Positions 1 through 64,000 of a stretch of 64,000 bases of DNA are shown here, piece after piece. The position numbers and the translations under genes were made by a program. How positions within the stretch are numbered: the stretch's first letter is position 1; each line of letters opens with the position of its first letter. The notes under the pieces are model-generated. The model worked only from the letters and a program-made list of their open reading frames with translations, did not search any database and had not been told where the DNA came from. The stretch covers positions 25 through 64,024 of the forward strand of contig URLV01000005.1 of assembly GCA_900548725.1 (NCBI GenBank), written 5' to 3'. The stretch comes from an uncultured Mycoplasmatota bacterium. GTDB lineage: Bacteria; Bacillota_I; Bacilli_A; RF39; UBA660.

Positions 1-37
<37 letters not shown>

Positions 38-142
38 AAAATTCATATTTTATTTCTGAATTGATACTAGCCAAAATTTACTCAAATTCTTTTTACTTAG
101 TTTTCAAAGATCATTTCGCACCTTTTTGTCAAGTGCATTAAT

Positions 143-171
143 AATATACCAAATAATTTAAGACTTTGCAA
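143..171 (-). promoter_or_regulatory. Putative rrn promoter (proximal)
   Basis: Minus strand reads TTGCAA (171-166), 17 nt, TATATT (148-143), with a TGg extended -10. It lies about 110 nt upstream of the 16S 5' end. Confidence 0.45.
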
Positions 172-234
172 TAGCAAATTTAATATTTTTGTAATTTTTT
201 TGCAATTTTCTGCCTTCTTTTTGATACATGTATT

Positions 235-263
235 AATATACTATAATTATATTCATTTGTAAA
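235..263 (-). promoter_or_regulatory. Putative rrn promoter (distal)
   Basis: Minus strand reads TTTACA (263-258), 17 nt, TATATT (240-235). Tandem promoters are common for rrn operons. Confidence 0.4.
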
Positions 264-368
264 GTACAAATTTCACTTTTTTTATATTTTTTTGCAAAAA
301 TATATTCTAAAACTAAATAGATAAAAAAATCGCTTAAATTGTATATCAATTAAGATTACTTAATTTAT

Positions 369-392
369 AAAAAAACTAGATTATAAATCTAG
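369..392 (-). terminator. Intrinsic terminator after tRNA-Glu
   Basis: Minus strand has a CTAGATT-tat-AATCTAG hairpin followed by T7, directly downstream of the tRNA 3' end. Confidence 0.5.
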
Positions 393-404
393 AAAATTTC
401 ACTT

Positions 405-480
405 TGGTGACCCATATGGGGTTCGAACCCATGAATGTAGCCTTGAGAGGGCTATGTGTTAACCATTTCACCAATGGGCC
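405..480 (-). tRNA. tRNA-Glu (anticodon CUC)
   Basis: 76-nt cloverleaf. Acceptor GGCCCAU pairs with AUGGGUC. D arm is GUG/CAC. Anticodon stem is UAGCC/GGCUA with loop CUCUCAA (anticodon CUC). T arm is AUGGG-UUCGAAC-CCCAU. The CCA end is encoded. Ends resemble Firmicute tRNA-Glu (GGCCC...GGGUCACCA). Confidence 0.9.
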
Positions 481-499
481 AAATGCTTAATAAGCATTT
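481..499. terminator. Hairpin between the kinase gene and the tRNA (possible terminator or processing site)
   Basis: AAATGCTT-aat-AAGCATTT palindrome. A T-tract follows only in the plus-strand reading, so function is uncertain. Confidence 0.3.
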
Positions 500-507
500 T
501 TATTTTA

Positions 508-1659
508 TCATACAATTTTATCTTTGACTACTTTTTTTAAGGTAAAATTATTTTTTTTATATTTTTGATAACTTGAATAAATATAATTATTTATATATGG
601 TAACTTTTTTTCTATATCTTTTACTAGAGCTAATTGATTTCTAGCTCTATCTAGATTATGATTATAATAATCTGTTTTAAAATAAACATCTCCATTTATA
701 TAATCATTTAAAAATCTCATCGCTAATTCTAAAGTTATTATTCTTATTGCTTCTCCCATAAGTGCAATTTCATTTTCAGTAATACATTCAAACATTTCAC
801 TCATATACCCATCTGTATAATTCTCAAACATTTTTAAATCTATACTAACTTTTGATAAATCTTTTTCATCTTCTAAAGCAGTTGAAGAAGTAGATCTAAT
901 CCCATCACCATAGTCATATAATAAACTTCCTGGCATAACAGTATCTAAATCTATTACTGCTAAATACTCTCCCGTTTTTTTACTCATTAAAACATTATTT
1001 ACTTTTGTATCATTATGGGTAACTCTGTAGGGGATATTACCATTATTTAATTCTTTTGTAATTTTACTACATATTTTACTTCTTTTTAATATTTCATTAA
1101 TTTCCTTTTTGACACTATTAACTCTTTTAAATGAGTCTCTTTCTATATCTTTTAAAAAGTTTTCTAATCTTTTTTGTGTATTGTGAAAATCTTTAATTGT
1201 TTCTTCTAATGTATTTATTGGATAATTATTTAATAATTTATTAAAGTTTCCAAATGCTTTCCCTGTATTATATACAATTTTATTGTCTGTAGAATAATCA
1301 TATGAAATAGAATTATCAATGAAATTATATATTCTGAAATATGAAATATTATCGCCATTGCTTATTTTACACAGCGAATCATCTTTAACTGTTTTTATTA
1401 TACTTAATACTTTGTGTTCTTTATCTTCATATTCATTCATTTTATTTTTTAAATAACTAGTAACTTTTTCAATATTATCCATTAGTATATATGGATTATT
1501 AAATACTAAAGTATTTATTTTTTGAACTAAATATTTTTCTCTTTTCCCTTCATTATCATATTCTATAATGTAAGTTTTATTTATATTTCCTACATTATAT
1601 TCTTTTATACTTTTTAAATTTCCTGGTATTTTGTAGTTTTCTAATATTTTCTTTATCAT
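508..1659 (-). CDS. APH-fold sugar kinase, N-acetylhexosamine 1-kinase (NahK)-like
   Basis: 383-aa ORF. Catalytic-loop motif HNDTKVNNVL and metal-binding VIDLDTV are typical of the aminoglycoside-phosphotransferase fold and resemble NahK/LnpB as I remember it. TGA stop at 508-510. Confidence 0.6.
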   Translation of the reverse strand: MIKKILENYKIPGNLKSIKEYNVGNINKTYIIEYDNEGKREKYLVQKINTLVFNNPYILMDNIEKVTSYLKNKMNEYEDKEHKVLSIIKTVKDDSLCKISNGDNISYFRIYNFIDNSISYDYSTDNKIVYNTGKAFGNFNKLLNNYPINTLEETIKDFHNTQKRLENFLKDIERDSFKRVNSVKKEINEILKRSKICSKITKELNNGNIPYRVTHNDTKVNNVLMSKKTGEYLAVIDLDTVMPGSLLYDYGDGIRSTSSTALEDEKDLSKVSIDLKMFENYTDGYMSEMFECITENEIALMGEAIRIITLELAMRFLNDYINGDVYFKTDYYNHNLDRARNQLALVKDIEKKLPYINNYIYSSYQKYKKNNFTLKKVVKDKIV

Positions 1660-1806
1660 GATACTTCTAATACATTCATAAAAATATTTTATTGAATGTC
1701 CTTTCTAATTTACTTTTTTAATCTATTAGTTATTATAACAGCACTAATATTAAATATCAAAGTATTTAGTATATTTTTTTATAAATAGTTAATAATATTA
1801 TTAGAA

Positions 1807-2358
1807 ATGAGTGATATTATGCTAATAATTGTTGGTTCAAGAAGAAACGGTAATTCATTAAAGCTTGCAAATTTAGTAAAAGAAGAATTAAATAAAAATA
1901 GAATTTATTCTGATATAATAGTTCCTGGTAATCAAAAGATTCATATTTGTACTGGATGTATGGATTGTGATAAAGATGGTGTATGTGATTTCACTGATGA
2001 CATGAAAAATAATATCGATTTAATAAAAAAAGAAGATTATTTAATGTTTATAACTCCTGTTAGATGGAATTTACTAAGTGGTGATTTAAAAATATTTATA
2101 GATAGATTAAATCCTATGTATTCTAGAAATGAACTTAAAGATAAAAAAGTAATATTAGTTTCTATAGGTTGTAAAGATAACAGTTTATATAGTACTGAAG
2201 CTGGAATAACTAGTTTAAATAGTTTTGTAGAATCTGCTAAAATGCAAATTATTTTAGAAAAAAAGTTTTATAATTGTTTAAATGGCGATGATATTTTGGA
2301 ACAACAGTACGAAATAGAAGATTTTATTAATAAAGTTAAAGAAAAAATAGGATGCTAA
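1807..2358 (+). CDS. Flavodoxin-like FMN reductase / iron-sulfur flavoprotein (Isf)-like
   Basis: N-terminal LIIVGSRRNGNS phosphate-binding loop and a compact Cys cluster CTGCMDCDKDGVC. An alternative start ATG at 1819 has a better SD (GAGTGA). Confidence 0.6.
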   Translation: MSDIMLIIVGSRRNGNSLKLANLVKEELNKNRIYSDIIVPGNQKIHICTGCMDCDKDGVCDFTDDMKNNIDLIKKEDYLMFITPVRWNLLSGDLKIFIDRLNPMYSRNELKDKKVILVSIGCKDNSLYSTEAGITSLNSFVESAKMQIILEKKFYNCLNGDDILEQQYEIEDFINKVKEKIGC

Positions 2359-2379
2359 TCATTATATATCCTATTTTTT
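2342..2379. terminator. Bidirectional hairpin shared by convergent, overlapping genes
   Basis: AAAAAATAGGAT (2342-2353) and ATCCTATTTTTT (2368-2379) form a 12-bp stem. It spans both stop codons (TAA 2356-2358 plus strand, TAG 2355-2357 minus strand). Confidence 0.45.
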
Positions 2380-3065
2380 ATATGCTTTTTATTGTATTTA
2401 TTTAATACTTCAAAATTATTTAAATTTATTTTATATTTTTTAGATAATAAATTTATGGTATGTAATTGTTCCTCTGTAATATCTAATTGATTAATTGTTA
2501 AATCAAGAATCCTATTACAATCTTTTCTTCCATAAATTACACCTTTTTCTTTTATTAAAAAATCTATTATTTTGAACATATAATATTTTTCATGTTTTAA
2601 TCTAAGAAAACTTTTACACAAGTATTTGTCTTGTATTAAATAATTATTTAATAGTGTAGTTGCATTTATTAAATGTCTTTCAACATATCTATTATCAATT
2701 ATTGTGCCATCTTCTAATATAAAAAAACCAGTTTCTATTTTATTTGTTTCGTTTAATCCTATAAAATCATCAGTTGAATAAGTAAATATATGAGAAAGAT
2801 TATTTGATTCTGTTATAATATATTTATTATCTTTGCATTCAAATGTAGGATTTTCTAAATAGAATGGATTAATAACTGTATTTTTTTGTTCTCCAAATAT
2901 ATAATCAAAATACGGAGAAAAATATGTATATTTTTTTTGAAATTCTTTAAAATTTATTCTATTTGTTTCTTCATTTGTTAATTCTAAAGTTAGTTCTTTA
3001 CAAAATTTTAATAAATCATAATATTCTATTTCATATTCTTTATTGTTTATTTTTATTTTTATCAT
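2355..3065 (-). CDS. Hypothetical cytoplasmic protein (no recognisable motif), last gene of the operon
   Basis: 236-aa ORF with an ATGA start/stop overlap with the upstream HAD-GtrA gene (translational coupling). No hydrophobic segments. Confidence 0.6.
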   Translation of the reverse strand: MIKIKINNKEYEIEYYDLLKFCKELTLELTNEETNRINFKEFQKKYTYFSPYFDYIFGEQKNTVINPFYLENPTFECKDNKYIITESNNLSHIFTYSTDDFIGLNETNKIETGFFILEDGTIIDNRYVERHLINATTLLNNYLIQDKYLCKSFLRLKHEKYYMFKIIDFLIKEKGVIYGRKDCNRILDLTINQLDITEEQLHTINLLSKKYKINLNNFEVLNKYNKKHIKNRIYND

Positions 3066-4084
3066 TTTTTAAATACCAATAATTTACTTATTATATAGTT
3101 TCCAACAATAACTAATATTTGAGAAACTAACTTTCCTATTTTATCATTTAAATGTAATAATGTTACAATTATAAACATACATAACATGTCTAGAACTAAA
3201 GTTAATATTCTAGAAGAAACAAATGAAGTGGCTTCTTTTACAATATTTTTTTCTTTACTTTTAAAAACGAAAACTCTATTAGTTACATACGCAAACGCAA
3301 CAGATATTATCCAAGAAATAATGTTTGCAATTTGAAGTTCTTTAGCATTTTCTGGATTTAAAAAAGTTGTAACACATGCATAATATGTTATTAAACTAAT
3401 TAAAGTTGTTAAAAATCCAACAATTAAGTAATTCCAGATTTCTTCATTTTTATGATATATATTCCATCCAAAATCCCAAAATCTTTTAAAAATATTTGGC
3501 TTTTTATTTTTAAAATCTTCATAATTATATATATTATTCTTTTTAATTACATAAGATTTTTTTGCTAAATCAAGCAATGGTTTATCTGCGTTTATATCAT
3601 CTGAATACATTGTTTCTATTATACATTCAGGATATTCTTTGTTAATAAGTTTTACTTTTTCAACATTATGACAATTTATTCCGTTATATTTTCCTGTTTT
3701 CTTATCAACTGGAGATGCAAATAATTTCTTTATTTTATATTTTTTTGCAATTGGTTCAAGCAAAAAATATGGACTTGCTGATGCAATTATATCATTTTTA
3801 TGTGTTTTTTTATTTTTATAAAAATCTTTTATATTTTTTTCATGAGTCTTCCAAAACAATTCTAATTCATTATCAATATTTTCAAATTTGTTAAATATTT
3901 CAAAAAAACATTCCTTCATAGTTTCTTTAGTTATTAATTTTAATTTATATTTTATAAAATATATACCCATTTTTGGATAATGAGATAATATACTTTTTTT
4001 TCTTTTTGTTAAATATTTTATAAAATCTATAGTTGAATCACCGTCATATATAGTTCCATCAAAATCGTATATCTCTAATTTCAT
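3062..4084 (-). CDS. HAD-superfamily phosphatase fused to a GtrA-family membrane domain
   Basis: HAD motif I DFDGTIYDGDS at the N-terminus. The C-terminal ~130 aa carry four hydrophobic helices and NRVFVFKS, typical of GtrA-like proteins. SD AAGGAA lies 7 nt upstream. Confidence 0.7.
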   Translation of the reverse strand: MKLEIYDFDGTIYDGDSTIDFIKYLTKRKKSILSHYPKMGIYFIKYKLKLITKETMKECFFEIFNKFENIDNELELFWKTHEKNIKDFYKNKKTHKNDIIASASPYFLLEPIAKKYKIKKLFASPVDKKTGKYNGINCHNVEKVKLINKEYPECIIETMYSDDINADKPLLDLAKKSYVIKKNNIYNYEDFKNKKPNIFKRFWDFGWNIYHKNEEIWNYLIVGFLTTLISLITYYACVTTFLNPENAKELQIANIISWIISVAFAYVTNRVFVFKSKEKNIVKEATSFVSSRILTLVLDMLCMFIIVTLLHLNDKIGKLVSQILVIVGNYIISKLLVFKK

Positions 4085-4149
4085 AATATCATTCCTTATG
4101 TATTTAGTATACCATATAATCTTTAATTTTTTATAAAATAAAAAGTATA

Positions 4150-5682
4150 TTAGAAATTTACAACTAATATACCATCTATTATTTTTATTGAATCTTTTTC
4201 TGGATAAGATTTCATATTGTTATATTCTTTACTACCTTTTATCTTATCACGTTCTTCATCTGTTGCTCTATTTAGATATACGCCAAATTCATTATTTATC
4301 ATTGTAAATATTTTTTTATCATTATTATAAGTGTATAAATCTGCATATCCGATATATTTCCCACCCCATAATGATTGGTCAAATGTTATATTATCATTTG
4401 TGTTTGGTAATGTATTTAACTCTTTATAAAAATTGCTATTTGATTCTCCTTTGAATATAATTGGTATTCCATAATAATATCCTTCTGTACTTTCTATTTT
4501 ATTTAATAAACGATTATTAAAGTTTTCTGTATATTTATAATATGTTTCTTGTTTGAAATAATATTTATTTGTTGTTATAAAATTCATAATACCTATCATT
4601 ATTATTAAAATTGTTGTTATTATATTTAAGTATTTTGGTTTTGTTTTATCTATTAAAAGTATTATTAGCAAATATAATGATGAGAAACTATATATTTGTA
4701 GTGATGTTAAGTCTGCTTTATATGCCATAAAATCTACTATATTAAATGTTAATGGTATTAAAATAATTAATATTGTAAATATTATTATGTTTGTTTTGTT
4801 TTTATATATATTTTCTTTTTTAATTTTATTTATTAGTAAAATAAATGTTAACATTATCGTTAAAATTCTTATTATACTTTCGAATATTGAAACTCTAAAG
4901 TATGATTTTCCTATAAAGTATCCTATAAAATGTTTATATGTTCTAAATATTAATTTTGGCCATTCACTTATTGGAGGAATTCCCATACTATTTGCACCTT
5001 TATAGTTTGATAAAGATGTTTTGTTTATTAATAAAAGTATTTTCAATATAATAAAGTATAGTATGATTCCAATAATTCCCATTATAAATAATTTTATAAT
5101 ATCTTTAAATATATCTTTTTCTTTTTTCTTATCAAGTATTTCTTTTATTATAAAAATTATTATAAGAGATACTGATACTGCGATGTATGATTGGTAATTA
5201 CCAAGTGATAATGCGATGCATAAACTTCCTGGTATGAAACCATATTTCCATTTTGTACTTAGCCATACTGCAAGTACAGCTAATAGTAAGGAAGTCATAT
5301 AGATTTCTACCATAAATAAATAACTAAATGATAGTGCTAATGAAGGAAATGTTGATATTATTAATGAAACTAAAATCATATTCCTCTTATTTTTTATTTT
5401 GAAAATATCACATATTAATAAACTAATTAATGCTAGTATTATTATAACTAATACAAAATTAATTGGTGCTGACATTAATGATGTTGTAAATAATGTTCCG
5501 TTATTCCATCTTCCACTTGTTAGTGCAAAATCTTTAAATACTAAATATGATAAGTCATCTTCGTTTGCTAGTCTTCTAGTAAAAAAATAAAAATGTGTTA
5601 AAAATGTAAATATCATACTGCTATAAATAGAATATTTATACTTGTCATATAGTTCTTGTAATTTTTTGATTATTTTTTTCAT
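4150..5682 (-). CDS. Polytopic membrane protein, GtrII/Glucos_trans_II-like extracytoplasmic glycosyltransferase candidate
   Basis: 510 aa. About a dozen hydrophobic segments are followed by a soluble C-terminal domain. NEDDLSY...SGRWNNG near the N-terminus resembles the GtrII-type family (from memory). Confidence 0.5.
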   Translation of the reverse strand: MKKIIKKLQELYDKYKYSIYSSMIFTFLTHFYFFTRRLANEDDLSYLVFKDFALTSGRWNNGTLFTTSLMSAPINFVLVIIILALISLLICDIFKIKNKRNMILVSLIISTFPSLALSFSYLFMVEIYMTSLLLAVLAVWLSTKWKYGFIPGSLCIALSLGNYQSYIAVSVSLIIIFIIKEILDKKKEKDIFKDIIKLFIMGIIGIILYFIILKILLLINKTSLSNYKGANSMGIPPISEWPKLIFRTYKHFIGYFIGKSYFRVSIFESIIRILTIMLTFILLINKIKKENIYKNKTNIIIFTILIILIPLTFNIVDFMAYKADLTSLQIYSFSSLYLLIILLIDKTKPKYLNIITTILIIMIGIMNFITTNKYYFKQETYYKYTENFNNRLLNKIESTEGYYYGIPIIFKGESNSNFYKELNTLPNTNDNITFDQSLWGGKYIGYADLYTYNNDKKIFTMINNEFGVYLNRATDEERDKIKGSKEYNNMKSYPEKDSIKIIDGILVVNF

Positions 5683-5765
5683 ATTTTTCTCATATAATTA
5701 ATCTTATAAAAATGTTAATAAATTTCTTTTATTGATTAATCCCTTTCTATTTGTATCCCTTCTTA

Positions 5766-5794
5766 AATATAATATTTTTAAATTCATGTGTCAA
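5766..5794 (-). promoter_or_regulatory. Sigma-A type promoter for the 4150-5682 operon
   Basis: Minus strand reads TTGACA (5794-5789), 17 nt, TATATT (5771-5766). It shares the core TTGACACATGA with the promoter at 6157-6185. Confidence 0.55.
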
Positions 5795-5888
5795 TATGAT
5801 TATTTATTTTTATTCATTATTATATAATTTGTTGAGTTTTGATAAGTTTTTAGAGGTTTTGTCGAAACACTTTATTTATATTTAAAAG

Positions 5889-5897
5889 TGATATAGT
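5889..5897 (+). promoter_or_regulatory. Extended -10 promoter for the small-ORF transcript
   Basis: Plus strand reads gTGaTATAGT. The -35 at 17-nt spacing (ACTTTA) is weak. Confidence 0.35.
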
Positions 5898-5976
5898 ATA
5901 ACTAATCGAGCATTCGTGTTGGTGTTTACCTCACTAACTGAGATTCTTTTTGAATTTGTAGGAAGTAGGTGGTAAT

Positions 5977-6051
5977 ATGTTCAAAAATTTGGAAAAATTA
6001 TTGAATAGAATTATTATTATTTTAATGATAATCTTTTTAGATAAAGAATAG
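5977..6051 (+). CDS. 24-codon small ORF, candidate type I toxin peptide
   Basis: ATG 5977 is preceded by SD AGGTGGT (5967-5973). It encodes MFKNLEKLLNRIIIILMIIFLDKE and stops at TAG 6049-6051. It is below the ORF-track length cut-off and convergent with the sRNA at 6062-6150. Confidence 0.35.
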   Translation: MFKNLEKLLNRIIIILMIIFLDKE

Positions 6052-6061
6052 TTTATATATA

Positions 6062-6150
6062 AAATAAAAAGACATCAGCCAACTCAGTTAGGGCCGATGT
6101 TTATCCAACCAGGGTAGACATTCAACTTTCAGGGGGTTGAATGCTCACCT
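6062..6150 (-). ncRNA. Candidate ~89-nt small RNA with its own promoter and terminator (putative antitoxin / antisense RNA)
   Basis: The predicted RNA is AGGUGAGCAUUCAACCCCCUGAAAGUUGAAUGUCUACCCUGGUUGGAUAAACAUCGGCCCUAACUGAGUUGGCUGAUGUCUUUUUAUUUU. The 5' hairpin is GCAUUCAAC/GUUGAAUGU. The terminator stem is ACAUCGGCC/GGCUGAUGU followed by a U-run. Its G-U pair would be an A-C mismatch on the plus strand. There is no ORF. Confidence 0.5.
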
Positions 6151-6156
6151 AATTAA

Positions 6157-6185
6157 ATAATATCATTTGGTATATCATGTGTCAA
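6157..6185 (-). promoter_or_regulatory. Near-consensus sigma-A promoter of the candidate sRNA
   Basis: Minus strand reads TTGACA (6185-6180), 17 nt, TATTAT (6162-6157). An A9 tract lies just upstream (6189-6197), UP-element-like. Confidence 0.6.
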
Positions 6186-6197
6186 ATGTTTTTTTTT
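6164..6197 (+). terminator. Candidate plus-strand terminator of the small-ORF mRNA
   Basis: CATTTGG (6164-6170), 11-nt loop, TCAAATG (6182-6188), followed by T9 (6189-6197). The stem is weak and AT-rich but the U-tract is long. Confidence 0.35.
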
Positions 6198-6213
6198 CAT
6201 ATTTTCTTCATAA

Positions 6214-6248
6214 CTAAAAAATGTTGATAAGTTATTTGTTATCAACAT
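6214..6248 (-). terminator. Intrinsic terminator of the 1080-aa fusion gene
   Basis: ATGTTGATAA (6221-6230) and TTATCAACAT (6239-6248) form a 10-bp stem enclosing the stop codon. T5 follows on the minus strand (6220-6216). Confidence 0.55.
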
Positions 6249-9200
6249 TTCTGTTTATTTTTTCTTTTAATATTACTATTAAATATTTTATATTATGTTT
6301 TATAAATCTTGTTATTCTTTTTGGTTCACTTGCTATTCTATATAACCATTCCAAATTCAATTTAATAAAAATTCTTGGAGCACGTTTTTTAGTGCCACTT
6401 AGCACATCAAATGAACCACCTACTCCTATAAATATTCCTTTTTTGAAATCATTTATATGTTTATTAATTAATTTTTCTTGAAGAGGTATTCCTAATGCTA
6501 ACATGACTATATCAGGATTAGTTGTTTTAATATAATTCATTACTCCATCTTTATCCTTTATATAACCATTTGTTCCGCCAACTAGATTTATGTTTGGATA
6601 TTTTGTACTTATAGCATTAGTTAGTTTATCCATTACATCTTCGCTAGCACCAAATAAATATACTTTATATTTATTTTCATTCGCTAATGTTAATAAATGT
6701 TCTGCTAAATCTACTCCTGTTATTCTTTCTTTTATATTATATCCTAATAAGTTGCTTGTTTTAACTATACTTATTCCATCTGGTACTATTAAATTATTTT
6801 TATTATAAAGCATATCTGATATTTCAGAATCTTTTCTAGATAGCATATATGTTTCTGGATTAGCCGTTATAATAAATTCTTTTTCTTTATTTTTTAATTT
6901 ATTTTCAATTAAGTTATAACATTCTTTTTTATTATTTATATATAAATTAGTATAAATATTATTATGACTTATATTTTTAAAGAAATTTATATTTTCTTCT
7001 TTTATTAAATCGTAATCATATTGTTTAGATATTGATAAAGATTTTATTTGATATTCTTTTCTTACTTTTTCATCATTTATTAGATTTTTTAATTCTTTAA
7101 TCATTTCTTTTTCATTTCTATTTTTTATCAAAATACCATTTTCTTTAATTATTTCTTTTGCTCCTAATGCACTATCATATGCTATAAGTGGTAATCCATG
7201 GCTAGCAGCTTCTAAAAGTACTAATCCAAAAGATTCTTCTATTGATGTCATTATATATATAGATGATTCTTTGTAAAGCTTATTTAATTCTTCTGTATTT
7301 TTAAATCCTAATAATTTAATATTATCTTCCATATTTAATTCTTTTATAAGATTATTTAAATTATCAAACTCACTTCCAGTACCTACTATTGATAAAGTCC
7401 ATTCTTTGTTATCTAATTTATTAAATAATTTTATTAAATCATCATAACCTTTTACTTTTTCTAATCTTCCTACTGATATTATGTTTTTATTTTTTAGATT
7501 AGATAATTTATTATCAGTTTCTATTGGCATGTTATTTGTTATTATTTTATATCTATATTCTGTAAATAATTCTTTATAGTAATTAGTTAAGTAATTGCTA
7601 CTTGGCATTAAATAGTCAACACTTTTTAATATATAATGTAATTTATTTAAATATTTTGTATTATTGTTATGATAAATATGTTCTTCTGCTATTTTAATAT
7701 TATTATATTCATTATTTCTTATTAATTTTTCTGTAAAATCTATTCTAGTAGATATAATAATTTCACTATTACAATTTATCATTGATTTAGTAATTAGTGT
7801 ATGTTTTAAATAAAGTACTTTTATACTATATATACCTTGTTTTATTATGTTGATTATATTTTTAGAATGTAATGCTTCTTTTAATTCTTTTCTATTTGGT
7901 TTTATATTAGTAGTTAAATATTTAATTTTTACATTATCATTTAATTTAAAATCTGGTTTATCTTTTAATTTATACAAACTTATTATTTCTACATCATTTA
8001 TTTCACTTAATATATTTGCTTTAGTACAAATATTTTTTTCTACTCCTCCATAATTTAAATGTAGAGCGTATATTGAAACTTTATTTTTTTTGATTTTATT
8101 ATCTTTTTTATTTAATAAGTTTATTTCATTCATAGCAGGTAATAAATACATAACTATATATATAGATACAGCAGGAGCGCATAATGTATGACCACTTATA
8201 CAAGATATACTTAATAATAATCCTATCATTAATGTATAAAATACTGTATTTATATTTAATTCTCTAGATTGAATTATTTTTATTAAATAGTAAATGAAAG
8301 GTAGTAAAACTAATATTAGTGCAATAAGTCCTGAATGAAAAAATATATCTAATATATCTATTTCTATAAGTTTTGTTATTGCATAATGTTTTATTTCTAT
8401 TGTATTTGAATATCCTATTCCTAACAATAATACTTTTGCATTAAAATGTTTCGAATATATTTCATATGTTAATCTAAAATATATATCTCTTGAAGATAAC
8501 ATTATTCTTCCATATTTTTTTATTTGTTTTACTAATTTGGAATCATTGCTTAACTTGTCTTCTTTTTCTATTTCTTTTCTTATTCTTCCATATTCTTCCT
8601 CTAGAAAACGTTCGTTTTTTTCTTGTTCAGTTACTGGATCTTTTCTTGGAGGCTCTGGTTTTACTTTAACATTTTTTAATTTTTTTGGATCTTTTGGTAT
8701 ATTATATTTTACATTATTAAGTGTACTACTATTTAATATTAAAAGTATAATACCTAAAAGTATAAATCCTATTTTTAAAGTTGTTATTTTCTTTTTCTTA
8801 ATTAATGACAATACTAATATAATTGTTGTTGTAATTATTATTCCTAATACTGAAACTTTAGTTCCTAAAGAGAATATCATTAAAATCATAAATATTATTA
8901 GAACTATATTAAATTTACTTTTATTAATTTTTGTTAATAAAAATGGGTATAGTAGTGTTAAAATAACTGATATTTCATTTGCTGAATTAAACCATCCTGA
9001 ACTTCCTTTATAACCTTTGTAATTATAAGTACTAAATCCTGTATTTGTAATTAACGGTAAAAATAATAGTATTCCATATGTTATAAAATTTATTATTAGT
9101 ATTTTGATTATTTTTTCTTTATCAAATTTATGTTCATCAAAAAAGCATAATAAGCAAACTAATAATATTGGAAAATACATTGTTTTAAACATATATATTG

Positions 9201-9474
9201 ATTCTTTTATAAACATAGACATTGTTAGATATTTTATTTTTGATAAAATATATGCTAGCATGTAAATGAATATTAAAAGTATATATATTAAACCCTTCTT
9301 TTTATATTTCGATGTGGAAAAGATTAGAGTTATTAACATTATTGCTAGAAATAGTAATTTTACGATTACTCCTATACTTACTGTAAGATTAAATAATCTT
9401 GTTGATATAGATGTTAGTAAATCTATAATTGGTAATAATATTAAAAATATATATAATTTTTTGTTGTTGCTCAT
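6232..9474 (-). CDS. Triple-domain protein: Wzy/O-antigen-ligase-like polytopic domain + GT4 glycosyltransferase + WecG/TagA (GT26) N-acetylmannosaminyltransferase
   Basis: aa 1-~465 are many TM helices with a large charged loop. aa ~470-850 are GT-B/GT4 (EESFGLVLLEAASHGLPLIAYDS). aa ~860-1083 match TagA/WecG (VPDGISIV, GVGGSFDVLSGTKKRAPRIFIKLNLEWLYRIASEPKRITRF). Start moved to ATG 9474 (SD AGGTAGGTG) from GTG 9483. Confidence 0.8.
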   Translation of the reverse strand: MSNNKKLYIFLILLPIIDLLTSISTRLFNLTVSIGVIVKLLFLAIMLITLIFSTSKYKKKGLIYILLIFIYMLAYILSKIKYLTMSMFIKESIYMFKTMYFPILLVCLLCFFDEHKFDKEKIIKILIINFITYGILLFLPLITNTGFSTYNYKGYKGSSGWFNSANEISVILTLLYPFLLTKINKSKFNIVLIIFMILMIFSLGTKVSVLGIIITTTIILVLSLIKKKKITTLKIGFILLGIILLILNSSTLNNVKYNIPKDPKKLKNVKVKPEPPRKDPVTEQEKNERFLEEEYGRIRKEIEKEDKLSNDSKLVKQIKKYGRIMLSSRDIYFRLTYEIYSKHFNAKVLLLGIGYSNTIEIKHYAITKLIEIDILDIFFHSGLIALILVLLPFIYYLIKIIQSRELNINTVFYTLMIGLLLSISCISGHTLCAPAVSIYIVMYLLPAMNEINLLNKKDNKIKKNKVSIYALHLNYGGVEKNICTKANILSEINDVEIISLYKLKDKPDFKLNDNVKIKYLTTNIKPNRKELKEALHSKNIINIIKQGIYSIKVLYLKHTLITKSMINCNSEIIISTRIDFTEKLIRNNEYNNIKIAEEHIYHNNNTKYLNKLHYILKSVDYLMPSSNYLTNYYKELFTEYRYKIITNNMPIETDNKLSNLKNKNIISVGRLEKVKGYDDLIKLFNKLDNKEWTLSIVGTGSEFDNLNNLIKELNMEDNIKLLGFKNTEELNKLYKESSIYIMTSIEESFGLVLLEAASHGLPLIAYDSALGAKEIIKENGILIKNRNEKEMIKELKNLINDEKVRKEYQIKSLSISKQYDYDLIKEENINFFKNISHNNIYTNLYINNKKECYNLIENKLKNKEKEFIITANPETYMLSRKDSEISDMLYNKNNLIVPDGISIVKTSNLLGYNIKERITGVDLAEHLLTLANENKYKVYLFGASEDVMDKLTNAISTKYPNINLVGGTNGYIKDKDGVMNYIKTTNPDIVMLALGIPLQEKLINKHINDFKKGIFIGVGGSFDVLSGTKKRAPRIFIKLNLEWLYRIASEPKRITRFIKHNIKYLIVILKEKINRNVDNK

Positions 9475-9496
9475 AAAGTACACCTACCTATAAATC

Positions 9497-9505
9497 ATTA
9501 TAACA
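9497..9505 (-). promoter_or_regulatory. Extended -10 promoter for the fusion gene
   Basis: Minus strand reads TGtTATAAT, about 20 nt upstream of the SD. Confidence 0.4.
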
Positions 9506-10033
9506 AATATGATGTAGAAAAAAAATAGAATTGTTATAATATTATCCTGTAAAAGTTTCTTTTTTAATTTTTCTTAAAATAATTATTAATTAAGTATTGT
9601 TTTATATATTTTTATTATTATTTATAAATTAATATAATATAAATTAATTTGCAAAATAGTTTAAAAATGCTTCTTTTTGAACGTAAAAATAGCACTTTTA
9701 GACAATTTAGGTCTTTATGACAGTTTCATTGTTATACTTTTGTTGTCTTGTTTTAAGACTAGAAAGAGGTGATATGACTTGATGAAAAAATTAAAAGCCG
9801 TTTTACCTATAGTGGTAATACTTTGAGTTATAAACAATATAATTTCGAAATATTAATATGGTCTAAATTTATTCTAGATTAATTAAAAGTATATTAATAA
9901 TATTGTTTATACTATTTCTTTTAGCCACTAAAAAAGTTTGAGTAGCAAATAAAAGAGATAAATACGTCAAAATTTATTAAAGTGTAAACAATAATTTATA
10001 TATAGTATACGATATGTAATATTATTGCATACT

Positions 10034-10063
10034 CAAAAAAGAATCACCGTGACTGGTGATTTT
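10034..10063. terminator. Bidirectional intrinsic terminator after mnaA
   Basis: AATCACC (10042-10048) and GGTGATT (10055-10061) form the stem. It is flanked by A6 and T5 and starts right after the TAA stop at 10064-10066. Confidence 0.65.
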
Positions 10064-11176
10064 TTAATTATTATATTTATCAATAATTGCATCTACAATT
10101 TTTTTACTTGCCGTTCCATCTCCATATGGATTTGAAGCATGACTCATTTTGTTATACTCTTCTTTATTTGTTAGCAACCTTTTTGCTTCTTTATATATTG
10201 TTTCTTCATTGGTTCCAACAAGTTTTAGTGTTCCAGCATCTATTCCTTCTGGTCTTTCTGTAGTGTCTCTTAAAACTAGTACTGGTTTTCCTAAGGATGG
10301 TGCTTCTTCTTGTATTCCACCGCTATCTGTCATTATCATATAACTTTTATTTTGAAAGTTATGGAAATCAAACACTTCTAATGGTTCTATTAATTTTATT
10401 TTATTTGTGTTTCCAAATATTTCTTTTGCTATTTCTCTTACTTTAGGATTTTTATGAATGGGATATATTACTTTTACATCTTCAAATTCATCTGTTATTC
10501 TTTTGATTGCTCTAAAGATATTTCTCATTGGTTCACCTAGATTTTCTCTTCTGTGAGCTGTTAAAAGTATCATTCTTTCGTCATCTTTAATCCATTCTAA
10601 TTCTTTGTGTTTATAATTTTTGTCTACTGTTTTTGACATAGCATCTATTGCAGTATTTCCTGTAATATATATTTTATTTTCATCTATATTTTGTTTAAGC
10701 AAATTATCTTTACTTAATTTTGTAGGCGCAAAATACATATCTGTCATACAATCAACCATTTGTCTATTCATTTCTTCTGGAAAGGGTGAATATTTGTCAT
10801 ATGTTCTTAATCCAGCTTCTATATGACCAATTGCAACTTGATTATAAAATGCTGCTAGGGCTCCAGCAAAAGTTGTTGTTGTATCTCCATGTACTAAAAC
10901 TATATCAGGTTTAACTTCTTTTATTATATTTTCTAAACCTGTTAATACTCTAGATGTTATATCACTTAATGTTTGACCTTGTTTCATAATATCTAAATCA
11001 TAATTTGGTTTTATATCAAATGTTTCTAAAACTTGGTCTAACATTTCTCTATGCTGTGCAGTTACACAAACAATACTATCAATTTCTTTTCTACTTTCCA
11101 ATTCTTTTACTAGTGGTGCCATTTTGATGGCTTCTGGTCTAGTACCAAATATACTCATTACTTTTATCTTTTTCAT
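10064..11176 (-). CDS. mnaA: UDP-N-acetylglucosamine 2-epimerase (non-hydrolysing)
   Basis: 370 aa with full-length similarity to WecB/MnaA (MSIFGTRPEAIKMAPL, HGDTTT, DSGGIQEEAPSLGKPVLVLRDTTERPE). ATGA overlap with the upstream gene. Confidence 0.92.
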   Translation of the reverse strand: MKKIKVMSIFGTRPEAIKMAPLVKELESRKEIDSIVCVTAQHREMLDQVLETFDIKPNYDLDIMKQGQTLSDITSRVLTGLENIIKEVKPDIVLVHGDTTTTFAGALAAFYNQVAIGHIEAGLRTYDKYSPFPEEMNRQMVDCMTDMYFAPTKLSKDNLLKQNIDENKIYITGNTAIDAMSKTVDKNYKHKELEWIKDDERMILLTAHRRENLGEPMRNIFRAIKRITDEFEDVKVIYPIHKNPKVREIAKEIFGNTNKIKLIEPLEVFDFHNFQNKSYMIMTDSGGIQEEAPSLGKPVLVLRDTTERPEGIDAGTLKLVGTNEETIYKEAKRLLTNKEEYNKMSHASNPYGDGTASKKIVDAIIDKYNN

Positions 11177-12045
11177 TTTAAACCTCTATATTTTTTATTT
11201 AATATTTTTGCTAAAATATAACATGGTAATAAAGTTATGAAAGATAATATTTTCATTTTAGTATCTTTTAAAATATTTTTTTTAGCAATAAAAGAATACA
11301 CTCCAAATGTTAAACAATTTTTTATTCTTATAGAAAGTTTGTATTCTTTACTCATAAACATTAATGAATTAGCTCTCGCTCCTTGTGGATTATTTACAAC
11401 TAATCTCATCCAATTTTTTGAAAGTCCATCATTTAAATATTCAGCATAATAAATAACAATTGGAATATATGCTAGATTGTATTTTTTTGAAATTTCTCCA
11501 GTTACTATTGCCTCACTTAAGAAATTTTCTCCTTTAAAAACAGGATATGGATATTTTTTTAATATTTCTGTACTCATTACTTCACACATATCTGCTAAAT
11601 TACCTTCGTTATATTTAAAATCATTCATATTAGAAATACATTCTTTAAATGTCTTTTCTTTATACATTGGATTATCTAATTTTTTTAAGAATGTCATACC
11701 ACATATTTTTTCTGTATCTTTATACTTATTCCAATATTTATGGATATTTTCCACGGCTTTTTTATCTAAGTAATCATCACTATCTAATATTAATATTAAT
11801 TCACCTTTTGCTTCTTTGGTTCCTAAATTTAATGCTGTATGTTTTCCTCCATTTTCTTTATAAATATACCGTATATTTATTTTTTTATCTTTTTTTATTT
11901 TTTCAATGTATTGTTTTGTATTATCAACAGAGCCATCATCTATTACTAGCCACTCAAAATTTTTATCTGTTTGTTGTAATAAACTTTCATATGCTTTATT
12001 AATTAATTTTTCTCTATTGTATGTCGGTGTTAAAATTGTTATCAT
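11173..12045 (-). CDS. GT2 (GT-A) glycosyltransferase
   Basis: ILTPTYNRE...LVIDDGSVDNT...LDSDD motifs. SD GGAGGAAG upstream. Confidence 0.8.
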   Translation of the reverse strand: MITILTPTYNREKLINKAYESLLQQTDKNFEWLVIDDGSVDNTKQYIEKIKKDKKINIRYIYKENGGKHTALNLGTKEAKGELILILDSDDYLDKKAVENIHKYWNKYKDTEKICGMTFLKKLDNPMYKEKTFKECISNMNDFKYNEGNLADMCEVMSTEILKKYPYPVFKGENFLSEAIVTGEISKKYNLAYIPIVIYYAEYLNDGLSKNWMRLVVNNPQGARANSLMFMSKEYKLSIRIKNCLTFGVYSFIAKKNILKDTKMKILSFITLLPCYILAKILNKKYRGLK

Positions 12046-14398
12046 TTTCTTCCTCCATGCTATTGTAAATGTTTATTAATCTTTTTTCCATTATTTGCCA
12101 ATTATATTTTTCTTCATACATTTTTTTAGAATTAAATGAAATATTTTTTAATAACTTCTTATCTTTACTTATCTCTTCTAGTTTTTGTATTAATTCATTT
12201 GCGTTATAATTTATAGAAAAACCAGTTTTATTTTTTTCTACTAACTCGTCTATTCCTGTATTTTTGCAAACTATTATTGGCTTTCCTAATGCCATGGCTT
12301 CATATACTTTATTTGGTGCAGAATATTTGTGATTTTTTATATTTGGATCATAAGTTGCTAACAATATATCACAATCTTTTTCAAGACATAAAACATCATT
12401 GTATTTTAATGAACCATAAAAATATATATTTTCATGTTTTTCAGCAACTTTCTTTATTTCAGTTTCATATTTGCCAAAACCACCGATATGCAATTCAAAT
12501 TTATTATTTTTTGCAAGTTCATTTACTGTTTCCATTATTAATCTATGATCTTGTAGAATTCCAACATAAACTATTTTTTCTTTTTTTGAATTACTTTTTA
12601 TTATCCTGTTATAATTTATATTACTTAAATTTGGGGTATTATGAATAATAACTAATTTTTTTGGATTACTATTTTTTATTTGTTTTTTTCTCCATTCACC
12701 ACAAATTATTGAAACTTCAGCATTATTAATTACATTATTTTCTAACCAATTTACTTTTTTTTCTAATTTTGCGGGCATTGGTCTTGAATCTGTATAATAG
12801 TCATACATGTCATAAACTAATTTTTTATTATACATTTTAGCTATTATATTTGAAATAAAGCCACAATCAAAATCGCAAGCATGAATATATTTATATTTTT
12901 TATTATTTTTTATTAAAACTATAAATAAATATATTTGAAATAATAATAATCCAATTATATTCTTTTTAGATTCTCCATATGTTGAGTTAAATTTAAAGAA
13001 ACTACATTCTAATTTTTTGTTAGATATTTTAAAACTTTTATAATCATTAATTCTTTTGTCCCTATCCCAACCTATAACGTAAACATTATAATTATTGTTA
13101 ATTAATGATTCTATTTCTTTTGTGGCTCTTGAATCATTTATTATAGAAGTGCTCCTTACATAACATATTGTATTGTTATCTTCTTTTTTTAGTTTATAAA
13201 TACTAATTAAATATATTATAGTTTGAATAGAATATGCTATTATTAAAGTATAGTTTACTCCATTTAAATTAAATTTATTTATCATCATTTTAGATAATAT
13301 TAGACTTGTTAATAAAGATATTATTGCTCCTAGTAATAATGTCTTATAATCTCTAATTACTGTTAATATAGTACCTAAAAACCAAATAATGGCAATTATT
13401 GTTGATACTATTATTACACCACTAAATAAGTAAGTATACGGTGTTATTTCTTTTCCAAATAATAATGTTAAAAAGAAATTTGCAAAAAAATGTGAAAATA
13501 ATATTCCAGTAAATCCTATAATTATTATTAATATATTTGTTCTATTCATTATTTGTTTTAATTCTTTAATTTTATTTTTATCATAAAGTTCTGCAAAATG
13601 TGATACTAAAGGGCTAAAAATAAAGGAACATGCAACTTGAATTATTAACGCTGGTGTTGCAACTGTTGAATAATATCCTAGCATTTTTGTACCTAGAATA
13701 TTTTCTAATGTAACTTTTGGATACATTGATACATAATTGAATAAAAATCCATATATTACTAGTGGAATACAAATTATTAATAATTTTATTATATTATTTT
13801 TATTTGTGATTCCTAAATTTTTGTATTCTTTTTTATAATTTTTTATATCATAAAAATATATAAATATGTAAGTTGAAATCATCATTATAATTATCGATAA
13901 TAATATATTTTTACTTAATAATAATGTTAAAGTGAATGATATTAATGTTAATAAACCTCTTATAAAAAATGATAATCCTATAATATCAAATCTCCATTTT
14001 TTTTGTAATGAACCATGAATAACGTCAACTAGTGCTTCAGAAAGTTTAAATATCATATAAAATATAATACATAATAATTGATATATTTTAAATTGTTTTA
14101 TTAAACTATATATAATTGTTAAAATTAAGGCAATTAAACAAGTTATTATTCTTGAAGTTATATATGTTTTTTCACTGAATTTATTTTTTATATCTGATGC
14201 TTGATAATTTCTCATATTAAACGAAGCTATTACTGTATAAGTTGTTGAAACAGTCATAGCTAGTGATAATATTCCTGCTGTTTCATATCCTGCTATCCAT
14301 ACTACAATAAAAGTTATTATCCATTGACAAAATAAATATGTAAAAGAGCCTATTGAATTGTATAAAATGCTTTTTTTTATTTTATTTGATTCTTTCAT
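12014..14398 (-). CDS. Wzx-type polysaccharide flippase fused to a GT4 glycosyltransferase
   Basis: aa 1-~410 are 12-14 hydrophobic helices of MOP/Wzx type. aa ~415-794 are a GT-B domain (YSAPNKVYEAMALGKPIIVCKNTGIDELV). Confidence 0.7.
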   Translation of the reverse strand: MKESNKIKKSILYNSIGSFTYLFCQWIITFIVVWIAGYETAGILSLAMTVSTTYTVIASFNMRNYQASDIKNKFSEKTYITSRIITCLIALILTIIYSLIKQFKIYQLLCIIFYMIFKLSEALVDVIHGSLQKKWRFDIIGLSFFIRGLLTLISFTLTLLLSKNILLSIIIMMISTYIFIYFYDIKNYKKEYKNLGITNKNNIIKLLIICIPLVIYGFLFNYVSMYPKVTLENILGTKMLGYYSTVATPALIIQVACSFIFSPLVSHFAELYDKNKIKELKQIMNRTNILIIIIGFTGILFSHFFANFFLTLLFGKEITPYTYLFSGVIIVSTIIAIIWFLGTILTVIRDYKTLLLGAIISLLTSLILSKMMINKFNLNGVNYTLIIAYSIQTIIYLISIYKLKKEDNNTICYVRSTSIINDSRATKEIESLINNNYNVYVIGWDRDKRINDYKSFKISNKKLECSFFKFNSTYGESKKNIIGLLLFQIYLFIVLIKNNKKYKYIHACDFDCGFISNIIAKMYNKKLVYDMYDYYTDSRPMPAKLEKKVNWLENNVINNAEVSIICGEWRKKQIKNSNPKKLVIIHNTPNLSNINYNRIIKSNSKKEKIVYVGILQDHRLIMETVNELAKNNKFELHIGGFGKYETEIKKVAEKHENIYFYGSLKYNDVLCLEKDCDILLATYDPNIKNHKYSAPNKVYEAMALGKPIIVCKNTGIDELVEKNKTGFSINYNANELIQKLEEISKDKKLLKNISFNSKKMYEEKYNWQIMEKRLINIYNSMEEENDNNFNTDIQ

Positions 14399-15518
14399 TT
14401 ATATCACTCTCTATTTTCTTTGCTGTGTTTTTCCATAAAAATTTATCAAATACAGTACTATATATTTCTTCACTATATTTATTTCTTAAATTTTTATTAT
14501 TGATTAACAATTCTAAAGCATCTTCTAATTCTTTTTTTGAATTAATCATTATACCATTTTGTTTATTATTTATTATTTCTTTTATTCCACCTTGTGGTGA
14601 TGCGATGATTGCACATTTCATTAATCCAGCTTCTAATATTGAAGTAGGTAATCCTTCTGGCCATAAAGGCGCATATACAAATATATTTGTTTTTTCATAT
14701 AATTTTGTTAACTCTTTAAAGTCCAATTTTCCTTCAAATATAATATTTTTATTATCTTTGTATTTTTCTTTTAATATATCTAGTTTGTTACCGTTTCCGG
14801 CTAAATGTAATTCTATATTGTTATCTTGTTTACTAAGATTTACGAAACTTTCTAATAGTTCATAAACTCCTTTTTGTTTTAATATTCTTCCTGCATAAGT
14901 TATAATTATTTTCTTTTCATTCTTTTTTATTTTGTTTACATCATAGAATTCGTTAATTGAATTATACCACACACCATCAGAGTTTATTCCAAAATGTTTT
15001 TGCCATTCACAAGCACCCAATGAAACTCCATAATAATAATTTACATATTTTTTTACAAAGTGTGTCAAGCAATGTTCATATATTGCGCCAAAAAAGTCTA
15101 ATACTTTATTATCTATTGTTAAATGTTCTGAACCATGTTCTACTAAGAATACTGGAATGTTATGTTTTTTAGCATATTTTGCTCCTACCATTGTAGTTAA
15201 ATGAAATCTTGTATTTACAATAACTGCATCATATTCTTTTTTGTCTAGTTCTTTGAATATATTTTTGAATTCTTTATTATGTTTTGGAATTGGATATCTT
15301 GATTTAAATAAATTATAAATTGGTATTCTATAATTTTTTATTCCATTAATATCTTCTTCTGGTTTTAAGTTATCATAGTTTGAAGATACAATAGTTGTAT
15401 TCCATCCTAATTTTTTAAATTCTTGTGATAAATTATCTGTATATCTTTCAATACCACCAAGATGAGGTAAGTGATAACCAGAAAAAATTAATAAGTTTTT
15501 ACTTCTTTGATTTTTCAT
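14382..15518 (-). CDS. GT4 (GT-B) glycosyltransferase
   Basis: HLPHLGGIERY N-terminal motif and WPEGLPTSILEAGLMKCAIIASPQGGIKEII C-terminal signature. Confidence 0.8.
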   Translation of the reverse strand: MKNQRSKNLLIFSGYHLPHLGGIERYTDNLSQEFKKLGWNTTIVSSNYDNLKPEEDINGIKNYRIPIYNLFKSRYPIPKHNKEFKNIFKELDKKEYDAVIVNTRFHLTTMVGAKYAKKHNIPVFLVEHGSEHLTIDNKVLDFFGAIYEHCLTHFVKKYVNYYYGVSLGACEWQKHFGINSDGVWYNSINEFYDVNKIKKNEKKIIITYAGRILKQKGVYELLESFVNLSKQDNNIELHLAGNGNKLDILKEKYKDNKNIIFEGKLDFKELTKLYEKTNIFVYAPLWPEGLPTSILEAGLMKCAIIASPQGGIKEIINNKQNGIMINSKKELEDALELLINNKNLRNKYSEEIYSTVFDKFLWKNTAKKIESDINERIK

Positions 15519-15855
15519 TTTCTTTTACCTCTTTTTTTAACATAGATACTTCTTGTACTAATAATTTAATTTTTTCTGTTTGACCAGATATAATAATTGT
15601 CATAGAAATATTTATTACTACAAGTATACCTATAAAGAATACGATTATTAAATTTGATGATAAATTAAAGCCTAAGAATTTAGTAATTACATTTAATAGA
15701 TTTGGTACTAGTAAAGATATTAATAATAGTCCAAATGCAATTAACCATACTAAAGAATACTTAATATTCATTCTACCTTTTTTTAATATATTTAATATTA
15801 CTAATATTATAAATAGAGTTATTATTATTGAATAGATTAATAGTTTACCTGTCAT
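15499..15855 (-). CDS. DUF2304-like small membrane protein
   Basis: 118 aa with four hydrophobic helices plus a C-terminal charged coil. It sits in the typical position immediately after a DPM1-like GT2. Confidence 0.6.
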   Translation of the reverse strand: MTGKLLIYSIIITLFIILVILNILKKGRMNIKYSLVWLIAFGLLLISLLVPNLLNVITKFLGFNLSSNLIIVFFIGILVVINISMTIIISGQTEKIKLLVQEVSMLKKEVKENEKSKK

Positions 15856-15856
15856 A

Positions 15857-16564
15857 TTAATTTCTCCTTATACCTGTAACAATTATTGATAAAATTACAT
15901 TTATCATGTAGTATACTGATTTCCATGTTTTGATAGATGATGTTCCTTCTTTTCTTTCATTCATACTTACCCCAACTTCTGAAACAGTATAACCTTTTTT
16001 TAACACCGTAACAGTTGATACTGGTTCTGGATATTCTATTGGATAATATTTTGCAAATTCAGTAATTAGTTTTTTGTCAACTGCTCTAAATCCACTAGTT
16101 GTGTCATGTATTTTTTTTTGTGTAAATAACTTTATAAAGAAAGATATTAAAATTATTCCACATTGTCTCATTTTTGTTGATTTAAAATCACTTGAATCAT
16201 CTATAAAACGTGAACCTATTACCATATTTGATTCTTCATTAATAATTGGTTCAATTATTTTACTTACATAATTAATGTCATGTTGTCCATCACCATCAAA
16301 TTGTATTGCTATATCATAATTGTTTTCTAATGCATATTTATATCCTGTTTGTACTGCTCCACCTATTCCTAAATTATGAATTAGGTTTATGTGATTAATA
16401 TTATTTTCATTAAATATTTTTTCCGATTTATCAGTACTACAATCATTTATAAATATATAATCATATTTTATTTTGTTTTGTTTGTTATAATTATTTATTT
16501 CATTATAAACTTTTAATATATTTTTTTCTTCGTTGTATGAAGGAATTATTAGTAGTATTTTCAT
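15857..16564 (-). CDS. GT2 polyprenol-phosphate glycosyltransferase (DPM1/GtrB-like, soluble type)
   Basis: LLIIPSYNEEKNI...NDCSTD...QFDGDGQHD motifs. Start moved to ATG 16564 (SD AAGGAGG) from the ORF-track start 16609. Confidence 0.8.
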   Translation of the reverse strand: MKILLIIPSYNEEKNILKVYNEINNYNKQNKIKYDYIFINDCSTDKSEKIFNENNINHINLIHNLGIGGAVQTGYKYALENNYDIAIQFDGDGQHDINYVSKIIEPIINEESNMVIGSRFIDDSSDFKSTKMRQCGIILISFFIKLFTQKKIHDTTSGFRAVDKKLITEFAKYYPIEYPEPVSTVTVLKKGYTVSEVGVSMNERKEGTSSIKTWKSVYYMINVILSIIVTGIRRN

Positions 16565-16592
16565 TGTTATACCTCCTTGCAATAAGTTTTTA

Positions 16593-18545
16593 TTATTTTT
16601 TATTTGCACATATTATTGTAAATATTATATAAGCTATTGATATTAGAAATATGTAATAAACATATCTATACATTTGCCATGATAATGATACAATTAAAGT
16701 CAATGTATTACCTATCATAGGATATAGTATATATAAACCTTTTTTATTTTGAATTAACATTATATAACTACATAATAAAATTATTGCTAAATAAATGCCG
16801 GTTCTCCATAAAAAACAATCAAAAAATTGAAAGCCCATTATTTTATCTCTTAAAAACTTGAAGCATTTATTTATAATATTATCTGGAACATATGCTTCCT
16901 CATTATTTCTAATATTATATATATCTATATCTAAATTATCTACTTTTTTTATTGGATACCATATTCCTTCTACAAAATTATGATTATAGGAATCATGAGG
17001 CATAGAAACATTCCACATAATATTTGTTGCATCGGTTCTTTCCTTTATTGTTTTATAAGGATAATTAAAAAAACATTCTGAGTAAACTTCGATTAAATTG
17101 AAGAGAGTTACATTTTTTTTATTTTTATTATTATCTTTATATATTTCTACTTCTTCAGCATAATATGAATCATTAGTATATTTATTAAAATATTTTCCTA
17201 AAATTTCAGGCGATAATATTCTACTTACTATTTCATAAGAGCGTGAAGAAACTTTTAAATTATGATTGTATAAATTCCCAACTACTCTTTGCACTGGCAT
17301 ATTAAATTCTGAAATATATTGCTGATTTTTTTCAATTTTGTAAAATTGTGGGAATATTATGTTATTTGCTAAAATATATAAAATAATAGACTCCATCACT
17401 AAAATAAGTATTTTTTTTTCTTTAAATTTTATTGTTAGCATAATTAGTGCCAATATAGTTAGAATTAATACTCCCTTTCCATTATGGCGATAAAATGTGC
17501 AAGTTATCAATATAATTGGAAATAAAAAGTAATTTAATTTGTTATTTATGAAATGATGTTTACTATCAATTATTTTATATAAATAGTATGATACTAACAC
17601 TATTAAAAAACTATATGGTATATCTTTAAATATTGATGTTACCATCATATAATTATTAGGCATTAGTGCAAAAAGTATGTCTAATATGTATATATATTTT
17701 TTATTAATGCCTTTTTTTATAGCTTCATAAAATATTAAAGAAAAAACTACTGATGAAAAAAATATTTGTACTAAAATTACAAAGAAAGTAGATTTATAAA
17801 TGCCATATAAAATTCTCATTATTAAAGCCATTATAATTGGATGTGAATTGTTTAGTGGCCAATATCCTATTGCTTGTAAAATTTGATCTACACCGTCTGA
17901 AGTAATGTTGCCAGGATAATATCCAATACCAACCAATATCCAAATACTTGCCATTATGGCAAACAATGCAATAAAGTCTTTTTTGCTATATTTTTGATTT
18001 TTTTGCATTTTTATGTTAGTGAGTACATTTATAAAATTAATTTCAAAATTTAATAGATAAATATCAGCCAGTATAAACAAAGAGACATTCTTTAAGCTTA
18101 TATAAAAATTATCATTTTGCAAAAAAAGATTATGCCCCACAAATAAGAAACATATTATACTTGATATAATGAAAAATAAAATTTTATTATTATTTAATTT
18201 TTTATAATTGTAGGTTTTGTCACTAATACTTATAAATATTGTTAAGAAAAATATTATTGATTTCGAAATAAAGTCTAAATTCAAAATATTATAATTTAAA
18301 CATAGTATGAAGTAAAGTATTATATTTAATATTATTAAATATTTTTTGTTATTTTTATACAAATCAACAATTTTCTTTATTGAGATATAAATTAATGCTA
18401 TAAATAAAATAGATAAAATTAACTTTTGAATATTGCTATTTAATGAGTCATCTAATTGATTTTTAAATGCTATGAATATTGTGATAGTCATTAATAATGT
18501 AAAAAATAATTCTTTTAAGTTAATTTTTTTCAATTTATTCTTCAT
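16593..18545 (-). CDS. Large polytopic membrane protein, GT-C-like candidate partner of the upstream GT2
   Basis: 650 aa, more than 12 hydrophobic segments, YPGNITSDGVDQ loop motif and a soluble ~170-aa domain. No firm family assignment. Confidence 0.45.
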   Translation of the reverse strand: MKNKLKKINLKELFFTLLMTITIFIAFKNQLDDSLNSNIQKLILSILFIALIYISIKKIVDLYKNNKKYLIILNIILYFILCLNYNILNLDFISKSIIFFLTIFISISDKTYNYKKLNNNKILFFIISSIICFLFVGHNLFLQNDNFYISLKNVSLFILADIYLLNFEINFINVLTNIKMQKNQKYSKKDFIALFAIMASIWILVGIGYYPGNITSDGVDQILQAIGYWPLNNSHPIIMALIMRILYGIYKSTFFVILVQIFFSSVVFSLIFYEAIKKGINKKYIYILDILFALMPNNYMMVTSIFKDIPYSFLIVLVSYYLYKIIDSKHHFINNKLNYFLFPIILITCTFYRHNGKGVLILTILALIMLTIKFKEKKILILVMESIILYILANNIIFPQFYKIEKNQQYISEFNMPVQRVVGNLYNHNLKVSSRSYEIVSRILSPEILGKYFNKYTNDSYYAEEVEIYKDNNKNKKNVTLFNLIEVYSECFFNYPYKTIKERTDATNIMWNVSMPHDSYNHNFVEGIWYPIKKVDNLDIDIYNIRNNEEAYVPDNIINKCFKFLRDKIMGFQFFDCFLWRTGIYLAIILLCSYIMLIQNKKGLYILYPMIGNTLTLIVSLSWQMYRYVYYIFLISIAYIIFTIICANKK

Positions 18546-20227
18546 TTTTTTAATCTCCTTAAAATATTTTTTAATTTGACTCTTATATTATAGGGAACAA
18601 TTTTTCTAAATAAAACTCTTAATTTTAAGTCTTTATTAATATAAAGATTTTTTGATGAAGGTACTGTATGTTGAAAATAATATTCTAAAACATCATATTT
18701 GTAAGATCTTATTCCATATTTTGCATCCCACCATGTTGCTTCATAGTGATGTTCTGCAATATTTCTATCGTTATACATATTTAAAGTTAACACATCTGCA
18801 GAATATATTCTTATATTATTTTCTAATATTTGTTCTTCTCCATCAAAACGAATACTAGTATTTTCTGCTAAAACCTTAGATATTCTCTTTGGAATAGTAT
18901 TAACAGTATTAAATGTGCCATCAGAGTTAATAAAATGTTCTCCGTTATATGTATTAAATATAGTCGTTATCATTTTGTTATTTGGCACAGCTCCAAAAAT
19001 TCCTGCATGTACGTTGTTGGTTTCAAAAGCAAAAAAAGCTTCATTTAATAATAGAGAATGAATATAAGTTGTAAATTCAGTATCTGTATCCACATAAATT
19101 CCACCATATTCTTTAATAATTTTTAATCTAAAATAATCGGTTACAAAAGCCCATTTTTTATTTTCATATGCCTCTTTTACATATTCACATTCATTAATAT
19201 CGCAATTACGCTCATTCCATTCTATTATTTCGCAATCCGGAGCGTATTTTTTCCATGAATTATAACATTTTTCAAATATTTCGCTTTTTTTACCGTTTCC
19301 AAACCAAAAATAATGTATTTTTTTTGGAATTAATTTTTTGTTTGAAATATCTTCTATTTCTTTTTTCATTATTGCTTTTTTTATATATTTATTGTTTTTA
19401 AAATATTTTTTATTTTCTTTATAAAAATTTAAGTAATCCTCGGCAAATTCAGGTTTAAAATATATAAAACTAACAATGCTTTTATATAAAGCATATATAT
19501 AATCATCAAAATATTCTCTTTTTATGTTTTGAATTCCATTTTTCCAAGCTAAAATTACATCTAGTGATTTTTTATTCATATGACTTTGTGTAATAGATTG
19601 ATTTCTTTGTCTATAATAATATAATCCCTTATTTATATAGCCCATTTCTTCAGAGTCTGATAAAATAAAAGGCATGGTATACATATCTTCAAACCAATAA
19701 TTTTCTTCTGGAAATTTATGAGATTCAATTAATGATTTTTTATAAACTCTTGCACATGCAAATGCTGGCTCAAAACAAACTTTTAAAAAATCATGCTTAT
19801 TCATTCTTTTAAAATTTGGATATATTACTCTTGTAATTCCATCTTTCCATCCATCATTAATTCCAATCATATTGAAGGTTATAAGATCATATTTGTTATT
19901 ATTTATCTTATCTAATATACGTTTCACGTAATCCTTTTCAACCCAATCGTCTGAATCTACAAAAGACACATAATCTCCATTGCTTTTGCTAAATCCATAA
20001 TTTCTTGCGCTTCCTAAGCCGCCATTTCTTTTTTTATATAGTTTTGCATTTTTTTTGTTTTTAATAATTTTTTCTATTATCTTGTTTGAATTGTCAGTAC
20101 TACCATCATCGACAACTATTATTTCGTAGTCATTAGAATTTTGTTCTAACAATGAGTTCAAACATTTTTCTACGTATTGTTCTACATTATATACAGGAAC
20201 AATTATTGATAATTTCACTTTTTCCAT
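18542..20227 (-). CDS. Bifunctional GT2 + GT32 (DXD sugar-binding) glycosyltransferase
   Basis: N-terminus has LSIIVPVYNVEQYV...VVDDGSTD...VDSDD. C-terminus has KKIHYFWFGNGKK...YVDTDTE. Start is ATG 20227 (SD AAGGAG), with a TAATG overlap with the upstream gene. Confidence 0.8.
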   Translation of the reverse strand: MEKVKLSIIVPVYNVEQYVEKCLNSLLEQNSNDYEIIVVDDGSTDNSNKIIEKIIKNKKNAKLYKKRNGGLGSARNYGFSKSNGDYVSFVDSDDWVEKDYVKRILDKINNNKYDLITFNMIGINDGWKDGITRVIYPNFKRMNKHDFLKVCFEPAFACARVYKKSLIESHKFPEENYWFEDMYTMPFILSDSEEMGYINKGLYYYRQRNQSITQSHMNKKSLDVILAWKNGIQNIKREYFDDYIYALYKSIVSFIYFKPEFAEDYLNFYKENKKYFKNNKYIKKAIMKKEIEDISNKKLIPKKIHYFWFGNGKKSEIFEKCYNSWKKYAPDCEIIEWNERNCDINECEYVKEAYENKKWAFVTDYFRLKIIKEYGGIYVDTDTEFTTYIHSLLLNEAFFAFETNNVHAGIFGAVPNNKMITTIFNTYNGEHFINSDGTFNTVNTIPKRISKVLAENTSIRFDGEEQILENNIRIYSADVLTLNMYNDRNIAEHHYEATWWDAKYGIRSYKYDVLEYYFQHTVPSSKNLYINKDLKLRVLFRKIVPYNIRVKLKNILRRLKK

Positions 20228-21105
20228 TACTTCCACTCCTTATTTCTATATTCTTTTATTATATTATCATAATTATTTTTAACAAAAACTATTTTTTGGG
20301 CTATTTCATTAATATCATCATCTGACTTTACTACTAAATGCTCTTTTAAATATTCGCTATTGTTAAAATAATTTGTATTTCCAACTAAACATGGTACTCC
20401 ATAATTAAAACTTTTTTTTATTAATTCTGTATTAGTATTGGTAAAATTTATGTATAGATTAACAAAATTATTTGATATTATATTATCTAGTGACTTTTCT
20501 TTTTGATATTTTATATTAAATTTCTTCAAAAAATTGTTTGTTTTTTTCATTTTGATTGACAATTTACAATAATCATAATCAATTAACGTCAATGCAGCTA
20601 ATTGATTATAAATATTATTTCGAGGATCAATATCATTGCTTAATACACCAATAGTATTATTATTAATATTAGTTTTCTCTGTCGATTTAATATCTAAATT
20701 AATTATTTCACATTTGAATCCTAGATTATTAAAAACTTTGTAATTATCTATACTTATGCACCCAATACTTGTTACTAAATCTCTGTCAATATAATCCATC
20801 ATCTGATGAAATGTATTTCTGACACCATTATTTGACATATTAGAAAATGAACTATTAAATATCCAACAAACACTTATTTCTTTTTTTAAGCGAGGTAGTA
20901 GGTACTCATACAACGAATTGTAACCATTTAAAAATATTTTTTTTATTTTATTTTTATTTATAAAATTTAGAATTTCACATTGATTTGTAACCTTATCAAT
21001 TACAATCACGTTTCCTAATGTATATTCAAGACTATCTCTTATAGAAATATCATCTTTCGGTAAAAACACAAGAGTATTTTTTGCTTTTTTTAATTGTTCT
21101 ATCAT
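20227..21105 (-). CDS. Uncharacterised GT-B-like domain protein, paralogue of the C-terminal half of 21114-22907
   Basis: 292 aa. Collinear similarity to aa ~330-610 of the neighbouring protein (for example NLYINFTNTNTELIKKSFNYGVPCLVGNTNYF vs NLYITFSECAPMLPLESFEVDTICLTGNNHHYF). Confidence 0.55.
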   Translation of the reverse strand: MIEQLKKAKNTLVFLPKDDISIRDSLEYTLGNVIVIDKVTNQCEILNFINKNKIKKIFLNGYNSLYEYLLPRLKKEISVCWIFNSSFSNMSNNGVRNTFHQMMDYIDRDLVTSIGCISIDNYKVFNNLGFKCEIINLDIKSTEKTNINNNTIGVLSNDIDPRNNIYNQLAALTLIDYDYCKLSIKMKKTNNFLKKFNIKYQKEKSLDNIISNNFVNLYINFTNTNTELIKKSFNYGVPCLVGNTNYFNNSEYLKEHLVVKSDDDINEIAQKIVFVKNNYDNIIKEYRNKEWK

Positions 21106-21113
21106 ATTTTACC

Positions 21114-22907
21114 TCACTTTTCTATAAATTCTTTTACGCTTTTTACACTTAATTTATCATTTTCCTTTTTCCATATTTTATATAATTTTAATATTTTTTC
21201 TTTATTATTTAAAGATAGTCTTATTTTTTTTGAAATTTCTAGAGGACTTTCTTCGTTATTAACCACTAAATATTTTTCTAATTCGGTATTTTTAAAATAA
21301 TGATGATTATTTCCCGTCAAGCATATTGTATCAACTTCAAATGATTCCAATGGCAACATCGGTGCACATTCTGAAAACGTAATGTATAAATTCAAAGTAT
21401 TTTTTGACATTCTTTCTAACAATTCATTTCTGGATATTGTTCCACATTTTCCTATAACCTTTAACCCTAAACTTTTTGCAAAATATTCTGTTTCATAATC
21501 CAAAGGAATTATGTCTACGGTAGCATTTTTTAGCAAAGATATAGCTGCTATTTGAGTAAATAAATTTTTTCTCCAATCATCTTTTCTTGCCGCATATAAT
21601 CCAATAACTAAATTGTCAGGTTCAACATGGTTTATTATTTTAGGAAGTGTAACATTGTTTCTTATAAAACTTACATCTATTCCTAGATTTTCATAAAATT
21701 TTATCAACGATTCTTTACAAGTACCAAATGTCGTTAAAATGCCATCATTTGCCATGTCTATAAGTTCTTGATTCCTTTCCCAACCATATTCGTCGTATAC
21801 TTGTGAAATACTTCCATGCCAGAAACATTTTATTTTTATATATGGATTTTTCTTTTTTAAATAGTATGCTAAATCTTTCCATCCTAAACACATCGCACTA
21901 AAGATAACTTGTGTAATATTCTGTTCTAATATTATATTTCCAAATTTTTTTATGTCTTTTTTTCTAAAAAATTCTCCACATGGAACACGGTTGTCAAACA
22001 GTTCTATTGTTGCGCTCGTTATACCTAGCCAATCAGGATTATGCATTACAATATAATCGTTGTTGATTTCTTTTAATGCATTTATTCCCACTTCCATATC
22101 ATGTTTATATTTACCACCATTCATATAAGTATATTTAAAATATTTGGCAGGTTTATATAAAAATTTTCTTATAATTGAATCAAGTATATGCAAGATTTTT
22201 TTATATAATAAATTTATTTTATCTATGTTTTTTTCGCCAAAAATTTTATTTAAATTTCTTTTCATTTTCTGTTTTGAAGAAAACCAACTTGCATCATAAT
22301 AGTGAATCATACAAGTTTTATTAGTAAAATAATTGTTTTTCATATTAAATGAAAGTGGGTAAAAATATTCTCTTGGATAAATTTTTATGTTATGAGGTAA
22401 ATTTTGTACCTCTGTTGATAAGTGATCTAAACCTATTTCATTTAAAAACTTAGTCATTATTCTAGGAATTGAAAATTTAAACATTTCGTTAATATCAAAT
22501 TGTTCTTGTGATTGATAGAATTCCAACATTTTTCCTGAAAAAAATGATTTGGGCTTATTTTCCCCCCATACACCTGCAGCAACCATAAAAGAATCTTCTA
22601 TTCCTAAAAAAGTGTTGTCTTTTAAAAGAAAGTCAACCGGTTTTACAATTAACATATCTGTGTCAAAATAAATTCCACCCATTTCAAAAAGCACTTTCGA
22701 TCTTACATAATCTGAAACAAATGCATATTTTTGATTTTCATAAGCCTGTTTCACAAATGGACATTCATTAATATTAAAATTGCTTTCATCCCATCTAATA
22801 ATTTCGTAATTAGGCAAATACTTTTTCCAACTTTTGATACACTTTTTAGCTAATTTAGGTAAAGGTTTGTTACCAAACCAACAATAATGTATATATTTTG
22901 ATTCCAT
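21114..22907 (-). CDS. GT32 (DXD) glycosyltransferase fused to an uncharacterised GT-B-like domain
   Basis: N-terminus YIHYCWFGNKPLP...YFDTDM is about half identical by eye to the GT32 domain of 18542-20227. Start is ATG 22907 (SD TAGGAG). Confidence 0.75.
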   Translation of the reverse strand: MESKYIHYCWFGNKPLPKLAKKCIKSWKKYLPNYEIIRWDESNFNINECPFVKQAYENQKYAFVSDYVRSKVLFEMGGIYFDTDMLIVKPVDFLLKDNTFLGIEDSFMVAAGVWGENKPKSFFSGKMLEFYQSQEQFDINEMFKFSIPRIMTKFLNEIGLDHLSTEVQNLPHNIKIYPREYFYPLSFNMKNNYFTNKTCMIHYYDASWFSSKQKMKRNLNKIFGEKNIDKINLLYKKILHILDSIIRKFLYKPAKYFKYTYMNGGKYKHDMEVGINALKEINNDYIVMHNPDWLGITSATIELFDNRVPCGEFFRKKDIKKFGNIILEQNITQVIFSAMCLGWKDLAYYLKKKNPYIKIKCFWHGSISQVYDEYGWERNQELIDMANDGILTTFGTCKESLIKFYENLGIDVSFIRNNVTLPKIINHVEPDNLVIGLYAARKDDWRKNLFTQIAAISLLKNATVDIIPLDYETEYFAKSLGLKVIGKCGTISRNELLERMSKNTLNLYITFSECAPMLPLESFEVDTICLTGNNHHYFKNTELEKYLVVNNEESPLEISKKIRLSLNNKEKILKLYKIWKKENDKLSVKSVKEFIEK

Positions 22908-22998
22908 ACCGTTGCTCCTAACTGTATCTATTATATCAAAAAACATATTTTATTTAAATAAAAAGAAAGCTTTTTATTATCTTTCTTTAAATTTATCT

Positions 22999-25302
22999 TT
23001 ATTTTTCTTCGTTTTTTAATATTTTTATTAGTATTACAAAGCAAGAATAAATACTTAATATTAAAAACTTTATAAAATATAATATGTTTTTTAATAAGCC
23101 AAAAGTTATCTTATATGTTTGATATATTAAATTTAATATATTTTTTGCTTCTTTAACACAATTATATTTTGTACATATTCTATAACATTTATTCTTTATT
23201 CTTTGTTTTAATGTTAATTCTATTTTGTTGTCTTTTATGTTATCAAAATCTAAATCAAATTTTGTTTTATAATAATATTTTACATTATTGATATGTTCTT
23301 CTTTTGTACTATCTAGTGCTAACTCAAAAATTAATTTATTATCATTTTTGATTATATTTTTTCTTTGTTCTAAATTATCAAAGATTTTATTAAACTGAGT
23401 AATTATGTGATTTAATGTAAATCCTTCTAATATTTTCTCTCTACAATTTTTTGATAATTTTTCTAAATTATTTAATACATAATTAATTTTATCAACATAA
23501 TCTTTTATCTCTTTTTCTTCGTTTTTTTGGTTAAATTCAACTATTCCACCAACTGTATCATCTATTAATTCTCTTTGTCCTCCAACTGATGTTGAAACAA
23601 CTGGTACTTCCATTGCAAGTGATTCATATGAAGTTAATGCTAATCCTTCTAATGAAGAGCAATTTACTGTAATATCACTTATTGCATATATTTCTTCTGG
23701 TCTATTAGTAGAGCCTAGCATAGTGAAATTTTTGTTAATTGAACTTCTTACCTTTTTATATAGATTTCCATCACCAGCTATAACAAAATGAACATCATTT
23801 CTAGTTTCTAATAATTTTTTTGATATTTTTACAAATAGTTCTGGTCTTTTTTCTTCAGATAATCTTGCAATAAATGTTATTATTTTTTTATTTGAAGGAA
23901 TATTATATTTTTGTTTAAGTTCTTCTTTATTAAATTTTGTTTTGTCAAACCTTTTTTCATCTGTTCCAATATATAATGTTTCTACGTTTTCTTTATTAAA
24001 TCTTTCTTTTAATTCCTTTTTTGTAAAGTTATTACAACAATAAGTTTTATCAATATAATCATCTACATCTTTTGAACACCTTCCAAATCCACCTTGTAAA
24101 TCTTTTGGATCAATAGAATGAATATAATCTACTACCTTAATATTATTATATTTATTTTTTATAAATGGTAACATATAATATCCAATTTTGCTATTGCTTA
24201 CATAAATAGTATCTACTTTTCTTGAGTCAATTATGTAATCTACAAAATTTAAATAATCACTAGTATCTAAAAAAGTTGTTAAGTCATAAAATTCTGATAC
24301 TATATTTGTAAATTCATTTCTTAAATCATTTGTACTAGGTAGTGTTGTTATAACAATTGGATCAAATTTTTCTTTATCTAGTCCTTTTATTAATTCTAAA
24401 TTAAATAAATCTGCTCCTCCTAATACTGTCCAGGGTAATATAAATAAGATTTTCTTTTTATTACATTTGTATTCTGGCAATGTCATATTTTTTAAATCTT
24501 TTATTTCGTATTTTTTATTAATTCTAGGATATTGAATTATTTCTACATCTTTTTTTATAGTACTTGCTGTTCCATTAATTAAAGCCATTGCTTTATCATT
24601 GTTTTGTTTTGCTCTTTGAAATTCTCCAGTACTATTAATTCTATACCAAAATATTGGAGCATTAACTCTTATAGGCTTTTTACCCGCTGCAAGAAGTTTT
24701 AGCCATAAGTTCCAATCTTCGTACATTGCTTTTTCTTTTATTTCAAAGCATCCGACACTTAACAAATCTTCTTTTCTAATCATTGTGCTTATGCATATTA
24801 AATTATCTCTTTTTTCTTTTTCAACTGTTAAATATTGTTCCCAAATAAATTCTCTATCTCCAAAATTCACCATTGTTGTATAAGCAAAAGAGGCATCTTT
24901 GTGTGTTTCTAATGTCCAATATAAAACTTCTAACATTGTATTTTCCATTATGTCATCACAATCTAAGAAGAATATATATTTAGTATCTTTAGAAGCTTTT
25001 TTTATACCAAAATCTCTTGTGTCTGATGGGCCACCATTTTCTTTATGATATACTTTTATTCTACTATCAATCTTTGAAACATTTTCTAATTTTTTTACAG
25101 ATTCTTTATCTGGTGAACCATCATTAACAATTATCCATTCAAAAAATGGATAAGTTTGACTTATCACTGAATTTGCTGTTTCTAATAATGTTTCTCCACC
25201 ATTATAAAATGGAGTTATTATTGAAATTGTTGGTTTTATATTTTTATTTAATAAGTCACCAATTGTTGTTATCTTATTTCCTGGTCTTTTTTTATAATCC
25301 AT
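22999..25302 (-). CDS. Bifunctional GT2 + GT4 glycosyltransferase with C-terminal membrane anchor
   Basis: N-terminus ISIITPFYNGGETL...IVNDGSPD...LDCDD. The central GT-B domain has LEGLALTSYESLAMEVPVVSTSVGGQRELI. A hydrophobic tail follows. Confidence 0.8.
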   Translation of the reverse strand: MDYKKRPGNKITTIGDLLNKNIKPTISIITPFYNGGETLLETANSVISQTYPFFEWIIVNDGSPDKESVKKLENVSKIDSRIKVYHKENGGPSDTRDFGIKKASKDTKYIFFLDCDDIMENTMLEVLYWTLETHKDASFAYTTMVNFGDREFIWEQYLTVEKEKRDNLICISTMIRKEDLLSVGCFEIKEKAMYEDWNLWLKLLAAGKKPIRVNAPIFWYRINSTGEFQRAKQNNDKAMALINGTASTIKKDVEIIQYPRINKKYEIKDLKNMTLPEYKCNKKKILFILPWTVLGGADLFNLELIKGLDKEKFDPIVITTLPSTNDLRNEFTNIVSEFYDLTTFLDTSDYLNFVDYIIDSRKVDTIYVSNSKIGYYMLPFIKNKYNNIKVVDYIHSIDPKDLQGGFGRCSKDVDDYIDKTYCCNNFTKKELKERFNKENVETLYIGTDEKRFDKTKFNKEELKQKYNIPSNKKIITFIARLSEEKRPELFVKISKKLLETRNDVHFVIAGDGNLYKKVRSSINKNFTMLGSTNRPEEIYAISDITVNCSSLEGLALTSYESLAMEVPVVSTSVGGQRELIDDTVGGIVEFNQKNEEKEIKDYVDKINYVLNNLEKLSKNCREKILEGFTLNHIITQFNKIFDNLEQRKNIIKNDNKLIFELALDSTKEEHINNVKYYYKTKFDLDFDNIKDNKIELTLKQRIKNKCYRICTKYNCVKEAKNILNLIYQTYKITFGLLKNILYFIKFLILSIYSCFVILIKILKNEEK

Positions 25303-25313
25303 TTTTAATCATC

Positions 25314-26054
25314 CTAACTTCCCATTTGTTTTTGATAATATTTATCACAAATTTCTTTAGTATCACCAATTTCAACTACTTTACCATGTTCTAACCAAAT
25401 AACTCTATCACATAATTGCTTTATACTTTCTAAAGAGTGTGATACATAAAGTACTGTTGTTCCACCTTTTATCATTTCTAACATTTTATTTTTACTTTTC
25501 TCTTGGAATTTAATATCTCCAACAGATAAAATTTCATCAACAATAAGTATTTCTGGATTAACTATTGTTGCTATTGAAAATGCCAATTTTGCTGTCATAC
25601 CTGAAGAGAAATTTTTTACTGGCACATCTAAGAAATCTCTTAATTCTGAAAATTCAACTATATCATCGAATTTTTCGTCTAAGAATTTTTTTGAATATCC
25701 CATTACTGCTCCATTTAAATAAATATTTTCTCTAGCGGTTAATTCCATATCAAATCCTGCACCTAATTCTATCATTGGTGAAATAACTCCATTAACATCA
25801 ACTGTTCCCTTAGTTGGTTTCATAACTCCACTTACAACTTTTAATAATGTTGATTTACCAGCACCATTAGAACCTATAAGACCTATTACTTCACCTTTAT
25901 CTATATGAAATGATACGTCACTCAAAGCATAAAAATACTCTTTTTTCTTTTTGTGTTTTTTAGGTGTTAATATGTTTATAAATGCTTGTTTAAATGAAAA
26001 GTCTTTTTCTATTCCTAAATCAAATTTCATTGAAACATTTTTTAGTGTTATCAT
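25314..26054 (-). CDS. tagH: Teichoic-acid/polysaccharide export ABC transporter, ATP-binding subunit
   Basis: Walker A GSNGAGKSTLLK, signature SSGM, Walker B ILIVDE. Start is ATG 26054 (SD AAGGAGGA) rather than 26120. Confidence 0.85.
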   Translation of the reverse strand: MITLKNVSMKFDLGIEKDFSFKQAFINILTPKKHKKKKEYFYALSDVSFHIDKGEVIGLIGSNGAGKSTLLKVVSGVMKPTKGTVDVNGVISPMIELGAGFDMELTARENIYLNGAVMGYSKKFLDEKFDDIVEFSELRDFLDVPVKNFSSGMTAKLAFSIATIVNPEILIVDEILSVGDIKFQEKSKNKMLEMIKGGTTVLYVSHSLESIKQLCDRVIWLEHGKVVEIGDTKEICDKYYQKQMGS

Positions 26055-26067
26055 AATTCTATCCTCC

Positions 26068-26868
26068 TTAAGCGTAATAAATAAATTTATCTTGTTTTGC
26101 TTTGAATATAATACTTCCAATTAAAAACATTAAAATTCCACTTATTCCACACCCAATCCAACAAGTTATATCTGGCATTTGGTTATATAATATAATCATT
26201 CTAGTAAAATTAATAAATTGATATAAAGGATTTAATTTAAATAAAACCTGTAATTTAGCATCTATCATTTGAATATTATAAAACAAAGGAGTAAAATATT
26301 GCCACATTGTAAGTATTATACCGTAAATATAAAAAATATCTCTTAAAAATACTGAAATAGTTGATAATAAAAAGCCCATTCCTACTGTGAATAAGAACAT
26401 ACATATATATGCATATGGTAGCAAAAAGTAGTAAAAATTTAGCGTACAATGTGTTGATTCATCCCCTGTGAACATAATTATTAATAATAGTGGAATGAGT
26501 GTTAATAAGAAATTAATTCCTACAAATAGGCATTTTGATAATGGAAATATATACTTTGGAATATATACTTTATTCATTAAATTAAAATTACTTACAACAC
26601 TTGTCATTGCACTGTTGCTTGCTTCACTAAAATAATTAAACACAACGAGTCCTGTCATTAAATAAACTAGATAATTAACACCTTCCATTTTAAATTTAAA
26701 CATTTGATTAAAAATTATTGCTAAAACTATCATTTGTAGTAATGGATATAATAGGCTCCATACTATTCCTAGTACACTTCTTTTATATTTAACTTTAAAA
26801 TCACGAGAAACCATTTCTCCCATCAAAAACGAGTATCTTTTGAAATTTTTTAATATTCTTCCTAACAT
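26068..26868 (-). CDS. tagG: ABC-2 type export permease
   Basis: 266 aa, six hydrophobic helices, N-terminal SRDFKVKYKRSVLGIVWS motif typical of TagG/Wzm permeases. Confidence 0.85.
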   Translation of the reverse strand: MLGRILKNFKRYSFLMGEMVSRDFKVKYKRSVLGIVWSLLYPLLQMIVLAIIFNQMFKFKMEGVNYLVYLMTGLVVFNYFSEASNSAMTSVVSNFNLMNKVYIPKYIFPLSKCLFVGINFLLTLIPLLLIIMFTGDESTHCTLNFYYFLLPYAYICMFLFTVGMGFLLSTISVFLRDIFYIYGIILTMWQYFTPLFYNIQMIDAKLQVLFKLNPLYQFINFTRMIILYNQMPDITCWIGCGISGILMFLIGSIIFKAKQDKFIYYA

Positions 26869-26869
26869 T

Positions 26870-27574
26870 TTATCCTCTTCTTTCTTTAATAAGCGATTTA
26901 ATTACATATAAATCATTTTTATATGTAAGTTTTATATTGTTCTGATCACTCATAACTGCGTATATTTTTTCACCATTTACTTTAAAAATTTTAGCAGTAT
27001 CTGTCATTTTTTCTAAATCTTTTTCACTTGTGTTTTCATAATACTTGACTAATTTTTTTAAATTAAACGTTTGTGGAGAGTGAGCATTATACAAAACTGT
27101 TCTATCTGGTATGTCTTCAACAATATTATTTCTTATCAATGAAATTGTGTCTGTAACTTTAAAGTAGGTTCCTACAGCATTATATTTTCTTGCCATTTTT
27201 ATATTTTCTTTAATAATGCATTCTGACAAAATAGGTCTTACTCCATCATGTGTAATGACGATATCATCATCTTTAATGCCAAATTGCTTTTCTATTTCCT
27301 TACAACCTTCAATTACAGTTTTATTTCTGTCACTACTAGATTTAGCATAGATGATTTTTTTGTTTGTTTTTATGAATTTTTTTATTTCATCTTTAATAAA
27401 ATTCTTCCATTCATCTTTACAACATATAACTATTACATCAATTTCTTCAACAGTTAAAAAAGCTTCAACAGTATAAATAATTATTGGTTTGTCATATATT
27501 TTAACAAATTGTTTAGGAATATTATCTCCATATCTATTTCCTGAACCACCAGCCAGTATTTCTGCATATACCAT
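26870..27574 (-). CDS. IspD/TarI-family cytidylyltransferase (ribitol-5-P or related polyol-P)
   Basis: AEILAGGSGNRYG...PKQF N-terminal signature. Adjacent to a TagF-type polymerase. SD AGGAGG. Confidence 0.7.
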   Translation of the reverse strand: MVYAEILAGGSGNRYGDNIPKQFVKIYDKPIIIYTVEAFLTVEEIDVIVICCKDEWKNFIKDEIKKFIKTNKKIIYAKSSSDRNKTVIEGCKEIEKQFGIKDDDIVITHDGVRPILSECIIKENIKMARKYNAVGTYFKVTDTISLIRNNIVEDIPDRTVLYNAHSPQTFNLKKLVKYYENTSEKDLEKMTDTAKIFKVNGEKIYAVMSDQNNIKLTYKNDLYVIKSLIKERRG

Positions 27575-27576
27575 TT

Positions 27577-29010
27577 TTACCTCCTAAATATTTTTTGTTT
27601 TATTTTTTGTAGTATTCTAGCAAACTTATATGTTTTAGATGAAGCAATATCATTCAATTCTTTTTCTATAATTGATATTTGCTTCAAATTTTGTTCATTT
27701 TTTTTGTTTAAATCATTTATTGCGTTGGTTTTATCTAAAATTTCTACGTTTTTTTGATTTATAATCACTATATTATTTTGATTTTCTTGTTCTATTATTG
27801 TTATTTGATTTTCTAAATTATACATTTTTTCTTTTAAATTTTTTAATTGTTTTTCAAGTTTAAATTCAGCATTAATATTTTGATTTATGTCTCTTTTTAT
27901 TTTACCATTTTCTATAAAATAATTTACAATATTTCTACATCCTCCATTTTTTATATTTCCAAACCACATTTTATATTTTTCTTCATCGATATTTTTATCC
28001 AATGACAACAATTGTTTCTTTAATGACGACCAATCATTTACTGATAAATTATTTGCCCAATAGTCATACATATTAAAAAATATACCTCTATTTTTATTAA
28101 ATTCATTAATATTATTATTTAAAAATATAACTTTTTTCTTTAAATATATGGCCTCAATTAGTATTGATGAATAATCACTTATAACAAAATCTGCGCAATT
28201 TATTATTTCATCAATATCTACACATTTTGATTTCATTATATCATTATCCAAAATTTTTATGTTTTCATTTTCTGTGATATTTGGTAATGCATTTTCACTT
28301 GGATGATACTTAATACATAATAAGTATTTATTATTCTTTAGAAATGAGTTTATATCTTCAAGATTTTCTTCATTAAATCCAAATATTTTGTTTGCATCTA
28401 TATTAATTTCTGTCTTTTTATCTTGCGCTTTTCTAATAGTTGGCAAATACAAAATTATTTTTTCATATTTTTTAGTATCAATATTTATAATTTTTTCTAA
28501 ATTTTTTGTACTATTGGCTTTTTGCTGTAAATAAAACTTTGGATAACCTATTGGCAACACTCTTCTTGGATCAATTTGAAATAGACAGGAAAAAATTATT
28601 TTCCAAAATTCTGTTGGAACTATTAAATAATCTATTTTTTTTCTAAATTCATTTGTCCAACTCTCATCGAAATTGCTTATTCTATTCAATAAATAACCAG
28701 CTGGTTTTACTCCTATTCCATGCCAAAGTTCTACATAAATAGATTTTTCGTTTTTATAGTCAATTAAATTTCCATGAGTCGTAAAAAATAAATCAGTTAC
28801 TTTCATTTTATTATAAAACTCTTTTGTATTAATTATATATGCTTTCACACCTATTTTCATCAAAAAATTTTTTTCATTTTGATTATTAACCACCCAGTAT
28901 AAATTTAGTGTGCCACAATATTTTTTCATGTAAAGATATAATGCCTTCGCATGAGATGAAAAAAATGGATAACTACAAAAACAAACATTTAATTTTTCCA
29001 TAAAAATCAC
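27577..29010 (-). CDS. CDP-glycerol/ribitol glycerophosphotransferase family (TagB/TagF/TarL-like) with coiled-coil tail
   Basis: ELWHGIGVK and VISDYSSILIEA motifs, plus ~100 C-terminal residues of heptad-like N/K/E/I-rich sequence. Start is GTG 29010 (GTGA overlap) or ATG 29001. Confidence 0.75.
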   Translation of the reverse strand: MIFMEKLNVCFCSYPFFSSHAKALYLYMKKYCGTLNLYWVVNNQNEKNFLMKIGVKAYIINTKEFYNKMKVTDLFFTTHGNLIDYKNEKSIYVELWHGIGVKPAGYLLNRISNFDESWTNEFRKKIDYLIVPTEFWKIIFSCLFQIDPRRVLPIGYPKFYLQQKANSTKNLEKIINIDTKKYEKIILYLPTIRKAQDKKTEINIDANKIFGFNEENLEDINSFLKNNKYLLCIKYHPSENALPNITENENIKILDNDIMKSKCVDIDEIINCADFVISDYSSILIEAIYLKKKVIFLNNNINEFNKNRGIFFNMYDYWANNLSVNDWSSLKKQLLSLDKNIDEEKYKMWFGNIKNGGCRNIVNYFIENGKIKRDINQNINAEFKLEKQLKNLKEKMYNLENQITIIEQENQNNIVIINQKNVEILDKTNAINDLNKKNEQNLKQISIIEKELNDIASSKTYKFARILQKIKQKIFRR

Positions 29011-29966
29011 GCCCTGTTTCTATGTAATTTAGTATATATATTACAATACATCTTTGTTATATTTTTATTTTTTTCTACTATACCTTTTAATTTTCTATTT
29101 TTAAAATATTTATTTGTTTTGTAATTTGGTATATTTTTATTTAAGTAATCAAATACTTTATCTATAAAATCATTTCTAATATTTTTATCTTTTTGATATC
29201 TTTGCTGTACTGTATAAGTTGTTAACATTTGTAGAGTCATTTCATCAATATATTCTTTTATAGTATTATCTTCTTTATCATAATCTTTTCTTATGTTATC
29301 TACAATTGTTAATATATCATATACTCTTTTATCCATAGTTGTTGTTTCACTATTACCATGTATTACATAATGATTTAAACATTTATTTACTTTACCTATT
29401 TTAGCATTTTTTAATGATAAACATATAAATACTGAATCTTCATATTTTAAATCTGATGGATATTCTATATCTTTTATAAGTTCATACTTAAATAATTTAT
29501 TCCATGGAGATTTATTTATATGTAATAATAAATCTGGACTTTCAATTAGTGTTGTATTTTTAAAATCTTTTATTTTTATTTCTTTAGTGGTTTTACTTTC
29601 ATATTGTTCTTCATAATAATCACATACTACTATATCTAAATTATCTTTTGTTATTTTATTATATAATACTTCTAAAGTATCTTTTTCTATATAATCATCA
29701 CTATCTAAGAACATTACATAATCACTTTTTACTTTTTTTATTCCAAAGTTTCTTGATGCTCCTATACCACAATTTTTTCTATTATATAATTTAAATCTTT
29801 TATCTGTAGTGAATTTTTCAATTTTATTTTTAGATTTATCTGTTGAGCCATCATTTATTATAATAACTTCAAAATCTTCTAATGTTTGTTTTTTTATACT
29901 ATTTAAACATTTTGTAATATATTTTTCACTATTATAAACTGTAATTATTATGCTTATTTTTGTCAT
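29007..29966 (-). CDS. GT2 glycosyltransferase
   Basis: ISIIITVYNSEKYI...IINDGSTD...LDSDD. TGA stop at 29007-29009. Confidence 0.8.
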   Translation of the reverse strand: MTKISIIITVYNSEKYITKCLNSIKKQTLEDFEVIIINDGSTDKSKNKIEKFTTDKRFKLYNRKNCGIGASRNFGIKKVKSDYVMFLDSDDYIEKDTLEVLYNKITKDNLDIVVCDYYEEQYESKTTKEIKIKDFKNTTLIESPDLLLHINKSPWNKLFKYELIKDIEYPSDLKYEDSVFICLSLKNAKIGKVNKCLNHYVIHGNSETTTMDKRVYDILTIVDNIRKDYDKEDNTIKEYIDEMTLQMLTTYTVQQRYQKDKNIRNDFIDKVFDYLNKNIPNYKTNKYFKNRKLKGIVEKNKNITKMYCNIYTKLHRNRA

Positions 29967-30901
29967 TATACCACCATCAAATATAAATTATAATTTACTT
30001 TAAATATTAATCTTTTTATCTTTCTTTTTATTGTATTATTAAGTAAGTATTCATTTATATTATTTTCTTTTATTTGTCTTAAATACTCTTTTCTAGATAA
30101 TTTATCTAATTCTTTTCCTTTTATTAATATAGAATTGGCTATGTAGCTTAATAATAATTCTTTATTTGATATATTAAGATTTTTTATAATATTAATATTT
30201 CTTAAACCTAATTCCATAAAGTCATTACATTTCTTTTTAACTTTATTTATATCTTTTGAATTTGATAAACTATTATTTCTTATTAAATAATTATAACCTA
30301 TATAGTTTATAGACTTTATGGATTTTGTATTTGCAAGTATAAGTGGAGTTAATCCAAAATCTTCATGTATAAATCCTTGATCAAATTTAAAATTATTTTT
30401 TTCTATATATATTTTATTATAACAATAAAGCCAAGTGTTTTCAATAAAATGATAATTTAATATGTAAACTAATGCTTCATTTCCTGTCGTTGTATCAAAA
30501 GGCATTTCATTATATTCTTTTAATACTTTATATGATTCATCTACAGTTCTTGTTTGAAATCTAATTATTTCTTCATCTGTTATATTTTTGTTTAAGTTTT
30601 CTAATAAGTCATTGTCTATGTAATCATCACTATCAACAAATAATAAGTAATCACCACTTGCATTTTTTATTCCTATATTTCTAGCAACTGATAATCCTTT
30701 ATTTGTTTGATTAATAATTTTTATATTGTCTATATTTTTGTAGGATTCTAATATTTTTTTTGATTTATCAGTTGAACCATCATTTATAATTATTATTTCA
30801 TAATTTTTATATGTTTGATTTAATATGCTATTTATACATTTTTTTAGATATTTTTCTACATTATATACTGGTACTATTACGCTAAATTTTATATTATTCA
30901 T
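29966..30901 (-). CDS. GT2 glycosyltransferase (paralogue of 29007-29966)
   Basis: FSVIVPVYNVEKYL...IINDGSTD...VDSDD. Start is ATG 30901 (SD AGAAGG). TAATG overlap with the next gene. Confidence 0.8.
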   Translation of the reverse strand: MNNIKFSVIVPVYNVEKYLKKCINSILNQTYKNYEIIIINDGSTDKSKKILESYKNIDNIKIINQTNKGLSVARNIGIKNASGDYLLFVDSDDYIDNDLLENLNKNITDEEIIRFQTRTVDESYKVLKEYNEMPFDTTTGNEALVYILNYHFIENTWLYCYNKIYIEKNNFKFDQGFIHEDFGLTPLILANTKSIKSINYIGYNYLIRNNSLSNSKDINKVKKKCNDFMELGLRNINIIKNLNISNKELLLSYIANSILIKGKELDKLSRKEYLRQIKENNINEYLLNNTIKRKIKRLIFKVNYNLYLMVV

Positions 30902-30997
30902 ATTAAACCTTCTTTCTAGCAATATTATAATATAAATAAAATGGTTTTTAAAGAATTTGTTTAATTATAAAATACGTTTATTTAAAAAAATCCAGAA

Positions 30998-31960
30998 TTA
31001 TTCTGAATCTTTTTCTTCTAAGTTATATTCAATAATATATTTTGGTCTTCTTTTTGTTTCATTATATATTTTTCCAATATATTCTCCAATAACTCCTAAT
31101 GACATCATTTGTACTCCAGCAATTAACCAGATTGAACATACTATAAATGTCCATCCTGATACAGTATTACCTATAATTTTATTAATTAATGCATAAAGTA
31201 TCATTATAATGCTTATTACAAATATTATTATTCCAACATTTAATATTAATCTTATAGGTTTAACACTAAACGAAGTTATTCCATCGACTGCAAAGTTTAT
31301 CATTTTCTTTAAAGGATATTTTGACTCTCCTGCAAATCTTTCATTTCTTTCATAATAAACTATATCACTTTTATATCCAATTAGAGGAAACATTCCTCTT
31401 AAAAATAAATTTACTTCTTCAAAATTTTCTAAATTATCTAAAACTTTTTTTGATGTTAATCTATAGTCAGCATGATTAAATACAACTTCTACACCTAATT
31501 TATTCATTATTTTATAAAATGATTCCGCAGTAAAACGTTTGAAAAATGTATCTTTTTTTCTTGCACTTCTAACACCATATACTATTTCGTTACCTTCATA
31601 ATATTTTTCTATCATTTCATCTATAGCGTTAATATCATCTTGTAAATCCGCATCCATACTAATGACAAAATCTGCATATTTTTTTGCAGTCATTAGTCCT
31701 GCTAATAATGCATTTTGATGTCCTCTATTTCTTGATAATGAAATACCAGTAAATAATTTTTCTTTTTTATTTATATCTTTTATTATTTCCCAAGTCTTAT
31801 CTTTTGAGCCATCATTAACATACATTACTCTACTTTTTTCTGATATTATTTTATCACTAATTAATTTTTCTAATTTTTCCTTTAACTCCTTAGTTGTTTC
31901 TTCTAACACTTCTTCTTCATTGTAGCATGGGACTACTATGTATAAAATTTTCTTTTTCAT
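30998..31960 (-). CDS. GtrB/CsbB-type bactoprenol-phosphate glycosyltransferase (GT2 with two C-terminal TM helices)
   Basis: YIVVPCYNEEE...VNDGSKD...MDADLQDD plus two hydrophobic helices near the C-terminus. SD GGAGG. Confidence 0.85.
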   Translation of the reverse strand: MKKKILYIVVPCYNEEEVLEETTKELKEKLEKLISDKIISEKSRVMYVNDGSKDKTWEIIKDINKKEKLFTGISLSRNRGHQNALLAGLMTAKKYADFVISMDADLQDDINAIDEMIEKYYEGNEIVYGVRSARKKDTFFKRFTAESFYKIMNKLGVEVVFNHADYRLTSKKVLDNLENFEEVNLFLRGMFPLIGYKSDIVYYERNERFAGESKYPLKKMINFAVDGITSFSVKPIRLILNVGIIIFVISIIMILYALINKIIGNTVSGWTFIVCSIWLIAGVQMMSLGVIGEYIGKIYNETKRRPKYIIEYNLEEKDSE

Positions 31961-31964
31961 TTCT

Positions 31965-33425
31965 CTACCTCCAATTATAATCTTCTTTTAATACGATTTT
32001 ATCTTTATTGTATATTTTTCTTAATGGTACATTTCTCCAATCATCATTATTTGTTGAAACATCAGAATAATATATAGTGAATGGAATTTTATCAAATTTT
32101 TCAAATACTATTTTTTTTTGATTTTTATCGTTTAATATTTTTATTCTTTCTTTGTATTTTTCATCATATTCTTTTATTGCTCCGCTTTTAAATTCGGAAT
32201 ATATTTTATATGATGTGATAGTTTCTTTATTATAATAAACGTTTATACTTATTATTATGATAAGTATTAAATATATAATTTTTTTATTTGATTTTAATAT
32301 ATTTATAACTTTTTTATATTTTTTGTTTTTTATTAATTTATTATTTATAGATTTAATAACATAATATAACACAAAAATCATACAAACAAAATATTCATAA
32401 TAAATAATATTAGTTAATCTTCCTTCACCTAGATTTGATGATGCATAAAGAGTTGGTGTTAATGTTGCAGAAAAAATACAGTATGTTAGTAATGTTACTA
32501 AGATAGGATATTTGTATTTAAAATTTGTTTTTGAAGTATTTATTAGTATTGTTGTTATCATAATTATGAAAGACATATTTAATAAACTAGTCCATTCACC
32601 AATATATTTTGCTCCATATATAAATGATGACATTATTGCTTTAATTGGTGACATTCCAGTTACCACGGCTGCTCTAACGCTATTTCCAGGTGCCATAGCA
32701 CTTATTAATAAAAATACTACAGATACTACTAATAATGGTATACATCTTTTATCTTTTTTCTTTAACAACAAATATATGTTTAATAAAACCAATAAAATAA
32801 TTTGTTGTAGCGCTAGTATAAAATTGCTACCTGCTATTAAAATTGTTATTAGAACACTTAAAGCATATTTTTTCTTTGTAAATTCACCTAATATAAATAA
32901 ATTTAATATTAAAGATATATTTACTAAGTGAAAAGTATAAAATAATGTATAATAGCTTGCTCCATTCCACCAATATAATCCTTGAACTACATTTGGCATT
33001 GTTTCTAATGTGATTATCAAAAACAATGATGTTATTAGATAAGTATATTTTTTGTTAATATGTAATAGTTTTACAACAATTGATTTGGTAAATATGTATG
33101 TTGAAAATAATAAACTTAATATTAATATGAATGACCCAACAAAATAAAATTGTTGTCCCCATATTGCTGGTTGTAATGACATAATTACAATAGCACTATA
33201 TGTTCCTTGCCAAGTCATATAAAATTCTGAAACTGTTTTACCTATTCCAGCTAATAGTTTAAATATACCACCTGTTTTTAATGAATTAAATGTGTAAATG
33301 CTATAATTATAATCATCTGCGGCAGGATGAGTAAATGTTCCTGTATATAATAGTTGGGCAACAAATATAAGAAGTATACCTGTTGCTATTACAACGTAGT
33401 AATTATCTTTTATTTTTTCTTTCAT
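31965..33425 (-). CDS. Polytopic membrane protein, GT-C-like candidate partner of the GtrB-type enzyme
   Basis: 486 aa, about 12 hydrophobic helices, HPAADDYNYS loop near the N-terminus, soluble C-terminal ~90 aa. Confidence 0.45.
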   Translation of the reverse strand: MKEKIKDNYYVVIATGILLIFVAQLLYTGTFTHPAADDYNYSIYTFNSLKTGGIFKLLAGIGKTVSEFYMTWQGTYSAIVIMSLQPAIWGQQFYFVGSFILILSLLFSTYIFTKSIVVKLLHINKKYTYLITSLFLIITLETMPNVVQGLYWWNGASYYTLFYTFHLVNISLILNLFILGEFTKKKYALSVLITILIAGSNFILALQQIILLVLLNIYLLLKKKDKRCIPLLVVSVVFLLISAMAPGNSVRAAVVTGMSPIKAIMSSFIYGAKYIGEWTSLLNMSFIIMITTILINTSKTNFKYKYPILVTLLTYCIFSATLTPTLYASSNLGEGRLTNIIYYEYFVCMIFVLYYVIKSINNKLIKNKKYKKVINILKSNKKIIYLILIIIISINVYYNKETITSYKIYSEFKSGAIKEYDEKYKERIKILNDKNQKKIVFEKFDKIPFTIYYSDVSTNNDDWRNVPLRKIYNKDKIVLKEDYNWR

Positions 33426-33446
33426 CTTTTATTTTTTCTCCTTTTA

Positions 33447-33525
33447 GAATTCTCAGTGCTTTTTACTGAATTCTCAGTGCTTTTTACTGAATTCTCAGTG
33501 TTTTTTACTGAATTCTCAGTGCTTT
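33447..33525. repeat. 21-bp tandem direct repeat, 3.75 copies
   Basis: GAATTCTCAGTGCTTTTTACT at 33447, 33468, 33489 (one G>T change) and a partial copy from 33510. Each junction forms the palindrome ACTGA-ATTC-TCAGT (33465, 33486, 33507). Confidence 0.95.
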
Positions 33526-33533
33526 CAATTGTT

Positions 33534-33704
33534 CTATTTTTTTAGTATCCAAGTTGACTTGGTATCACTTACTATATTAATAATTATACCTTGTTTTCTC
33601 ATTTTTGTAAGAAGATATTTTACCTTTTTATTTTTCTCTTCTTCTGTTAAAAATTGGGGTAATTTTGGATATATTAATTTATTTATTTCATCTCTGCTTG
33701 TCTG
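33534..33704 (-). pseudogene. C-terminal remnant (56 codons) of a regulator/ATPase-type gene
   Basis: Open frame QTSRDEINKLIYPKLPQFLTEEEKNKKVKYLLTKMRKQGIIINIVSDTKSTWILKK* with a stop codon immediately upstream and no start. It resembles the winged-helix tail of AlbA_2/HATPase_c_4-type putative DNA-binding proteins (from memory). Confidence 0.35.
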
Positions 33705-33764
33705 TTATTTATTTCTATTTAGATTATAAATGTAAAATTCGGTTATTTGTAGACATTTTATATT

Positions 33765-34838
33765 TTATAATTGTTCAACAAAAGTATCGTATATTCTGAT
33801 GTAGCGATATGTAATTCTATTAGTACCTTCTTTTTTTTCTTTTTCAATTATATTTAATTTAACTAAACGATTTAAAATGTTATTGATGGAATTAATATGT
33901 GCTCCTAATTCTTTTGCCATTTCTATAGCAGTAAACACTATTTTCTTCATCATCAACGGATGTAATTTCAATACTAAACTACCGTTTATTTCTTTTTTGA
34001 TTGTTTCCTCATCTTCATCATACACTCTATTAATTTTTTCTATTCTACCTATATTTCTTGTGCACTCATCTATTACACATTGCAAGAAAAATCTAATAAA
34101 ACCATTGAAATTTCCATTTCTACATTCATTTAATGAATTATAGTAATTTGCTTTAAACAACACTATTATTTCAGACAAAAACAATATTGGTTCATCATCT
34201 TTCAATTTTGCAAGCTGTAGCGTAATTAAAGCTCTTCCCAATCTTCCATTTCCATCTTTGTAGGGATGTATTGATTCAAATTGTACATGTGATATTGCAA
34301 CTTTGATAAAGGCTTCTTCATCAAACATATTATTCATATATTCAATTAAATTATCTAATAGTTTTGGAACATCTTCAGGTATTGGTGGAATAAATGTTGC
34401 TCCTTCTTTGCCTAATCCTTTTAGACCAATATAATTCTGTATTGAACGTATTTCACCTGGGGATTTGTATTTCCCTCTTACACCAGATAACAATATTTTA
34501 TTCATTGAATTAATCATATTTATACTAAAATTTTTATTTTTTAAATTGTAATTAGCATATTCAAACATTTTTTTTAAATTTTTTACTTCTTGTATACTAT
34601 TATTTGGTTCTTTGTAATTAATATAGTACATATCATCTTGAGATATTTGGGTTCCTTCAATTTTAGATGATCTGATACTTTCTCCTAATATTAGAGAATC
34701 CAAAAAATACCTTTGATCAAATTTAAATATTTTTAACAAAGATTTATATTGACCATATTTATCGTTTGCTTGACCTAATAATTTTATTGTTTCTTTATCA
34801 ATTTTATAATCTATAGGTGGCTCCATTTCATAACACAC
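33765..34838 (-). CDS. Fic-family AMPylase, class II (intramolecular inhibitory helix), with C-terminal winged-helix-like domain
   Basis: Active-site HPYKDGNGRLGRAL matches HxFx(D/E)GNGRxxR. N-terminal SSKIEG matches the (S/T)xxxE(G/N) inhibitory motif. The start is uncertain (GTG 34838 or ATG 34826; no strong SD). Confidence 0.85.
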   Translation of the reverse strand: MCYEMEPPIDYKIDKETIKLLGQANDKYGQYKSLLKIFKFDQRYFLDSLILGESIRSSKIEGTQISQDDMYYINYKEPNNSIQEVKNLKKMFEYANYNLKNKNFSINMINSMNKILLSGVRGKYKSPGEIRSIQNYIGLKGLGKEGATFIPPIPEDVPKLLDNLIEYMNNMFDEEAFIKVAISHVQFESIHPYKDGNGRLGRALITLQLAKLKDDEPILFLSEIIVLFKANYYNSLNECRNGNFNGFIRFFLQCVIDECTRNIGRIEKINRVYDEDEETIKKEINGSLVLKLHPLMMKKIVFTAIEMAKELGAHINSINNILNRLVKLNIIEKEKKEGTNRITYRYIRIYDTFVEQL

Positions 34839-34849
34839 TACTTTGTTGT

Positions 34850-34858
34850 ATTATATCA
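34850..34858 (-). promoter_or_regulatory. Extended -10 promoter of fic
   Basis: Minus strand reads cgTGaTATAAT. Confidence 0.5.
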
Positions 34859-34871
34859 CGATTTAGTGTTT

Positions 34872-34987
34872 TTTACACATTAAAACGCATTTTAATGTGT
34901 AAATATTACTTTGTATGCACATTTTTTTGCAATTTAATGTGTATATTTAAGTTTTTATTCACATTTTTTTATAAATTACTGTGTATA
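34872..34987. promoter_or_regulatory. Three phased 32-bp palindromic operator-like units
   Basis: Units at 34872-34903, 34914-34945 and 34956-34987 have the form TWTNCACA-N16-TGTGTAWA. They are separated by exactly 10 bp (42-bp period). The proximal unit overlaps the -35 position of the fic promoter. Confidence 0.6.
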
Positions 34988-35002
34988 TAATTTTTTATAT
35001 TA

Positions 35003-36082
35003 CTATTTTAACAATTCTTCTATGTCATTAATTCTTTTCTTATTAATATCCTCTATATTTATTTTCTGATTGTTATGTAATTTATTATCTATTATATTTT
35101 TTATTTCTAAAATGAAGTTATCTTTTGAAATTAAGAAACCAAAATTATCTCCTATACAAGTATAATTATCACTTATTTTAATAGTTGATATTATATCTTT
35201 TTTTAATGCAATTGCTTCGTTAAATATTACAGGATATCCTTCATAGTTACTAGTTAATAATAGATAATCGCATTTTTTAATATACGGATATGGATTACTT
35301 TTTTGTCCCAACATAATTACACTATCATTTAATTTATTATTATTAATGTAATTCATATATTTTTCTTTATCAGGTCCATCTCCAATTATATATAATTTTA
35401 TGTTTTTATATATTTTTTTTAATTCTTTTATTTTAGATAATTGAAACGTTATATTTTTTGAAGATTCTTCTAGCCTTCCTACAAATAATAAGTTTATATC
35501 TTGTTTGTTAAATACTATTTCTGGTTTTTCTTCTGAGAATTTTTTTATTTTATCTATGTCAATTATGTTGTTTATAACTATAGATTTATCCACAATATTT
35601 GGATAATATTTTATCAAATTTTCTCTTGATTCATTTGATACAAATACGATTTTATTAAATTCAGTTATATATCTTGTATCAAAAAATTTTAATAATTCTT
35701 CTTTATTATATAATTTTGTATAATCACTATGAACAAATAAAATCTTGTTTTTACTTGCTAACCTTGTTATAAAATTATCTGGATAAGAATATGTTGCATA
35801 GCATATAGAAATGTCGTATGCATTTTTTAATGTTATTTTGTATCTTGTTTGTTTTAATAAATTTAATGTTTTTTGAATTAACTTTATTTTTAAATTGTAT
35901 GGTTTGTATTCTAATATATTTATATTTGTAGGAACTTCGGTTAGCAATTCACCTGTTGCATGTTCTAATATTAAATCTACATTATATTTTTTTAAATCTA
36001 TATTTTTTAATAAATTTATTAAAGATTTTTCTATACCACCTATACATAATGTATTGGCACTAATTAATATATTTTTTTTCAT
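35003..36082 (-). CDS. GT4 (GT-B) glycosyltransferase
   Basis: LCIGGIEKSLINLL N-terminal motif and YEGYPVIFNEAIALKKDIISTI C-terminal signature. The likely start is ATG 36082. Confidence 0.75.
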   Translation of the reverse strand: MKKNILISANTLCIGGIEKSLINLLKNIDLKKYNVDLILEHATGELLTEVPTNINILEYKPYNLKIKLIQKTLNLLKQTRYKITLKNAYDISICYATYSYPDNFITRLASKNKILFVHSDYTKLYNKEELLKFFDTRYITEFNKIVFVSNESRENLIKYYPNIVDKSIVINNIIDIDKIKKFSEEKPEIVFNKQDINLLFVGRLEESSKNITFQLSKIKELKKIYKNIKLYIIGDGPDKEKYMNYINNNKLNDSVIMLGQKSNPYPYIKKCDYLLLTSNYEGYPVIFNEAIALKKDIISTIKISDNYTCIGDNFGFLISKDNFILEIKNIIDNKLHNNQKINIEDINKKRINDIEELLK

Positions 36083-36098
36083 AATATCATTTCTTTCT

Positions 36099-37625
36099 TT
36101 ATTTTTTATACATTTCATAATATGAGTTGCCTAATAGTACATTATCATAATAAAATGATTTTTTCTTTATTTCTTCGTTAACGTAATTATAATCATATTT
36201 TTCTATTAAAGTTTGTTCGTTTGAAAATAAATTTGTACCTAAACCAAGTTTATTACCTTCTATTTTTACTCCTAAAGAAGCTAGAGTTGTTGGAAACATA
36301 TCCATTGTAGTGAACATTCTGTTTTTATATGTATTACTTGTTGTCTTTGAATTTATAAAAGCATTATATACTGTTCTTTCATAATTTTCTTCATTAAAGA
36401 ATCGGTTTTGCATTGTTAAATGATCTCCTGAAATTATTATAGTTGTGTTTTTATAAAAATCTTGCTTTTTAATCCACTCGATAAAATTATTTAACATTTT
36501 ATCTAAGCAATAATATGAATTTGCGTAATCACTATCAAATTCTTTTTTACACTTTTTATCTTGATATCCATCGTAGAAATGTGTATCTGCTGTTAGTATT
36601 GTAAAATTAAAAGGTTCATTATTTTTTGAAATTTTATTTAATTCTTTTTTTGCGAATGAAAATAATTTTCTATCTTCAAATCCCCACCATTCGTAATAGT
36701 CTTTATCTATCCAATTATTATCTCTTGCATAATATAAATCATATATTTCATAATTTCCATGGTCTGTAAAATAATCCCGTCTACCTCCAAATGATGCATC
36801 TGAGCCTAATAATAAATAGTTTTTATAACCATTCTCTTCTAAAATATCACCTATACTTGTTGCACCTGGTAGAGATTCACCGTAACCTGTGTAGTTATTA
36901 GCTCCTATTACTTTTAATGGTATTCCAGATGTTTCTGCAACCATACCTGCTGCTGTCCATGTAGTTAAGCTTAATTTTTTTGCTCCTCCTAAACTATCTT
37001 TATTACTAAAATTTATATTATTTAGAGCAATATATTCTAGATTAGGGATGTATGATTTTTCAACATCACCACCATTAATTATAGATGTAGCACTTGTTTC
37101 TAAAGATTCTACAAATATATAGATTAAATTTTGTTTAATTTCTGGAAATGTTATATTTACTTCTTTTGGATTTACATAGTTATCTTCTATAAGAGTAGAT
37201 TTTGAATTTTGAAATCTTATATATTCCTTTACTCCTAATTTATCATAACAGTTATATAGACTCAGAATTATTAATATAATTGAATATAGTAATATTCTTT
37301 TTTTTCTTAAATATAATGCATCAATTAAATATTTTTTATTTTTTATTGTTATTGTTAATCTATATTTATTTTCTAAATATTTATGATTTAATTTAACTAT
37401 TACATATAAAATAACAAATGTTATTATAGAAAATAATGATACAAAAATTATTCCATCTTTTAAAGCATTAATACTAGTTCCTTTACTATTTAATATACTA
37501 TAAAGTATTTGTTCAAATGATACTCCACTAAAATTACTATTTATATAACTACATGTATAAAATATTACTAATGCTAAAAGCGTTAATATTATACATATAA
37601 TATTATTTCTTTTTTCTTGTTTCAT
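36099..37625 (-). CDS. LTA-synthase/sulfatase-family phosphoglycerol transferase (LtaS-like)
   Basis: Three N-terminal hydrophobic helices, then a sulfatase-fold domain (IYIFVESLE, TTWTAAGMVAETSG, IIISGDHL). Start is ATG 37625 (SD GAAAGGA). Confidence 0.75.
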   Translation of the reverse strand: MKQEKRNNIICIILTLLALVIFYTCSYINSNFSGVSFEQILYSILNSKGTSINALKDGIIFVSLFSIITFVILYVIVKLNHKYLENKYRLTITIKNKKYLIDALYLRKKRILLYSIILIILSLYNCYDKLGVKEYIRFQNSKSTLIEDNYVNPKEVNITFPEIKQNLIYIFVESLETSATSIINGGDVEKSYIPNLEYIALNNINFSNKDSLGGAKKLSLTTWTAAGMVAETSGIPLKVIGANNYTGYGESLPGATSIGDILEENGYKNYLLLGSDASFGGRRDYFTDHGNYEIYDLYYARDNNWIDKDYYEWWGFEDRKLFSFAKKELNKISKNNEPFNFTILTADTHFYDGYQDKKCKKEFDSDYANSYYCLDKMLNNFIEWIKKQDFYKNTTIIISGDHLTMQNRFFNEENYERTVYNAFINSKTTSNTYKNRMFTTMDMFPTTLASLGVKIEGNKLGLGTNLFSNEQTLIEKYDYNYVNEEIKKKSFYYDNVLLGNSYYEMYKK

Positions 37626-37938
37626 CTTGTTTAATCCTTTCAAGTTTAAAAGAAATATTTTTATTAATTATACTAAATATATATCCTAATAAAACATTTA
37701 TTACAATAGACATTAATATATATTTTATAGCAAATAACATATTTGTTTCTATATATTCAGTTATGTTATATTGGAATTTATTTTTTATTGATAAAATTAT
37801 CATAATTATTAAATTAGATATTAATACTGATGATAAATAATTAATTATTAAATCTTTAATATTATTATTTTTTGTTAAAACGTTATAAATTTTAATACCT
37901 ATTATACTTGGTAATAAATAAACAAATAAACTATTCAT
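37603..37938 (-). CDS. Small three-helix membrane protein overlapping the LtaS-like gene
   Basis: 111 aa. 23-nt out-of-frame overlap with the downstream start. Confidence 0.55.
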   Translation of the reverse strand: MNSLFVYLLPSIIGIKIYNVLTKNNNIKDLIINYLSSVLISNLIIMIILSIKNKFQYNITEYIETNMLFAIKYILMSIVINVLLGYIFSIINKNISFKLERIKQDETRKKK

Positions 37939-37962
37939 AATTTCATCTTCTTTCTTAATATT

Positions 37963-37991
37963 ATTGTACTAGAAAGAGTATTATAAATCAA
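37963..37991 (-). promoter_or_regulatory. Sigma-A type promoter for the 37938-35003 operon
   Basis: Minus strand reads TTGATT (37991-37986), 17 nt, TACAAT (37968-37963). Confidence 0.5.
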
Positions 37992-37994
37992 ACT

Positions 37995-38026
37995 ATAATA
38001 AAACTAGCACTTTATTTTTTGCTAGT
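37995..38026 (-). terminator. Intrinsic terminator after tagO
   Basis: ACTAGC (38003-38008) and GCTAGT (38021-38026) form a stem enclosing the stop codon. UUUUAUUAU follows on the minus strand. Confidence 0.5.
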
Positions 38027-39061
38027 CTTATCGTGTTTGTATAATATATCTGTTTTAAATATGAATATTATTACTATTATCATTAATAATAAATATAATA
38101 ATATTGCTAAATCAGTTAATCCTATTGCATATAGTACTGATACTATACTAAATAATATATTTATAAAATAAATTATTAATACTGTTTTTCTAACTGATGA
38201 TGTTTTGTTTAATAATTGGAAATGTACATGTTCTTTATCTGGTTTTCCAATTGATTCTCCTTTTATTAATCTCCTTAAGATAGCGAGTAGTGTATCTAGT
38301 ATTGGAATAAACAATATGAGTATAGGGATTAGGAATGATGTCAATGTTGCTGTTTTAAATCCTAAAAGTGATATTACTGCAACCATAAATCCTAAAAACA
38401 TACTTCCTGTATCTCCCATAAATATAGTTGCTGGGTTAAAGTTATAGAATAGGAATCCTAATGTTGAACCTAACGTTATTAAGCATAAGAAGAAACCCAG
38501 ATTATCTGTTCTTCCTAATAATATTGATATAACTATAATTGTTATGAAATATATTGAACTAGTACCAGCTGCAAGTCCATCTAATCCATCTATTAAATTA
38601 ATTGAATTTATACATGCAACTATTATAAATAGTGATATTGGATATGCCCATAATCCTAAGGTTATATTCATACCGTATATTGATAATTCATTTATATATA
38701 TATTTCCATAAAATACTAATATCATCGCAACTGCTATTTGTCCCCACAACTTAGTTGTAGCTTTTAATGGGTTTATATCATCTATTATTCCTAATAACAC
38801 TATTAAAAAACTTCCAATAAGTATTGAAATCATTTGTGTCGTTACTGGTGCAAAAAACATATATCCTATTAGGAATGAGAGAAATATCGCTAGTCCCCCT
38901 AATCTTGGCATTGGCTTTTTATGTACTTTTCTCTTATCTGGAATATCCATCGCATTAATATGTATTGCTATATCTCGTATAAGAGGTACTAATATTAAAG
39001 ATGATACAAACGTTATTAATATAATATAAAATATATTAACATCATTTACTAAAATATTCAT
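38012..39061 (-). CDS. tagO: Undecaprenyl-phosphate N-acetylglucosamine-1-phosphate transferase (MraY/WecA family)
   Basis: 349 aa, about 10 TM helices, with PDKRKVHKKPMPRLGG, NLIDGLDGLA and MGDTGSMFLGF motifs. Confidence 0.85.
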   Translation of the reverse strand: MNILVNDVNIFYIILITFVSSLILVPLIRDIAIHINAMDIPDKRKVHKKPMPRLGGLAIFLSFLIGYMFFAPVTTQMISILIGSFLIVLLGIIDDINPLKATTKLWGQIAVAMILVFYGNIYINELSIYGMNITLGLWAYPISLFIIVACINSINLIDGLDGLAAGTSSIYFITIIVISILLGRTDNLGFFLCLITLGSTLGFLFYNFNPATIFMGDTGSMFLGFMVAVISLLGFKTATLTSFLIPILILFIPILDTLLAILRRLIKGESIGKPDKEHVHFQLLNKTSSVRKTVLIIYFINILFSIVSVLYAIGLTDLAILLYLLLMIIVIIFIFKTDILYKHDKTSKK

Positions 39062-39162
39062 TAGTTCACTTCCTCATAATCACTATAACATGATATGTTC
39101 TAATAATCTATCTTTTTTATTATTGTTTACAATTTATTAACAAATATAATAAAAGATAAGAC

Positions 39163-39447
39163 TTATTCTGTCTTACCTTCATTTTCTAACATTTCTCCAA
39201 CCATATTCATGTAGTTATTTGTAAAGTCTAATAGAATAGCTTGTTTGAAATTGCTTTCATCTAAAGCGTTCATATATGTGTCGTCACCATCTATTTCTTC
39301 TTCAAATATTTCATATTCTGTTGTAGGATTTTTTGTTTCTGTATCTAATTTTACTGCAAAGAAATATTTTGTTCCTTCAATTATTGTTTCGTCAAGTAAT
39401 GCATATTCAGTATTATCATCTAATGTTATTAATGTATCTTTTTCCAT
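39163..39447 (-). CDS. DUF1292-like small acidic protein
   Basis: 94 aa. The pattern ITLDDNTEYALLDETIIEGTKYFFAV...EYEIFEEE resembles DUF1292/YrzB-type proteins. Its SD overlaps the stop of the upstream ORF. Confidence 0.5.
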   Translation of the reverse strand: MEKDTLITLDDNTEYALLDETIIEGTKYFFAVKLDTETKNPTTEYEIFEEEIDGDDTYMNALDESNFKQAILLDFTNNYMNMVGEMLENEGKTE

Positions 39448-39459
39448 TTTTTATTCTCC

Positions 39460-41127
39460 TTACATTTTAGGTCCTCTAGACATTTCTTCACTTTCTGCTA
39501 TTTGCAATGGCTCTTTGTTTTGTTTTAATTTTAATTCTTCTAGTTCTTTCATTACATAAGCTAAAGTTGCTTTTAAATTATCATATTTTTTATCTTTTAT
39601 TTCAATAGTTTTTCTTAGTCTTTCGTTTTCTTGTAATAATTCTTCATTAGTTATTGTGTTTTCTTTTGATTCTTCTAATTTAGGTATTTCTTGTATGTTT
39701 TCAGATTGAGTTTCAGCTTTAGTTTCTGTTGTAACTTGTTCTGGTTGTTTTGTTTCCACATTAATATTTTCATTTACTATTGGATCTAGTCCATGATTTC
39801 TTAAGTACATATCATATTCATTATCTCCAGGAACTATACCTTCTGCTTTAAGTTCATCTATTTGTTCTTTAGTTAATCTACCGTCATATTTTGTTTCTTC
39901 TTTTTGAACTCTTTTTTTGTAATCCTCTGGTCTTGGAGTAATTCCATGATTGTGTAAATATTGTATATATTCAGGGTCGCCAGGTTCTAATCCTTCAGCC
40001 TTTAATTCTTCTATTTGTTCATCTGTTAATTCAGGATTGTAACAATCTTTTCCTTTTTCATTATCTTTTTCCTTATTTTTCTCTTTATCTTCCTCTGGTG
40101 TTGGTTCTTTAGGAGTAGGTTCTTCTGGTATAGGATTTTCTGGAGTTGGTTCTGGATCTTTCATCTTTTTTCTTAACTTTCTTGCTATAATTGCACCAGC
40201 CACTCCTAATGAAGATAAAGCAGTAAATATATATGCTTGTGCTGCAGTATACATTGCTTGTGCTTCTGATGCACCACCCAATGTATATAATCCACTTCCA
40301 GCTAAATCAAAAGCAAATTTTCCGCCTTTAACAAATGGAGCAAGGCCTGTATTTAACCCGTGAAATAAAGGACATAATGGTTTTAAAATTATTGAAGTAT
40401 TACATAATCTCCATAATGTAGAGAATACCATCATAATAGGTTGTGCAGTTAATGGAAGTGTAGCAAGTATAGCTAAGCCTATTGCAAGTATTCTAACTAT
40501 AGGATGTTTTTTAAACCATTCGTGAGTATTTTTAACTACTTTAACTACTTTATGTCTAAATTTAATTGGTTTATCAACTTCTTCAGATAATTTTTCGTCT
40601 TCAATTAATTCTTCTGGATCTTTTTCTTCTTCATTTTCTTCGGTATTTTCTTTATTTTCTGTTTGTTCTTTTTCTTCATCAATGTCGTTATCAGTAGTAT
40701 CAGTTGAATTGTCACCAGTTACATCGTTAGTATTATCTACAACTTCTGTAGGAACATCTAAATCTTCTGAATTATTTTCAGTGATATCATTTTGATTTTC
40801 TTCTTCTTGAGCTTTTTCTCTTTTCTCTTTAATATGTTCAAAATAAGTATAAACTACTCCAGGAATATCATTAGTCTTTGTAGTAATTAAATTTAAAAAA
40901 TTATCTTTTAAATTTTCATCTAACTTTTCATAAATTAAGCCATAAAAATTAAGTTTCATAGAATCATTAAGTTCATTTTTTCCATCAAACTTTATTACTT
41001 CATTATTGACTTCAATTTCTTTTTCTCCATTCGCAATTGCTATTAAATCAGAATACTCATTTTCATCAAACTTTATAACACTATAATTATTTGAGTACTC
41101 AACTAATGTTTTCATTATATCATCCAT
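39460..41127 (-). CDS. Unknown 555-aa membrane protein (acidic low-complexity region, hydrophobic core, Pro-rich linker, two ~32-aa repeats, coiled coil)
   Basis: Long ORF with a good SD. The domain layout was read directly from the translation (see finding). Confidence 0.7.
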   Translation of the reverse strand: MDDIMKTLVEYSNNYSVIKFDENEYSDLIAIANGEKEIEVNNEVIKFDGKNELNDSMKLNFYGLIYEKLDENLKDNFLNLITTKTNDIPGVVYTYFEHIKEKREKAQEEENQNDITENNSEDLDVPTEVVDNTNDVTGDNSTDTTDNDIDEEKEQTENKENTEENEEEKDPEELIEDEKLSEEVDKPIKFRHKVVKVVKNTHEWFKKHPIVRILAIGLAILATLPLTAQPIMMVFSTLWRLCNTSIILKPLCPLFHGLNTGLAPFVKGGKFAFDLAGSGLYTLGGASEAQAMYTAAQAYIFTALSSLGVAGAIIARKLRKKMKDPEPTPENPIPEEPTPKEPTPEEDKEKNKEKDNEKGKDCYNPELTDEQIEELKAEGLEPGDPEYIQYLHNHGITPRPEDYKKRVQKEETKYDGRLTKEQIDELKAEGIVPGDNEYDMYLRNHGLDPIVNENINVETKQPEQVTTETKAETQSENIQEIPKLEESKENTITNEELLQENERLRKTIEIKDKKYDNLKATLAYVMKELEELKLKQNKEPLQIAESEEMSRGPKM

Positions 41128-41203
41128 AACTCTTCCTCATTTCTTAACAATATTCTATCATATTTTTTTATTTTTAAATATATTATTTTATTTGTTTACA
41201 CTT

Positions 41204-41860
41204 TTAACCTAATAATTTGTCAAATATTTCTGGATAGTTATCATTAATCACTATTCTTTTATTTGTTACTGGGTGTGTAAATTCTAAATAAGTTGCATGT
41301 AAACACATTCTTCTTATAGGATTTTTTTTAGAATTATATTTTTTATCACCTACTATTGGATGATTTATACTTTCCATATGAACTCTTATTTGATTTTTTC
41401 TTCCTGTTAATATTTCTATATCTAACAATGTGTATTCTTTATTATTTTTTATAGGTTTATATTTTGTAATTGCCAGTTTACCTGTCTTTTTATCGTTTGT
41501 TATATATGTTTTTAAAGTTTTAGTTTCTGCTAAATAATTTTTGATAGTATCTCCTTTAGCGACTTTTCCTTCTACTAATGCTACATATTTTCTTTTAAAT
41601 TTATCCCAATTTCTTTGTAATATTCTTTTTGCTTGTTCAGTTTTTGCGAATACTATTATTCCACTAGTATCTTTATCTAATCTATGTACTATAAATATTT
41701 TATTTGATTTATGTTGTTTTTTTACATAATCTGATACTTTTCTATATAAAGTATTATTATGTTCTTTATTAGTTCCTATAGTTAACAATCCACTTGGTTT
41801 AGATATTACAATTATTGATTTATCTTCATATAATATTTTTAGTTTATCTTTCTTTTTCAT
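41204..41860 (-). CDS. RluA-family pseudouridine synthase
   Basis: HRLDKDTSGIIVFAK catalytic motif and GRKNQIRVH. SD AAGGAGA. Confidence 0.85.
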   Translation of the reverse strand: MKKKDKLKILYEDKSIIVISKPSGLLTIGTNKEHNNTLYRKVSDYVKKQHKSNKIFIVHRLDKDTSGIIVFAKTEQAKRILQRNWDKFKRKYVALVEGKVAKGDTIKNYLAETKTLKTYITNDKKTGKLAITKYKPIKNNKEYTLLDIEILTGRKNQIRVHMESINHPIVGDKKYNSKKNPIRRMCLHATYLEFTHPVTNKRIVINDNYPEIFDKLLG

Positions 41861-41886
41861 TTGTTCTCCTTAAAAAAGATAGCATG

Positions 41887-42477
41887 TTAGCTAGCTTTTT
41901 TGTATTTTGTATTTAATTCTTTATTCATTAGTACTTGTCTATATCCTTTGAAGGCATCAAATATTATTGTTTCAATATCATCTTTTGTTAATTTAGAGTT
42001 TGTAGTAGCCATCATAGATGCTATACCATGAATAATTAACCATGTATTAATATATATTTGTTTTGATGATTCTGGGCTTAGTCCTGTAGATTTTATTATC
42101 ATTTCTGTATATTTTTTTCCGTCTTCATTGTCAGCCATTTCTAAGATATTATTGTATTTGGTAAAAGATGACATGAATAAGAATTTGAATAAATTCTTTT
42201 CTTTTGTAGCAAAATCTATATAGGATAATCCTACTCCAATAAAGGGTACTTGATGTTCATTTCCTTTTAATAAGTATTTTTTTTGAAGTTCATAAACATC
42301 ATCATATACAGTTCTTTTTAATTCATCCATGTTAGTAAATAATCTAAATATTGGTTGAGTAGAACATCCTACTACTTTAGCTAAATTTCTTGCTGATAAG
42401 TTGCTATCTCCTTCATCTCTAATTATTTTTATTGATCCTTTAATAAGATCTTCTTTTTTAATTTTTACCGCACTCAT
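41887..42477 (-). CDS. TetR/AcrR-family transcriptional regulator
   Basis: N-terminal HTH (LSARNLAKVVGCSTQPIFRLF) and a helical C-terminal domain. Divergent from clpB. Confidence 0.8.
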   Translation of the reverse strand: MSAVKIKKEDLIKGSIKIIRDEGDSNLSARNLAKVVGCSTQPIFRLFTNMDELKRTVYDDVYELQKKYLLKGNEHQVPFIGVGLSYIDFATKEKNLFKFLFMSSFTKYNNILEMADNEDGKKYTEMIIKSTGLSPESSKQIYINTWLIIHGIASMMATTNSKLTKDDIETIIFDAFKGYRQVLMNKELNTKYKKAS

Positions 42478-42494
42478 ATTTAATCTCCCCTTTT

Positions 42495-42512
42495 AAATAA
42501 CAAGTGTTATTT
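42495..42512. promoter_or_regulatory. Candidate TetR operator
   Basis: 8-2-8 palindrome AAATAACA-ag-TGTTATTT, 18 nt upstream of the TetR start codon. Confidence 0.4.
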
Positions 42513-42562
42513 ACACTTTAATATTACCATAAAACGGTATAATGTCAAGTAAATTTATTTTA

Positions 42563-42589
42563 TTAGCACTTTGTATTGACAAGTGCTAA
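42563..42589. promoter_or_regulatory. CIRCE (HrcA operator)
   Basis: TTAGCACTT-N9-AAGTGCTAA against the consensus TTAGCACTC-N9-GAGTGCTAA. It overlaps the clpB -35 box. Confidence 0.8.
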
Positions 42590-42603
42590 TTATTGAGTAT
42601 AAT
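42576..42603 (+). promoter_or_regulatory. clpB sigma-A promoter
   Basis: TTGACA (42576-42581), 16 nt, TATAAT (42598-42603). Confidence 0.7.
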
Positions 42604-42628
42604 AAGTATTAGAAATGGAGGGATATTT

Positions 42629-44743
42629 ATGGAACAAAATCCTTATGAAGAAAATTTAAAAAAACCGCTTGAAAAGTATGGACGTGATATTGTTAAACTT
42701 GCTATGGATGGTAAGATTGAACCAGTAATTGGGAGAGATGATGAAATACGTAATATAACTCGTGTTTTATCTAGAAAGACTAAAAACAATCCAGTTTTAA
42801 TTGGTGAACCTGGTGTTGGTAAAACTGCAATAGTTGAAGGTCTTGCACTTAGAATTGTTAAAGGTGATGTACCTAATAGTTTAAAAAATAAACATGTATG
42901 GGAACTTGACATGGGTGCTTTAGTTGCTGGTGCTAAATACCGTGGTGAATTTGAGGAAAGATTAAAAGCTGTTTTAAAAGAAATAAAAGATAGTAACGGT
43001 GAAATAATATTATTTATAGATGAGATTCATATGATTGTTGGTGCTGGTGCATTAGAAGGTGCAATGGATGCTGGTAATATGCTTAAACCTATGCTTGCTC
43101 GTGGTGAAATTCATTGTATAGGTGCTACTACTTTAAATGAATATAGAAAATATATAGAAAAAGATGGAGCGCTAGAAAGACGTTTTCAAAAGATACAGGT
43201 TAATGAACCTACTGTATTAGATACAATCACAATACTTCGTGGATTAAAAAACAGATTTGAAGTATTCCATGGAGTAAGTATTAAAGATAAAGCTTTAGTT
43301 GCTGCTGCAACATTATCTGATAGATATATAACTAGTAGATTTTTACCTGATAAAGCAATTGATTTAGTTGATGAAGCTTGTGCTACTATAAAAGTTCAAA
43401 TGGAAAGTGTTCCTGTTGAACTTGATACTTTATCTAGAAAAATAATGCAATTAGAAGTTGAAAAACAAGCTTTAAAACATGAAAAAGATGAATTAAGTAA
43501 AAATAGAGTTATTGAGATTGATAAAAAGCTTGAAGACTTAAAAGTTAGAGAAAAACAACTTAGAAATGATTGGGAAGAAGAAAAAGTCATCAATGATAAT
43601 ATTTCTAAAAAGAAAGAAGAAATTGAACGTAAGAATTATGAATTAGAGGTAGCTGAAAATAATTATGATCTAGAAACAGCTGCTAAATTACGTCATGGAG
43701 TTATACCAGAGTTAAAACGTGAATTGGAAGAATTGAATAACAGCAATAAGCGCTCAATATTAAGTGATGTTGTTGATGACGAATCTATTGCAAAAATTAT
43801 ATCTAAATGGACTAATATTCCGGTTGCTAAACTTGTTGGCGGAGAAAAAGACAAATTAGTTCATTTATATGAAAATATGAAAAAACGTGTTAAAGGTCAA
43901 GATGAAGCTTTGGAACTTGTTAGTGAAGCTATTAAACGTGCTCGTGCTGGTATTAAAGATCCTAATCGTCCAATTGGTTCATTTATGTTCTTAGGTCCTA
44001 CTGGTGTAGGTAAAACTGAAGTAGCTAGAACTCTAGCATATGAATTATTTGATGATGAAAAGCATATGATAAGAATTGATATGAGTGAATATATGGAAAG
44101 TCACAGTGTTTCACGTTTAGTTGGAGCTCCTCCAGGATATGTTGGTTATGATGAAGGTGGACAATTAACTGAAGCAGTTAGACGTAATCCTTATAGTATA
44201 GTTTTATTTGATGAAATAGAAAAAGCTCATAAAGATGTATTTAATATATTGCTTCAAATACTTGATGACGGTCGTATAACTGATGGTCAAGGTAGAACAG
44301 TAGACTTTAAAAATACAATAATTATTATGACTAGTAATTTAGGTAGTGAATATATTTTAAATAACGATGATAATTATAAAGATAAAGTAGATGAGGCTGT
44401 TAGACATACGTTCAAACCTGAATTTATTAATAGAATTGATGAAATTATAGTCTTTAAACCACTTGATAAAGAAGTAGTTCATGAAATTCTTAACAATATT
44501 ATTAAAAATATTGAATTACGTTTAAGAGATAAACAATTAACTCTAACTTTAAGTGATAGAGCAAAAGAATTTATTATTGAAAACAGTTTTGATGTTAATT
44601 TTGGTGCTAGACCTATTAAACGTTATGTAAGTAGAAATATAGAAACTTTAATAGCAAATGCATTAATTAATGATGAGATTGTTTTTGGAAGCAATATTAA
44701 TATTGATGTTAATAATAATGGAGAATTTTATATTACAAAATAA
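42629..44743 (+). CDS. clpB: ClpB disaggregase lacking the N-terminal domain
   Basis: The protein begins about 12 residues before LEKYGRD...[32 protein letters not shown] (NBD1). It has a coiled-coil middle domain and NBD2 ([20 protein letters not shown]). Start is ATG 42629 with SD GGAGGG. Confidence 0.92.
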
Positions 44744-44750
44744 TTAATTT

Positions 44751-44780
44751 AAGGCCAAAAATTGCGGCCTTTTTTGTTTT
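44751..44780 (+). terminator. clpB intrinsic terminator
   Basis: AAGGCC-aaaaattgc-GGCCTT followed by TTTTGTTTT. Confidence 0.7.
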
Positions 44781-44789
44781 GAATTTAAG

Positions 44790-44842
44790 TTAGTCAATAG
44801 TATCACTTTAAATTAGTCAATAGTGTCACTTTAAATTAGTCG
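44790..44842. repeat. 23-bp tandem direct repeat, ~2.3 copies
   Basis: TTAGTCAATAGTATCACTTTAAA (44790-44812), TTAGTCAATAGTGTCACTTTAAA (44813-44835), then TTAGTCG... Confidence 0.9.
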
Positions 44843-44853
44843 AAGTTCATAAC

Positions 44854-44881
44854 ATAAAAAAAGAAACATTTGATGCTTCTT
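44854..44881 (-). terminator. Intrinsic terminator of 44885-45943
   Basis: Minus strand has AAGAAGCA-tcaaa-TGTTTCTT followed by T7. Confidence 0.55.
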
Positions 44882-44884
44882 TAA

Positions 44885-45943
44885 TTACTTTTTCATTTCT
44901 ATAATCATATTTCCTGATATACCTAAACCAAATAATAGACTTAATAATGATACAAATCCACCAATATATGGTATATAACTTAAAGCATATATTATAAATA
45001 AACCTACTATCATTAAAATATAACTATTCATACTCTTTTTAAAATATTTCTTATCTAATTTATAAGCTACTGTATAAGCAGTAAATATGTTTGCTATATA
45101 AACTAAAATACCATAAATTATTCCACCTATTACACCTACTGATGAGAATATACCAGTCATTAATAACATTAATGCTACCATTGGAACACCAATTAATATT
45201 AAGAAACCTTTTCCACAAAGAATAGCTGTTTTTTTAGTAGTTAAATCTTCTGTTTGTTTTAAAGATTTTTTAAATAATTTTTCACAAGCAAACACTAATA
45301 CTATTGCTAACATAGTTATGTGAACATATTTTGAAACTATAGCATAAATATATTCTTTAAATGTCATTTTATTCGTAGTAGAATTATAAGTTTTAGTTTT
45401 GATAGTGTCATTTAAACCATCTATAACTGCATCTTTATTATATTTTAGTGTACCAGTTATTTTTGCTCCTTCAATATTTATATTAGCAGCATAAACTGTT
45501 ACGTTACCGTTAAATGTACCTTTTAAAGTAACTTCACTAGCATAAATATAACTGTTTCTATTAAGGTTACCATTTATTGTAATTGTATTAGCTGCTAAAT
45601 AAGTATCTCTTAAAACATTACCATTAACTTTAATATCATTTGCTGCTAAAAATAAATCCTTTACTATATCTTTTTCTATAGTTATTTCATTTCCAGCACC
45701 TATAACATATTCTTGGTTTGCTTTAAAAGTTAATTTATTTCCTGCAACAAAGCCAATTCCATCAATTGTATTATTTACCTTAATTTCATTTCCTGCAATA
45801 AATGCTGTTCCATCTAATTTATCTTCGATAGTAACTTTATCTCCAGCTTGAAATAAATCATTTGAACTTTTTGCATTAACAGTTGTAATTGATAACATTA
45901 TCGTTACTAATGTAAGTATAAAACATATAAAATATTTTTTCAT
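44885..45943 (-). CDS. Signal-peptide beta-helix repeat (bactofilin/CcmA-like) protein with C-terminal multi-TM anchor
   Basis: Repeated (A/V)GN-x-(I/L)-x-(V/I)-x-G motifs occur over ~150 aa. An N-terminal hydrophobic leader and four C-terminal hydrophobic helices are present. Start is ATG 45943 (SD AGGAG). Confidence 0.5.
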   Translation of the reverse strand: MKKYFICFILTLVTIMLSITTVNAKSSNDLFQAGDKVTIEDKLDGTAFIAGNEIKVNNTIDGIGFVAGNKLTFKANQEYVIGAGNEITIEKDIVKDLFLAANDIKVNGNVLRDTYLAANTITINGNLNRNSYIYASEVTLKGTFNGNVTVYAANINIEGAKITGTLKYNKDAVIDGLNDTIKTKTYNSTTNKMTFKEYIYAIVSKYVHITMLAIVLVFACEKLFKKSLKQTEDLTTKKTAILCGKGFLILIGVPMVALMLLMTGIFSSVGVIGGIIYGILVYIANIFTAYTVAYKLDKKYFKKSMNSYILMIVGLFIIYALSYIPYIGGFVSLLSLLFGLGISGNMIIEMKK

Positions 45944-46031
45944 TAAATCATCTCCTAACAATAATAAAACACAAATCTTTTTTTTAGTCAATTAATTATA
46001 TGAAAAATAAATAAAAATTACAATTTTTTAG

Positions 46032-46060
46032 TTGAAAAATAAAGTTATTTTATCTATAAT
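46032..46060 (+). promoter_or_regulatory. Sigma-A promoter of the 46079-49099 operon
   Basis: TTGAAA, 17 nt, TATAAT. SD AGGTGAT lies before ATG 46079. Confidence 0.65.
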
Positions 46061-46078
46061 GATATTAGGTGATATAGT

Positions 46079-46702
46079 ATGGCTAATAAAAAAGATGAAG
46101 AAATTAAAAATACTACAAAGAAAAAATCAACTACTAAAAGTAATACAACAAAAAAAACTACTGCTAAAAATAGTACAGTGAAGAAAAGTACAAGTACTAA
46201 GAATAATAGTAGTACTAAAAAAGCTGGTACAAAGACTACTACTAATAATAAAAGCGTAAAAAAAGTTGGTAATACTAAAACTAGTACTGCTAAAAAGACT
46301 ACTACTAAGAAAGTAGAAAATAAAGAAGTTCCAAATAAAGATATTATAGTAGAAGAAAATGTAATTAATTTAGAAGAAAAGGTAGAATTTCCTGATAATT
46401 ATGTAAAAATTGAAGATAATAATATTAGTGAACAAGAAAAAGATGAAAAAATTATTGTAGAAGAAATTAATAATATTACTAAGTTAGAAAATGCAAAATA
46501 TATAAAAAGTAAAAAGAAAAATAGTTTACTTCCAATTGGTGTTATTATAGCTATATTAGGTTTGATTGCATTAATTATTTCTTTAATTGCAAATAGAATT
46601 GTTGATAGAGAATATTTAAGTGATACAGCAATTACATTAATGTTGGTAATTAGTATAATAATAGAAACTTTTGGAGCATTTATAATAATAAGTGAATCTT
46701 AA
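46079..46702 (+). CDS. Lys/Thr/Ser-rich low-complexity protein with two C-terminal TM helices
   Basis: 207 aa. The first ~85 aa are almost only K, T, S, N and A. The hydrophobic C-terminus is LLPIGVIIAILGLIALIISLI... Confidence 0.6.
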   Translation: MANKKDEEIKNTTKKKSTTKSNTTKKTTAKNSTVKKSTSTKNNSSTKKAGTKTTTNNKSVKKVGNTKTSTAKKTTTKKVENKEVPNKDIIVEENVINLEEKVEFPDNYVKIEDNNISEQEKDEKIIVEEINNITKLENAKYIKSKKKNSLLPIGVIIAILGLIALIISLIANRIVDREYLSDTAITLMLVISIIIETFGAFIIISES

Positions 46703-46739
46703 TAATAATTAATTATTCTATATAGTAAAGTGAGGGTAT

Positions 46740-48152
46740 ATGAAAACAAAATACGTTATAGTACTTTCTTTCCTAATTGGAATAATTTTTTGTTTGTCTA
46801 TAATTTTTGGGCCTAAGAAAATATACTTTACATTAAATGGTAAAGAATATAAAGAATTAAATGTTGGTAGTATATATAAAGATGAGGGTTTTAAAGCAGA
46901 ATATTGTAATAAATATATAAAAATATTTTGTAAAGATTTAAGTGACAGAGTTAAAATTAATAAATATGAAGAAAAGAAAGATAATAAATATTTTTTAAAT
47001 TATAATATTAAGTATGGTAAGTATAGTAAAGTAATAACTAGAGAAATTAAATTTGTTGATAATGAAAGTCCTATAATTAATTTAATTAACAATGGTAGTA
47101 ATATTTGTCCTAATCATGATTATGTTGAAGAAGGTTATAGTGCATATGATAATGTTGATGGTGATATTACTAATAAAGTTTTAAGAACTGTTAAAGATAA
47201 TAAAGTTTATTATAACGTTGAAGATAGTTCTGGTAACAAAAAGACTGTAATAAGAAATATAAATTATTTTGATAATGAAAAACCATTAATTAATTTAGTT
47301 GGTGGTGATACCGTTTATGTATATAAAAATCAAGAATATAAAGATAGAGGTTATACTGCTACTGATAATTGTGATGGTGACATTACTAATAAAGTAAATA
47401 TTAATAATAGTGTTGATACTACAAAAGATGGAGAGTATAATATTGATTATAGTGTAGTAGATACATTTGGAAATAAAAATACAGTTTCTAGAAAAGTTGT
47501 AGTTTATAGTGATATAAGTAAGATACCTAAAAATGGTAGAGTTATTTATTTGACGTTTGATGATGGACCTGGATGTTATACACAAAGTATATTAGATGTT
47601 TTAAATGAATATAATGTAAAGGCAACATTCTTTGTTACTAATCAATTTAGTAATTATCAGTATATGATAAAAAAAGAATATGAGAGCGGTCATTCTATTG
47701 CTGTACATACTTATAGTCATAATTATGGTAAAATATATGAGAGCGTTGATAGTTATGTTGACGATTTCAATCAAATGAATCAGATAATATATGAGCAGAC
47801 TGGTACATATACAAAAATGTTTAGATTTCCTGGTGGAAGTAGCAATACAATAAGTAGATTTAATAAAGGTATTGTTAGCAATGTTGCTAAAACTATGACA
47901 GATAAAGGATATATTTATTTCGATTGGAATATAGATAGTACAGATACACAATATAAAGATTCAGAAAAGATTTATCAAAATGTTATTAGTGAGTTAGAAA
48001 AGCATGATAAATCAGTTGTATTGATGCACGATATAAAAAAAGCTAATATAGAAAGTGTTAGAAAAATAATAAATTATGGTTTGGAAAATGGTTATACTTT
48101 TCTAGGTCTTGATGAAAGTAGTCCTGAGGTACACCACCATATTAATAATTAG
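46740..48152 (+). CDS. Membrane-anchored polysaccharide (peptidoglycan) deacetylase with two Ig-like DUF5011-type domains
   Basis: NodB motifs VIYLTFDDGPG and HTYSHNY. Duplicated DNVDGDITNKV / DNCDGDITNKV modules. N-terminal TM. Confidence 0.8.
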   Translation: MKTKYVIVLSFLIGIIFCLSIIFGPKKIYFTLNGKEYKELNVGSIYKDEGFKAEYCNKYIKIFCKDLSDRVKINKYEEKKDNKYFLNYNIKYGKYSKVITREIKFVDNESPIINLINNGSNICPNHDYVEEGYSAYDNVDGDITNKVLRTVKDNKVYYNVEDSSGNKKTVIRNINYFDNEKPLINLVGGDTVYVYKNQEYKDRGYTATDNCDGDITNKVNINNSVDTTKDGEYNIDYSVVDTFGNKNTVSRKVVVYSDISKIPKNGRVIYLTFDDGPGCYTQSILDVLNEYNVKATFFVTNQFSNYQYMIKKEYESGHSIAVHTYSHNYGKIYESVDSYVDDFNQMNQIIYEQTGTYTKMFRFPGGSSNTISRFNKGIVSNVAKTMTDKGYIYFDWNIDSTDTQYKDSEKIYQNVISELEKHDKSVVLMHDIKKANIESVRKIINYGLENGYTFLGLDESSPEVHHHINN

Positions 48153-48160
48153 GAGTGTTT

Positions 48161-49099
48161 ATGAGAAATTTATTTAATTTTATATTTTATGTGTTTGGTA
48201 TTTGTTTACCATTAATAGTTATTATAGTTTCATTAGTAAAGTCAAATTTTAAAATTAATAAAAATGTTGTTAATAAGTTGTTAATTGCGGTAATAATTTT
48301 TCTTGTTTTTTATATTGTAAAAGTAGGAGGAATTAAATTGATAGATAATGTAAATAGTAATAGAGATGTTAAAGTTGGAAATACAATAAAGAAAAAAGAT
48401 AATAAGACAACTACTTCTACTACATCAACAAGTACCACTTCTAGTACAACTACCTCTACTACATCAACTAGTACTACAAAAACAACTACTACAAAAAAGA
48501 AACAAGATGTTAGTGTTTCTAATAATACAGATGGCTTAAAAATTATTGACGGAATATTAATCGTTAATAAGTCTTATCCACTTCCAAAAGATTATGTTCC
48601 AACAAATACTTATAAAGATGCGACAGGATTAAATTACTGTAGTGAATGTATAAACGTTGATGCTTATGAAAAATATAAATTAATGAAAGCTGATATGGCT
48701 AGTTTAGGAATGAACATTTGGATTCAAAGTGGTTATAGAAGTTATAATTTACAAGAAAGTTTATATAATAAATATGTTAATAGAGATGGTAAACTTGCTG
48801 CTGACACTTATAGTGCTAGACCTGGATATTCTGAACATCAAACAGGACTTGCTTTTGATCTAAATAGTATTAGTGATGATTTTCAATATACTAGCGAAGG
48901 AAAATGGATTAATGATAATGCTTGGAGATACGGTTTTATACTTAGATATCCAAAGAGTAAAGAAAGTATTACTGGATATAAATATGAAAGTTGGCATTTA
49001 AGATATGTTGGTGAGGATTTAGCTAGTAAATTATATAATAATGGAGATTGGATTACATTAGAAGAACATTTTAATCTAACAAGTAAGTATAGTGATTAA
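48161..49099 (+). CDS. VanY-family D-alanyl-D-alanine carboxypeptidase (M15B) with Ser/Thr-rich linker
   Basis: SGYRSY, SEHQTGLAFDL and ESWHLRYVG motifs. Start is ATG 48161 (SD AGGAG), not GTG 48155. Confidence 0.85.
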   Translation: MRNLFNFIFYVFGICLPLIVIIVSLVKSNFKINKNVVNKLLIAVIIFLVFYIVKVGGIKLIDNVNSNRDVKVGNTIKKKDNKTTTSTTSTSTTSSTTTSTTSTSTTKTTTTKKKQDVSVSNNTDGLKIIDGILIVNKSYPLPKDYVPTNTYKDATGLNYCSECINVDAYEKYKLMKADMASLGMNIWIQSGYRSYNLQESLYNKYVNRDGKLAADTYSARPGYSEHQTGLAFDLNSISDDFQYTSEGKWINDNAWRYGFILRYPKSKESITGYKYESWHLRYVGEDLASKLYNNGDWITLEEHFNLTSKYSD

Positions 49100-49284
49100 T
49101 GTTCTTTTTTCTTTTCTTTTAGACGTAAAAAGTATATTTTCAGACAGATTATAATAATTCTTTTTTTTAATATTATATGATTAACGTGCGTGATAAATTA
49201 TAGAGTAAAGTTTTGGTTATGTATGTTTGTAATATATTTATCGTGCTTTTTAGTAAATAATATATCTATTTACTAAAAATAATT

Positions 49285-49312
49285 AAACTGTTACTAGTTT
49301 GTGACAGTTTTT
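49285..49312. terminator. Bidirectional terminator between convergent genes
   Basis: CTGTTAC (49288-49294) and GTGACAG (49301-49307), followed by T5. A/T-tracts lie on both sides. Confidence 0.5.
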
Positions 49313-50063
49313 AATTTGGTAACAATAACCTTAATTTAAATTTCCATAATGGCATACTAGAATTAATACTAAGTCTTGGAATGACATATTTATTATCTGT
49401 TTTATATGCTTTTTTGAAATCTCCATCATATCCAAAACCAAAAGCTAATTTATATTTTTTCTCTTTTAAAACATTTATTATAGTATCATTGTATATACCG
49501 TAAGGATAAGCTAAATATTTAGTATCTATTACAGTTTGCTGATTATTAAAATCATTTAAAATTTCTTCATATGACATATCAGTAACTCTTTTGTTATCAT
49601 GCATATCAAATGTATGTGATGCAAATTCTATATTTGGATATTCTTTTTTTGTTTTTTCAATAAGTTCTTTATTGAAGTAAGTATCACTATTATTAATAGT
49701 TTCTTTTCCTATAATAAATACAACAGCATTTAAATTATATTTTTTTAATATTGGAAAAGCATATTCATAATTACTTTTGTAACCATCATCAAATGTTATT
49801 AAAACGGTTTTTTTATTTATTTTTAATTTACCATTCATATAATCGTTCATTTCATTGAGAGTTAATGTTTTAAAATTCATATCTTTTAAGTATTTCATTT
49901 CTTTTTCAAATTTTTTAACATACATACTCATATCACTACTTTCATCATTTATATTTATAATATTATGATATCCTAATACAGCAACCTTATTTGGTAAAAA
50001 TAAATATATAATTAATAAAACAGTAATTAAAATAAAAATAGATATTAATATTTTTTTCTTCAT
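49311..50063 (-). CDS. Polysaccharide deacetylase (NodB family), membrane-anchored
   Basis: VLITFDDGYKSNYEYAFPILKKYNLNAVVFIIG. Start is ATG 50063 (SD AGGTGA). Confidence 0.8.
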   Translation of the reverse strand: MKKKILISIFILITVLLIIYLFLPNKVAVLGYHNIININDESSDMSMYVKKFEKEMKYLKDMNFKTLTLNEMNDYMNGKLKINKKTVLITFDDGYKSNYEYAFPILKKYNLNAVVFIIGKETINNSDTYFNKELIEKTKKEYPNIEFASHTFDMHDNKRVTDMSYEEILNDFNNQQTVIDTKYLAYPYGIYNDTIINVLKEKKYKLAFGFGYDGDFKKAYKTDNKYVIPRLSINSSMPLWKFKLRLLLPN

Positions 50064-50160
50064 TAACTCATCACCTACCAATAATATACTACTAATAAAA
50101 TATAAAATCTAGTGATATTGTTTAAATAATTAATGCAATCATAATATTAAATAAATTTGT

Positions 50161-51588
50161 TTAGTTTATAATTTCAATATATTCTTTATATTCATTTAAT
50201 AATTCTTTAACAAATATAGATATGTTGTTTTTATCTACAAGCATATATACGTTATTTTTAGTTCTAGTAATAGCTACATAAAATAGTCTTCTTTCTTCGT
50301 CATATTTATATAATTCTTTATCAAATAAATAATTTATAATTCTGTTGTTTTTTATTTTACTAGGAAATCCCATTATGTTATCTGTTAAATTAATTAAGAT
50401 TATATCATTACTTTCTAATCCTTTAGATTTATGTGCAGTATAATAATTTATATTGTTAATATCTTTACCCTTTTCCACATAGTATTTTATATCCATATTA
50501 TTTCTTCCTATAATCATATATTCTTTGTCACATAATTTAATTAGTTTTTTTAAACCATATATTTTGTTATTACAAAAATATATTTTTATTGGTTTATTAT
50601 TAGTTTTGTTACTAAATAATTCTTTTTTAAATTGATATTTGTTTTTGGTAATAAACTTGTTAGATATATATAATAATTCTTTACTGTTTCTGTATGTGTT
50701 TTTTAAATACATTATTTCAGAATCTTTAAAATATTCTTTGAATTTTAAAAATAATTCTATATCACTTCCTGCAAATCGATATATACTTTGGTAATCATCT
50801 CCGACACATATTATTTTTGCATTATTATATTTTATTATACTTTGTATTAAATTTAATCTAATTCTACTAGTATCTTGAAATTCATCAATTATTATATATT
50901 TGTATTTTAATCTAAGTTTATATTTATCAACTAACTCTCTGGATTTTATAATCATGTCATTTAAGTCAATACTATTAGTACTGTTTAATTCGTTTTCATA
51001 TATTCTATATATTTCTAATATGAATTTAAATGTTATCTTATAAATTGTTTTTTTATATAACTTATATATCGTACTTATGTTATATCCTTTGTTTTTTATT
51101 AGATTAATAAATGTTATGATATTTTTTTTATATAATATGAATTCTTTACTTTTAATAATTTCCTCATATTTATAATTTTTAAATAACAACATAAGATAGT
51201 ATTTTCTATGACTATATTTAACAGTGCTTAAGAAGTATTCATCTAGAATATATTCTAAATAATTATTGTCATATATGTTCACTTTTTTATAATATTTATT
51301 AATTATATTTAATCCTAATTTATGAAATGTATAACAATCTACATTTAATCCTATTTTATTTAATTTGTTTTTTAATCCATTAGTCGCTTCGTTTGTTAAA
51401 CTTATACAAAGTATTTCATTTTCCTTAATACCATTATGTATTAAGTATTTTACTTTTCCTAAAATTGTACTTGTTTTTCCACAACCGGCACCTGCTACTA
51501 CTAACAAATTTTTATCAAATTTAACACATTCTATTTGATATTTATCTAAACTATATCCATCTATGTAAAATAAATTGTTTTCATTCAT
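50161..51588 (-). CDS. Minimal UvrD/Rep-family (SF1) helicase
   Basis: Walker A AGAGCGKTST, motif II IIIDEFQDTS, YTAHKSKGLE and RRLFYVAITRTK. It is only 475 aa. Confidence 0.75.
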   Translation of the reverse strand: MNENNLFYIDGYSLDKYQIECVKFDKNLLVVAGAGCGKTSTILGKVKYLIHNGIKENEILCISLTNEATNGLKNKLNKIGLNVDCYTFHKLGLNIINKYYKKVNIYDNNYLEYILDEYFLSTVKYSHRKYYLMLLFKNYKYEEIIKSKEFILYKKNIITFINLIKNKGYNISTIYKLYKKTIYKITFKFILEIYRIYENELNSTNSIDLNDMIIKSRELVDKYKLRLKYKYIIIDEFQDTSRIRLNLIQSIIKYNNAKIICVGDDYQSIYRFAGSDIELFLKFKEYFKDSEIMYLKNTYRNSKELLYISNKFITKNKYQFKKELFSNKTNNKPIKIYFCNNKIYGLKKLIKLCDKEYMIIGRNNMDIKYYVEKGKDINNINYYTAHKSKGLESNDIILINLTDNIMGFPSKIKNNRIINYLFDKELYKYDEERRLFYVAITRTKNNVYMLVDKNNISIFVKELLNEYKEYIEIIN

Positions 51589-51723
51589 AAAACACCTCCT
51601 ACTTATATTATTGTGAAAAAATTTGTTTTTCCTTTTTTTTGATGTAAATTTTACACTTTTATGTAAAAATAAATTATGCGTATCTATGTTAATGTGATAT
51701 ATTTATCATAGAGGTGTATAGTT

Positions 51724-52575
51724 TTGGAAGATACAAAAAAAATAAATAAGGCAATAGTTGTTGTAATAATCTTACTTATAGTAGTCATATTAAGTTTACT
51801 TGGTTATATAATTTATGAAAAAATTGAAAGTGATAAAAAGGGACAAAATTCAAATTCGTTATCAACATCTAGTATAACAACAGAAAAAAAGAATAATACT
51901 AAACTTTCTGATAATGAAATAGAAGAATATCTGAGTTATGTACCAATAAAACCTGAATCTGATTTGATTTCTGAATATAATGATTATTATGATTATGATG
52001 AAGATGCATATAGTGGAAAAGTGGAAAATATAAATAATTTAAACGAAAAATTATTGTTAGCACATGCATATTCTATGGCGCAAAAAACTAATACAGAAGA
52101 GAAAATTACATCAAATATGTGCGGAGATAATAGTAAATGTAAAGCAGATGAATATGTTTTAGAAACTGATTTAATTTCAGAAATGAAAAAAATGTACAAT
52201 GTTAATAACATTAATACTAAATCTTTTAAAATTTCAGGTGGAAATGTTGAACATTCTGAAAAATATTATGTAGCATTTATGAATTTAGGTGCATCTCCAA
52301 TAAAAAAAATTAATAAAGCTTTAAAGCATGAATTTAATAATGAAGATTTAGTTGTATATGAAAAGGCTGGATTTATAGTTGATATACAAGGAGAAATATC
52401 TATTTTAAAAACTACGAATAAGAATGATGTTACGAAAGAAGATCCCTATACTAATAGAGATGATGCTATTAAATTTATAGAAGAAAACATTAACGATTTT
52501 AATACATATAAACATACATTTAAATTAAATGAAAATAACAAATATTATTGGTATAGTACTGAATTAAGTAACTAA
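51724..52575 (+). CDS. Hypothetical membrane-anchored extracytoplasmic protein
   Basis: TTG start with SD AGAGGTG. One N-terminal TM helix. No recognisable motif. Confidence 0.55.
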   Translation: MEDTKKINKAIVVVIILLIVVILSLLGYIIYEKIESDKKGQNSNSLSTSSITTEKKNNTKLSDNEIEEYLSYVPIKPESDLISEYNDYYDYDEDAYSGKVENINNLNEKLLLAHAYSMAQKTNTEEKITSNMCGDNSKCKADEYVLETDLISEMKKMYNVNNINTKSFKISGGNVEHSEKYYVAFMNLGASPIKKINKALKHEFNNEDLVVYEKAGFIVDIQGEISILKTTNKNDVTKEDPYTNRDDAIKFIEENINDFNTYKHTFKLNENNKYYWYSTELSN

Positions 52576-52618
52576 AAAAGTAAAGGAATAATTTTATAAA
52601 TCTTTACTTTTTTATTTT
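52574..52618. terminator. Bidirectional terminator between 51724-52575 and addA
   Basis: AAAAGTAAAG (52576-52585) and CTTTACTTTT (52602-52611) form a 10-bp stem with flanking A/T runs. Confidence 0.5.
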
Positions 52619-52634
52619 ACTATAATATTAAATA

Positions 52635-55600
52635 TTACAACTCAACAAATTCATTATTAATAATACTATATAAATATAAATTTGCTTTCTTATCAAAACT
52701 ATTTTCTATATAATTTTTATAACCATTTAATTGGTCAATATATTCTGGACTAGTTGTATTCATTAATTTATAATCTATAATATCAATATAATCGTCATAT
52801 TCTAACATTAAATCTATAATACCATGATACTTTTCATTACTATCTTCGTATATAAATTCATATTCTTTATATATTTTTGCATTATTTATATTTTTCATTA
52901 TATCATTACTTAATAATTTTTTTACATAATTGATATCTTTTTCATATAATTCGCTATAATCTGGATTTTTTAAATCAATACTTTCAAATAATTCATGTAT
53001 ATAAGTTCCTAACTCCATATTGTTTTTGGTAATATTGTCTACAATACTAAGATTTTCTTTACTAAAATGTTTGTTAATAACTTCTTCTTTTTCAACATTA
53101 TTTTCTATTATATTAATTTTATCTTCTATAATTTCAATATTTTCACTTATATTATATGATTTAACATTATTATATTCATGAGTTAAATTAATTGTATTTA
53201 AATCTATATCAACTATGTAGTTAGGTATTCTAGAACGAATAGAAATAATTATATCTTTAAAACTTTTATATTTGCTTCTAATTCTATTATCTATTACCCC
53301 ATTTGCTTCTACACCGAAAGTATCTTCAGTATTAAAATTACCTACTATAATCATTTTTTCTTTTGCACGAGTAACAGCAACATATAAAAGTCTAATTCTC
53401 TCACTAATATCCTCTTTTATGTAATTATCTTTTACTATATATTTTGTAATAACATCATCTAAACCTTCATTATCAATTGGGGTAATGATTCCATATTTAT
53501 TATCATATATTATTTTATCTTTTAAATCACTTAAATTAAATGGTTTATCAAAGCCACTAAAATAACATATGTGATATTCCAATCCTTTAGATTTATGTAT
53601 AGTCATTATTTTTACAGTATTTCCACTATTATCTGTCATATTAATTTTAATTTGTTTATTTTTACTGATTATATTATCTAAATAATCATTTACATCTTCT
53701 ATACCATAACCTATACTATCTAAATCGCCGAAAGTCTTATATAAATAATCTATTATCATAGTTTTATTGTCTATGTTTCCAACACTAATAAATTTGTTAA
53801 TAACATCAAACTTATCAACAATATTTTCAAGTATTTCTTGACTACTCATACTATCAATATTCTTAACAATTTCATTACATTTTATAAATATTTCGTTGTC
53901 TTTGAAGTTATTATTTAAAAATATATTAAATATATCATCGTCATTATAATCACTTAAATAACTCCTTGCAATTGATGTAAAACTATATTTAAAACTAGTA
54001 TCGTATTCATTGTTTTTTATTTTAATAACTAAGTTGATTAAATTTTTTATTAAATAAAGTTCATTTTCATTTACTATATTCTCATCTTTATATAATGTAG
54101 TAGGTATACCAACATATTCAAATATCTTTTTATATAAATCAAAATTAGTAGTTCTATCCATCAGTATAACAAAGTCTTTATATTCAATATCTCTTAATAT
54201 TTTTTCATCTTTATCAAATATTTGATATTTATTATTTATTTTATCTTTTATATCTTTAGCAATTAGAAATGCTTCTATTTCTTCTTTTTTATAGCCTAAT
54301 TCTTTATCATATATATAATTATATATTTCTAAATTATTATTTTGACTAGTCTTTCCTTCTTCAATATATGTAGTATTACCAAATATCATATTATGACTTT
54401 CACTGTATTCAGCACCACCGATATAGTTATCCATAATTAAATTAAACATAATATTGATGTCATCTAGTACTTCATATCTACTTCTGAAGTTTTTTACTAA
54501 ATCTATTTTCATACCACCATCATGTGCCATATATTTATCATATTTATTTTTAAATAATAATGGATTAGCATTTCTAAATCTATATATACTTTGTTTGATA
54601 TCTCCAACCATATATACATTATTATTACTTATTAAATTTATAAAACTTTCTTGCAAATCACTAGTATCTTGATATTCATCTACGCATATTTCATTAAAAC
54701 TATTTATAAGTTCATCTCTAACTTCTTTATTATTCTTAACTATATTAATAGCCATAATACTTATATCATTAAATTCATATTTATTAATACTTCTTTTATA
54801 TTTATTTATTCTAATATCTAATTCTTTAATTATATTTATTATTGCACTTACGTAGTCTTTAGTACTAATAAGATTATTTTTAATATCGTCTAAAGTATAA
54901 TAACACATGTTATTTATATCTTTAATTATCTCACTTATTTCTTTTTTTATACTTTTACCTAATTCAGTAGCATTTCTTAATGGACTCAATTTAATATCAT
55001 TTGAATTGTTTCTTATAGAATCATAATCATTAGATTTTAATAAATTATCCAATTCTAAATAATATTTATCAATATATTTTCCATCAACTTCACTAGATAA
55101 ACTTATTAGTAATTTTTTTATGGTAATTATTTTTTCTAATAATAAATTAGTATAGTCAGTTATAATGCTATTTATAAAATTATCATTATAATAATTTTCT
55201 ATATAATTATTTAAATATTCACTTTTATTTTCTAATAAGTCTATTTTACTATTTATATTAAGTATTAATTCTTTTAATTTTTTATCATCTTTAACGCATA
55301 ATAAATCAACTAATTTTAAAAATAAAGTATTATTATTTTTATAATTTTCTTCAAATATATCTTCTAATATTTCTTCTTTTTTTAAATCAATTATACCTGA
55401 ATCAATTATACTTATATCGTTTCCAATATCAATTAAGTAATGATATTTTTTTACTATTGAAAGTGCAAATGAATCGAATGTTGTTATGTAAGCATTATCT
55501 ATATAATCTAATTCTTTTTTTAAATTTATATCATTTTCTGCTTCTTTTTTTATAGATTTACGTATTCTATCTTTCATTTCGTGAGCTGCATTATTAGTAA

Positions 55601-55763
55601 ATGTTAGAATTAATAAATTTTTTATGCTTACTCCACTTTTTAATTTTCTAATAACTCTTTCAGTTAATACTGCTGTCTTACCACTACCTGCTCCAGCAGA
55701 AACAATTATATTTTGACCAGATTCATTGATTGCGGTTTCTTGTTCTATTGTCCATCTTGGCAT
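52635..55763 (-). CDS. addA: Helicase-nuclease AddA (RexA) subunit
   Basis: UvrD-type motifs (SAGAGSGKTAVLTER, VDEYQDTS, IHKSKGLEY, LLYVAVTRAKEK) plus a C-terminal PD-(D/E)XK nuclease motif HGIIDLMLEYDDYIDIIDYK. Start is ATG 55763 (SD AGGTGA). Confidence 0.85.
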   Translation of the reverse strand: MPRWTIEQETAINESGQNIIVSAGAGSGKTAVLTERVIRKLKSGVSIKNLLILTFTNNAAHEMKDRIRKSIKKEAENDINLKKELDYIDNAYITTFDSFALSIVKKYHYLIDIGNDISIIDSGIIDLKKEEILEDIFEENYKNNNTLFLKLVDLLCVKDDKKLKELILNINSKIDLLENKSEYLNNYIENYYNDNFINSIITDYTNLLLEKIITIKKLLISLSSEVDGKYIDKYYLELDNLLKSNDYDSIRNNSNDIKLSPLRNATELGKSIKKEISEIIKDINNMCYYTLDDIKNNLISTKDYVSAIINIIKELDIRINKYKRSINKYEFNDISIMAINIVKNNKEVRDELINSFNEICVDEYQDTSDLQESFINLISNNNVYMVGDIKQSIYRFRNANPLLFKNKYDKYMAHDGGMKIDLVKNFRSRYEVLDDINIMFNLIMDNYIGGAEYSESHNMIFGNTTYIEEGKTSQNNNLEIYNYIYDKELGYKKEEIEAFLIAKDIKDKINNKYQIFDKDEKILRDIEYKDFVILMDRTTNFDLYKKIFEYVGIPTTLYKDENIVNENELYLIKNLINLVIKIKNNEYDTSFKYSFTSIARSYLSDYNDDDIFNIFLNNNFKDNEIFIKCNEIVKNIDSMSSQEILENIVDKFDVINKFISVGNIDNKTMIIDYLYKTFGDLDSIGYGIEDVNDYLDNIISKNKQIKINMTDNSGNTVKIMTIHKSKGLEYHICYFSGFDKPFNLSDLKDKIIYDNKYGIITPIDNEGLDDVITKYIVKDNYIKEDISERIRLLYVAVTRAKEKMIIVGNFNTEDTFGVEANGVIDNRIRSKYKSFKDIIISIRSRIPNYIVDIDLNTINLTHEYNNVKSYNISENIEIIEDKINIIENNVEKEEVINKHFSKENLSIVDNITKNNMELGTYIHELFESIDLKNPDYSELYEKDINYVKKLLSNDIMKNINNAKIYKEYEFIYEDSNEKYHGIIDLMLEYDDYIDIIDYKLMNTTSPEYIDQLNGYKNYIENSFDKKANLYLYSIINNEFVEL

Positions 55764-55781
55764 ACATATCACCTATAATTT

Positions 55782-55790
55782 ATTATATCA
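55782..55790 (-). promoter_or_regulatory. Extended -10 promoter of addA
   Basis: Minus strand reads caTGaTATAAT, 19 nt upstream of the start codon region. Confidence 0.45.
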
Positions 55791-55999
55791 TGCATAGCGT
55801 TTGGCTTAAAGAATAAAAAATGATTTGGAGTGAATAAGAAAATTTTACAAATATAATAATCTTTGATAGATTATATTTAGAGTTGACTTTTACTTTATTT
55901 TTTTAAATACTTGTTATTACTGACTTATTTACACATTATAATATAATTTTTTTCCAATTTAACATTCAATTTGTGTTTGTGAAAAATTTTGTCGAGAAC

Positions 56000-56036
56000 A
56001 AAAAATCAGAATTTCGTTAAGATTTTCTGATTTTTT
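56000..56036. terminator. Bidirectional hairpin terminator downstream of the DinD-like gene
   Basis: AAAAAATCAGA (56000-56010) and TCTGATTTTTT (56026-56036). Confidence 0.5.
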
Positions 56037-56116
56037 TAAAATTAATGTAAAACAACATTTTTTTGTATAATTAAATTATGCAATTTTAAATATTACTATA
56101 CATAATACATAATTTC

Positions 56117-56962
56117 CTAACTGTTGTTTTCGATTCTATTTTTAAAATTTATTGCATTTTGTGATGTTACAACGGATTTTCTTGTTTTTGCTTCAATATT
56201 TTTTCTTGTTATTGATGCAATTTCACCACCATCATGTGCATCTGTTTTTAATTCTTTTAAGCCTTGTGAATTATTAGTTCTATGTAATTCAGTTGTTGTT
56301 ACTTCAGCCAACGTAGTTAATGCTAATTCTAATGGAGACATATTGTCTCTTAAATTTTGTTTTTTATTTAGATTTTTAAATTCTTTATGTTGTCTAGTAG
56401 TAATACCAAAAGTTCCTAAACTTATTTCGTCGGTTAGAATTGCATAATCTTTTGGTTCAGCAACACCTCTTTTATTCCATTCATCTGTTAATTCATCTCT
56501 CGCTGGTATTCCTTTTATTCTTGCATTTATCCATTCTTCAGAATATCCTTTTTTTAAATATGTTTGTCTTGCTCTTTCAATTGCTAAAGATGGATTAATT
56601 ACCTCTTGTATTCTTTCTTCAGCCAATTTTGCAAACCATAATTTAAATGGTTCTGCATTAGGGCTTGGAATACTTTGTATTATTCTAAATATTCCTTCTC
56701 TGTTAGCACAGTCTGTTTCACGAATTTTACCGTCTTTAGCAGTTATTTTTAAACGTCGACAACTTGTCGACAGTTCGGAAAGTTCTTCTTCTTCCATTCT
56801 TTTCTTTAATCTATACCAATAGTCTCTAGGATTTTTACTTTCACTAAGTATTTCTACAACATCAACTACAGAATAATACCATTCATCATTATATTCTGTT
56901 CTTCTTATTTTGTTATTTTCAAATAATACCAAGTTGTCATTTATTTTTAAATCTTTTTCCAT
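56117..56962 (-). CDS. Bro-N / DNA-damage-inducible protein D (DinD)-like protein
   Basis: N-terminal FENNKIRRTEYNDEWYYSVVDVVEILSESKNPRDYW (Bro-N-like). The C-terminal half is collinear with E. coli DinD as I remember it (DYAILTDEISLGTFG...KKQNLRDNMSPLELA). Confidence 0.65.
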   Translation of the reverse strand: MEKDLKINDNLVLFENNKIRRTEYNDEWYYSVVDVVEILSESKNPRDYWYRLKKRMEEEELSELSTSCRRLKITAKDGKIRETDCANREGIFRIIQSIPSPNAEPFKLWFAKLAEERIQEVINPSLAIERARQTYLKKGYSEEWINARIKGIPARDELTDEWNKRGVAEPKDYAILTDEISLGTFGITTRQHKEFKNLNKKQNLRDNMSPLELALTTLAEVTTTELHRTNNSQGLKELKTDAHDGGEIASITRKNIEAKTRKSVVTSQNAINFKNRIENNS

Positions 56963-57082
56963 TGTATTTCTCCTTTTATTTAAGTTATATTAACTTGAAT
57001 TTAATAAATTTATATTATTTTAATAATTCTTATATATATATCTGCTCCATCTTCATACTCTTGAATATGGAAAGCAAATAGA

Positions 57083-57169
57083 TTATATAAATTGACATAA
57101 ATAATTTAATTCTAAATGTGCTAATTCATGTATTAGTTTTTTCTTTTCTTTATTTACTAAATCACTCAT
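57083..57169 (-). pseudogene. Fragment of an ImmA/IrrE-type zinc metallopeptidase gene
   Basis: 28-codon ORF MSDLVNKEKKKLIHELAHLELNYLCQFI with an HEXXH motif. A shifted frame continues NLFAFHIQE, reminiscent of the EANxFA motif. Confidence 0.3.
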
Positions 57170-57192
57170 TATTATTCTTCTTACATACATAA

Positions 57193-57612
57193 TACATTAC
57201 AACAGTAAAATTATCAATAAAAAAAGAATATTTATTTTTTAATGGTCAAATTTATGACGTTTATTCATTATTAATTCATATTTTAAATGTGGCAAAGAAA
57301 GAAATAATTATAATAGATAATTATGCTGGTATAGAATTATTTGATATATTAAAAGATGTTAAATGTAAAATAAAAATTATAACAAAGAATACTAGTGAAG
57401 AATTGATAAAAAAATATAACAAACAATATGATAACGTTGAAGTCATAAAAAATGATATGTTTCATGATAGATTTATATTAATAGATGAGAAAATTTTATA
57501 TCATTCTGGAGCAAGTTTTAAAGACTTGGGGAAAAAATGTTTTTCTATTACTAAACTAAATGATATAGAAATAATATCAGATTTAATATCAAGAATTAAA
57601 AATTGTGTATAA
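57193..57612 (+). pseudogene. 5'-truncated gene: C-terminal part of an ORF6N-domain-type protein
   Basis: The open frame from 57193 reads ...LFFNGQIYDVYSLLIHILNVAKKEIIIIDNYAG...FHDRFILIDEKILYHSGASFKDLGKKCF. That matches the conserved C-terminal module of ORF6N/KilA-N-type proteins (from memory). The N-terminal DNA-binding domain is missing. The ORF-track start is GTG 57289. Confidence 0.45.
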
Positions 57613-57664
57613 AAGTAAGACAATAATCTATTTATTTGATAAAATAAATATAGTGGTGATTGGT

Positions 57665-60025
57665 ATGATTGAATTAATAAATAAATTAAATGATGATACA
57701 ATTTTAATTATTCCAAATAATATTAAAGAAGAAACATTAAAGAATATTAGAAATTTAAATAAAAAATTAAATATAAAAATATTTAGTTTAGAGGAATTTA
57801 TAAAAAAATTAACTTTTGACTATGATGAACAAACAATATATCATATAATGAATAAATATAATATAAATTATTCTATTGCTAAGCTTTATTTAAATAATAT
57901 AAAGTATGTTGAAGAGGATAATGATAATTATAAATTACATAACTTATATTCTATTAAAAATTATATAAGTGAGTACTTAGTATATGATAAACTTTTTAAA
58001 AAATTAATTAAAAACAAGAAAATTATAATATATGGATATGATTATATTAATAAATATCCACATCATATTTTAAAAAATGTTAATAACGTAGAAGTTATTG
58101 ACAATGAATATAATAATTATAATCATATTGTGTATCAATTTAATACATTAGAAGAAGAAGTTATTTTTGTTTGTGAAGAAATTAGTAATTTACTTAATAG
58201 TGGAGTAAATATTAATAATATATTTTTATCTAATGTTGATTCCAACTATTATAAAGTTATTAAAAGAATATTTAATATGTATAAAATTCCTTTTAATATC
58301 AATGACAAAAATAATATATATCAAACTAATATTGGAAAATATTTTGTGGAAAACTTGTCAAATGATATAGAAAATTTATTAGATGATATGCAAACTAGAT
58401 TTGATATGACAAATAAGAAAAATAAAGAAATTGTAAAAAAAATAATCAGTGTAATTAATAAATTCTATTTCACAAAAGATTATTTAAGTGTTAAAAATAA
58501 TATTGTTGAAGTAATGAAAAATACTTATTTAGAAAATATAAAATATAAAAATGCAGTTAATGAAATAGATATTGTTGATAATATTATTGGTGATGATAAA
58601 TATGTTTTTCTATTGGGGTTTAATTTAAATAAATTTCCTATTACAAAAAAAGATGAAGAATATATAAATGATGATATAAAATACGATTATATGGAAAAAA
58701 GTTATGAAATTAATAATATAAATAAAGAATTATATTTTAAAATTATATCAAACATAAAAAACTTAACTATTAGTTATAAAGAAAAACATTTAAATGAATC
58801 TTTTTATCCGAGTATTTTAATTGATGAGTATAAAATGGAAGTAGTTAATAAAAAAATTGGTTATACACAATATTCAAATCAATTAAATAAATTATTTTTG
58901 GCAAAATATATAGATGAATTAATTAAATATAATAATACAAATGAATTTACAAGTTTGCTATATTCAAATTATAAAATTAATTATAATGAGTATGACAATA
59001 GATATAAAAGAATTAATAAAGAAAACTTATATAAGTATTTAGGAAATAAATTTAATTTAAGTTATACAAATATGGATGCTTATTATCATTGTGCTTTTAA
59101 ATTTTATATTTCTAATATTTTAAAATTAGATGAATTTGAAACAACATTAAATAATTATATAGGAAATTTATATCATTTTGTATTAAGTAAAGCATTTGAT
59201 GATAATTTTGATTTTGATAGAACGGTACAGTATTATATAAGTAATAATAAGTATCCTGAAAGTTTTAAAAATAAATATTTTATAAATAAAGTGTTAGATA
59301 ATTTGAAAGATATTATAAAAACTATTAAATATCAAAATACACTTGGTAGTATGGAAGATGCTTTTTATGAAAAAAGTATTGTTGTTGAAAAAACTGGAGT
59401 TATTAACACTACATTTAAAGGAGTTATAGATAAATTATTGAAAAAAGATAATAATATTGTAATTATAGATTATAAAACTTATGATGTCGGTATAAAATTA
59501 TATTATTTGCCTTATGGATTATCTATGCAATTACCTGTATATCTTTATTTAACTAAAAATTATAATAAAGATTTAGAAATAATAGGCTTTTATATACAAC
59601 AAATATTGAAAAATAGTAATTATAATAAAAAAATTGGTTATACTTTAAAAGAACAACAATCAACTGATTTAAAACTTAAAGGATATACAATTGGTAATGA
59701 AAATAAAATATCTATCTTTGATACAACTTATGAAAAAAGTGAAATGATATATGGAATGAAGTTAACTAGTAATGGTTTTGATAGATATGCTAATGTATTA
59801 ACAGAAAAACAAATTAATAATATTATAAAATTAACTGATATGAAAATAAATGAGTGTATTAATAATATAGAAAATGTTAATTTCGATATTAACCCTAAAA
59901 TGATTGATGGAAAAAATATAGGATGTGATTTTTGTAAATATAAAGATTTATGTTTTATGTCGAATAGAGATATTATAGAGTTAGAAGATATTAAAGATTT
60001 AGATTTTTTAGAACAAATAGAATAA
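57665..60025 (+). CDS. addB: Helicase-nuclease AddB (RexB-type) subunit
   Basis: C-terminal PD-(D/E)XK motif GVIDKLLKKDNNIVIIDYKTY. The four Fe-S cluster cysteines are present (HCAF... and GCDFCKYKDLC). No N-terminal Walker A. The likely start is ATG 57665 (SD GGTGA). Confidence 0.75.
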   Translation: MIELINKLNDDTILIIPNNIKEETLKNIRNLNKKLNIKIFSLEEFIKKLTFDYDEQTIYHIMNKYNINYSIAKLYLNNIKYVEEDNDNYKLHNLYSIKNYISEYLVYDKLFKKLIKNKKIIIYGYDYINKYPHHILKNVNNVEVIDNEYNNYNHIVYQFNTLEEEVIFVCEEISNLLNSGVNINNIFLSNVDSNYYKVIKRIFNMYKIPFNINDKNNIYQTNIGKYFVENLSNDIENLLDDMQTRFDMTNKKNKEIVKKIISVINKFYFTKDYLSVKNNIVEVMKNTYLENIKYKNAVNEIDIVDNIIGDDKYVFLLGFNLNKFPITKKDEEYINDDIKYDYMEKSYEINNINKELYFKIISNIKNLTISYKEKHLNESFYPSILIDEYKMEVVNKKIGYTQYSNQLNKLFLAKYIDELIKYNNTNEFTSLLYSNYKINYNEYDNRYKRINKENLYKYLGNKFNLSYTNMDAYYHCAFKFYISNILKLDEFETTLNNYIGNLYHFVLSKAFDDNFDFDRTVQYYISNNKYPESFKNKYFINKVLDNLKDIIKTIKYQNTLGSMEDAFYEKSIVVEKTGVINTTFKGVIDKLLKKDNNIVIIDYKTYDVGIKLYYLPYGLSMQLPVYLYLTKNYNKDLEIIGFYIQQILKNSNYNKKIGYTLKEQQSTDLKLKGYTIGNENKISIFDTTYEKSEMIYGMKLTSNGFDRYANVLTEKQINNIIKLTDMKINECINNIENVNFDINPKMIDGKNIGCDFCKYKDLCFMSNRDIIELEDIKDLDFLEQIE

Positions 60026-60118
60026 CTATTTGTTTTTTTATTTTCTTTACGTAAACAGTATTGACTTATATGTTAAGTTATAAAGTTTATATGCTAAAAT
60101 TAAAATAGAGGTAAAGAT

Positions 60119-61456
60119 ATGAATAGAGTTATTAAATATTTTTTGATTATTATTAATATTTATTGTGTATGTGCTTTAATTTTTTATATTAAATTGTGGT
60201 ATAAAAATACTTTAATTAGTGAAAATATTAAAATAACTTATAATAACATTGTTAATGATAGTGATGAATATTTAGTAAATGTTTTATATATTAATCCTAG
60301 AACTAATTTATTTTGTTCAATTGATAATAAAAATTGGGTTAATATAGAAAATTGTAAATTTTATTTAAAAAAGGGAAAATATAATTTTTTTATTAGAAAT
60401 AATTTTAATGTGATTTCTAAAAAATATGAAGTTGTTGAAAAGTTTGATGGTAAAATAAGTAGTAATATAGATATGTTAGATGTGTACTATTTAGCATTAG
60501 GTGGAAAGAAAAAAATTGAATTAAAATTTGACTATCCAGAAAATTATAATATTAATTATAAATGGTTTGTGGAAAAAAATAATATTGTTAAAGTTGAAGA
60601 TGATGTTATTTATGGATTAAGTGTTGGCGAAACAAATATTTTTGTTAAATTAAATGATGGAAATAAGAAAAGTTTTAAAATTGTTGTAACTGATTTAATT
60701 ACTCCACCACAAATAAATGAAAACAAAATAACTTTGACTTGCAATAGATATAGCGAAGAAGAAAATTTGATTTTAGATAAAATTTTAAAATCCCGTGTTA
60801 AAGAGGCGGGTGTTGGAACTAGAGGCGGAGTAACTGCTGCAGCACGATTTTTAACTTTAGAATTCCCTTATAATATAAGTTATTTTGCAGAAAATGGTAG
60901 AATTAATAATCATGGATTACATAGAACCATAGATGGTGAAGGAAGATTTTATCACAAAGGCTTATATTTATCTTCGGTTAAATATAAAGATTTAATGCAA
61001 AATGCTAGTACTTTAACTGGTCCTAAACCTTGGGGATGTCCATTATATAGCAATCCTATGGGAATTAATCAAGCTAATGGACTTGATTGTAGCGGTTTTG
61101 TAACTTGGGCTATGTACAATGGTGGATTTGATGTTGGAGATGTTGGTGCTGGTGATTTTGTAGAATTAAATGATGAGTTATCAGATTTAGGAGTTCATAA
61201 AAAAATTACTTTTGATTATATGAAAAATGGTACTTATAAAGTTGGAGATTATATTGCTAAAAACGGTCATGCTGCTTTAATAATAGGGATTGATGATAAA
61301 AATATTTATACAGCAGAGTCATTGGGTAAAGGATTACGTGCAAAAACATATGAAAGATATTCTGATATTGTTTATAGTCCAATTCTAGATTATGTTATTG
61401 AAATGGATGATATTTATCCTAATGGAGAAGGTACATATACCGTTATGTGGAATTAA
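60119..61456 (+). CDS. Membrane-anchored NlpC/P60-family cell-wall hydrolase with Big_2-like domain
   Basis: GLDCSGFVTWAMYNGG (catalytic Cys) and NGHAALIIG (His). An Ig-like segment reads VKVEDDVIYGLSVGETNIFVKL. Confidence 0.75.
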   Translation: MNRVIKYFLIIINIYCVCALIFYIKLWYKNTLISENIKITYNNIVNDSDEYLVNVLYINPRTNLFCSIDNKNWVNIENCKFYLKKGKYNFFIRNNFNVISKKYEVVEKFDGKISSNIDMLDVYYLALGGKKKIELKFDYPENYNINYKWFVEKNNIVKVEDDVIYGLSVGETNIFVKLNDGNKKSFKIVVTDLITPPQINENKITLTCNRYSEEENLILDKILKSRVKEAGVGTRGGVTAAARFLTLEFPYNISYFAENGRINNHGLHRTIDGEGRFYHKGLYLSSVKYKDLMQNASTLTGPKPWGCPLYSNPMGINQANGLDCSGFVTWAMYNGGFDVGDVGAGDFVELNDELSDLGVHKKITFDYMKNGTYKVGDYIAKNGHAALIIGIDDKNIYTAESLGKGLRAKTYERYSDIVYSPILDYVIEMDDIYPNGEGTYTVMWN

Positions 61457-61467
61457 TTGTTGAAATA

Positions 61468-61497
61468 GAAAAAGGACTTTGTGTCCTTATTTTTTTG
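61468..61497. terminator. Bidirectional terminator between 60119-61456 and cadA
   Basis: AAGGAC-tttgt-GTCCTT flanked by A4 and T7. Confidence 0.6.
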
Positions 61498-63508
61498 TTA
61501 TTCTTAAAGTATTTAAAATTGTTAATAGTGTAACTCCCGTATCTGCAAATACAGCTAAGTACATATTTGCAAAACCAAATACACTTAATAATAATATGAT
61601 TATTTTGATTGACATTGCAAATACTAAATTTTGTTTTATTATGTGTTTTGTATATTTAGATATGTTAATTGCCTCAGGTATTTTAATTACTTCATCTGAA
61701 ATTAATACTATGTCACTAGCTTCAATTGCAGAATCAGAACCAACATTACCCATTGATATACCTATATCTGCTCTTTTTAAAACGGGAGCATCATTTATTC
61801 CATCACCTACAAATATTGTAGTTCCTGTACTACTAACTTGTTGGTAATTTTCAAATTTGTCTGTTGGTAACATTTCATATTTTATTTCATCTATGCCAAG
61901 TAAATTTCCAATTGTTAGAGCAATATCTTTTTTATCTCCTGTAAACATATAAGTTTTTAATCCTTGTTTTTTTAATTCATATATTGTATCTAATGCATCA
62001 TCTTTAATTCCATCATCAATTGTTATTGATGCTACATGTGAACCATCTATATTTAAATGTAAAGTTGTGTTATCGTTACAATTACATAAGTTTTTATTTC
62101 CTATTTTTATATGTTTTTTATTTAAGTCAAATTCTATTCCTTTTCCTTCAGTTTCTTTGAAGTTTTTTACATCCTTGTTATTAACTTTTTTTCCTGGTAA
62201 TTGCATTATTGCTTTTGAAATTGGATGATTTGAAAATGATTCACCTTTTTTTAATATTTCTGAAATTTTTTCAAGTGTATATTCTTGGTCAAATATTTCT
62301 ATAGATGTAACATACATAGTTCCATATGTCAAAGTACCAGTTTTATCAAATATAATATTTTTAGCATTGCTTAAATTATCTAAATAATCACTACCTTTTA
62401 TTAATATACCTTTTTTACTTGAAACACCAATTCCTGTAAAATAAGATAAGGGTATACTTATTGCTATTGCACAAGGACATGATATTACTAAGAATGTTAG
62501 TCCTCTATAGATTGCATCAGTTAATTTAACATCAAAAAATAATGGTAAAAATATAATTATTAAGATAGCAAGTATTATTACTGTTGGAGTATATATTTTT
62601 GATATCTTTGATATCATTGTTTCTGTTTTAGTTTTTTTATCAGTTGCACTTTCTAACAAGTCTAATATTTTAGCCACTGTGGAATCATTATATACTTTAG
62701 TAGCTTTCATTTCTATTACTTCGCCCATATTTATTGAACCTGATAATAGTTCATCTTTTACGTGTTTTTCTACTAAATCTGATTCTCCTGTTAAGCTAGA
62801 CATATCGAATGATGAATTACCTTTTACAATTACTCCATCTACTGAAACTTTTTCGCCTTTTTTAACAATTAATATATCTCCTATATTTATCTTTTCTACT
62901 TCGATTCTTTCTACTTTGTTATCTTTTTTTAAATTAGCATATGGTTCTTTAATGTCTAATAAATCTTTTATAGAACGCCTAGAGTTGTTGATTGCTTTTT
63001 CTTCTAATATTTTTCCTATTGTATAAAGTACGATTACCATCATACCTTCCATTACTTCACCTAATAGTAAAGCTCCTATGCATGATATTGTTATCAATAA
63101 ATTTTCGTTTATGCTATGATTTTTCAATAATAACTTTATTGTGTTGATTGTTGTTCTATATAATAATAAACTATATGATATTATATATAATATTATTTTT
63201 ATGAATTTTGGTATTTTTAGAAAGTAAGATATCGTACATATAATTATTGCAATTATTAAAATACTTAAGTGATATTCTTTTTTTATTTCTATTTTTTCTT
63301 CAGATAAGTATGAGTCTGGTTCTATACTTTTTACTATGCTGTTTAATTCATTTAATGTAAATTCTTTTTCTGATTCATAAGATAAAATTGATGTGTTGAA
63401 ATTTACTATTACATTGTTCATATCAATTCTTTTGTTTAATGTTTCTTCTATTTCTCTAGCACAATTGGCACAATCTAAATTATTAATATTATATTTGTAT
63501 TTTTTCAT
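61487..63508 (-). CDS. cadA: Cd/Zn/Pb-type heavy-metal P1B-ATPase
   Basis: N-terminal HMA motif DCANCA, transmembrane CPC (SCPCAI), DKTGTLT phosphorylation site and GDGINDAP hinge. Confidence 0.88.
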   Translation of the reverse strand: MKKYKYNINNLDCANCAREIEETLNKRIDMNNVIVNFNTSILSYESEKEFTLNELNSIVKSIEPDSYLSEEKIEIKKEYHLSILIIAIIICTISYFLKIPKFIKIILYIISYSLLLYRTTINTIKLLLKNHSINENLLITISCIGALLLGEVMEGMMVIVLYTIGKILEEKAINNSRRSIKDLLDIKEPYANLKKDNKVERIEVEKINIGDILIVKKGEKVSVDGVIVKGNSSFDMSSLTGESDLVEKHVKDELLSGSINMGEVIEMKATKVYNDSTVAKILDLLESATDKKTKTETMISKISKIYTPTVIILAILIIIFLPLFFDVKLTDAIYRGLTFLVISCPCAIAISIPLSYFTGIGVSSKKGILIKGSDYLDNLSNAKNIIFDKTGTLTYGTMYVTSIEIFDQEYTLEKISEILKKGESFSNHPISKAIMQLPGKKVNNKDVKNFKETEGKGIEFDLNKKHIKIGNKNLCNCNDNTTLHLNIDGSHVASITIDDGIKDDALDTIYELKKQGLKTYMFTGDKKDIALTIGNLLGIDEIKYEMLPTDKFENYQQVSSTGTTIFVGDGINDAPVLKRADIGISMGNVGSDSAIEASDIVLISDEVIKIPEAINISKYTKHIIKQNLVFAMSIKIIILLLSVFGFANMYLAVFADTGVTLLTILNTLRITKK

Positions 63509-63879
63509 TCTTTTTCTCCTTTATGACCTATATGTGATAACGCAATTTCAAAAACTTTTTTTACATGTTCATCATCTAAAGTATAATATACTTCTTTGCC
63601 TACTTTTTTATATTTTACTATGTTATTTATTCTTAAAATATTTAGTTGGTGAGATATTGTTGATTTTGTCATGTTAAGTACATTTGCTATATCACAAACA
63701 CACATCTCATTATTATCTAAAGTATTAAGTATTTTTATTCTTGTTGGTTCACCTAATATTTTAAAAAAATTAGACATATCTTCTATTGTTCTTAGTTTTA
63801 GCATATTTTTTTTAGATTCTTTTACTTTGTTTTCGTGAATTACATTGCAGTCGCACATTAAATTTGTTTTGATTGGCAT
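63505..63879 (-). CDS. cadC: ArsR/SmtB-family metalloregulator
   Basis: MCVCDIANVLNMTKSTISHQLNILR (metal-site Cys plus HTH) and N-terminal Cys pair CDC. Start is ATG 63879 (SD AAGGAGA). 4-nt overlap with cadA. Confidence 0.8.
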   Translation of the reverse strand: MPIKTNLMCDCNVIHENKVKESKKNMLKLRTIEDMSNFFKILGEPTRIKILNTLDNNEMCVCDIANVLNMTKSTISHQLNILRINNIVKYKKVGKEVYYTLDDEHVKKVFEIALSHIGHKGEKE

Positions 63880-63900
63880 ACTAATTCTCCTTACAATTAT

Positions 63901-63930
63901 ATTATAGTTGAATAAATATTCAATCGTCAA
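63901..63930 (-). promoter_or_regulatory. cad promoter with embedded operator palindrome
   Basis: Minus strand reads TTGACG (63930-63925), 18 nt, TATAAT (63906-63901). The spacer contains the palindrome TTGAATA-nn-TATTCAA (63908-63923), as in ArsR/SmtB operators. Confidence 0.6.
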
Positions 63931-64000
63931 TACTATTATATATAAAAAAAGAATAATTTATAAATATTTATTTATTATTCTTTCAGACTGTTGACAAATA

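Follow-up and report, generated by a model that had tools for sequence, protein, structure and literature searches.

The 549-nt intergenic region upstream of GtrII in the window (by which we mean the whole 64,000-nt stretch of DNA analysed, with 22.6% GC) contains a ~350-nt cassette at positions 5849–6197, in which two putative transcription units face each other. On the plus strand, a conserved region (5849–5897) ending in the -10-like sequence TATAGT (5892–5897) is followed by a predicted mRNA leader (5903–5976), a 24-codon small open reading frame (sORF, 5977–6051) encoding MFKNLEKLLNRIIIILMIIFLDKE, and a predicted 3' UTR (6052–6163). A Shine-Dalgarno (SD) sequence, AGGTGGT (5967–5973, with the core AGGTGG at 5967–5972), lies 3–4 nt upstream of the ATG. 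On the minus strand, a promoter (6157–6185; TTGACA-17-TGaTATTAT, with an A-tract before it and a score of 11/12 with the TG) would drive a ~89-nt small RNA (sRNA, 6062–6150) that lacks an ORF; its gene starts 11 nt past the sORF stop and lies entirely within the 3' UTR of the sORF mRNA, which is fully complementary to it. The only plus-strand terminator candidate (6164–6197) stands beyond the sRNA gene. All of the features listed in the initial annotation of this DNA were found where it had placed them, including TGATATAGT at 5889–5897, the SD, the ORF, the sRNA promoter, the hairpins, the U-tails and an inverted repeat (5934–5942 and 6083–6091). Its core reading, an sORF paired with a 3'-overlapping cis-antisense sRNA, is strengthened by the comparisons described below; the type I toxin-antitoxin (TA) label that it attached is putative.

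Evidence from this single sequence is weak because promoter-like sites are not enriched in the window (12 found against 10.5 expected) and about 50% of random ATG-initiated ORFs of 16–70 aa at its GC content pass the hydrophobic-stretch test for type I toxins. Comparison among related sequences shows that the ensemble is conserved and constrained. The cassette recurs in ~35 contigs from related gut "uncultured Bacilli", a very AT-rich lineage found mainly in non-industrialised populations. Related contigs carry 1–3 tandem copies in the spacer upstream of GtrII, with a repeat period of ~412 nt, and a diverged form is found at a second locus, the recA-rny spacer; homology between the cassettes of the two loci starts at position 5849. 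The sRNA, sORF and leader recur as one unit at both loci, with two exceptions, each at a contig end: in variant L051 the sORF and leader are intact and the promoter, 5' hairpin and linker of the sRNA are gone, and in variant L052 the sORF is intact and the entire sRNA is replaced by other sequence.

The cassette had been described as sitting between two operons of the glycopolymer locus; the more distant relatives show that its site is no natural gap. GtrII relatives with 63–64% and 49% identity have contiguous flanking genes and no cassette, and RNase Y lineages with 96% and 85% identity have no cassette at recA-rny, one of them retaining an empty spacer of 113 nt. The absence of the cassette from sister lineages at both sites marks it as an autonomous insertion; as judged from these sequences it moves and duplicates as one unit, and its link to the glycopolymer locus is incidental. 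Terminal inverted repeats are absent at its homology boundaries, and a ~69-nt direct repeat with 75% identity flanks it (6259–6191 and 5733–5673). This repeat includes the terminator hairpin (6217–6246, minus strand) of the upstream gene for a 1083-aa glycosyltransferase fusion, and that hairpin marks the outer edge of the inserted region. On the other side, the GtrII promoter (5766–5794, minus strand; TTGACA-17-TATATT) is homologous to the sRNA promoter, with TTGACACATGA in common, and acts as a partial extra repeat unit. IS30-like remnants are found at the cassette, and assemblies break there. We considered whether the cassette is a cis-regulatory leader or riboswitch for GtrII and rejected this, as GtrII, which has a promoter of its own, lies 380 nt beyond the point where the RNA terminates, and the cassette is also present upstream of rny. 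An Ile-rich leader-peptide attenuator was likewise ruled out; at both loci the next gene on the plus-strand side is convergent and nothing lies downstream.

No further copy was found in the 64-kb window by tblastn with the peptide or with a covariance model of the sRNA (R1), which matched only this site. Viral contigs scanned with three sequence patterns gave no match to the cassette, and BLAST against plasmids and phages gave only a 36-nt AT-rich chance match. A metagenome scan using a pattern built from two sRNA loops yielded 0 matches, and one using a degenerate pattern for the peptide recovered a diverged copy, L026, which scores 74 bits with R1.

The sORF looks coding from its pattern of substitution. 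It is intact at 24 codons in all but one of the ~35 copies, the exception having a C-terminal frameshift, and 17 substitution events are distributed 9/1/7 over codon positions 1, 2 and 3 (P = 0.0096). None of the 17 breaks the ORF (P ~0.05). The start switches from ATG to GTG and the stop from TAG to TAA among copies, and the recA-rny form has accumulated 9 nucleotide changes within the last 8 codons with both frame and length retained. The first 16 codons are near-invariant even at synonymous sites, so part of the conservation acts on the RNA or stems from recent spread. Gene callers skip the sORF, and such systems are unannotated in this lineage.

The N-terminal half of the predicted peptide is amphipathic; its core is rich in Ile and Leu, and its tail is charged. 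Using the operational criteria for new type I toxins of Fozo et al. 2010 (PMC2887945), under which an ORF of 16–70 aa should have at least 10 of 15 consecutive residues drawn from I, V, L, F, C, M and A, residues 8–22 contain 12 hydrophobic residues of 15 (11 of 15 in the recA-rny form). The C-terminus is polar (DKE here; NKN or NKD in the other lineage), and the locus stands apart from the flanking genes. The same criteria look for tandem repetition within a single intergenic region, which the spacer upstream of GtrII shows. A hydrophobic stretch together with a polar C-terminus occurs in 13 of the 325 small ORFs of the window, and this sORF is the only one of them that also has an SD. The uninterrupted hydrophobic run is 10 residues, which is short for a membrane-spanning toxin, and the recA-rny form carries Arg or Cys inside the core (ILRLL, ILCLL). 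Searches of Pfam-A and NCBIfam at E values up to 10 assigned the peptide to no family, with power limited by its 24-aa length, and by sequence models it does not belong to the TxpA/BsrG, Fst/Ldr, Ibs, Hok or other named toxin families. A full-text literature search for the peptide sequence found no occurrence.

The minus-strand RNA is probably real, as judged from sequence conservation: it combines a conserved consensus promoter, a structured RNA without an ORF and a terminator on that strand, all opposite the sORF transcript. Every copy in the two lineages retains both promoter hexamers, save for one copy altered in the -35 and another altered in the -10 (TATCAT), and the spacer between them varies at six or more positions. 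The predicted fold (-27.4 kcal/mol, z = -3.1) comprises an outer helix and 5' hairpin (6149–6113), with arms GCAUUCAAC (6144–6136) and GUUGAAUGU (6126–6118) and a C5 apical loop, then a single-stranded linker, and a terminator hairpin (6100–6072), with arms ACAUCGGCC (6100–6092) and GGCUGAUGU (6080–6072), followed by CU5AU4. Between 96.7% and 100% of cells in the stems are paired, with 96.7% across 13 distinct variants. Nine stem substitutions were identified, all of them transitions, and all nine keep pairing on the minus strand only; examples are a U-A/U.G/C-G series and the change of an A.C mismatch to A-U. G.U pairs account for 54 of 271 stem cells and would be A.C mismatches on the plus strand, in agreement with the strand-specific fold proposed initially. 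Divergence is too low (column identity 84–95%) for the shuffle controls on covariation to be informative: between 387 and 500 of 500 shuffles reach the observed value. No pair is strictly changed on both sides when set against the commonest one. We therefore give no covariation P-value and base the argument on which way the substitutions go and on their strand-specificity.

Among the unpaired parts of the sRNA, the terminator loop CCCUAACUGAGUU is invariant in both lineages and the most conserved. Three C-runs are essentially invariant in both as well, namely the C5 apical loop, the CCC that opens the linker and the CCC of the terminator loop. The 6-nt core of the linker (6109–6104) is hypervariable (Fisher P = 1.5e-4), and the linker differs between tandem neighbours in 6 of 7 arrays. 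At the gathering level the only Rfam match in the window is a tRNA, and the sRNA belongs to no riboswitch or leader family; with a permissive search the best match is NsiR1 at 20.6 bits against a gathering threshold of 39 (E = 0.16), mainly to the terminator hairpin and U-tail, and the rest are weaker. With Pfam and NCBIfam also giving no match, the description of the module as unassigned to any family stands. Pairing in trans of the sRNA with the leader and ribosome-binding site of the sORF was considered and rejected, its duplex energy being marginal (3.8% of shuffles are as good) and the structure implausible.

The sORF promoter is of a different character from that of the sRNA. It had been described as an extended -10 promoter, and the -10 site is present; the TG at 5889–5890 is confined to this copy, with TA or TT elsewhere, and no -35 is recognisable. 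Within the conserved upstream region ATATAGTATAAC is invariant in all copies, and the segment 5886–5915 is a 30-nt inverted copy, with 73% identity, of the -10 and start region of the sRNA (6139–6168). A LexA (Cheo) box in the promoter-upstream region or in the B-type leader (GAACGTTC) was rejected by eye because the spacing does not fit.

The leader that follows is predicted to sequester both the SD and the start codon. In a consensus fold of 14 distinct leaders, in which 98.4% of cells are paired, GAGCAU (5908–5913) pairs with the start codon region AUGUUC (5977–5982), and the anti-SD sequence UUACCUCACU (5926–5935) pairs with AGUAGGUGG (5964–5972). Both helices are kept in all 14 variants; the one at the start codon is 100% paired, even where ATG has become GTG and in the GAACGU variant, and mean pairwise divergence of the leader is 3.4%, compared with 17–19% in the flanks.

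The leader also carries copies of two segments of the sRNA. The sequence CUAACUGAG (5934–5942) is the same as that of the sRNA terminator loop, and GAGCAUUC (5908–5915) is identical to the 5' segment of the sRNA; the two RNAs have identical and not complementary 5' segments because the repeats are inverted. The 3' UTR correspondingly contains GAAUGCUC (6139–6146) and CUCAGUUAG (6083–6091), both complementary to the leader of the same mRNA. A stronger 5'-3' complementarity, between GAGCAUUC and GAAUGCUC, was missed by the initial annotation, which had proposed a 5'-3' lock made of a 9-nt helix and a GUUGG/CCAAC helix. The complementarity of the 9-nt helix is present, in full in 15 of 17 copies; the GUUGG/CCAAC helix is unsupported because 6104–6109 is hypervariable and its partner at 5918–5922 is invariant. 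Of 16 copies, 12 have the 8-mer fully complementary, and one compensatory change, from A-U to G-C, is seen; in the minimum free energy fold of 5903–6197 (z = -3.8) the 5' end (5908–5916) pairs with 6138–6146. Covariation for a 5'-3' interaction within the sORF mRNA is mixed. The mRNA would end at the plus-strand terminator candidate, an 11-bp hairpin (6164–6188) rich in A/U and G.U pairs and followed by U9, which overlaps the sRNA promoter. A generic terminator scan missed it because it has fewer than three G-C pairs. Its arms are conserved, with a G.U to A-U change in the recA-rny lineage, and its loop, which is the promoter spacer, varies.

This arrangement resembles the Bacillus subtilis systems bsrG/SR4 and txpA/RatA (and also bsrE/SR5 and yonT/SR6), in which transcription is convergent and overlap of the RNAs is confined to the 3' end of the mRNA. 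The sRNA there, ~90–200 nt long, has a strong promoter and a terminator of its own, and the leader partly sequesters the toxin SD. In bsrG/SR4 first contact is made by the SR4 terminator loop, and 3'-end binding extends sequestration of the bsrG SD (PMC3834814). The cassette departs from these systems in that the peptide has no sequence similarity and no Pfam or NCBIfam match and is 24 aa long, compared with 38 for BsrG and 59 for TxpA; the sRNA gene lies wholly inside the 3' UTR and ends short of the ORF; the leader carries its copies of two sRNA segments; and the cassettes form chromosomal intergenic tandem arrays outside any prophage or skin-like element. A very small hydrophobic peptide and duplication of whole toxin-plus-sRNA units within one intergenic region are features of Escherichia coli ibs/sib (Ibs is 18–19 aa; ldr/rdl and zor/orz are similar). 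Sib paralogues differ in short recognition domains that give cognate-pair specificity (PMC2943612, PMC2887945), and the copy-specific hypervariable linker resembles these domains. However, a Sib RNA is antisense to the whole of the ibs ORF and its translation initiation region, whereas overlap in the cassette is confined to the 3' UTR; the hosts are Proteobacteria in one case and low-GC Bacilli in the other, and the sequences show no similarity.

Enterococcus faecalis par (fst/RNA II), of the Fst/Ldr superfamily, is also a convergent Firmicute system, with a small peptide having a charged C-terminal tail, two RNAs that carry common short repeated segments, and a terminator loop for first contact. 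In par, however, direct DNA repeats give complementary 5' ends and one bidirectional terminator is common to both genes, whereas the cassette has inverted repeats, a separate terminator for each gene (6100–6061 on the minus strand, 6164–6197 on the plus strand) and complementarity between the sRNA and the 3' UTR; no match of the peptide to the Fst family was found in Pfam or NCBIfam. The predicted closure of the full-length mRNA by pairing of its 5' end (5908–5916) with its 3' end (6138–6146) recalls hok/sok and Helicobacter aapA1/IsoA1. There the antitoxin binds the 5' region, and long-distance pairing blocks translation as well as binding of the antitoxin until trimming of the 3' end; in the cassette, by contrast, leader and sRNA would be competitors for one set of sites in the 3' UTR. 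Lastly, unpaired C-runs in hairpin loops that are conserved across copies are shared with Firmicute sRNAs of the RsaE/RoxS type, from which the cassette sRNA differs in having no Rfam match, in being encoded in cis opposite the transcript of a conserved sORF, and in the hypervariability of its seed-like linker.

Three other explanations need to be weighed. One is that the peptide is a non-toxic small protein, such as a membrane-associated or amphipathic regulator, that is tuned by a cis-antisense RNA, making this an ordinary sORF/antisense RNA pair. The coding signature and antisense architecture fit such a pair as well as they fit a TA system, the short hydrophobic core tolerates Arg or Cys, and retention of the sORF in L051 and L052 without a cognate sRNA is easier to accommodate if the peptide is harmless. 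We nonetheless consider this unlikely, as several traits seen here are characteristic of selfish TA-like cassettes and difficult to account for in a housekeeping small protein: tandem amplification accompanied by diversified recognition linkers, presence/absence polymorphism between sister lineages, occurrence at two unrelated loci, and double sequestration of the SD and AUG together with a much stronger antisense promoter. A second explanation, which we think quite unlikely, is that the sRNA acts mainly in trans through C-rich loops, as RsaE/RoxS do, on G-rich ribosome-binding sites elsewhere, with the sORF overlap being secondary. Its promoter is strong, and a purely cis-antisense function would not need C-rich loops; the C5 loop and CCC runs are essentially invariant in both lineages. 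The RNA falls in no Rfam family, RsaE included, though, and it always travels with the sORF and leader as one unit. A conserved trans target is also argued against by the linker, the obvious seed, because it is hypervariable and copy-specific, and the duplex of the sRNA with the sORF leader and initiation region, implausible in structure, does only weakly better than shuffled sequences.

It is more improbable still that the cassette is a non-coding repetitive element of intergenic regions (a terminator-promoter cassette or MITE-like element) in which both the ORF and the apparent sRNA are incidental products of AT-rich sequence and bidirectional hairpins. Tandem copies at two loci, the flanking direct repeat, the attraction of IS30-like remnants, the assembly breaks, the co-option of its promoter for GtrII, and the frequency of chance hydrophobic ORFs in this genome could all be accounted for in this way. 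Against it, substitutions avoid codon position 2, the start, stop and length persist through the nine changes in the last eight codons, the SD is at the right distance from the start, the stems are preserved strand-specifically, and the homology boundaries have no terminal inverted repeats.

The reading that we prefer, and hold with middling confidence, is that the cassette is a new type I TA-like module of the 3'-overlapping kind that belongs to no assigned family. The tandem copies and the two unrelated genome sites suggest that it is probably a new family of RNA-controlled TA systems. A weak, -10-only promoter would drive a ~290-nt plus-strand mRNA for the 24-aa peptide, and a strong consensus promoter on the opposite strand would drive the structured ~89-nt sRNA. 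If the module works as bsrG/SR4 and txpA/RatA do, the sRNA would be abundant and would pair with the mRNA 3' UTR, making first contact through the invariant terminator loop, the single-stranded linker, or both. The resulting ~89-bp duplex could lead to mRNA decay of the RNase III type, and pairing may also favour the leader fold that hides the SD (5964–5972) and AUG (5977–5982). The 6-nt hypervariable linker might then serve as a separate recognition address for each tandem copy, in the manner of Sib/Ibs.

A more elaborate form of this TA reading, which we put forward as a very doubtful proposal, is a new type I family with antitoxin mimicry. As the leader carries copies of two sRNA segments, GAGCAUUC and CUAACUGAG, it would compete with the sRNA for the same two sites in the 3' UTR. 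A free 3' UTR would capture the leader, release the SD and AUG and turn translation on; with the sRNA on the 3' UTR, the leader would refold into its doubly sequestered form, translation would be off and the duplex would be degraded, and the hypervariable linker would give copy-specific addressing within tandem arrays.

At the level of the locus, the cassette interrupts a cell-envelope glycosylation operon, supplies a promoter for the downstream genes and breaks metagenome assemblies. Its ~35 copies form a natural series, spread over two loci and including variants without the sRNA as well as tandem arrays whose linkers have diversified, and this series offers material on the cognate specificity of cis-antisense pairs and on how binding at the 3' end acts on translation from a distance. 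If confirmed, the cassette would represent a new family of type I TA systems, whose 24-aa toxin would be among the shortest.

The window has a G+C content of 22.6% and matches metagenome contigs and MAGs named "uncultured Bacilli bacterium" from human gut cohorts. The cassette lies in a 549-nt spacer (5683–6231) between two minus-strand genes, one coding for a 510-aa GtrII-type glucosyltransferase (4150–5682) and the other for a 1083-aa fusion protein with O-antigen-ligase-like (Wzy_C-like), GT4 and WecG/TagA domains (6232–9483). The latter corresponds to three separate adjoining genes in a more distant relative (L009, 1922–5020) and is thus a lineage-specific gene fusion of the glycopolymer pathway. 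All of the elements listed in the initial annotation are present where it placed them. The sORF (5977–6051, plus strand; product MFKNLEKLLNRIIIILMIIFLDKE) is preceded by AGGTGG, and its promoter has no -35. On the minus strand, a predicted sRNA promoter, TTGACA-17-TATTAT (6185–6157; score 11/12), with TG ahead of the -10, precedes an 89-nt predicted sRNA (6150–6062) comprising an outer helix, a 9-bp hairpin with a C5 loop, a linker and a G+C-rich terminator (predicted fold -27.4 kcal/mol, z = -3.1). Support for a module from the window sequence on its own would be weak, because promoter-like sites occur at shuffle frequency (12 found against 10.5 expected, no enrichment) and half of the 325 ATG-ORFs of 16–70 aa in the window pass the hydrophobic-stretch test; 13 of these also have a polar C-terminus, and of those only the sORF has an SD too. 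The sRNA covariance model has a second match on the plus strand (6110–6205; 27.8 bits, E = 6e-5), where the hairpin 1 complement and, after it, the plus-strand terminator resemble the sRNA layout as a mirror-image architecture.

The RNA matched no known family, riboswitch and leader families included, in an Rfam search of the window at the gathering threshold, a point on which the type I toxin-antitoxin (TA) module proposed initially stands; the sole match was a tRNA gene (408–480, minus strand; 63.5 bits). A permissive search gave NsiR1 as the best match (E = 0.16), aligned chiefly through the terminator hairpin and U-tail. The peptide has no match in Pfam or NCBIfam, and the cassette is not yet described as a family.

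Equivalent spacers are present in contigs whose GtrII proteins are 86–100% identical to that of the window, and hold one to three tandem copies of a ~412-nt unit containing the sRNA promoter, sRNA, sORF and sORF promoter region. At more distant GtrII loci (63–64% and 49% identity) the glycosyltransferase genes are contiguous, and both the cassette and any large spacer are absent; the cassette has therefore been inserted in an operon and does not occupy a natural gap between two operons, as had been supposed. The GtrII promoter (5794–5766) and the sRNA promoter have TTGACACATGA in common and similar -10 regions (5766–5812 and 6157–6200, minus strand); the former behaves as a partial extra unit, and from this homology a partial cassette copy apparently drives the glucosyltransferase genes located downstream of the insertion. 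A direct repeat of ~69 nt (75% identity; 6259–6191 and 5733–5673) with a 17-nt core (15/17; 6217–6233 and 5708–5724) lies on both sides of the cassette, one repeat overlapping the upstream gene's stop and its terminator and the other just ahead of the GtrII start, and may record the event behind the insertion or duplication. Some arrays have an IS30-like HTH remnant between copies: a 131-aa ORF on the sORF strand (L021 3041–3436 and L002 2464–2930; also L023 and L024), matches HTH_38 weakly (E = 0.14), ends in a Cys-rich tail and resembles an IS30-like transposase that has been truncated. In L021 it takes the place of the copy 1 sORF promoter, and the copy 1 sORF is still intact. Many independent assemblies (L007, L019, L020, L022, L025, L051, L052) end inside the cassette or within about 200–370 nt of it, as expected for repeated sequence, which points to a higher copy number per genome than was observed.

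Scanning metagenomes with a degenerate DNA pattern for the peptide returned one contig, L026, with a diverged cassette between recA and rny. Its homology to the window runs from ~5849 to 6197 and takes in all of the proposed elements. The 24-codon sORF (MFKNLEKLLNRIIIILILRLLNKN) has nine nucleotide changes within the last eight codons, an intact frame and TAA in place of the TAG stop. L026 retains both sRNA hairpins along with the sRNA promoter hexamers, C5 loop and terminator loop (CCCUAACUGAG), and its linker differs again from those of other copies. This form was found in contigs whose RNase Y is identical or 99% identical, and lineages at 96% and 85% identity have no cassette, one of them having an empty recA–rny spacer of 113 nt. 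The cassette is mobile; a search of viral contigs, plasmids and phages found no copy. Two contig-end variants at the rny-upstream site, L051 and L052, have the sORF and leader intact and no sRNA, with homology breaking 54–68 nt from the contig ends. L051 (1–110) keeps the sORF (R19C), but of its sRNA terminator just the 3' arm and part of the loop remain, and beyond them lies another hairpin that resembles a terminator and differs from the usual one. L052 (1–60) joins a GtrII-locus-type peptide (I15V) to a recA–rny-type leader, with a different hairpin pair at the expected sRNA position. In two recA-adjacent variants (L026 4915–4925, L053 420–430) the leader 8-mer is a perfect palindrome, GAACGTTC, resembling LexA (Cheo) box half-sites without the 4-nt spacer, probably by coincidence.

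The substitution pattern indicates that the sORF evolves in a coding manner. At least 17 substitution events are needed to explain its 11 distinct alleles; they are distributed 9/1/7 over codon positions 1/2/3 (at most one at position 2, binomial P = 0.0096), and the start, frame and stop survive all of them (P about 0.05); one allele has GTG for ATG, and one of ~35 copies has a C-terminal frameshift. Pairwise divergence is lowest in the sORF and leader (2.6–3.4%), compared with 5.6% in the sRNA and 17–19% in the flanks. Codons 1–16 are close to invariant, synonymous sites included, so some of the constraint acts on the RNA or is a product of recent spread. The hydrophobic run is short, and Arg or Cys is tolerated within it.

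Stem cells of the sRNA are paired in 96.7% of cases over 13 distinct variants, and in 100% for the nine GtrII-locus variants alone. All nine stem substitutions are transitions that keep or improve pairing of the minus-strand RNA: a U-A/U.G/C-G series at one pair, G.U to G-C, G.U to A-U, an A.C mismatch to A-U, A-U to G.U at two pairs and C-G to U.G at two pairs. G.U pairs make up 54 of 271 stem cells and on the plus strand would be A.C mismatches. From these comparisons we infer that the structure is constrained on the minus strand; we claim constraint and not proven covariation, since shuffle controls, in which the observed value was reached in 387 and 426 of 500 shuffles, are uninformative at such low divergence. 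Across copies the promoter hexamers are kept and the spacer varies. The linker core (6109–6104) is variable in 5/6 columns against 9/94 elsewhere (Fisher P = 1.5e-4), and the linkers of adjoining tandem copies are unlike in 6/7 arrays.

In a consensus fold of 14 leader variants, GAGCAU (5908–5913) pairs with the start codon region AUGUUC (5977–5982) and UUACCU.ACU (5926–5935) with AGUAGGUGG (5964–5972); the start-codon helix is paired in 100%, GTG-start and GAACGU variants included. A GUUGG/CCAAC helix proposed initially is contradicted, its 3' partner being the complement of the hypervariable linker and its leader side invariant, and the proposed 9-mer complementarity CUAACUGAG/CUCAGUUAG holds at 9/9 in 15/17 copies. 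A stronger candidate 5'–3' pairing had been missed, between GAGCAUUC (5908–5915) and GAAUGCUC (6139–6146), which closes the predicted MFE structure of the whole predicted mRNA (z = -3.8) and lies in a 30-nt inverted repeat joining both promoter/start regions. Complementarity is 8/8 in 12/16 copies, with one compensatory change (A-U to G-C), and 7/8 or 6/8 in the remaining four, among them the commonest allele, L003. Since the repeats are inverted, leader and sRNA bear identical segments and would be in competition for one set of 3' UTR sites.

The cassette is real and conserved, and we favor its interpretation as a new, family-unassigned type I TA-like unit; the type I TA kind is where it most likely belongs. 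This reading is favored by its architecture, by a parallel with Ibs/Sib, and by the agreement of the locus with the operational criteria for discovering new type I toxins (PMC2887945). Like the Firmicute 3'-overlapping systems bsrG/SR4 and txpA/RatA, it combines a predicted strong antisense with a weak sense promoter, a structured sRNA within the 3' UTR and a translation start that is predicted to be doubly sequestered. The likeness extends to the invariant terminator loop of the sRNA; in bsrG/SR4 the terminator loop makes the first contact, and 3'-end binding extends SD sequestration (PMC3834814). Ibs/Sib offers the parallel of tandem amplification with a copy-specific recognition sequence (PMC2943612). 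Binding of the sRNA to the 3' UTR would lead to duplex-dependent decay of the sORF mRNA and would keep the leader in its closed fold.

Three other explanations stay alive because the hydrophobic run is so short and permissive, L051 and L052 lack the sRNA, and the sORF promoter is without a -35. The peptide may be non-toxic, a small protein whose expression the antisense RNA controls, or the sRNA may be chiefly a trans-acting C-rich regulator; that the cassette is a non-coding repeat is the least likely of these. Under the favored type I TA-like reading, "antitoxin mimicry" by the leader, through the competition described above, is possible and, if true, would be the most original aspect of the cassette.

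Follow-up and report, generated by a model that had tools for sequence, protein, structure and literature searches.

[quoted passage not shown] The kind of system is already known; what is new is the tandem, copy-number-variable operator array, which is undescribed for either of the relatives CccR and SoFic. The first-pass annotation of this DNA had proposed operators for a dimeric, fic-repressing protein, with autoregulation as one possibility, and had left the regulator family unnamed. On computational grounds (retention of the motif, its specificity and the properties of the two relatives) the proposal is supported, and we name the Fic-wHTH (SoFic/CccR) family itself, because the motif is linked to fic, CccR represses its own gene and SoFic binds its own promoter.

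Sequence inspection located all three units as described, each of the form TWTNCACA-N16-TGTGTAWA, at positions 34872-34903, 34914-34945 and 34956-34987 (no strand is assigned to them). They were scored with a symmetrised position weight matrix (PWM) built from 17 units of fic promoters. The proximal unit 1 (34872..34903) consists of TTTACACA-N16-TGTGTAAA, reads TTTACACATTAAAATGCGTTTTAATGTGTAAA on the fic strand and attains 36.1 bits; it is a perfect 12-bp palindrome, and the perfect palindrome claimed inside it, TACACATTAAAA-cgca-TTTTAATGTGTA, is present at 34874-34901. Unit 2 (34914..34945), 42 bp upstream of unit 1, is TATGCACA-N16-TGTGTATA (TATACACATTAAATTGCAAAAAAATGTGCATA on the fic strand; 35.7 bits), and the most distal unit 3 (34956..34987), 84 bp upstream of unit 1, is TATTCACA-N16-TGTGTATA (TATACACAGTAATTTATAAAAAAATGTGAATA on the fic strand; 29.3 bits). 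The inter-unit spacers (34904-34913 and 34946-34955) are 10 bp each, so that the period of the units is 42 bp; both values agree with those annotated earlier. The same period is recovered independently by Tandem Repeats Finder, which places the repeat at 34887-34989 with 2.5 copies, 80% matches and a score of 129. Both half-sites are kept in all three window units, and the internal spacer is 16 bp in all strong units. The half-site centres of each unit are 22 bp apart, about two helical turns or ~75 A along B-DNA. Units 2 and 3 are offset from unit 1 by 42 and 84 bp, that is, by four and eight helical turns, and since these are whole turns, all units lie on the same face of the DNA.

Chance does not explain the array. 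The core CACA-N16-TGTG is matched three times in the 64-kb window versus 0.28 expected, all three times within the array, and none of 100 dinucleotide-preserving shuffles contained three or more matches. The PWM likewise gives 29-36 bits to the window units and fewer than 5 bits to every other position of the window. A 57-aa open reading frame that runs over the array (34817-34990, plus strand) was rejected as a gene, as close relatives carry a 2-nt deletion (L001 and L123; L numbers denote individual loci) or a 41/42-bp insertion (L124-126) inside it.

The array is positioned precisely with respect to the fic promoter. A TG-extended -10 box, TGATATAAT, was recognized by inspection at 34850..34858 on the minus strand and is invariant in nine close relatives. 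Its hexamer begins 20 nt past the proximal TGTG, and hence the right half-site of unit 1, TGTGTA, occupies the -35 slot, just as the annotation had placed the proximal unit over the -35 of an extended -10 promoter. Because this -35 is poor, the fic promoter was not listed by a generic promoter scan. The ribosome-binding region (34836..34844, minus strand) reads AAAGTAGTG in the window versus AAAGGAGTG in all close relatives of the alignment, the GGAG to GTAG change being confined to the window among these sequences. Translation almost certainly begins with the ATG at 34826, rather than with the GTG at 34838, because all homologues start with MEPYK... at the equivalent ATG; with this start the spacer upstream of fic measures 176 bp, and the earlier figure of 164 bp has to be corrected. 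In the fic promoters compared, a short leader of 16-23 nt separates the -10 box from the ATG.

The overlap of unit 1 with the -35 slot, together with the behaviour of CccR, is what points to repression as the direction of control. The same Fic-wHTH dimer might conversely activate the gene, replacing the poor -35 in the manner of a class II activator: the slot, read as TGTGTA or GTGTAA, matches the consensus at only two to three of six positions, and the operator centre of unit 1 falls near -44.5 at this weak--35 promoter. We regard activation as improbable, however, for a perfect TG-extended -10 box needs no -35 contact, positive feedback on a toxic enzyme would be hazardous, and CccR, the sole relative tested in vivo, acts as a repressor, deletion of cccR raising promoter activity 3.3-fold (PMC9755527).

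The fic gene (33765..34826, minus strand) codes for a protein of 353 aa that was assigned to the class II Fic proteins of the SoFic type on the basis of Pfam (Fic_N and Fic), the PADLOC SoFic model and a structure match. Its catalytic motif, HPYKDGNGRLGR, follows the pattern HxFx(D/E)GNGRxxR with Y replacing F, and the Pfam Fic match has E=1.1e-17. The inhibitory motif, of the pattern (S/T)xxxE(G/N), is represented by SSKIEG at residues 53-58, N-terminal to the Fic core; it is invariant in 31 homologues, and the Pfam Fic_N match has E=1.1e-13. The PADLOC model PDLC03963 (SoFic) matches residues 4-347 of 353 with E=1.5e-86, whereas the NCBIfam SoFic equivalog yields 97 bits versus a cut-off of 550. 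Judged by these profiles, the protein is therefore a member of the SoFic family but no orthologue of SO_4266.

The last 111 residues match winged-helix families, TrmB, MarR, Crp-HTH and Lrs14 among them, only below threshold. A first AlphaFold model, computed from an alignment of 31 near-identical homologues, had a pLDDT of 53 and was confident in the C-terminal domain alone; a second, from 17 diverse sequences, reached a pLDDT of 90.3 and a pTM of 0.90. In the C-terminal region (33801..33980, minus strand), the model has helices at residues 283-294, 300-307 and 311-323 and strands at 327-330 and 339-342, with pLDDT values of ~91-97. This helix-helix-helix-strand-strand order at residues 283-342 is that of a canonical wHTH, in agreement with the winged-helix-like end noted previously. 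The modelled recognition helix comprises residues 311-323, SINNILNRLVKLN, and the domain is presumed to be the reader of the operator units. The monomer model also shows a long helix at residues 11-32. Whole-chain Foldseek comparison gave TM scores of 0.83-0.86 to the SoFic structures 3eqx, 3zcn and 3zec and 0.84 to the Mycobacterium marinum Fic protein 7cb8. Thus, SoFic of Shewanella oneidensis (SO_4266, mloA) resembles the window protein over its full-length fold (N-terminal helix, Fic domain and wHTH), although the sequence identity between the two is only ~20%. The match to 7xux, which we take from its title and release date to be the CccR entry, is weaker (TM ~0.6) than that to SoFic (TM ~0.85).

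Homologues of the fic gene number in the thousands, and the best 120 are 79-100% identical to it; the named homologues come from uncultured 'Bacilli bacterium' genomes. In the window, fic is surrounded by genes for cell-wall polysaccharide or teichoic acid, which encode glycosyltransferases, a sulfatase-fold LtaS-like protein and a WecA-like transferase. The motif was found upstream of fic in 19 distinct promoters from at least five unrelated neighbourhoods, at 44-96% protein identity. Neighbourhood A (L001 and L120-126) is the same cell-wall glycosyltransferase locus as that of the window. In neighbourhood B (L002-7) the gene lies behind a topoisomerase gene and ahead of iPGM, in C (L008) behind an unknown 396-aa gene, in D (L012-15) it is divergent from a radical-SAM gene and ahead of vanY, and in E (L016-21) it is located behind sua5 and ahead of a second, different Fic gene. 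The fic homologues of these five neighbourhoods have 77-96% identity.

An inverted-repeat operator with a long spacer on the gene's own promoter is conserved in all the fic promoters examined. The CACA of the proximal unit, TACACA-N16-TGTGTA, lies 68-74 bp before the ATG in every one of them, and in most a -10 hexamer with TG extension follows the TGTG after 18-21 nt. In four cases (L016, L017, L020 and L029), the scan chose a hexamer 24-25 nt after TGTG, without a TG extension. The same layout is recognizable at 69% identity in L040, as TACACAATAAAATCAAATTTATTGTGTA followed by TGTTATAAT, and even at 44% identity in L073, as TACA-N16-TGTA. Comparison of the regions upstream of fic homologues, which the annotation had put forward as a check, therefore turned out in its favour, the motif keeping a constant spacing to both the -10 box and the start codon throughout the promoters examined.

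In BLASTN comparisons between neighbourhoods, homology extends from the operator array to the fic stop codon; the mobile unit thus consists of operators, promoter and fic. Such a unit explains how fic moves as a compact module, and its variable genomic placement, as read from the sequences, fits a mobile phage-defence gene. Since homology ends at the fic stop codon, there is no conserved downstream partner, and a small downstream antitoxin as in EcSofic/AS1 was rejected on this ground. A fragment-like frame downstream of fic, and a 121-aa open reading frame after fic in L008, had no significant Pfam match. The place of the array at the 5' edge of the mobile block raised the idea of a mobility or recombination site (integron attC-like), which was discarded since matching core sites are absent and the 3' edge carries no element. 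A phage origin of fic was rejected as well, as no relative of the protein was found in viral contigs. The DNA motif has one match in viral contigs, which we assume to be due to chance.

The specificity of the motif was assessed by scanning a strict 28-bp pattern, TACACAKTAANNNNNNNNWTAMTGTGTA, over 185,579 species with one genome each, a collection from which the source organism's own genome is absent, so that additional sites or a broader regulon are conceivable there. The scan returned 18 loci. One third of these (six loci, all in Bacilli MAGs) immediately precede a fic homologue. For five of them tblastn confirmed this, and the sixth, L024, is the L016 promoter in reverse complement, truncated by the end of the locus. 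The strict pattern is present once per assembly in those six fic-linked assemblies. The other loci comprise a separate recurrent motif in Saprospiraceae/Bacteroidota, terminator-like hairpins after stop codons (L027 after ligA and L033 after rplT, each continued by a T-run) and a few singletons. Two Bacilli MAGs carry a strict-motif site with no adjoining fic, namely L027, the site resembling a ligA terminator, and L039; the motif sequence is thus not exclusive to fic promoters. Over ~129 kb of flanks, the PWM detected no off-target site except a duplicated operator pair in L008, where a second pair of units, again 42 bp apart, occurs immediately 3' of the fic stop codon and is followed by a truncated promoter copy. 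The annotation had asked for the frequency of the motif elsewhere to be compared with background: the motif scans show it to be rare, both in the window and among the species genomes.

Palindromes of this size could also act as nucleic-acid hairpins, for instance by terminating transcription of the glycosyltransferase gene upstream or by structuring a leader RNA. Unit 1 indeed folds well (-11.7 kcal/mol, z -6.7), and the look-alikes in L027 and L033 have the placement of terminators. Nevertheless, units 2 and 3 fold no better than shuffled sequences (z -0.2 and -0.6), no T-run occurs past any unit on the fic strand (an A-run, rather than a T-run, follows unit 1) and a terminator scan found none, such that the stable stem in every copy and the U-run of a terminator are both wanting. 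The units are upstream of the -10 box, hence outside the fic mRNA, and the motif persists in L012, where fic is divergent from its upstream neighbour. No Rfam family matches the units; the one Rfam match, at chance level (E=0.54), is inside the fic open reading frame. A hairpin function is thus essentially excluded, and we give it almost no weight. That units 2 and 3 are unfolded yet keep their outer half-sites argues for a duplex site, as expected for a dimeric reader, rather than for a hairpin.

We infer that this reader is the Fic protein, and the units might instead be operators of a different regulator, encoded elsewhere and controlling fic in all these bacteria; the sites of L027 and L039, which have no adjacent fic, could hint at a small regulon of such a factor. 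A CRP/FNR-type site (TGTGA-N6-TCACA, 22 bp with a 6-bp spacer), which a tightly packed dimer reads, was rejected, as the spacer here is 16 bp and only the TGTG/CACA letters are alike. Control by another regulator appears unlikely in general, since the five neighbourhoods have no conserved regulator gene beside fic, two relatives are known to bind the promoters of their own genes, and the mobile block contains exactly operators, promoter and fic, an arrangement that suits autoregulation and is awkward for an unlinked factor. In distant homologues, moreover, the operator type shifts together with the recognition helix of the Fic protein.

This last point emerged from a metagenome scan that provided 80 SoFic-like loci at 26-69% identity. 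The best upstream spaced inverted repeat beat 20 of 20 shuffles in ~25 of ~70 usable loci, compared to ~3 expected (by our own count, to which terminators of upstream genes may contribute). Three operator types could be distinguished. TACACA-N16-TGTGTA accompanies the recognition helix HINSxNxxLN; ATCCTTT-N19/20-AAAGGAT, upstream of the gene in L045, L060, L064, L100, L106 and L117, goes with xPTVxKSLxH; and CTGCAAT-N14-ATTGCAG, in L057 and L103, with STAxRLxxDF. In all three types the half-site centres are 21-27 bp apart. Operator and recognition helix thus appear to co-vary, as autoregulation predicts, in an association that is uncorrected for phylogeny, and the pattern suggests, as a general feature of the SoFic-like family, long and widely spaced palindromes that vary along with the recognition helix.

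The number of units is fluid. Among relatives whose Fic proteins are 95-96% identical, the copy number ranges from one to four: three good units occur in the window and L120-122, a 2-nt deletion has removed the left half-site of unit 3 from L001 and L123, and an additional 41/42-bp unit brings L124-126 to four. Natural examples of one, two, three and four units are L002, L001, the window and L124, respectively. At 77-84% identity, a second unit is located exactly 42 bp upstream in most promoters. A strong unit 2 is found in L001, L008, L034 and L120-126, a degenerate one (TACA..TGTA) in L012, L016-20, L029, L035 and L038. L040 shows spacings of 42 and 52 bp, which are both whole helical turns, and its middle unit has shrunk to CACA-N6-TGTG. 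The half-sites of unit 1 have an identity of 0.98 within the close clade, and the units as a whole 0.94 versus 0.86 for the spacers, a modest difference that derives from five distinct sequences.

The proximal unit is therefore the constant element, and the distal units are auxiliary, originating from tandem duplication. It is conceivable that only the proximal unit is functional and that units 2 and 3 are neutral 42-bp tandem duplicates, the phasing merely reflecting the duplicated length. The spacers are also alike, Tandem Repeats Finder treats the whole region as a 42-bp tandem repeat, copies vary from one to four among near relatives, and in many lineages distal units contain deletions or have decayed to TACA..TGTA. 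We consider this a fair-sized minority prospect, as a second unit, intact or degenerate, occurs at exactly 42 bp in most promoters down to 77% identity, the window units all retain both half-sites, and the 42- and 52-bp spacings of L040 are unexpected from plain repetition of one segment. The distal units may or may not act cooperatively.

For autorepression, we envisage the following course of events. A SoFic-type class II Fic AMP-transferase with a wHTH end would dimerise through its N-terminal helix, by analogy with its relatives (dimerisation is known for SoFic, EcSofic, CbFic2 and CccR). The two wHTH domains of the dimer would recognize one outer half-site each, TACACA and TGTGTA, both on one face of the DNA; the 22-bp half-site separation fits such widely separated reading heads. 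A dimer on the proximal operator, its right half-site lying on the -35 slot, would hinder RNA polymerase, and expression of a potentially toxic Fic enzyme would be held low by negative autoregulation. Units 2 and 3, tandem duplicates of a 42-bp segment that are gained, lost and eroded in close relatives, would be inessential and may add occupancy or permit dimer-dimer contacts.

The best precedent for repression is CccR of Yersinia pseudotuberculosis, a class II Fic protein with a C-terminal HTH that represses its own promoter (PMC9755527). Its operator, AGATAATCAT-N26-ATGATAATCT, is located near the -35 and -10 boxes, and binding requires both the HTH domain and dimerisation, the recognition helices being ~70 A apart (PMC9755527). 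The likeness consists in a dimer on an inverted repeat with an unusually long spacer, overlapping its own promoter and self-repressing (in the present case as a prediction), and also in the toxic and regulatory activities, which are separable in CccR. The two systems differ in that CccR has one 46-nt operator (10-N26-10) with other half-sites, whereas the window has 6-8-bp half-sites, an N16 spacer and three operators at a 42-bp period. CccR is, furthermore, a proteobacterial type VI secretion (T6SS) effector, whereas the window protein, which fits the SoFic defence model, is from uncultured gut Bacilli. The dimer arrangement of CccR has been described as unlike that of SoFic (PMC9755527).

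[quoted passage not shown] The promoter fragment contains, by our own reading of Table S2, ATGTCGAT 8-mers at ~40-bp intervals, and not TACACA..TGTGTA (bioRxiv 10.64898/2026.07.09.737422). Promoter binding has thus been published for SoFic, and repression for CccR. CbFic2 of Coxiella burnetii, likewise a class II Fic protein, dimerises by its N-terminal helix, ends in a wHTH and binds DNA. It differs in that binding was measured on generic 20-60-bp duplexes, with unspecific contributions from outside the HTH domain, and in that DNA binding toggles the enzyme from AMPylation to deAMPylation and back; that paper describes neither an operator nor autoregulation (PMC10628234). EcSofic is toxic and dimeric, and its C-terminal domain was reported to control toxicity, DNA binding being outside that study. 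A parallel also exists in the phd-doc type II toxin-antitoxin operons, where palindromic operators over the operon's own promoter keep a growth-arresting enzyme low, Doc being a Fido-fold relative. There the DNA-binding part is a separate antitoxin, whereas the window Fic carries both the inhibitory helix and the DNA-binding domain in the enzyme polypeptide.

By analogy with CbFic2, the array could at the same time be a DNA dock that holds several SoFic dimers inactive, in a deAMPylating state, an idea to which we attach little probability. A phage infection event (DNA competition, DNA damage or a phage protein) would release the dimers, and release would both derepress the gene and free the enzyme to AMPylate EF-Tu, thereby stopping translation. 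If this were true, gain and loss of 42-bp units, from one to four in near-identical strains, would set the threshold at which the defence is triggered.

This locus bears on the way in which single-gene SoFic defence proteins stay harmless and then switch on. In vivo evidence for self-repression by a wHTH tail is confined to CccR, and binding to the promoter has been demonstrated for one SoFic. The locus supplies a defined candidate operator, together with its exact promoter placement, for a large SoFic-like group of uncultured human- and animal-gut Bacilli. The candidate consensus for these genes, AATACACAkTAA-N8-TTAmTGTGTATT, can be used for annotating their fic promoters, and the natural variants with one to four units are ready material on operator number versus expression level.

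The fic gene of the window differs from those of all close relatives by two changes, both within the region 34800-34844. Its Shine-Dalgarno sequence reads GTAG as opposed to GGAG in every close relative, and the N-terminus of the encoded protein is six residues shorter (MEPPIDYK, compared to MEPYKAKLLPIEYK in the relatives). The open reading frame and every catalytic motif are intact. The two changes may mean that the gene has begun to decay or that its expression is being tuned down.

Downstream of fic, a 21-bp tandem repeat, GCACTGAGAATTCAGTAAAAA, occupies window positions 33447-33525 (3.8 copies, 96% matches), and its end abuts the ribosome-binding site of the gene for a 486-aa membrane protein (31965-33425, minus strand). 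Each repeat unit contains a small palindrome, ACTGA-GAAT-TCAGT. The core of the repeat, CTGAGAATTC, varies in number among strains: the window carries four copies, the related cell-wall neighbourhoods L120 and L121 three each, and L122 two, while the exact core was not found in the corresponding loci L001 and L123-L126. The repeat may be either a second operator array or a promoter or leader element of variable length. A separate 23-bp tandem repeat, TTTAAATTAGTCAATAGTATCAC, was observed at 44784-44841 (2.5 copies, 94% matches), just 3' of a clpB-like gene (42593-44743, plus strand).

In L008, where fic follows a gene for a 396-aa protein, a second pair of operator units lies directly 3' of the fic stop codon (4082-4155). 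The two units are 42 bp apart, with position weight matrix scores of 13 and 40 bits. After them comes the promoter again, in truncated form, and beyond this a 121-aa open reading frame with no Pfam match is located on the opposite strand. The operators and truncated promoter that follow fic look like the remnant of a tandemly duplicated fic module. Another arrangement was observed in the sua5 neighbourhood (L016-L021), in which the SoFic-like gene has a further, distinct Fic gene on its 3' side, at about 4635-5630, encoding 331 aa with Fic and Fic-like_C domains. Some of these contigs have a gene for a WYL/HTH regulator after it, and L021 encodes a phage-type integrase upstream; the neighbourhood resembles a small Fic gene island.

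Two related Bacilli MAGs possess a strict-motif site without an adjoining fic gene (L027, 5127-5154; L039, 3025-3052). The site in L027 lies 2 nt 3' of the stop codon of ligA and has a T-run after it, and it therefore looks like a terminator. Near it, upstream of a wecA-like gene, is the half-site TTTACACATTAAAATG, the same as in the proximal operator unit of the window (34872-34903). The L039 site is situated between a cvpA-like and an rnhC-like gene, which are divergent. Such sites could have been left behind by fic modules since lost, could be additional members of the regulon, or could be coincidence. A separate palindrome, TACACATTA-N10-TAATGTGTA, recurs in MAGs of Saprospiraceae and Bacteroidota (L022, L023, L026, L028, L030 and L031), for example upstream of a clpC-like gene (L026, L030) or adjoining gatA-like genes (L022, L023), with two copies in L022; an unrelated regulator of that phylum probably binds there.

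In the 300-bp promoter DNA of Shewanella oneidensis SoFic (preprint Table S2, bioRxiv 10.64898/2026.07.09.737422), whose operator was left undefined by the preprint authors, our own reading locates three copies of the 8-mer ATGTCGAT (about -107, -68 and -28) and two of its complement (about -137 and -57). Further upstream in the fragment are two GTATAGA..TCTATAC palindromes, 40 bp apart. Judged from these intervals in the DNA, the SoFic promoter and the operator array of the window may have in common a period of roughly four helical turns.
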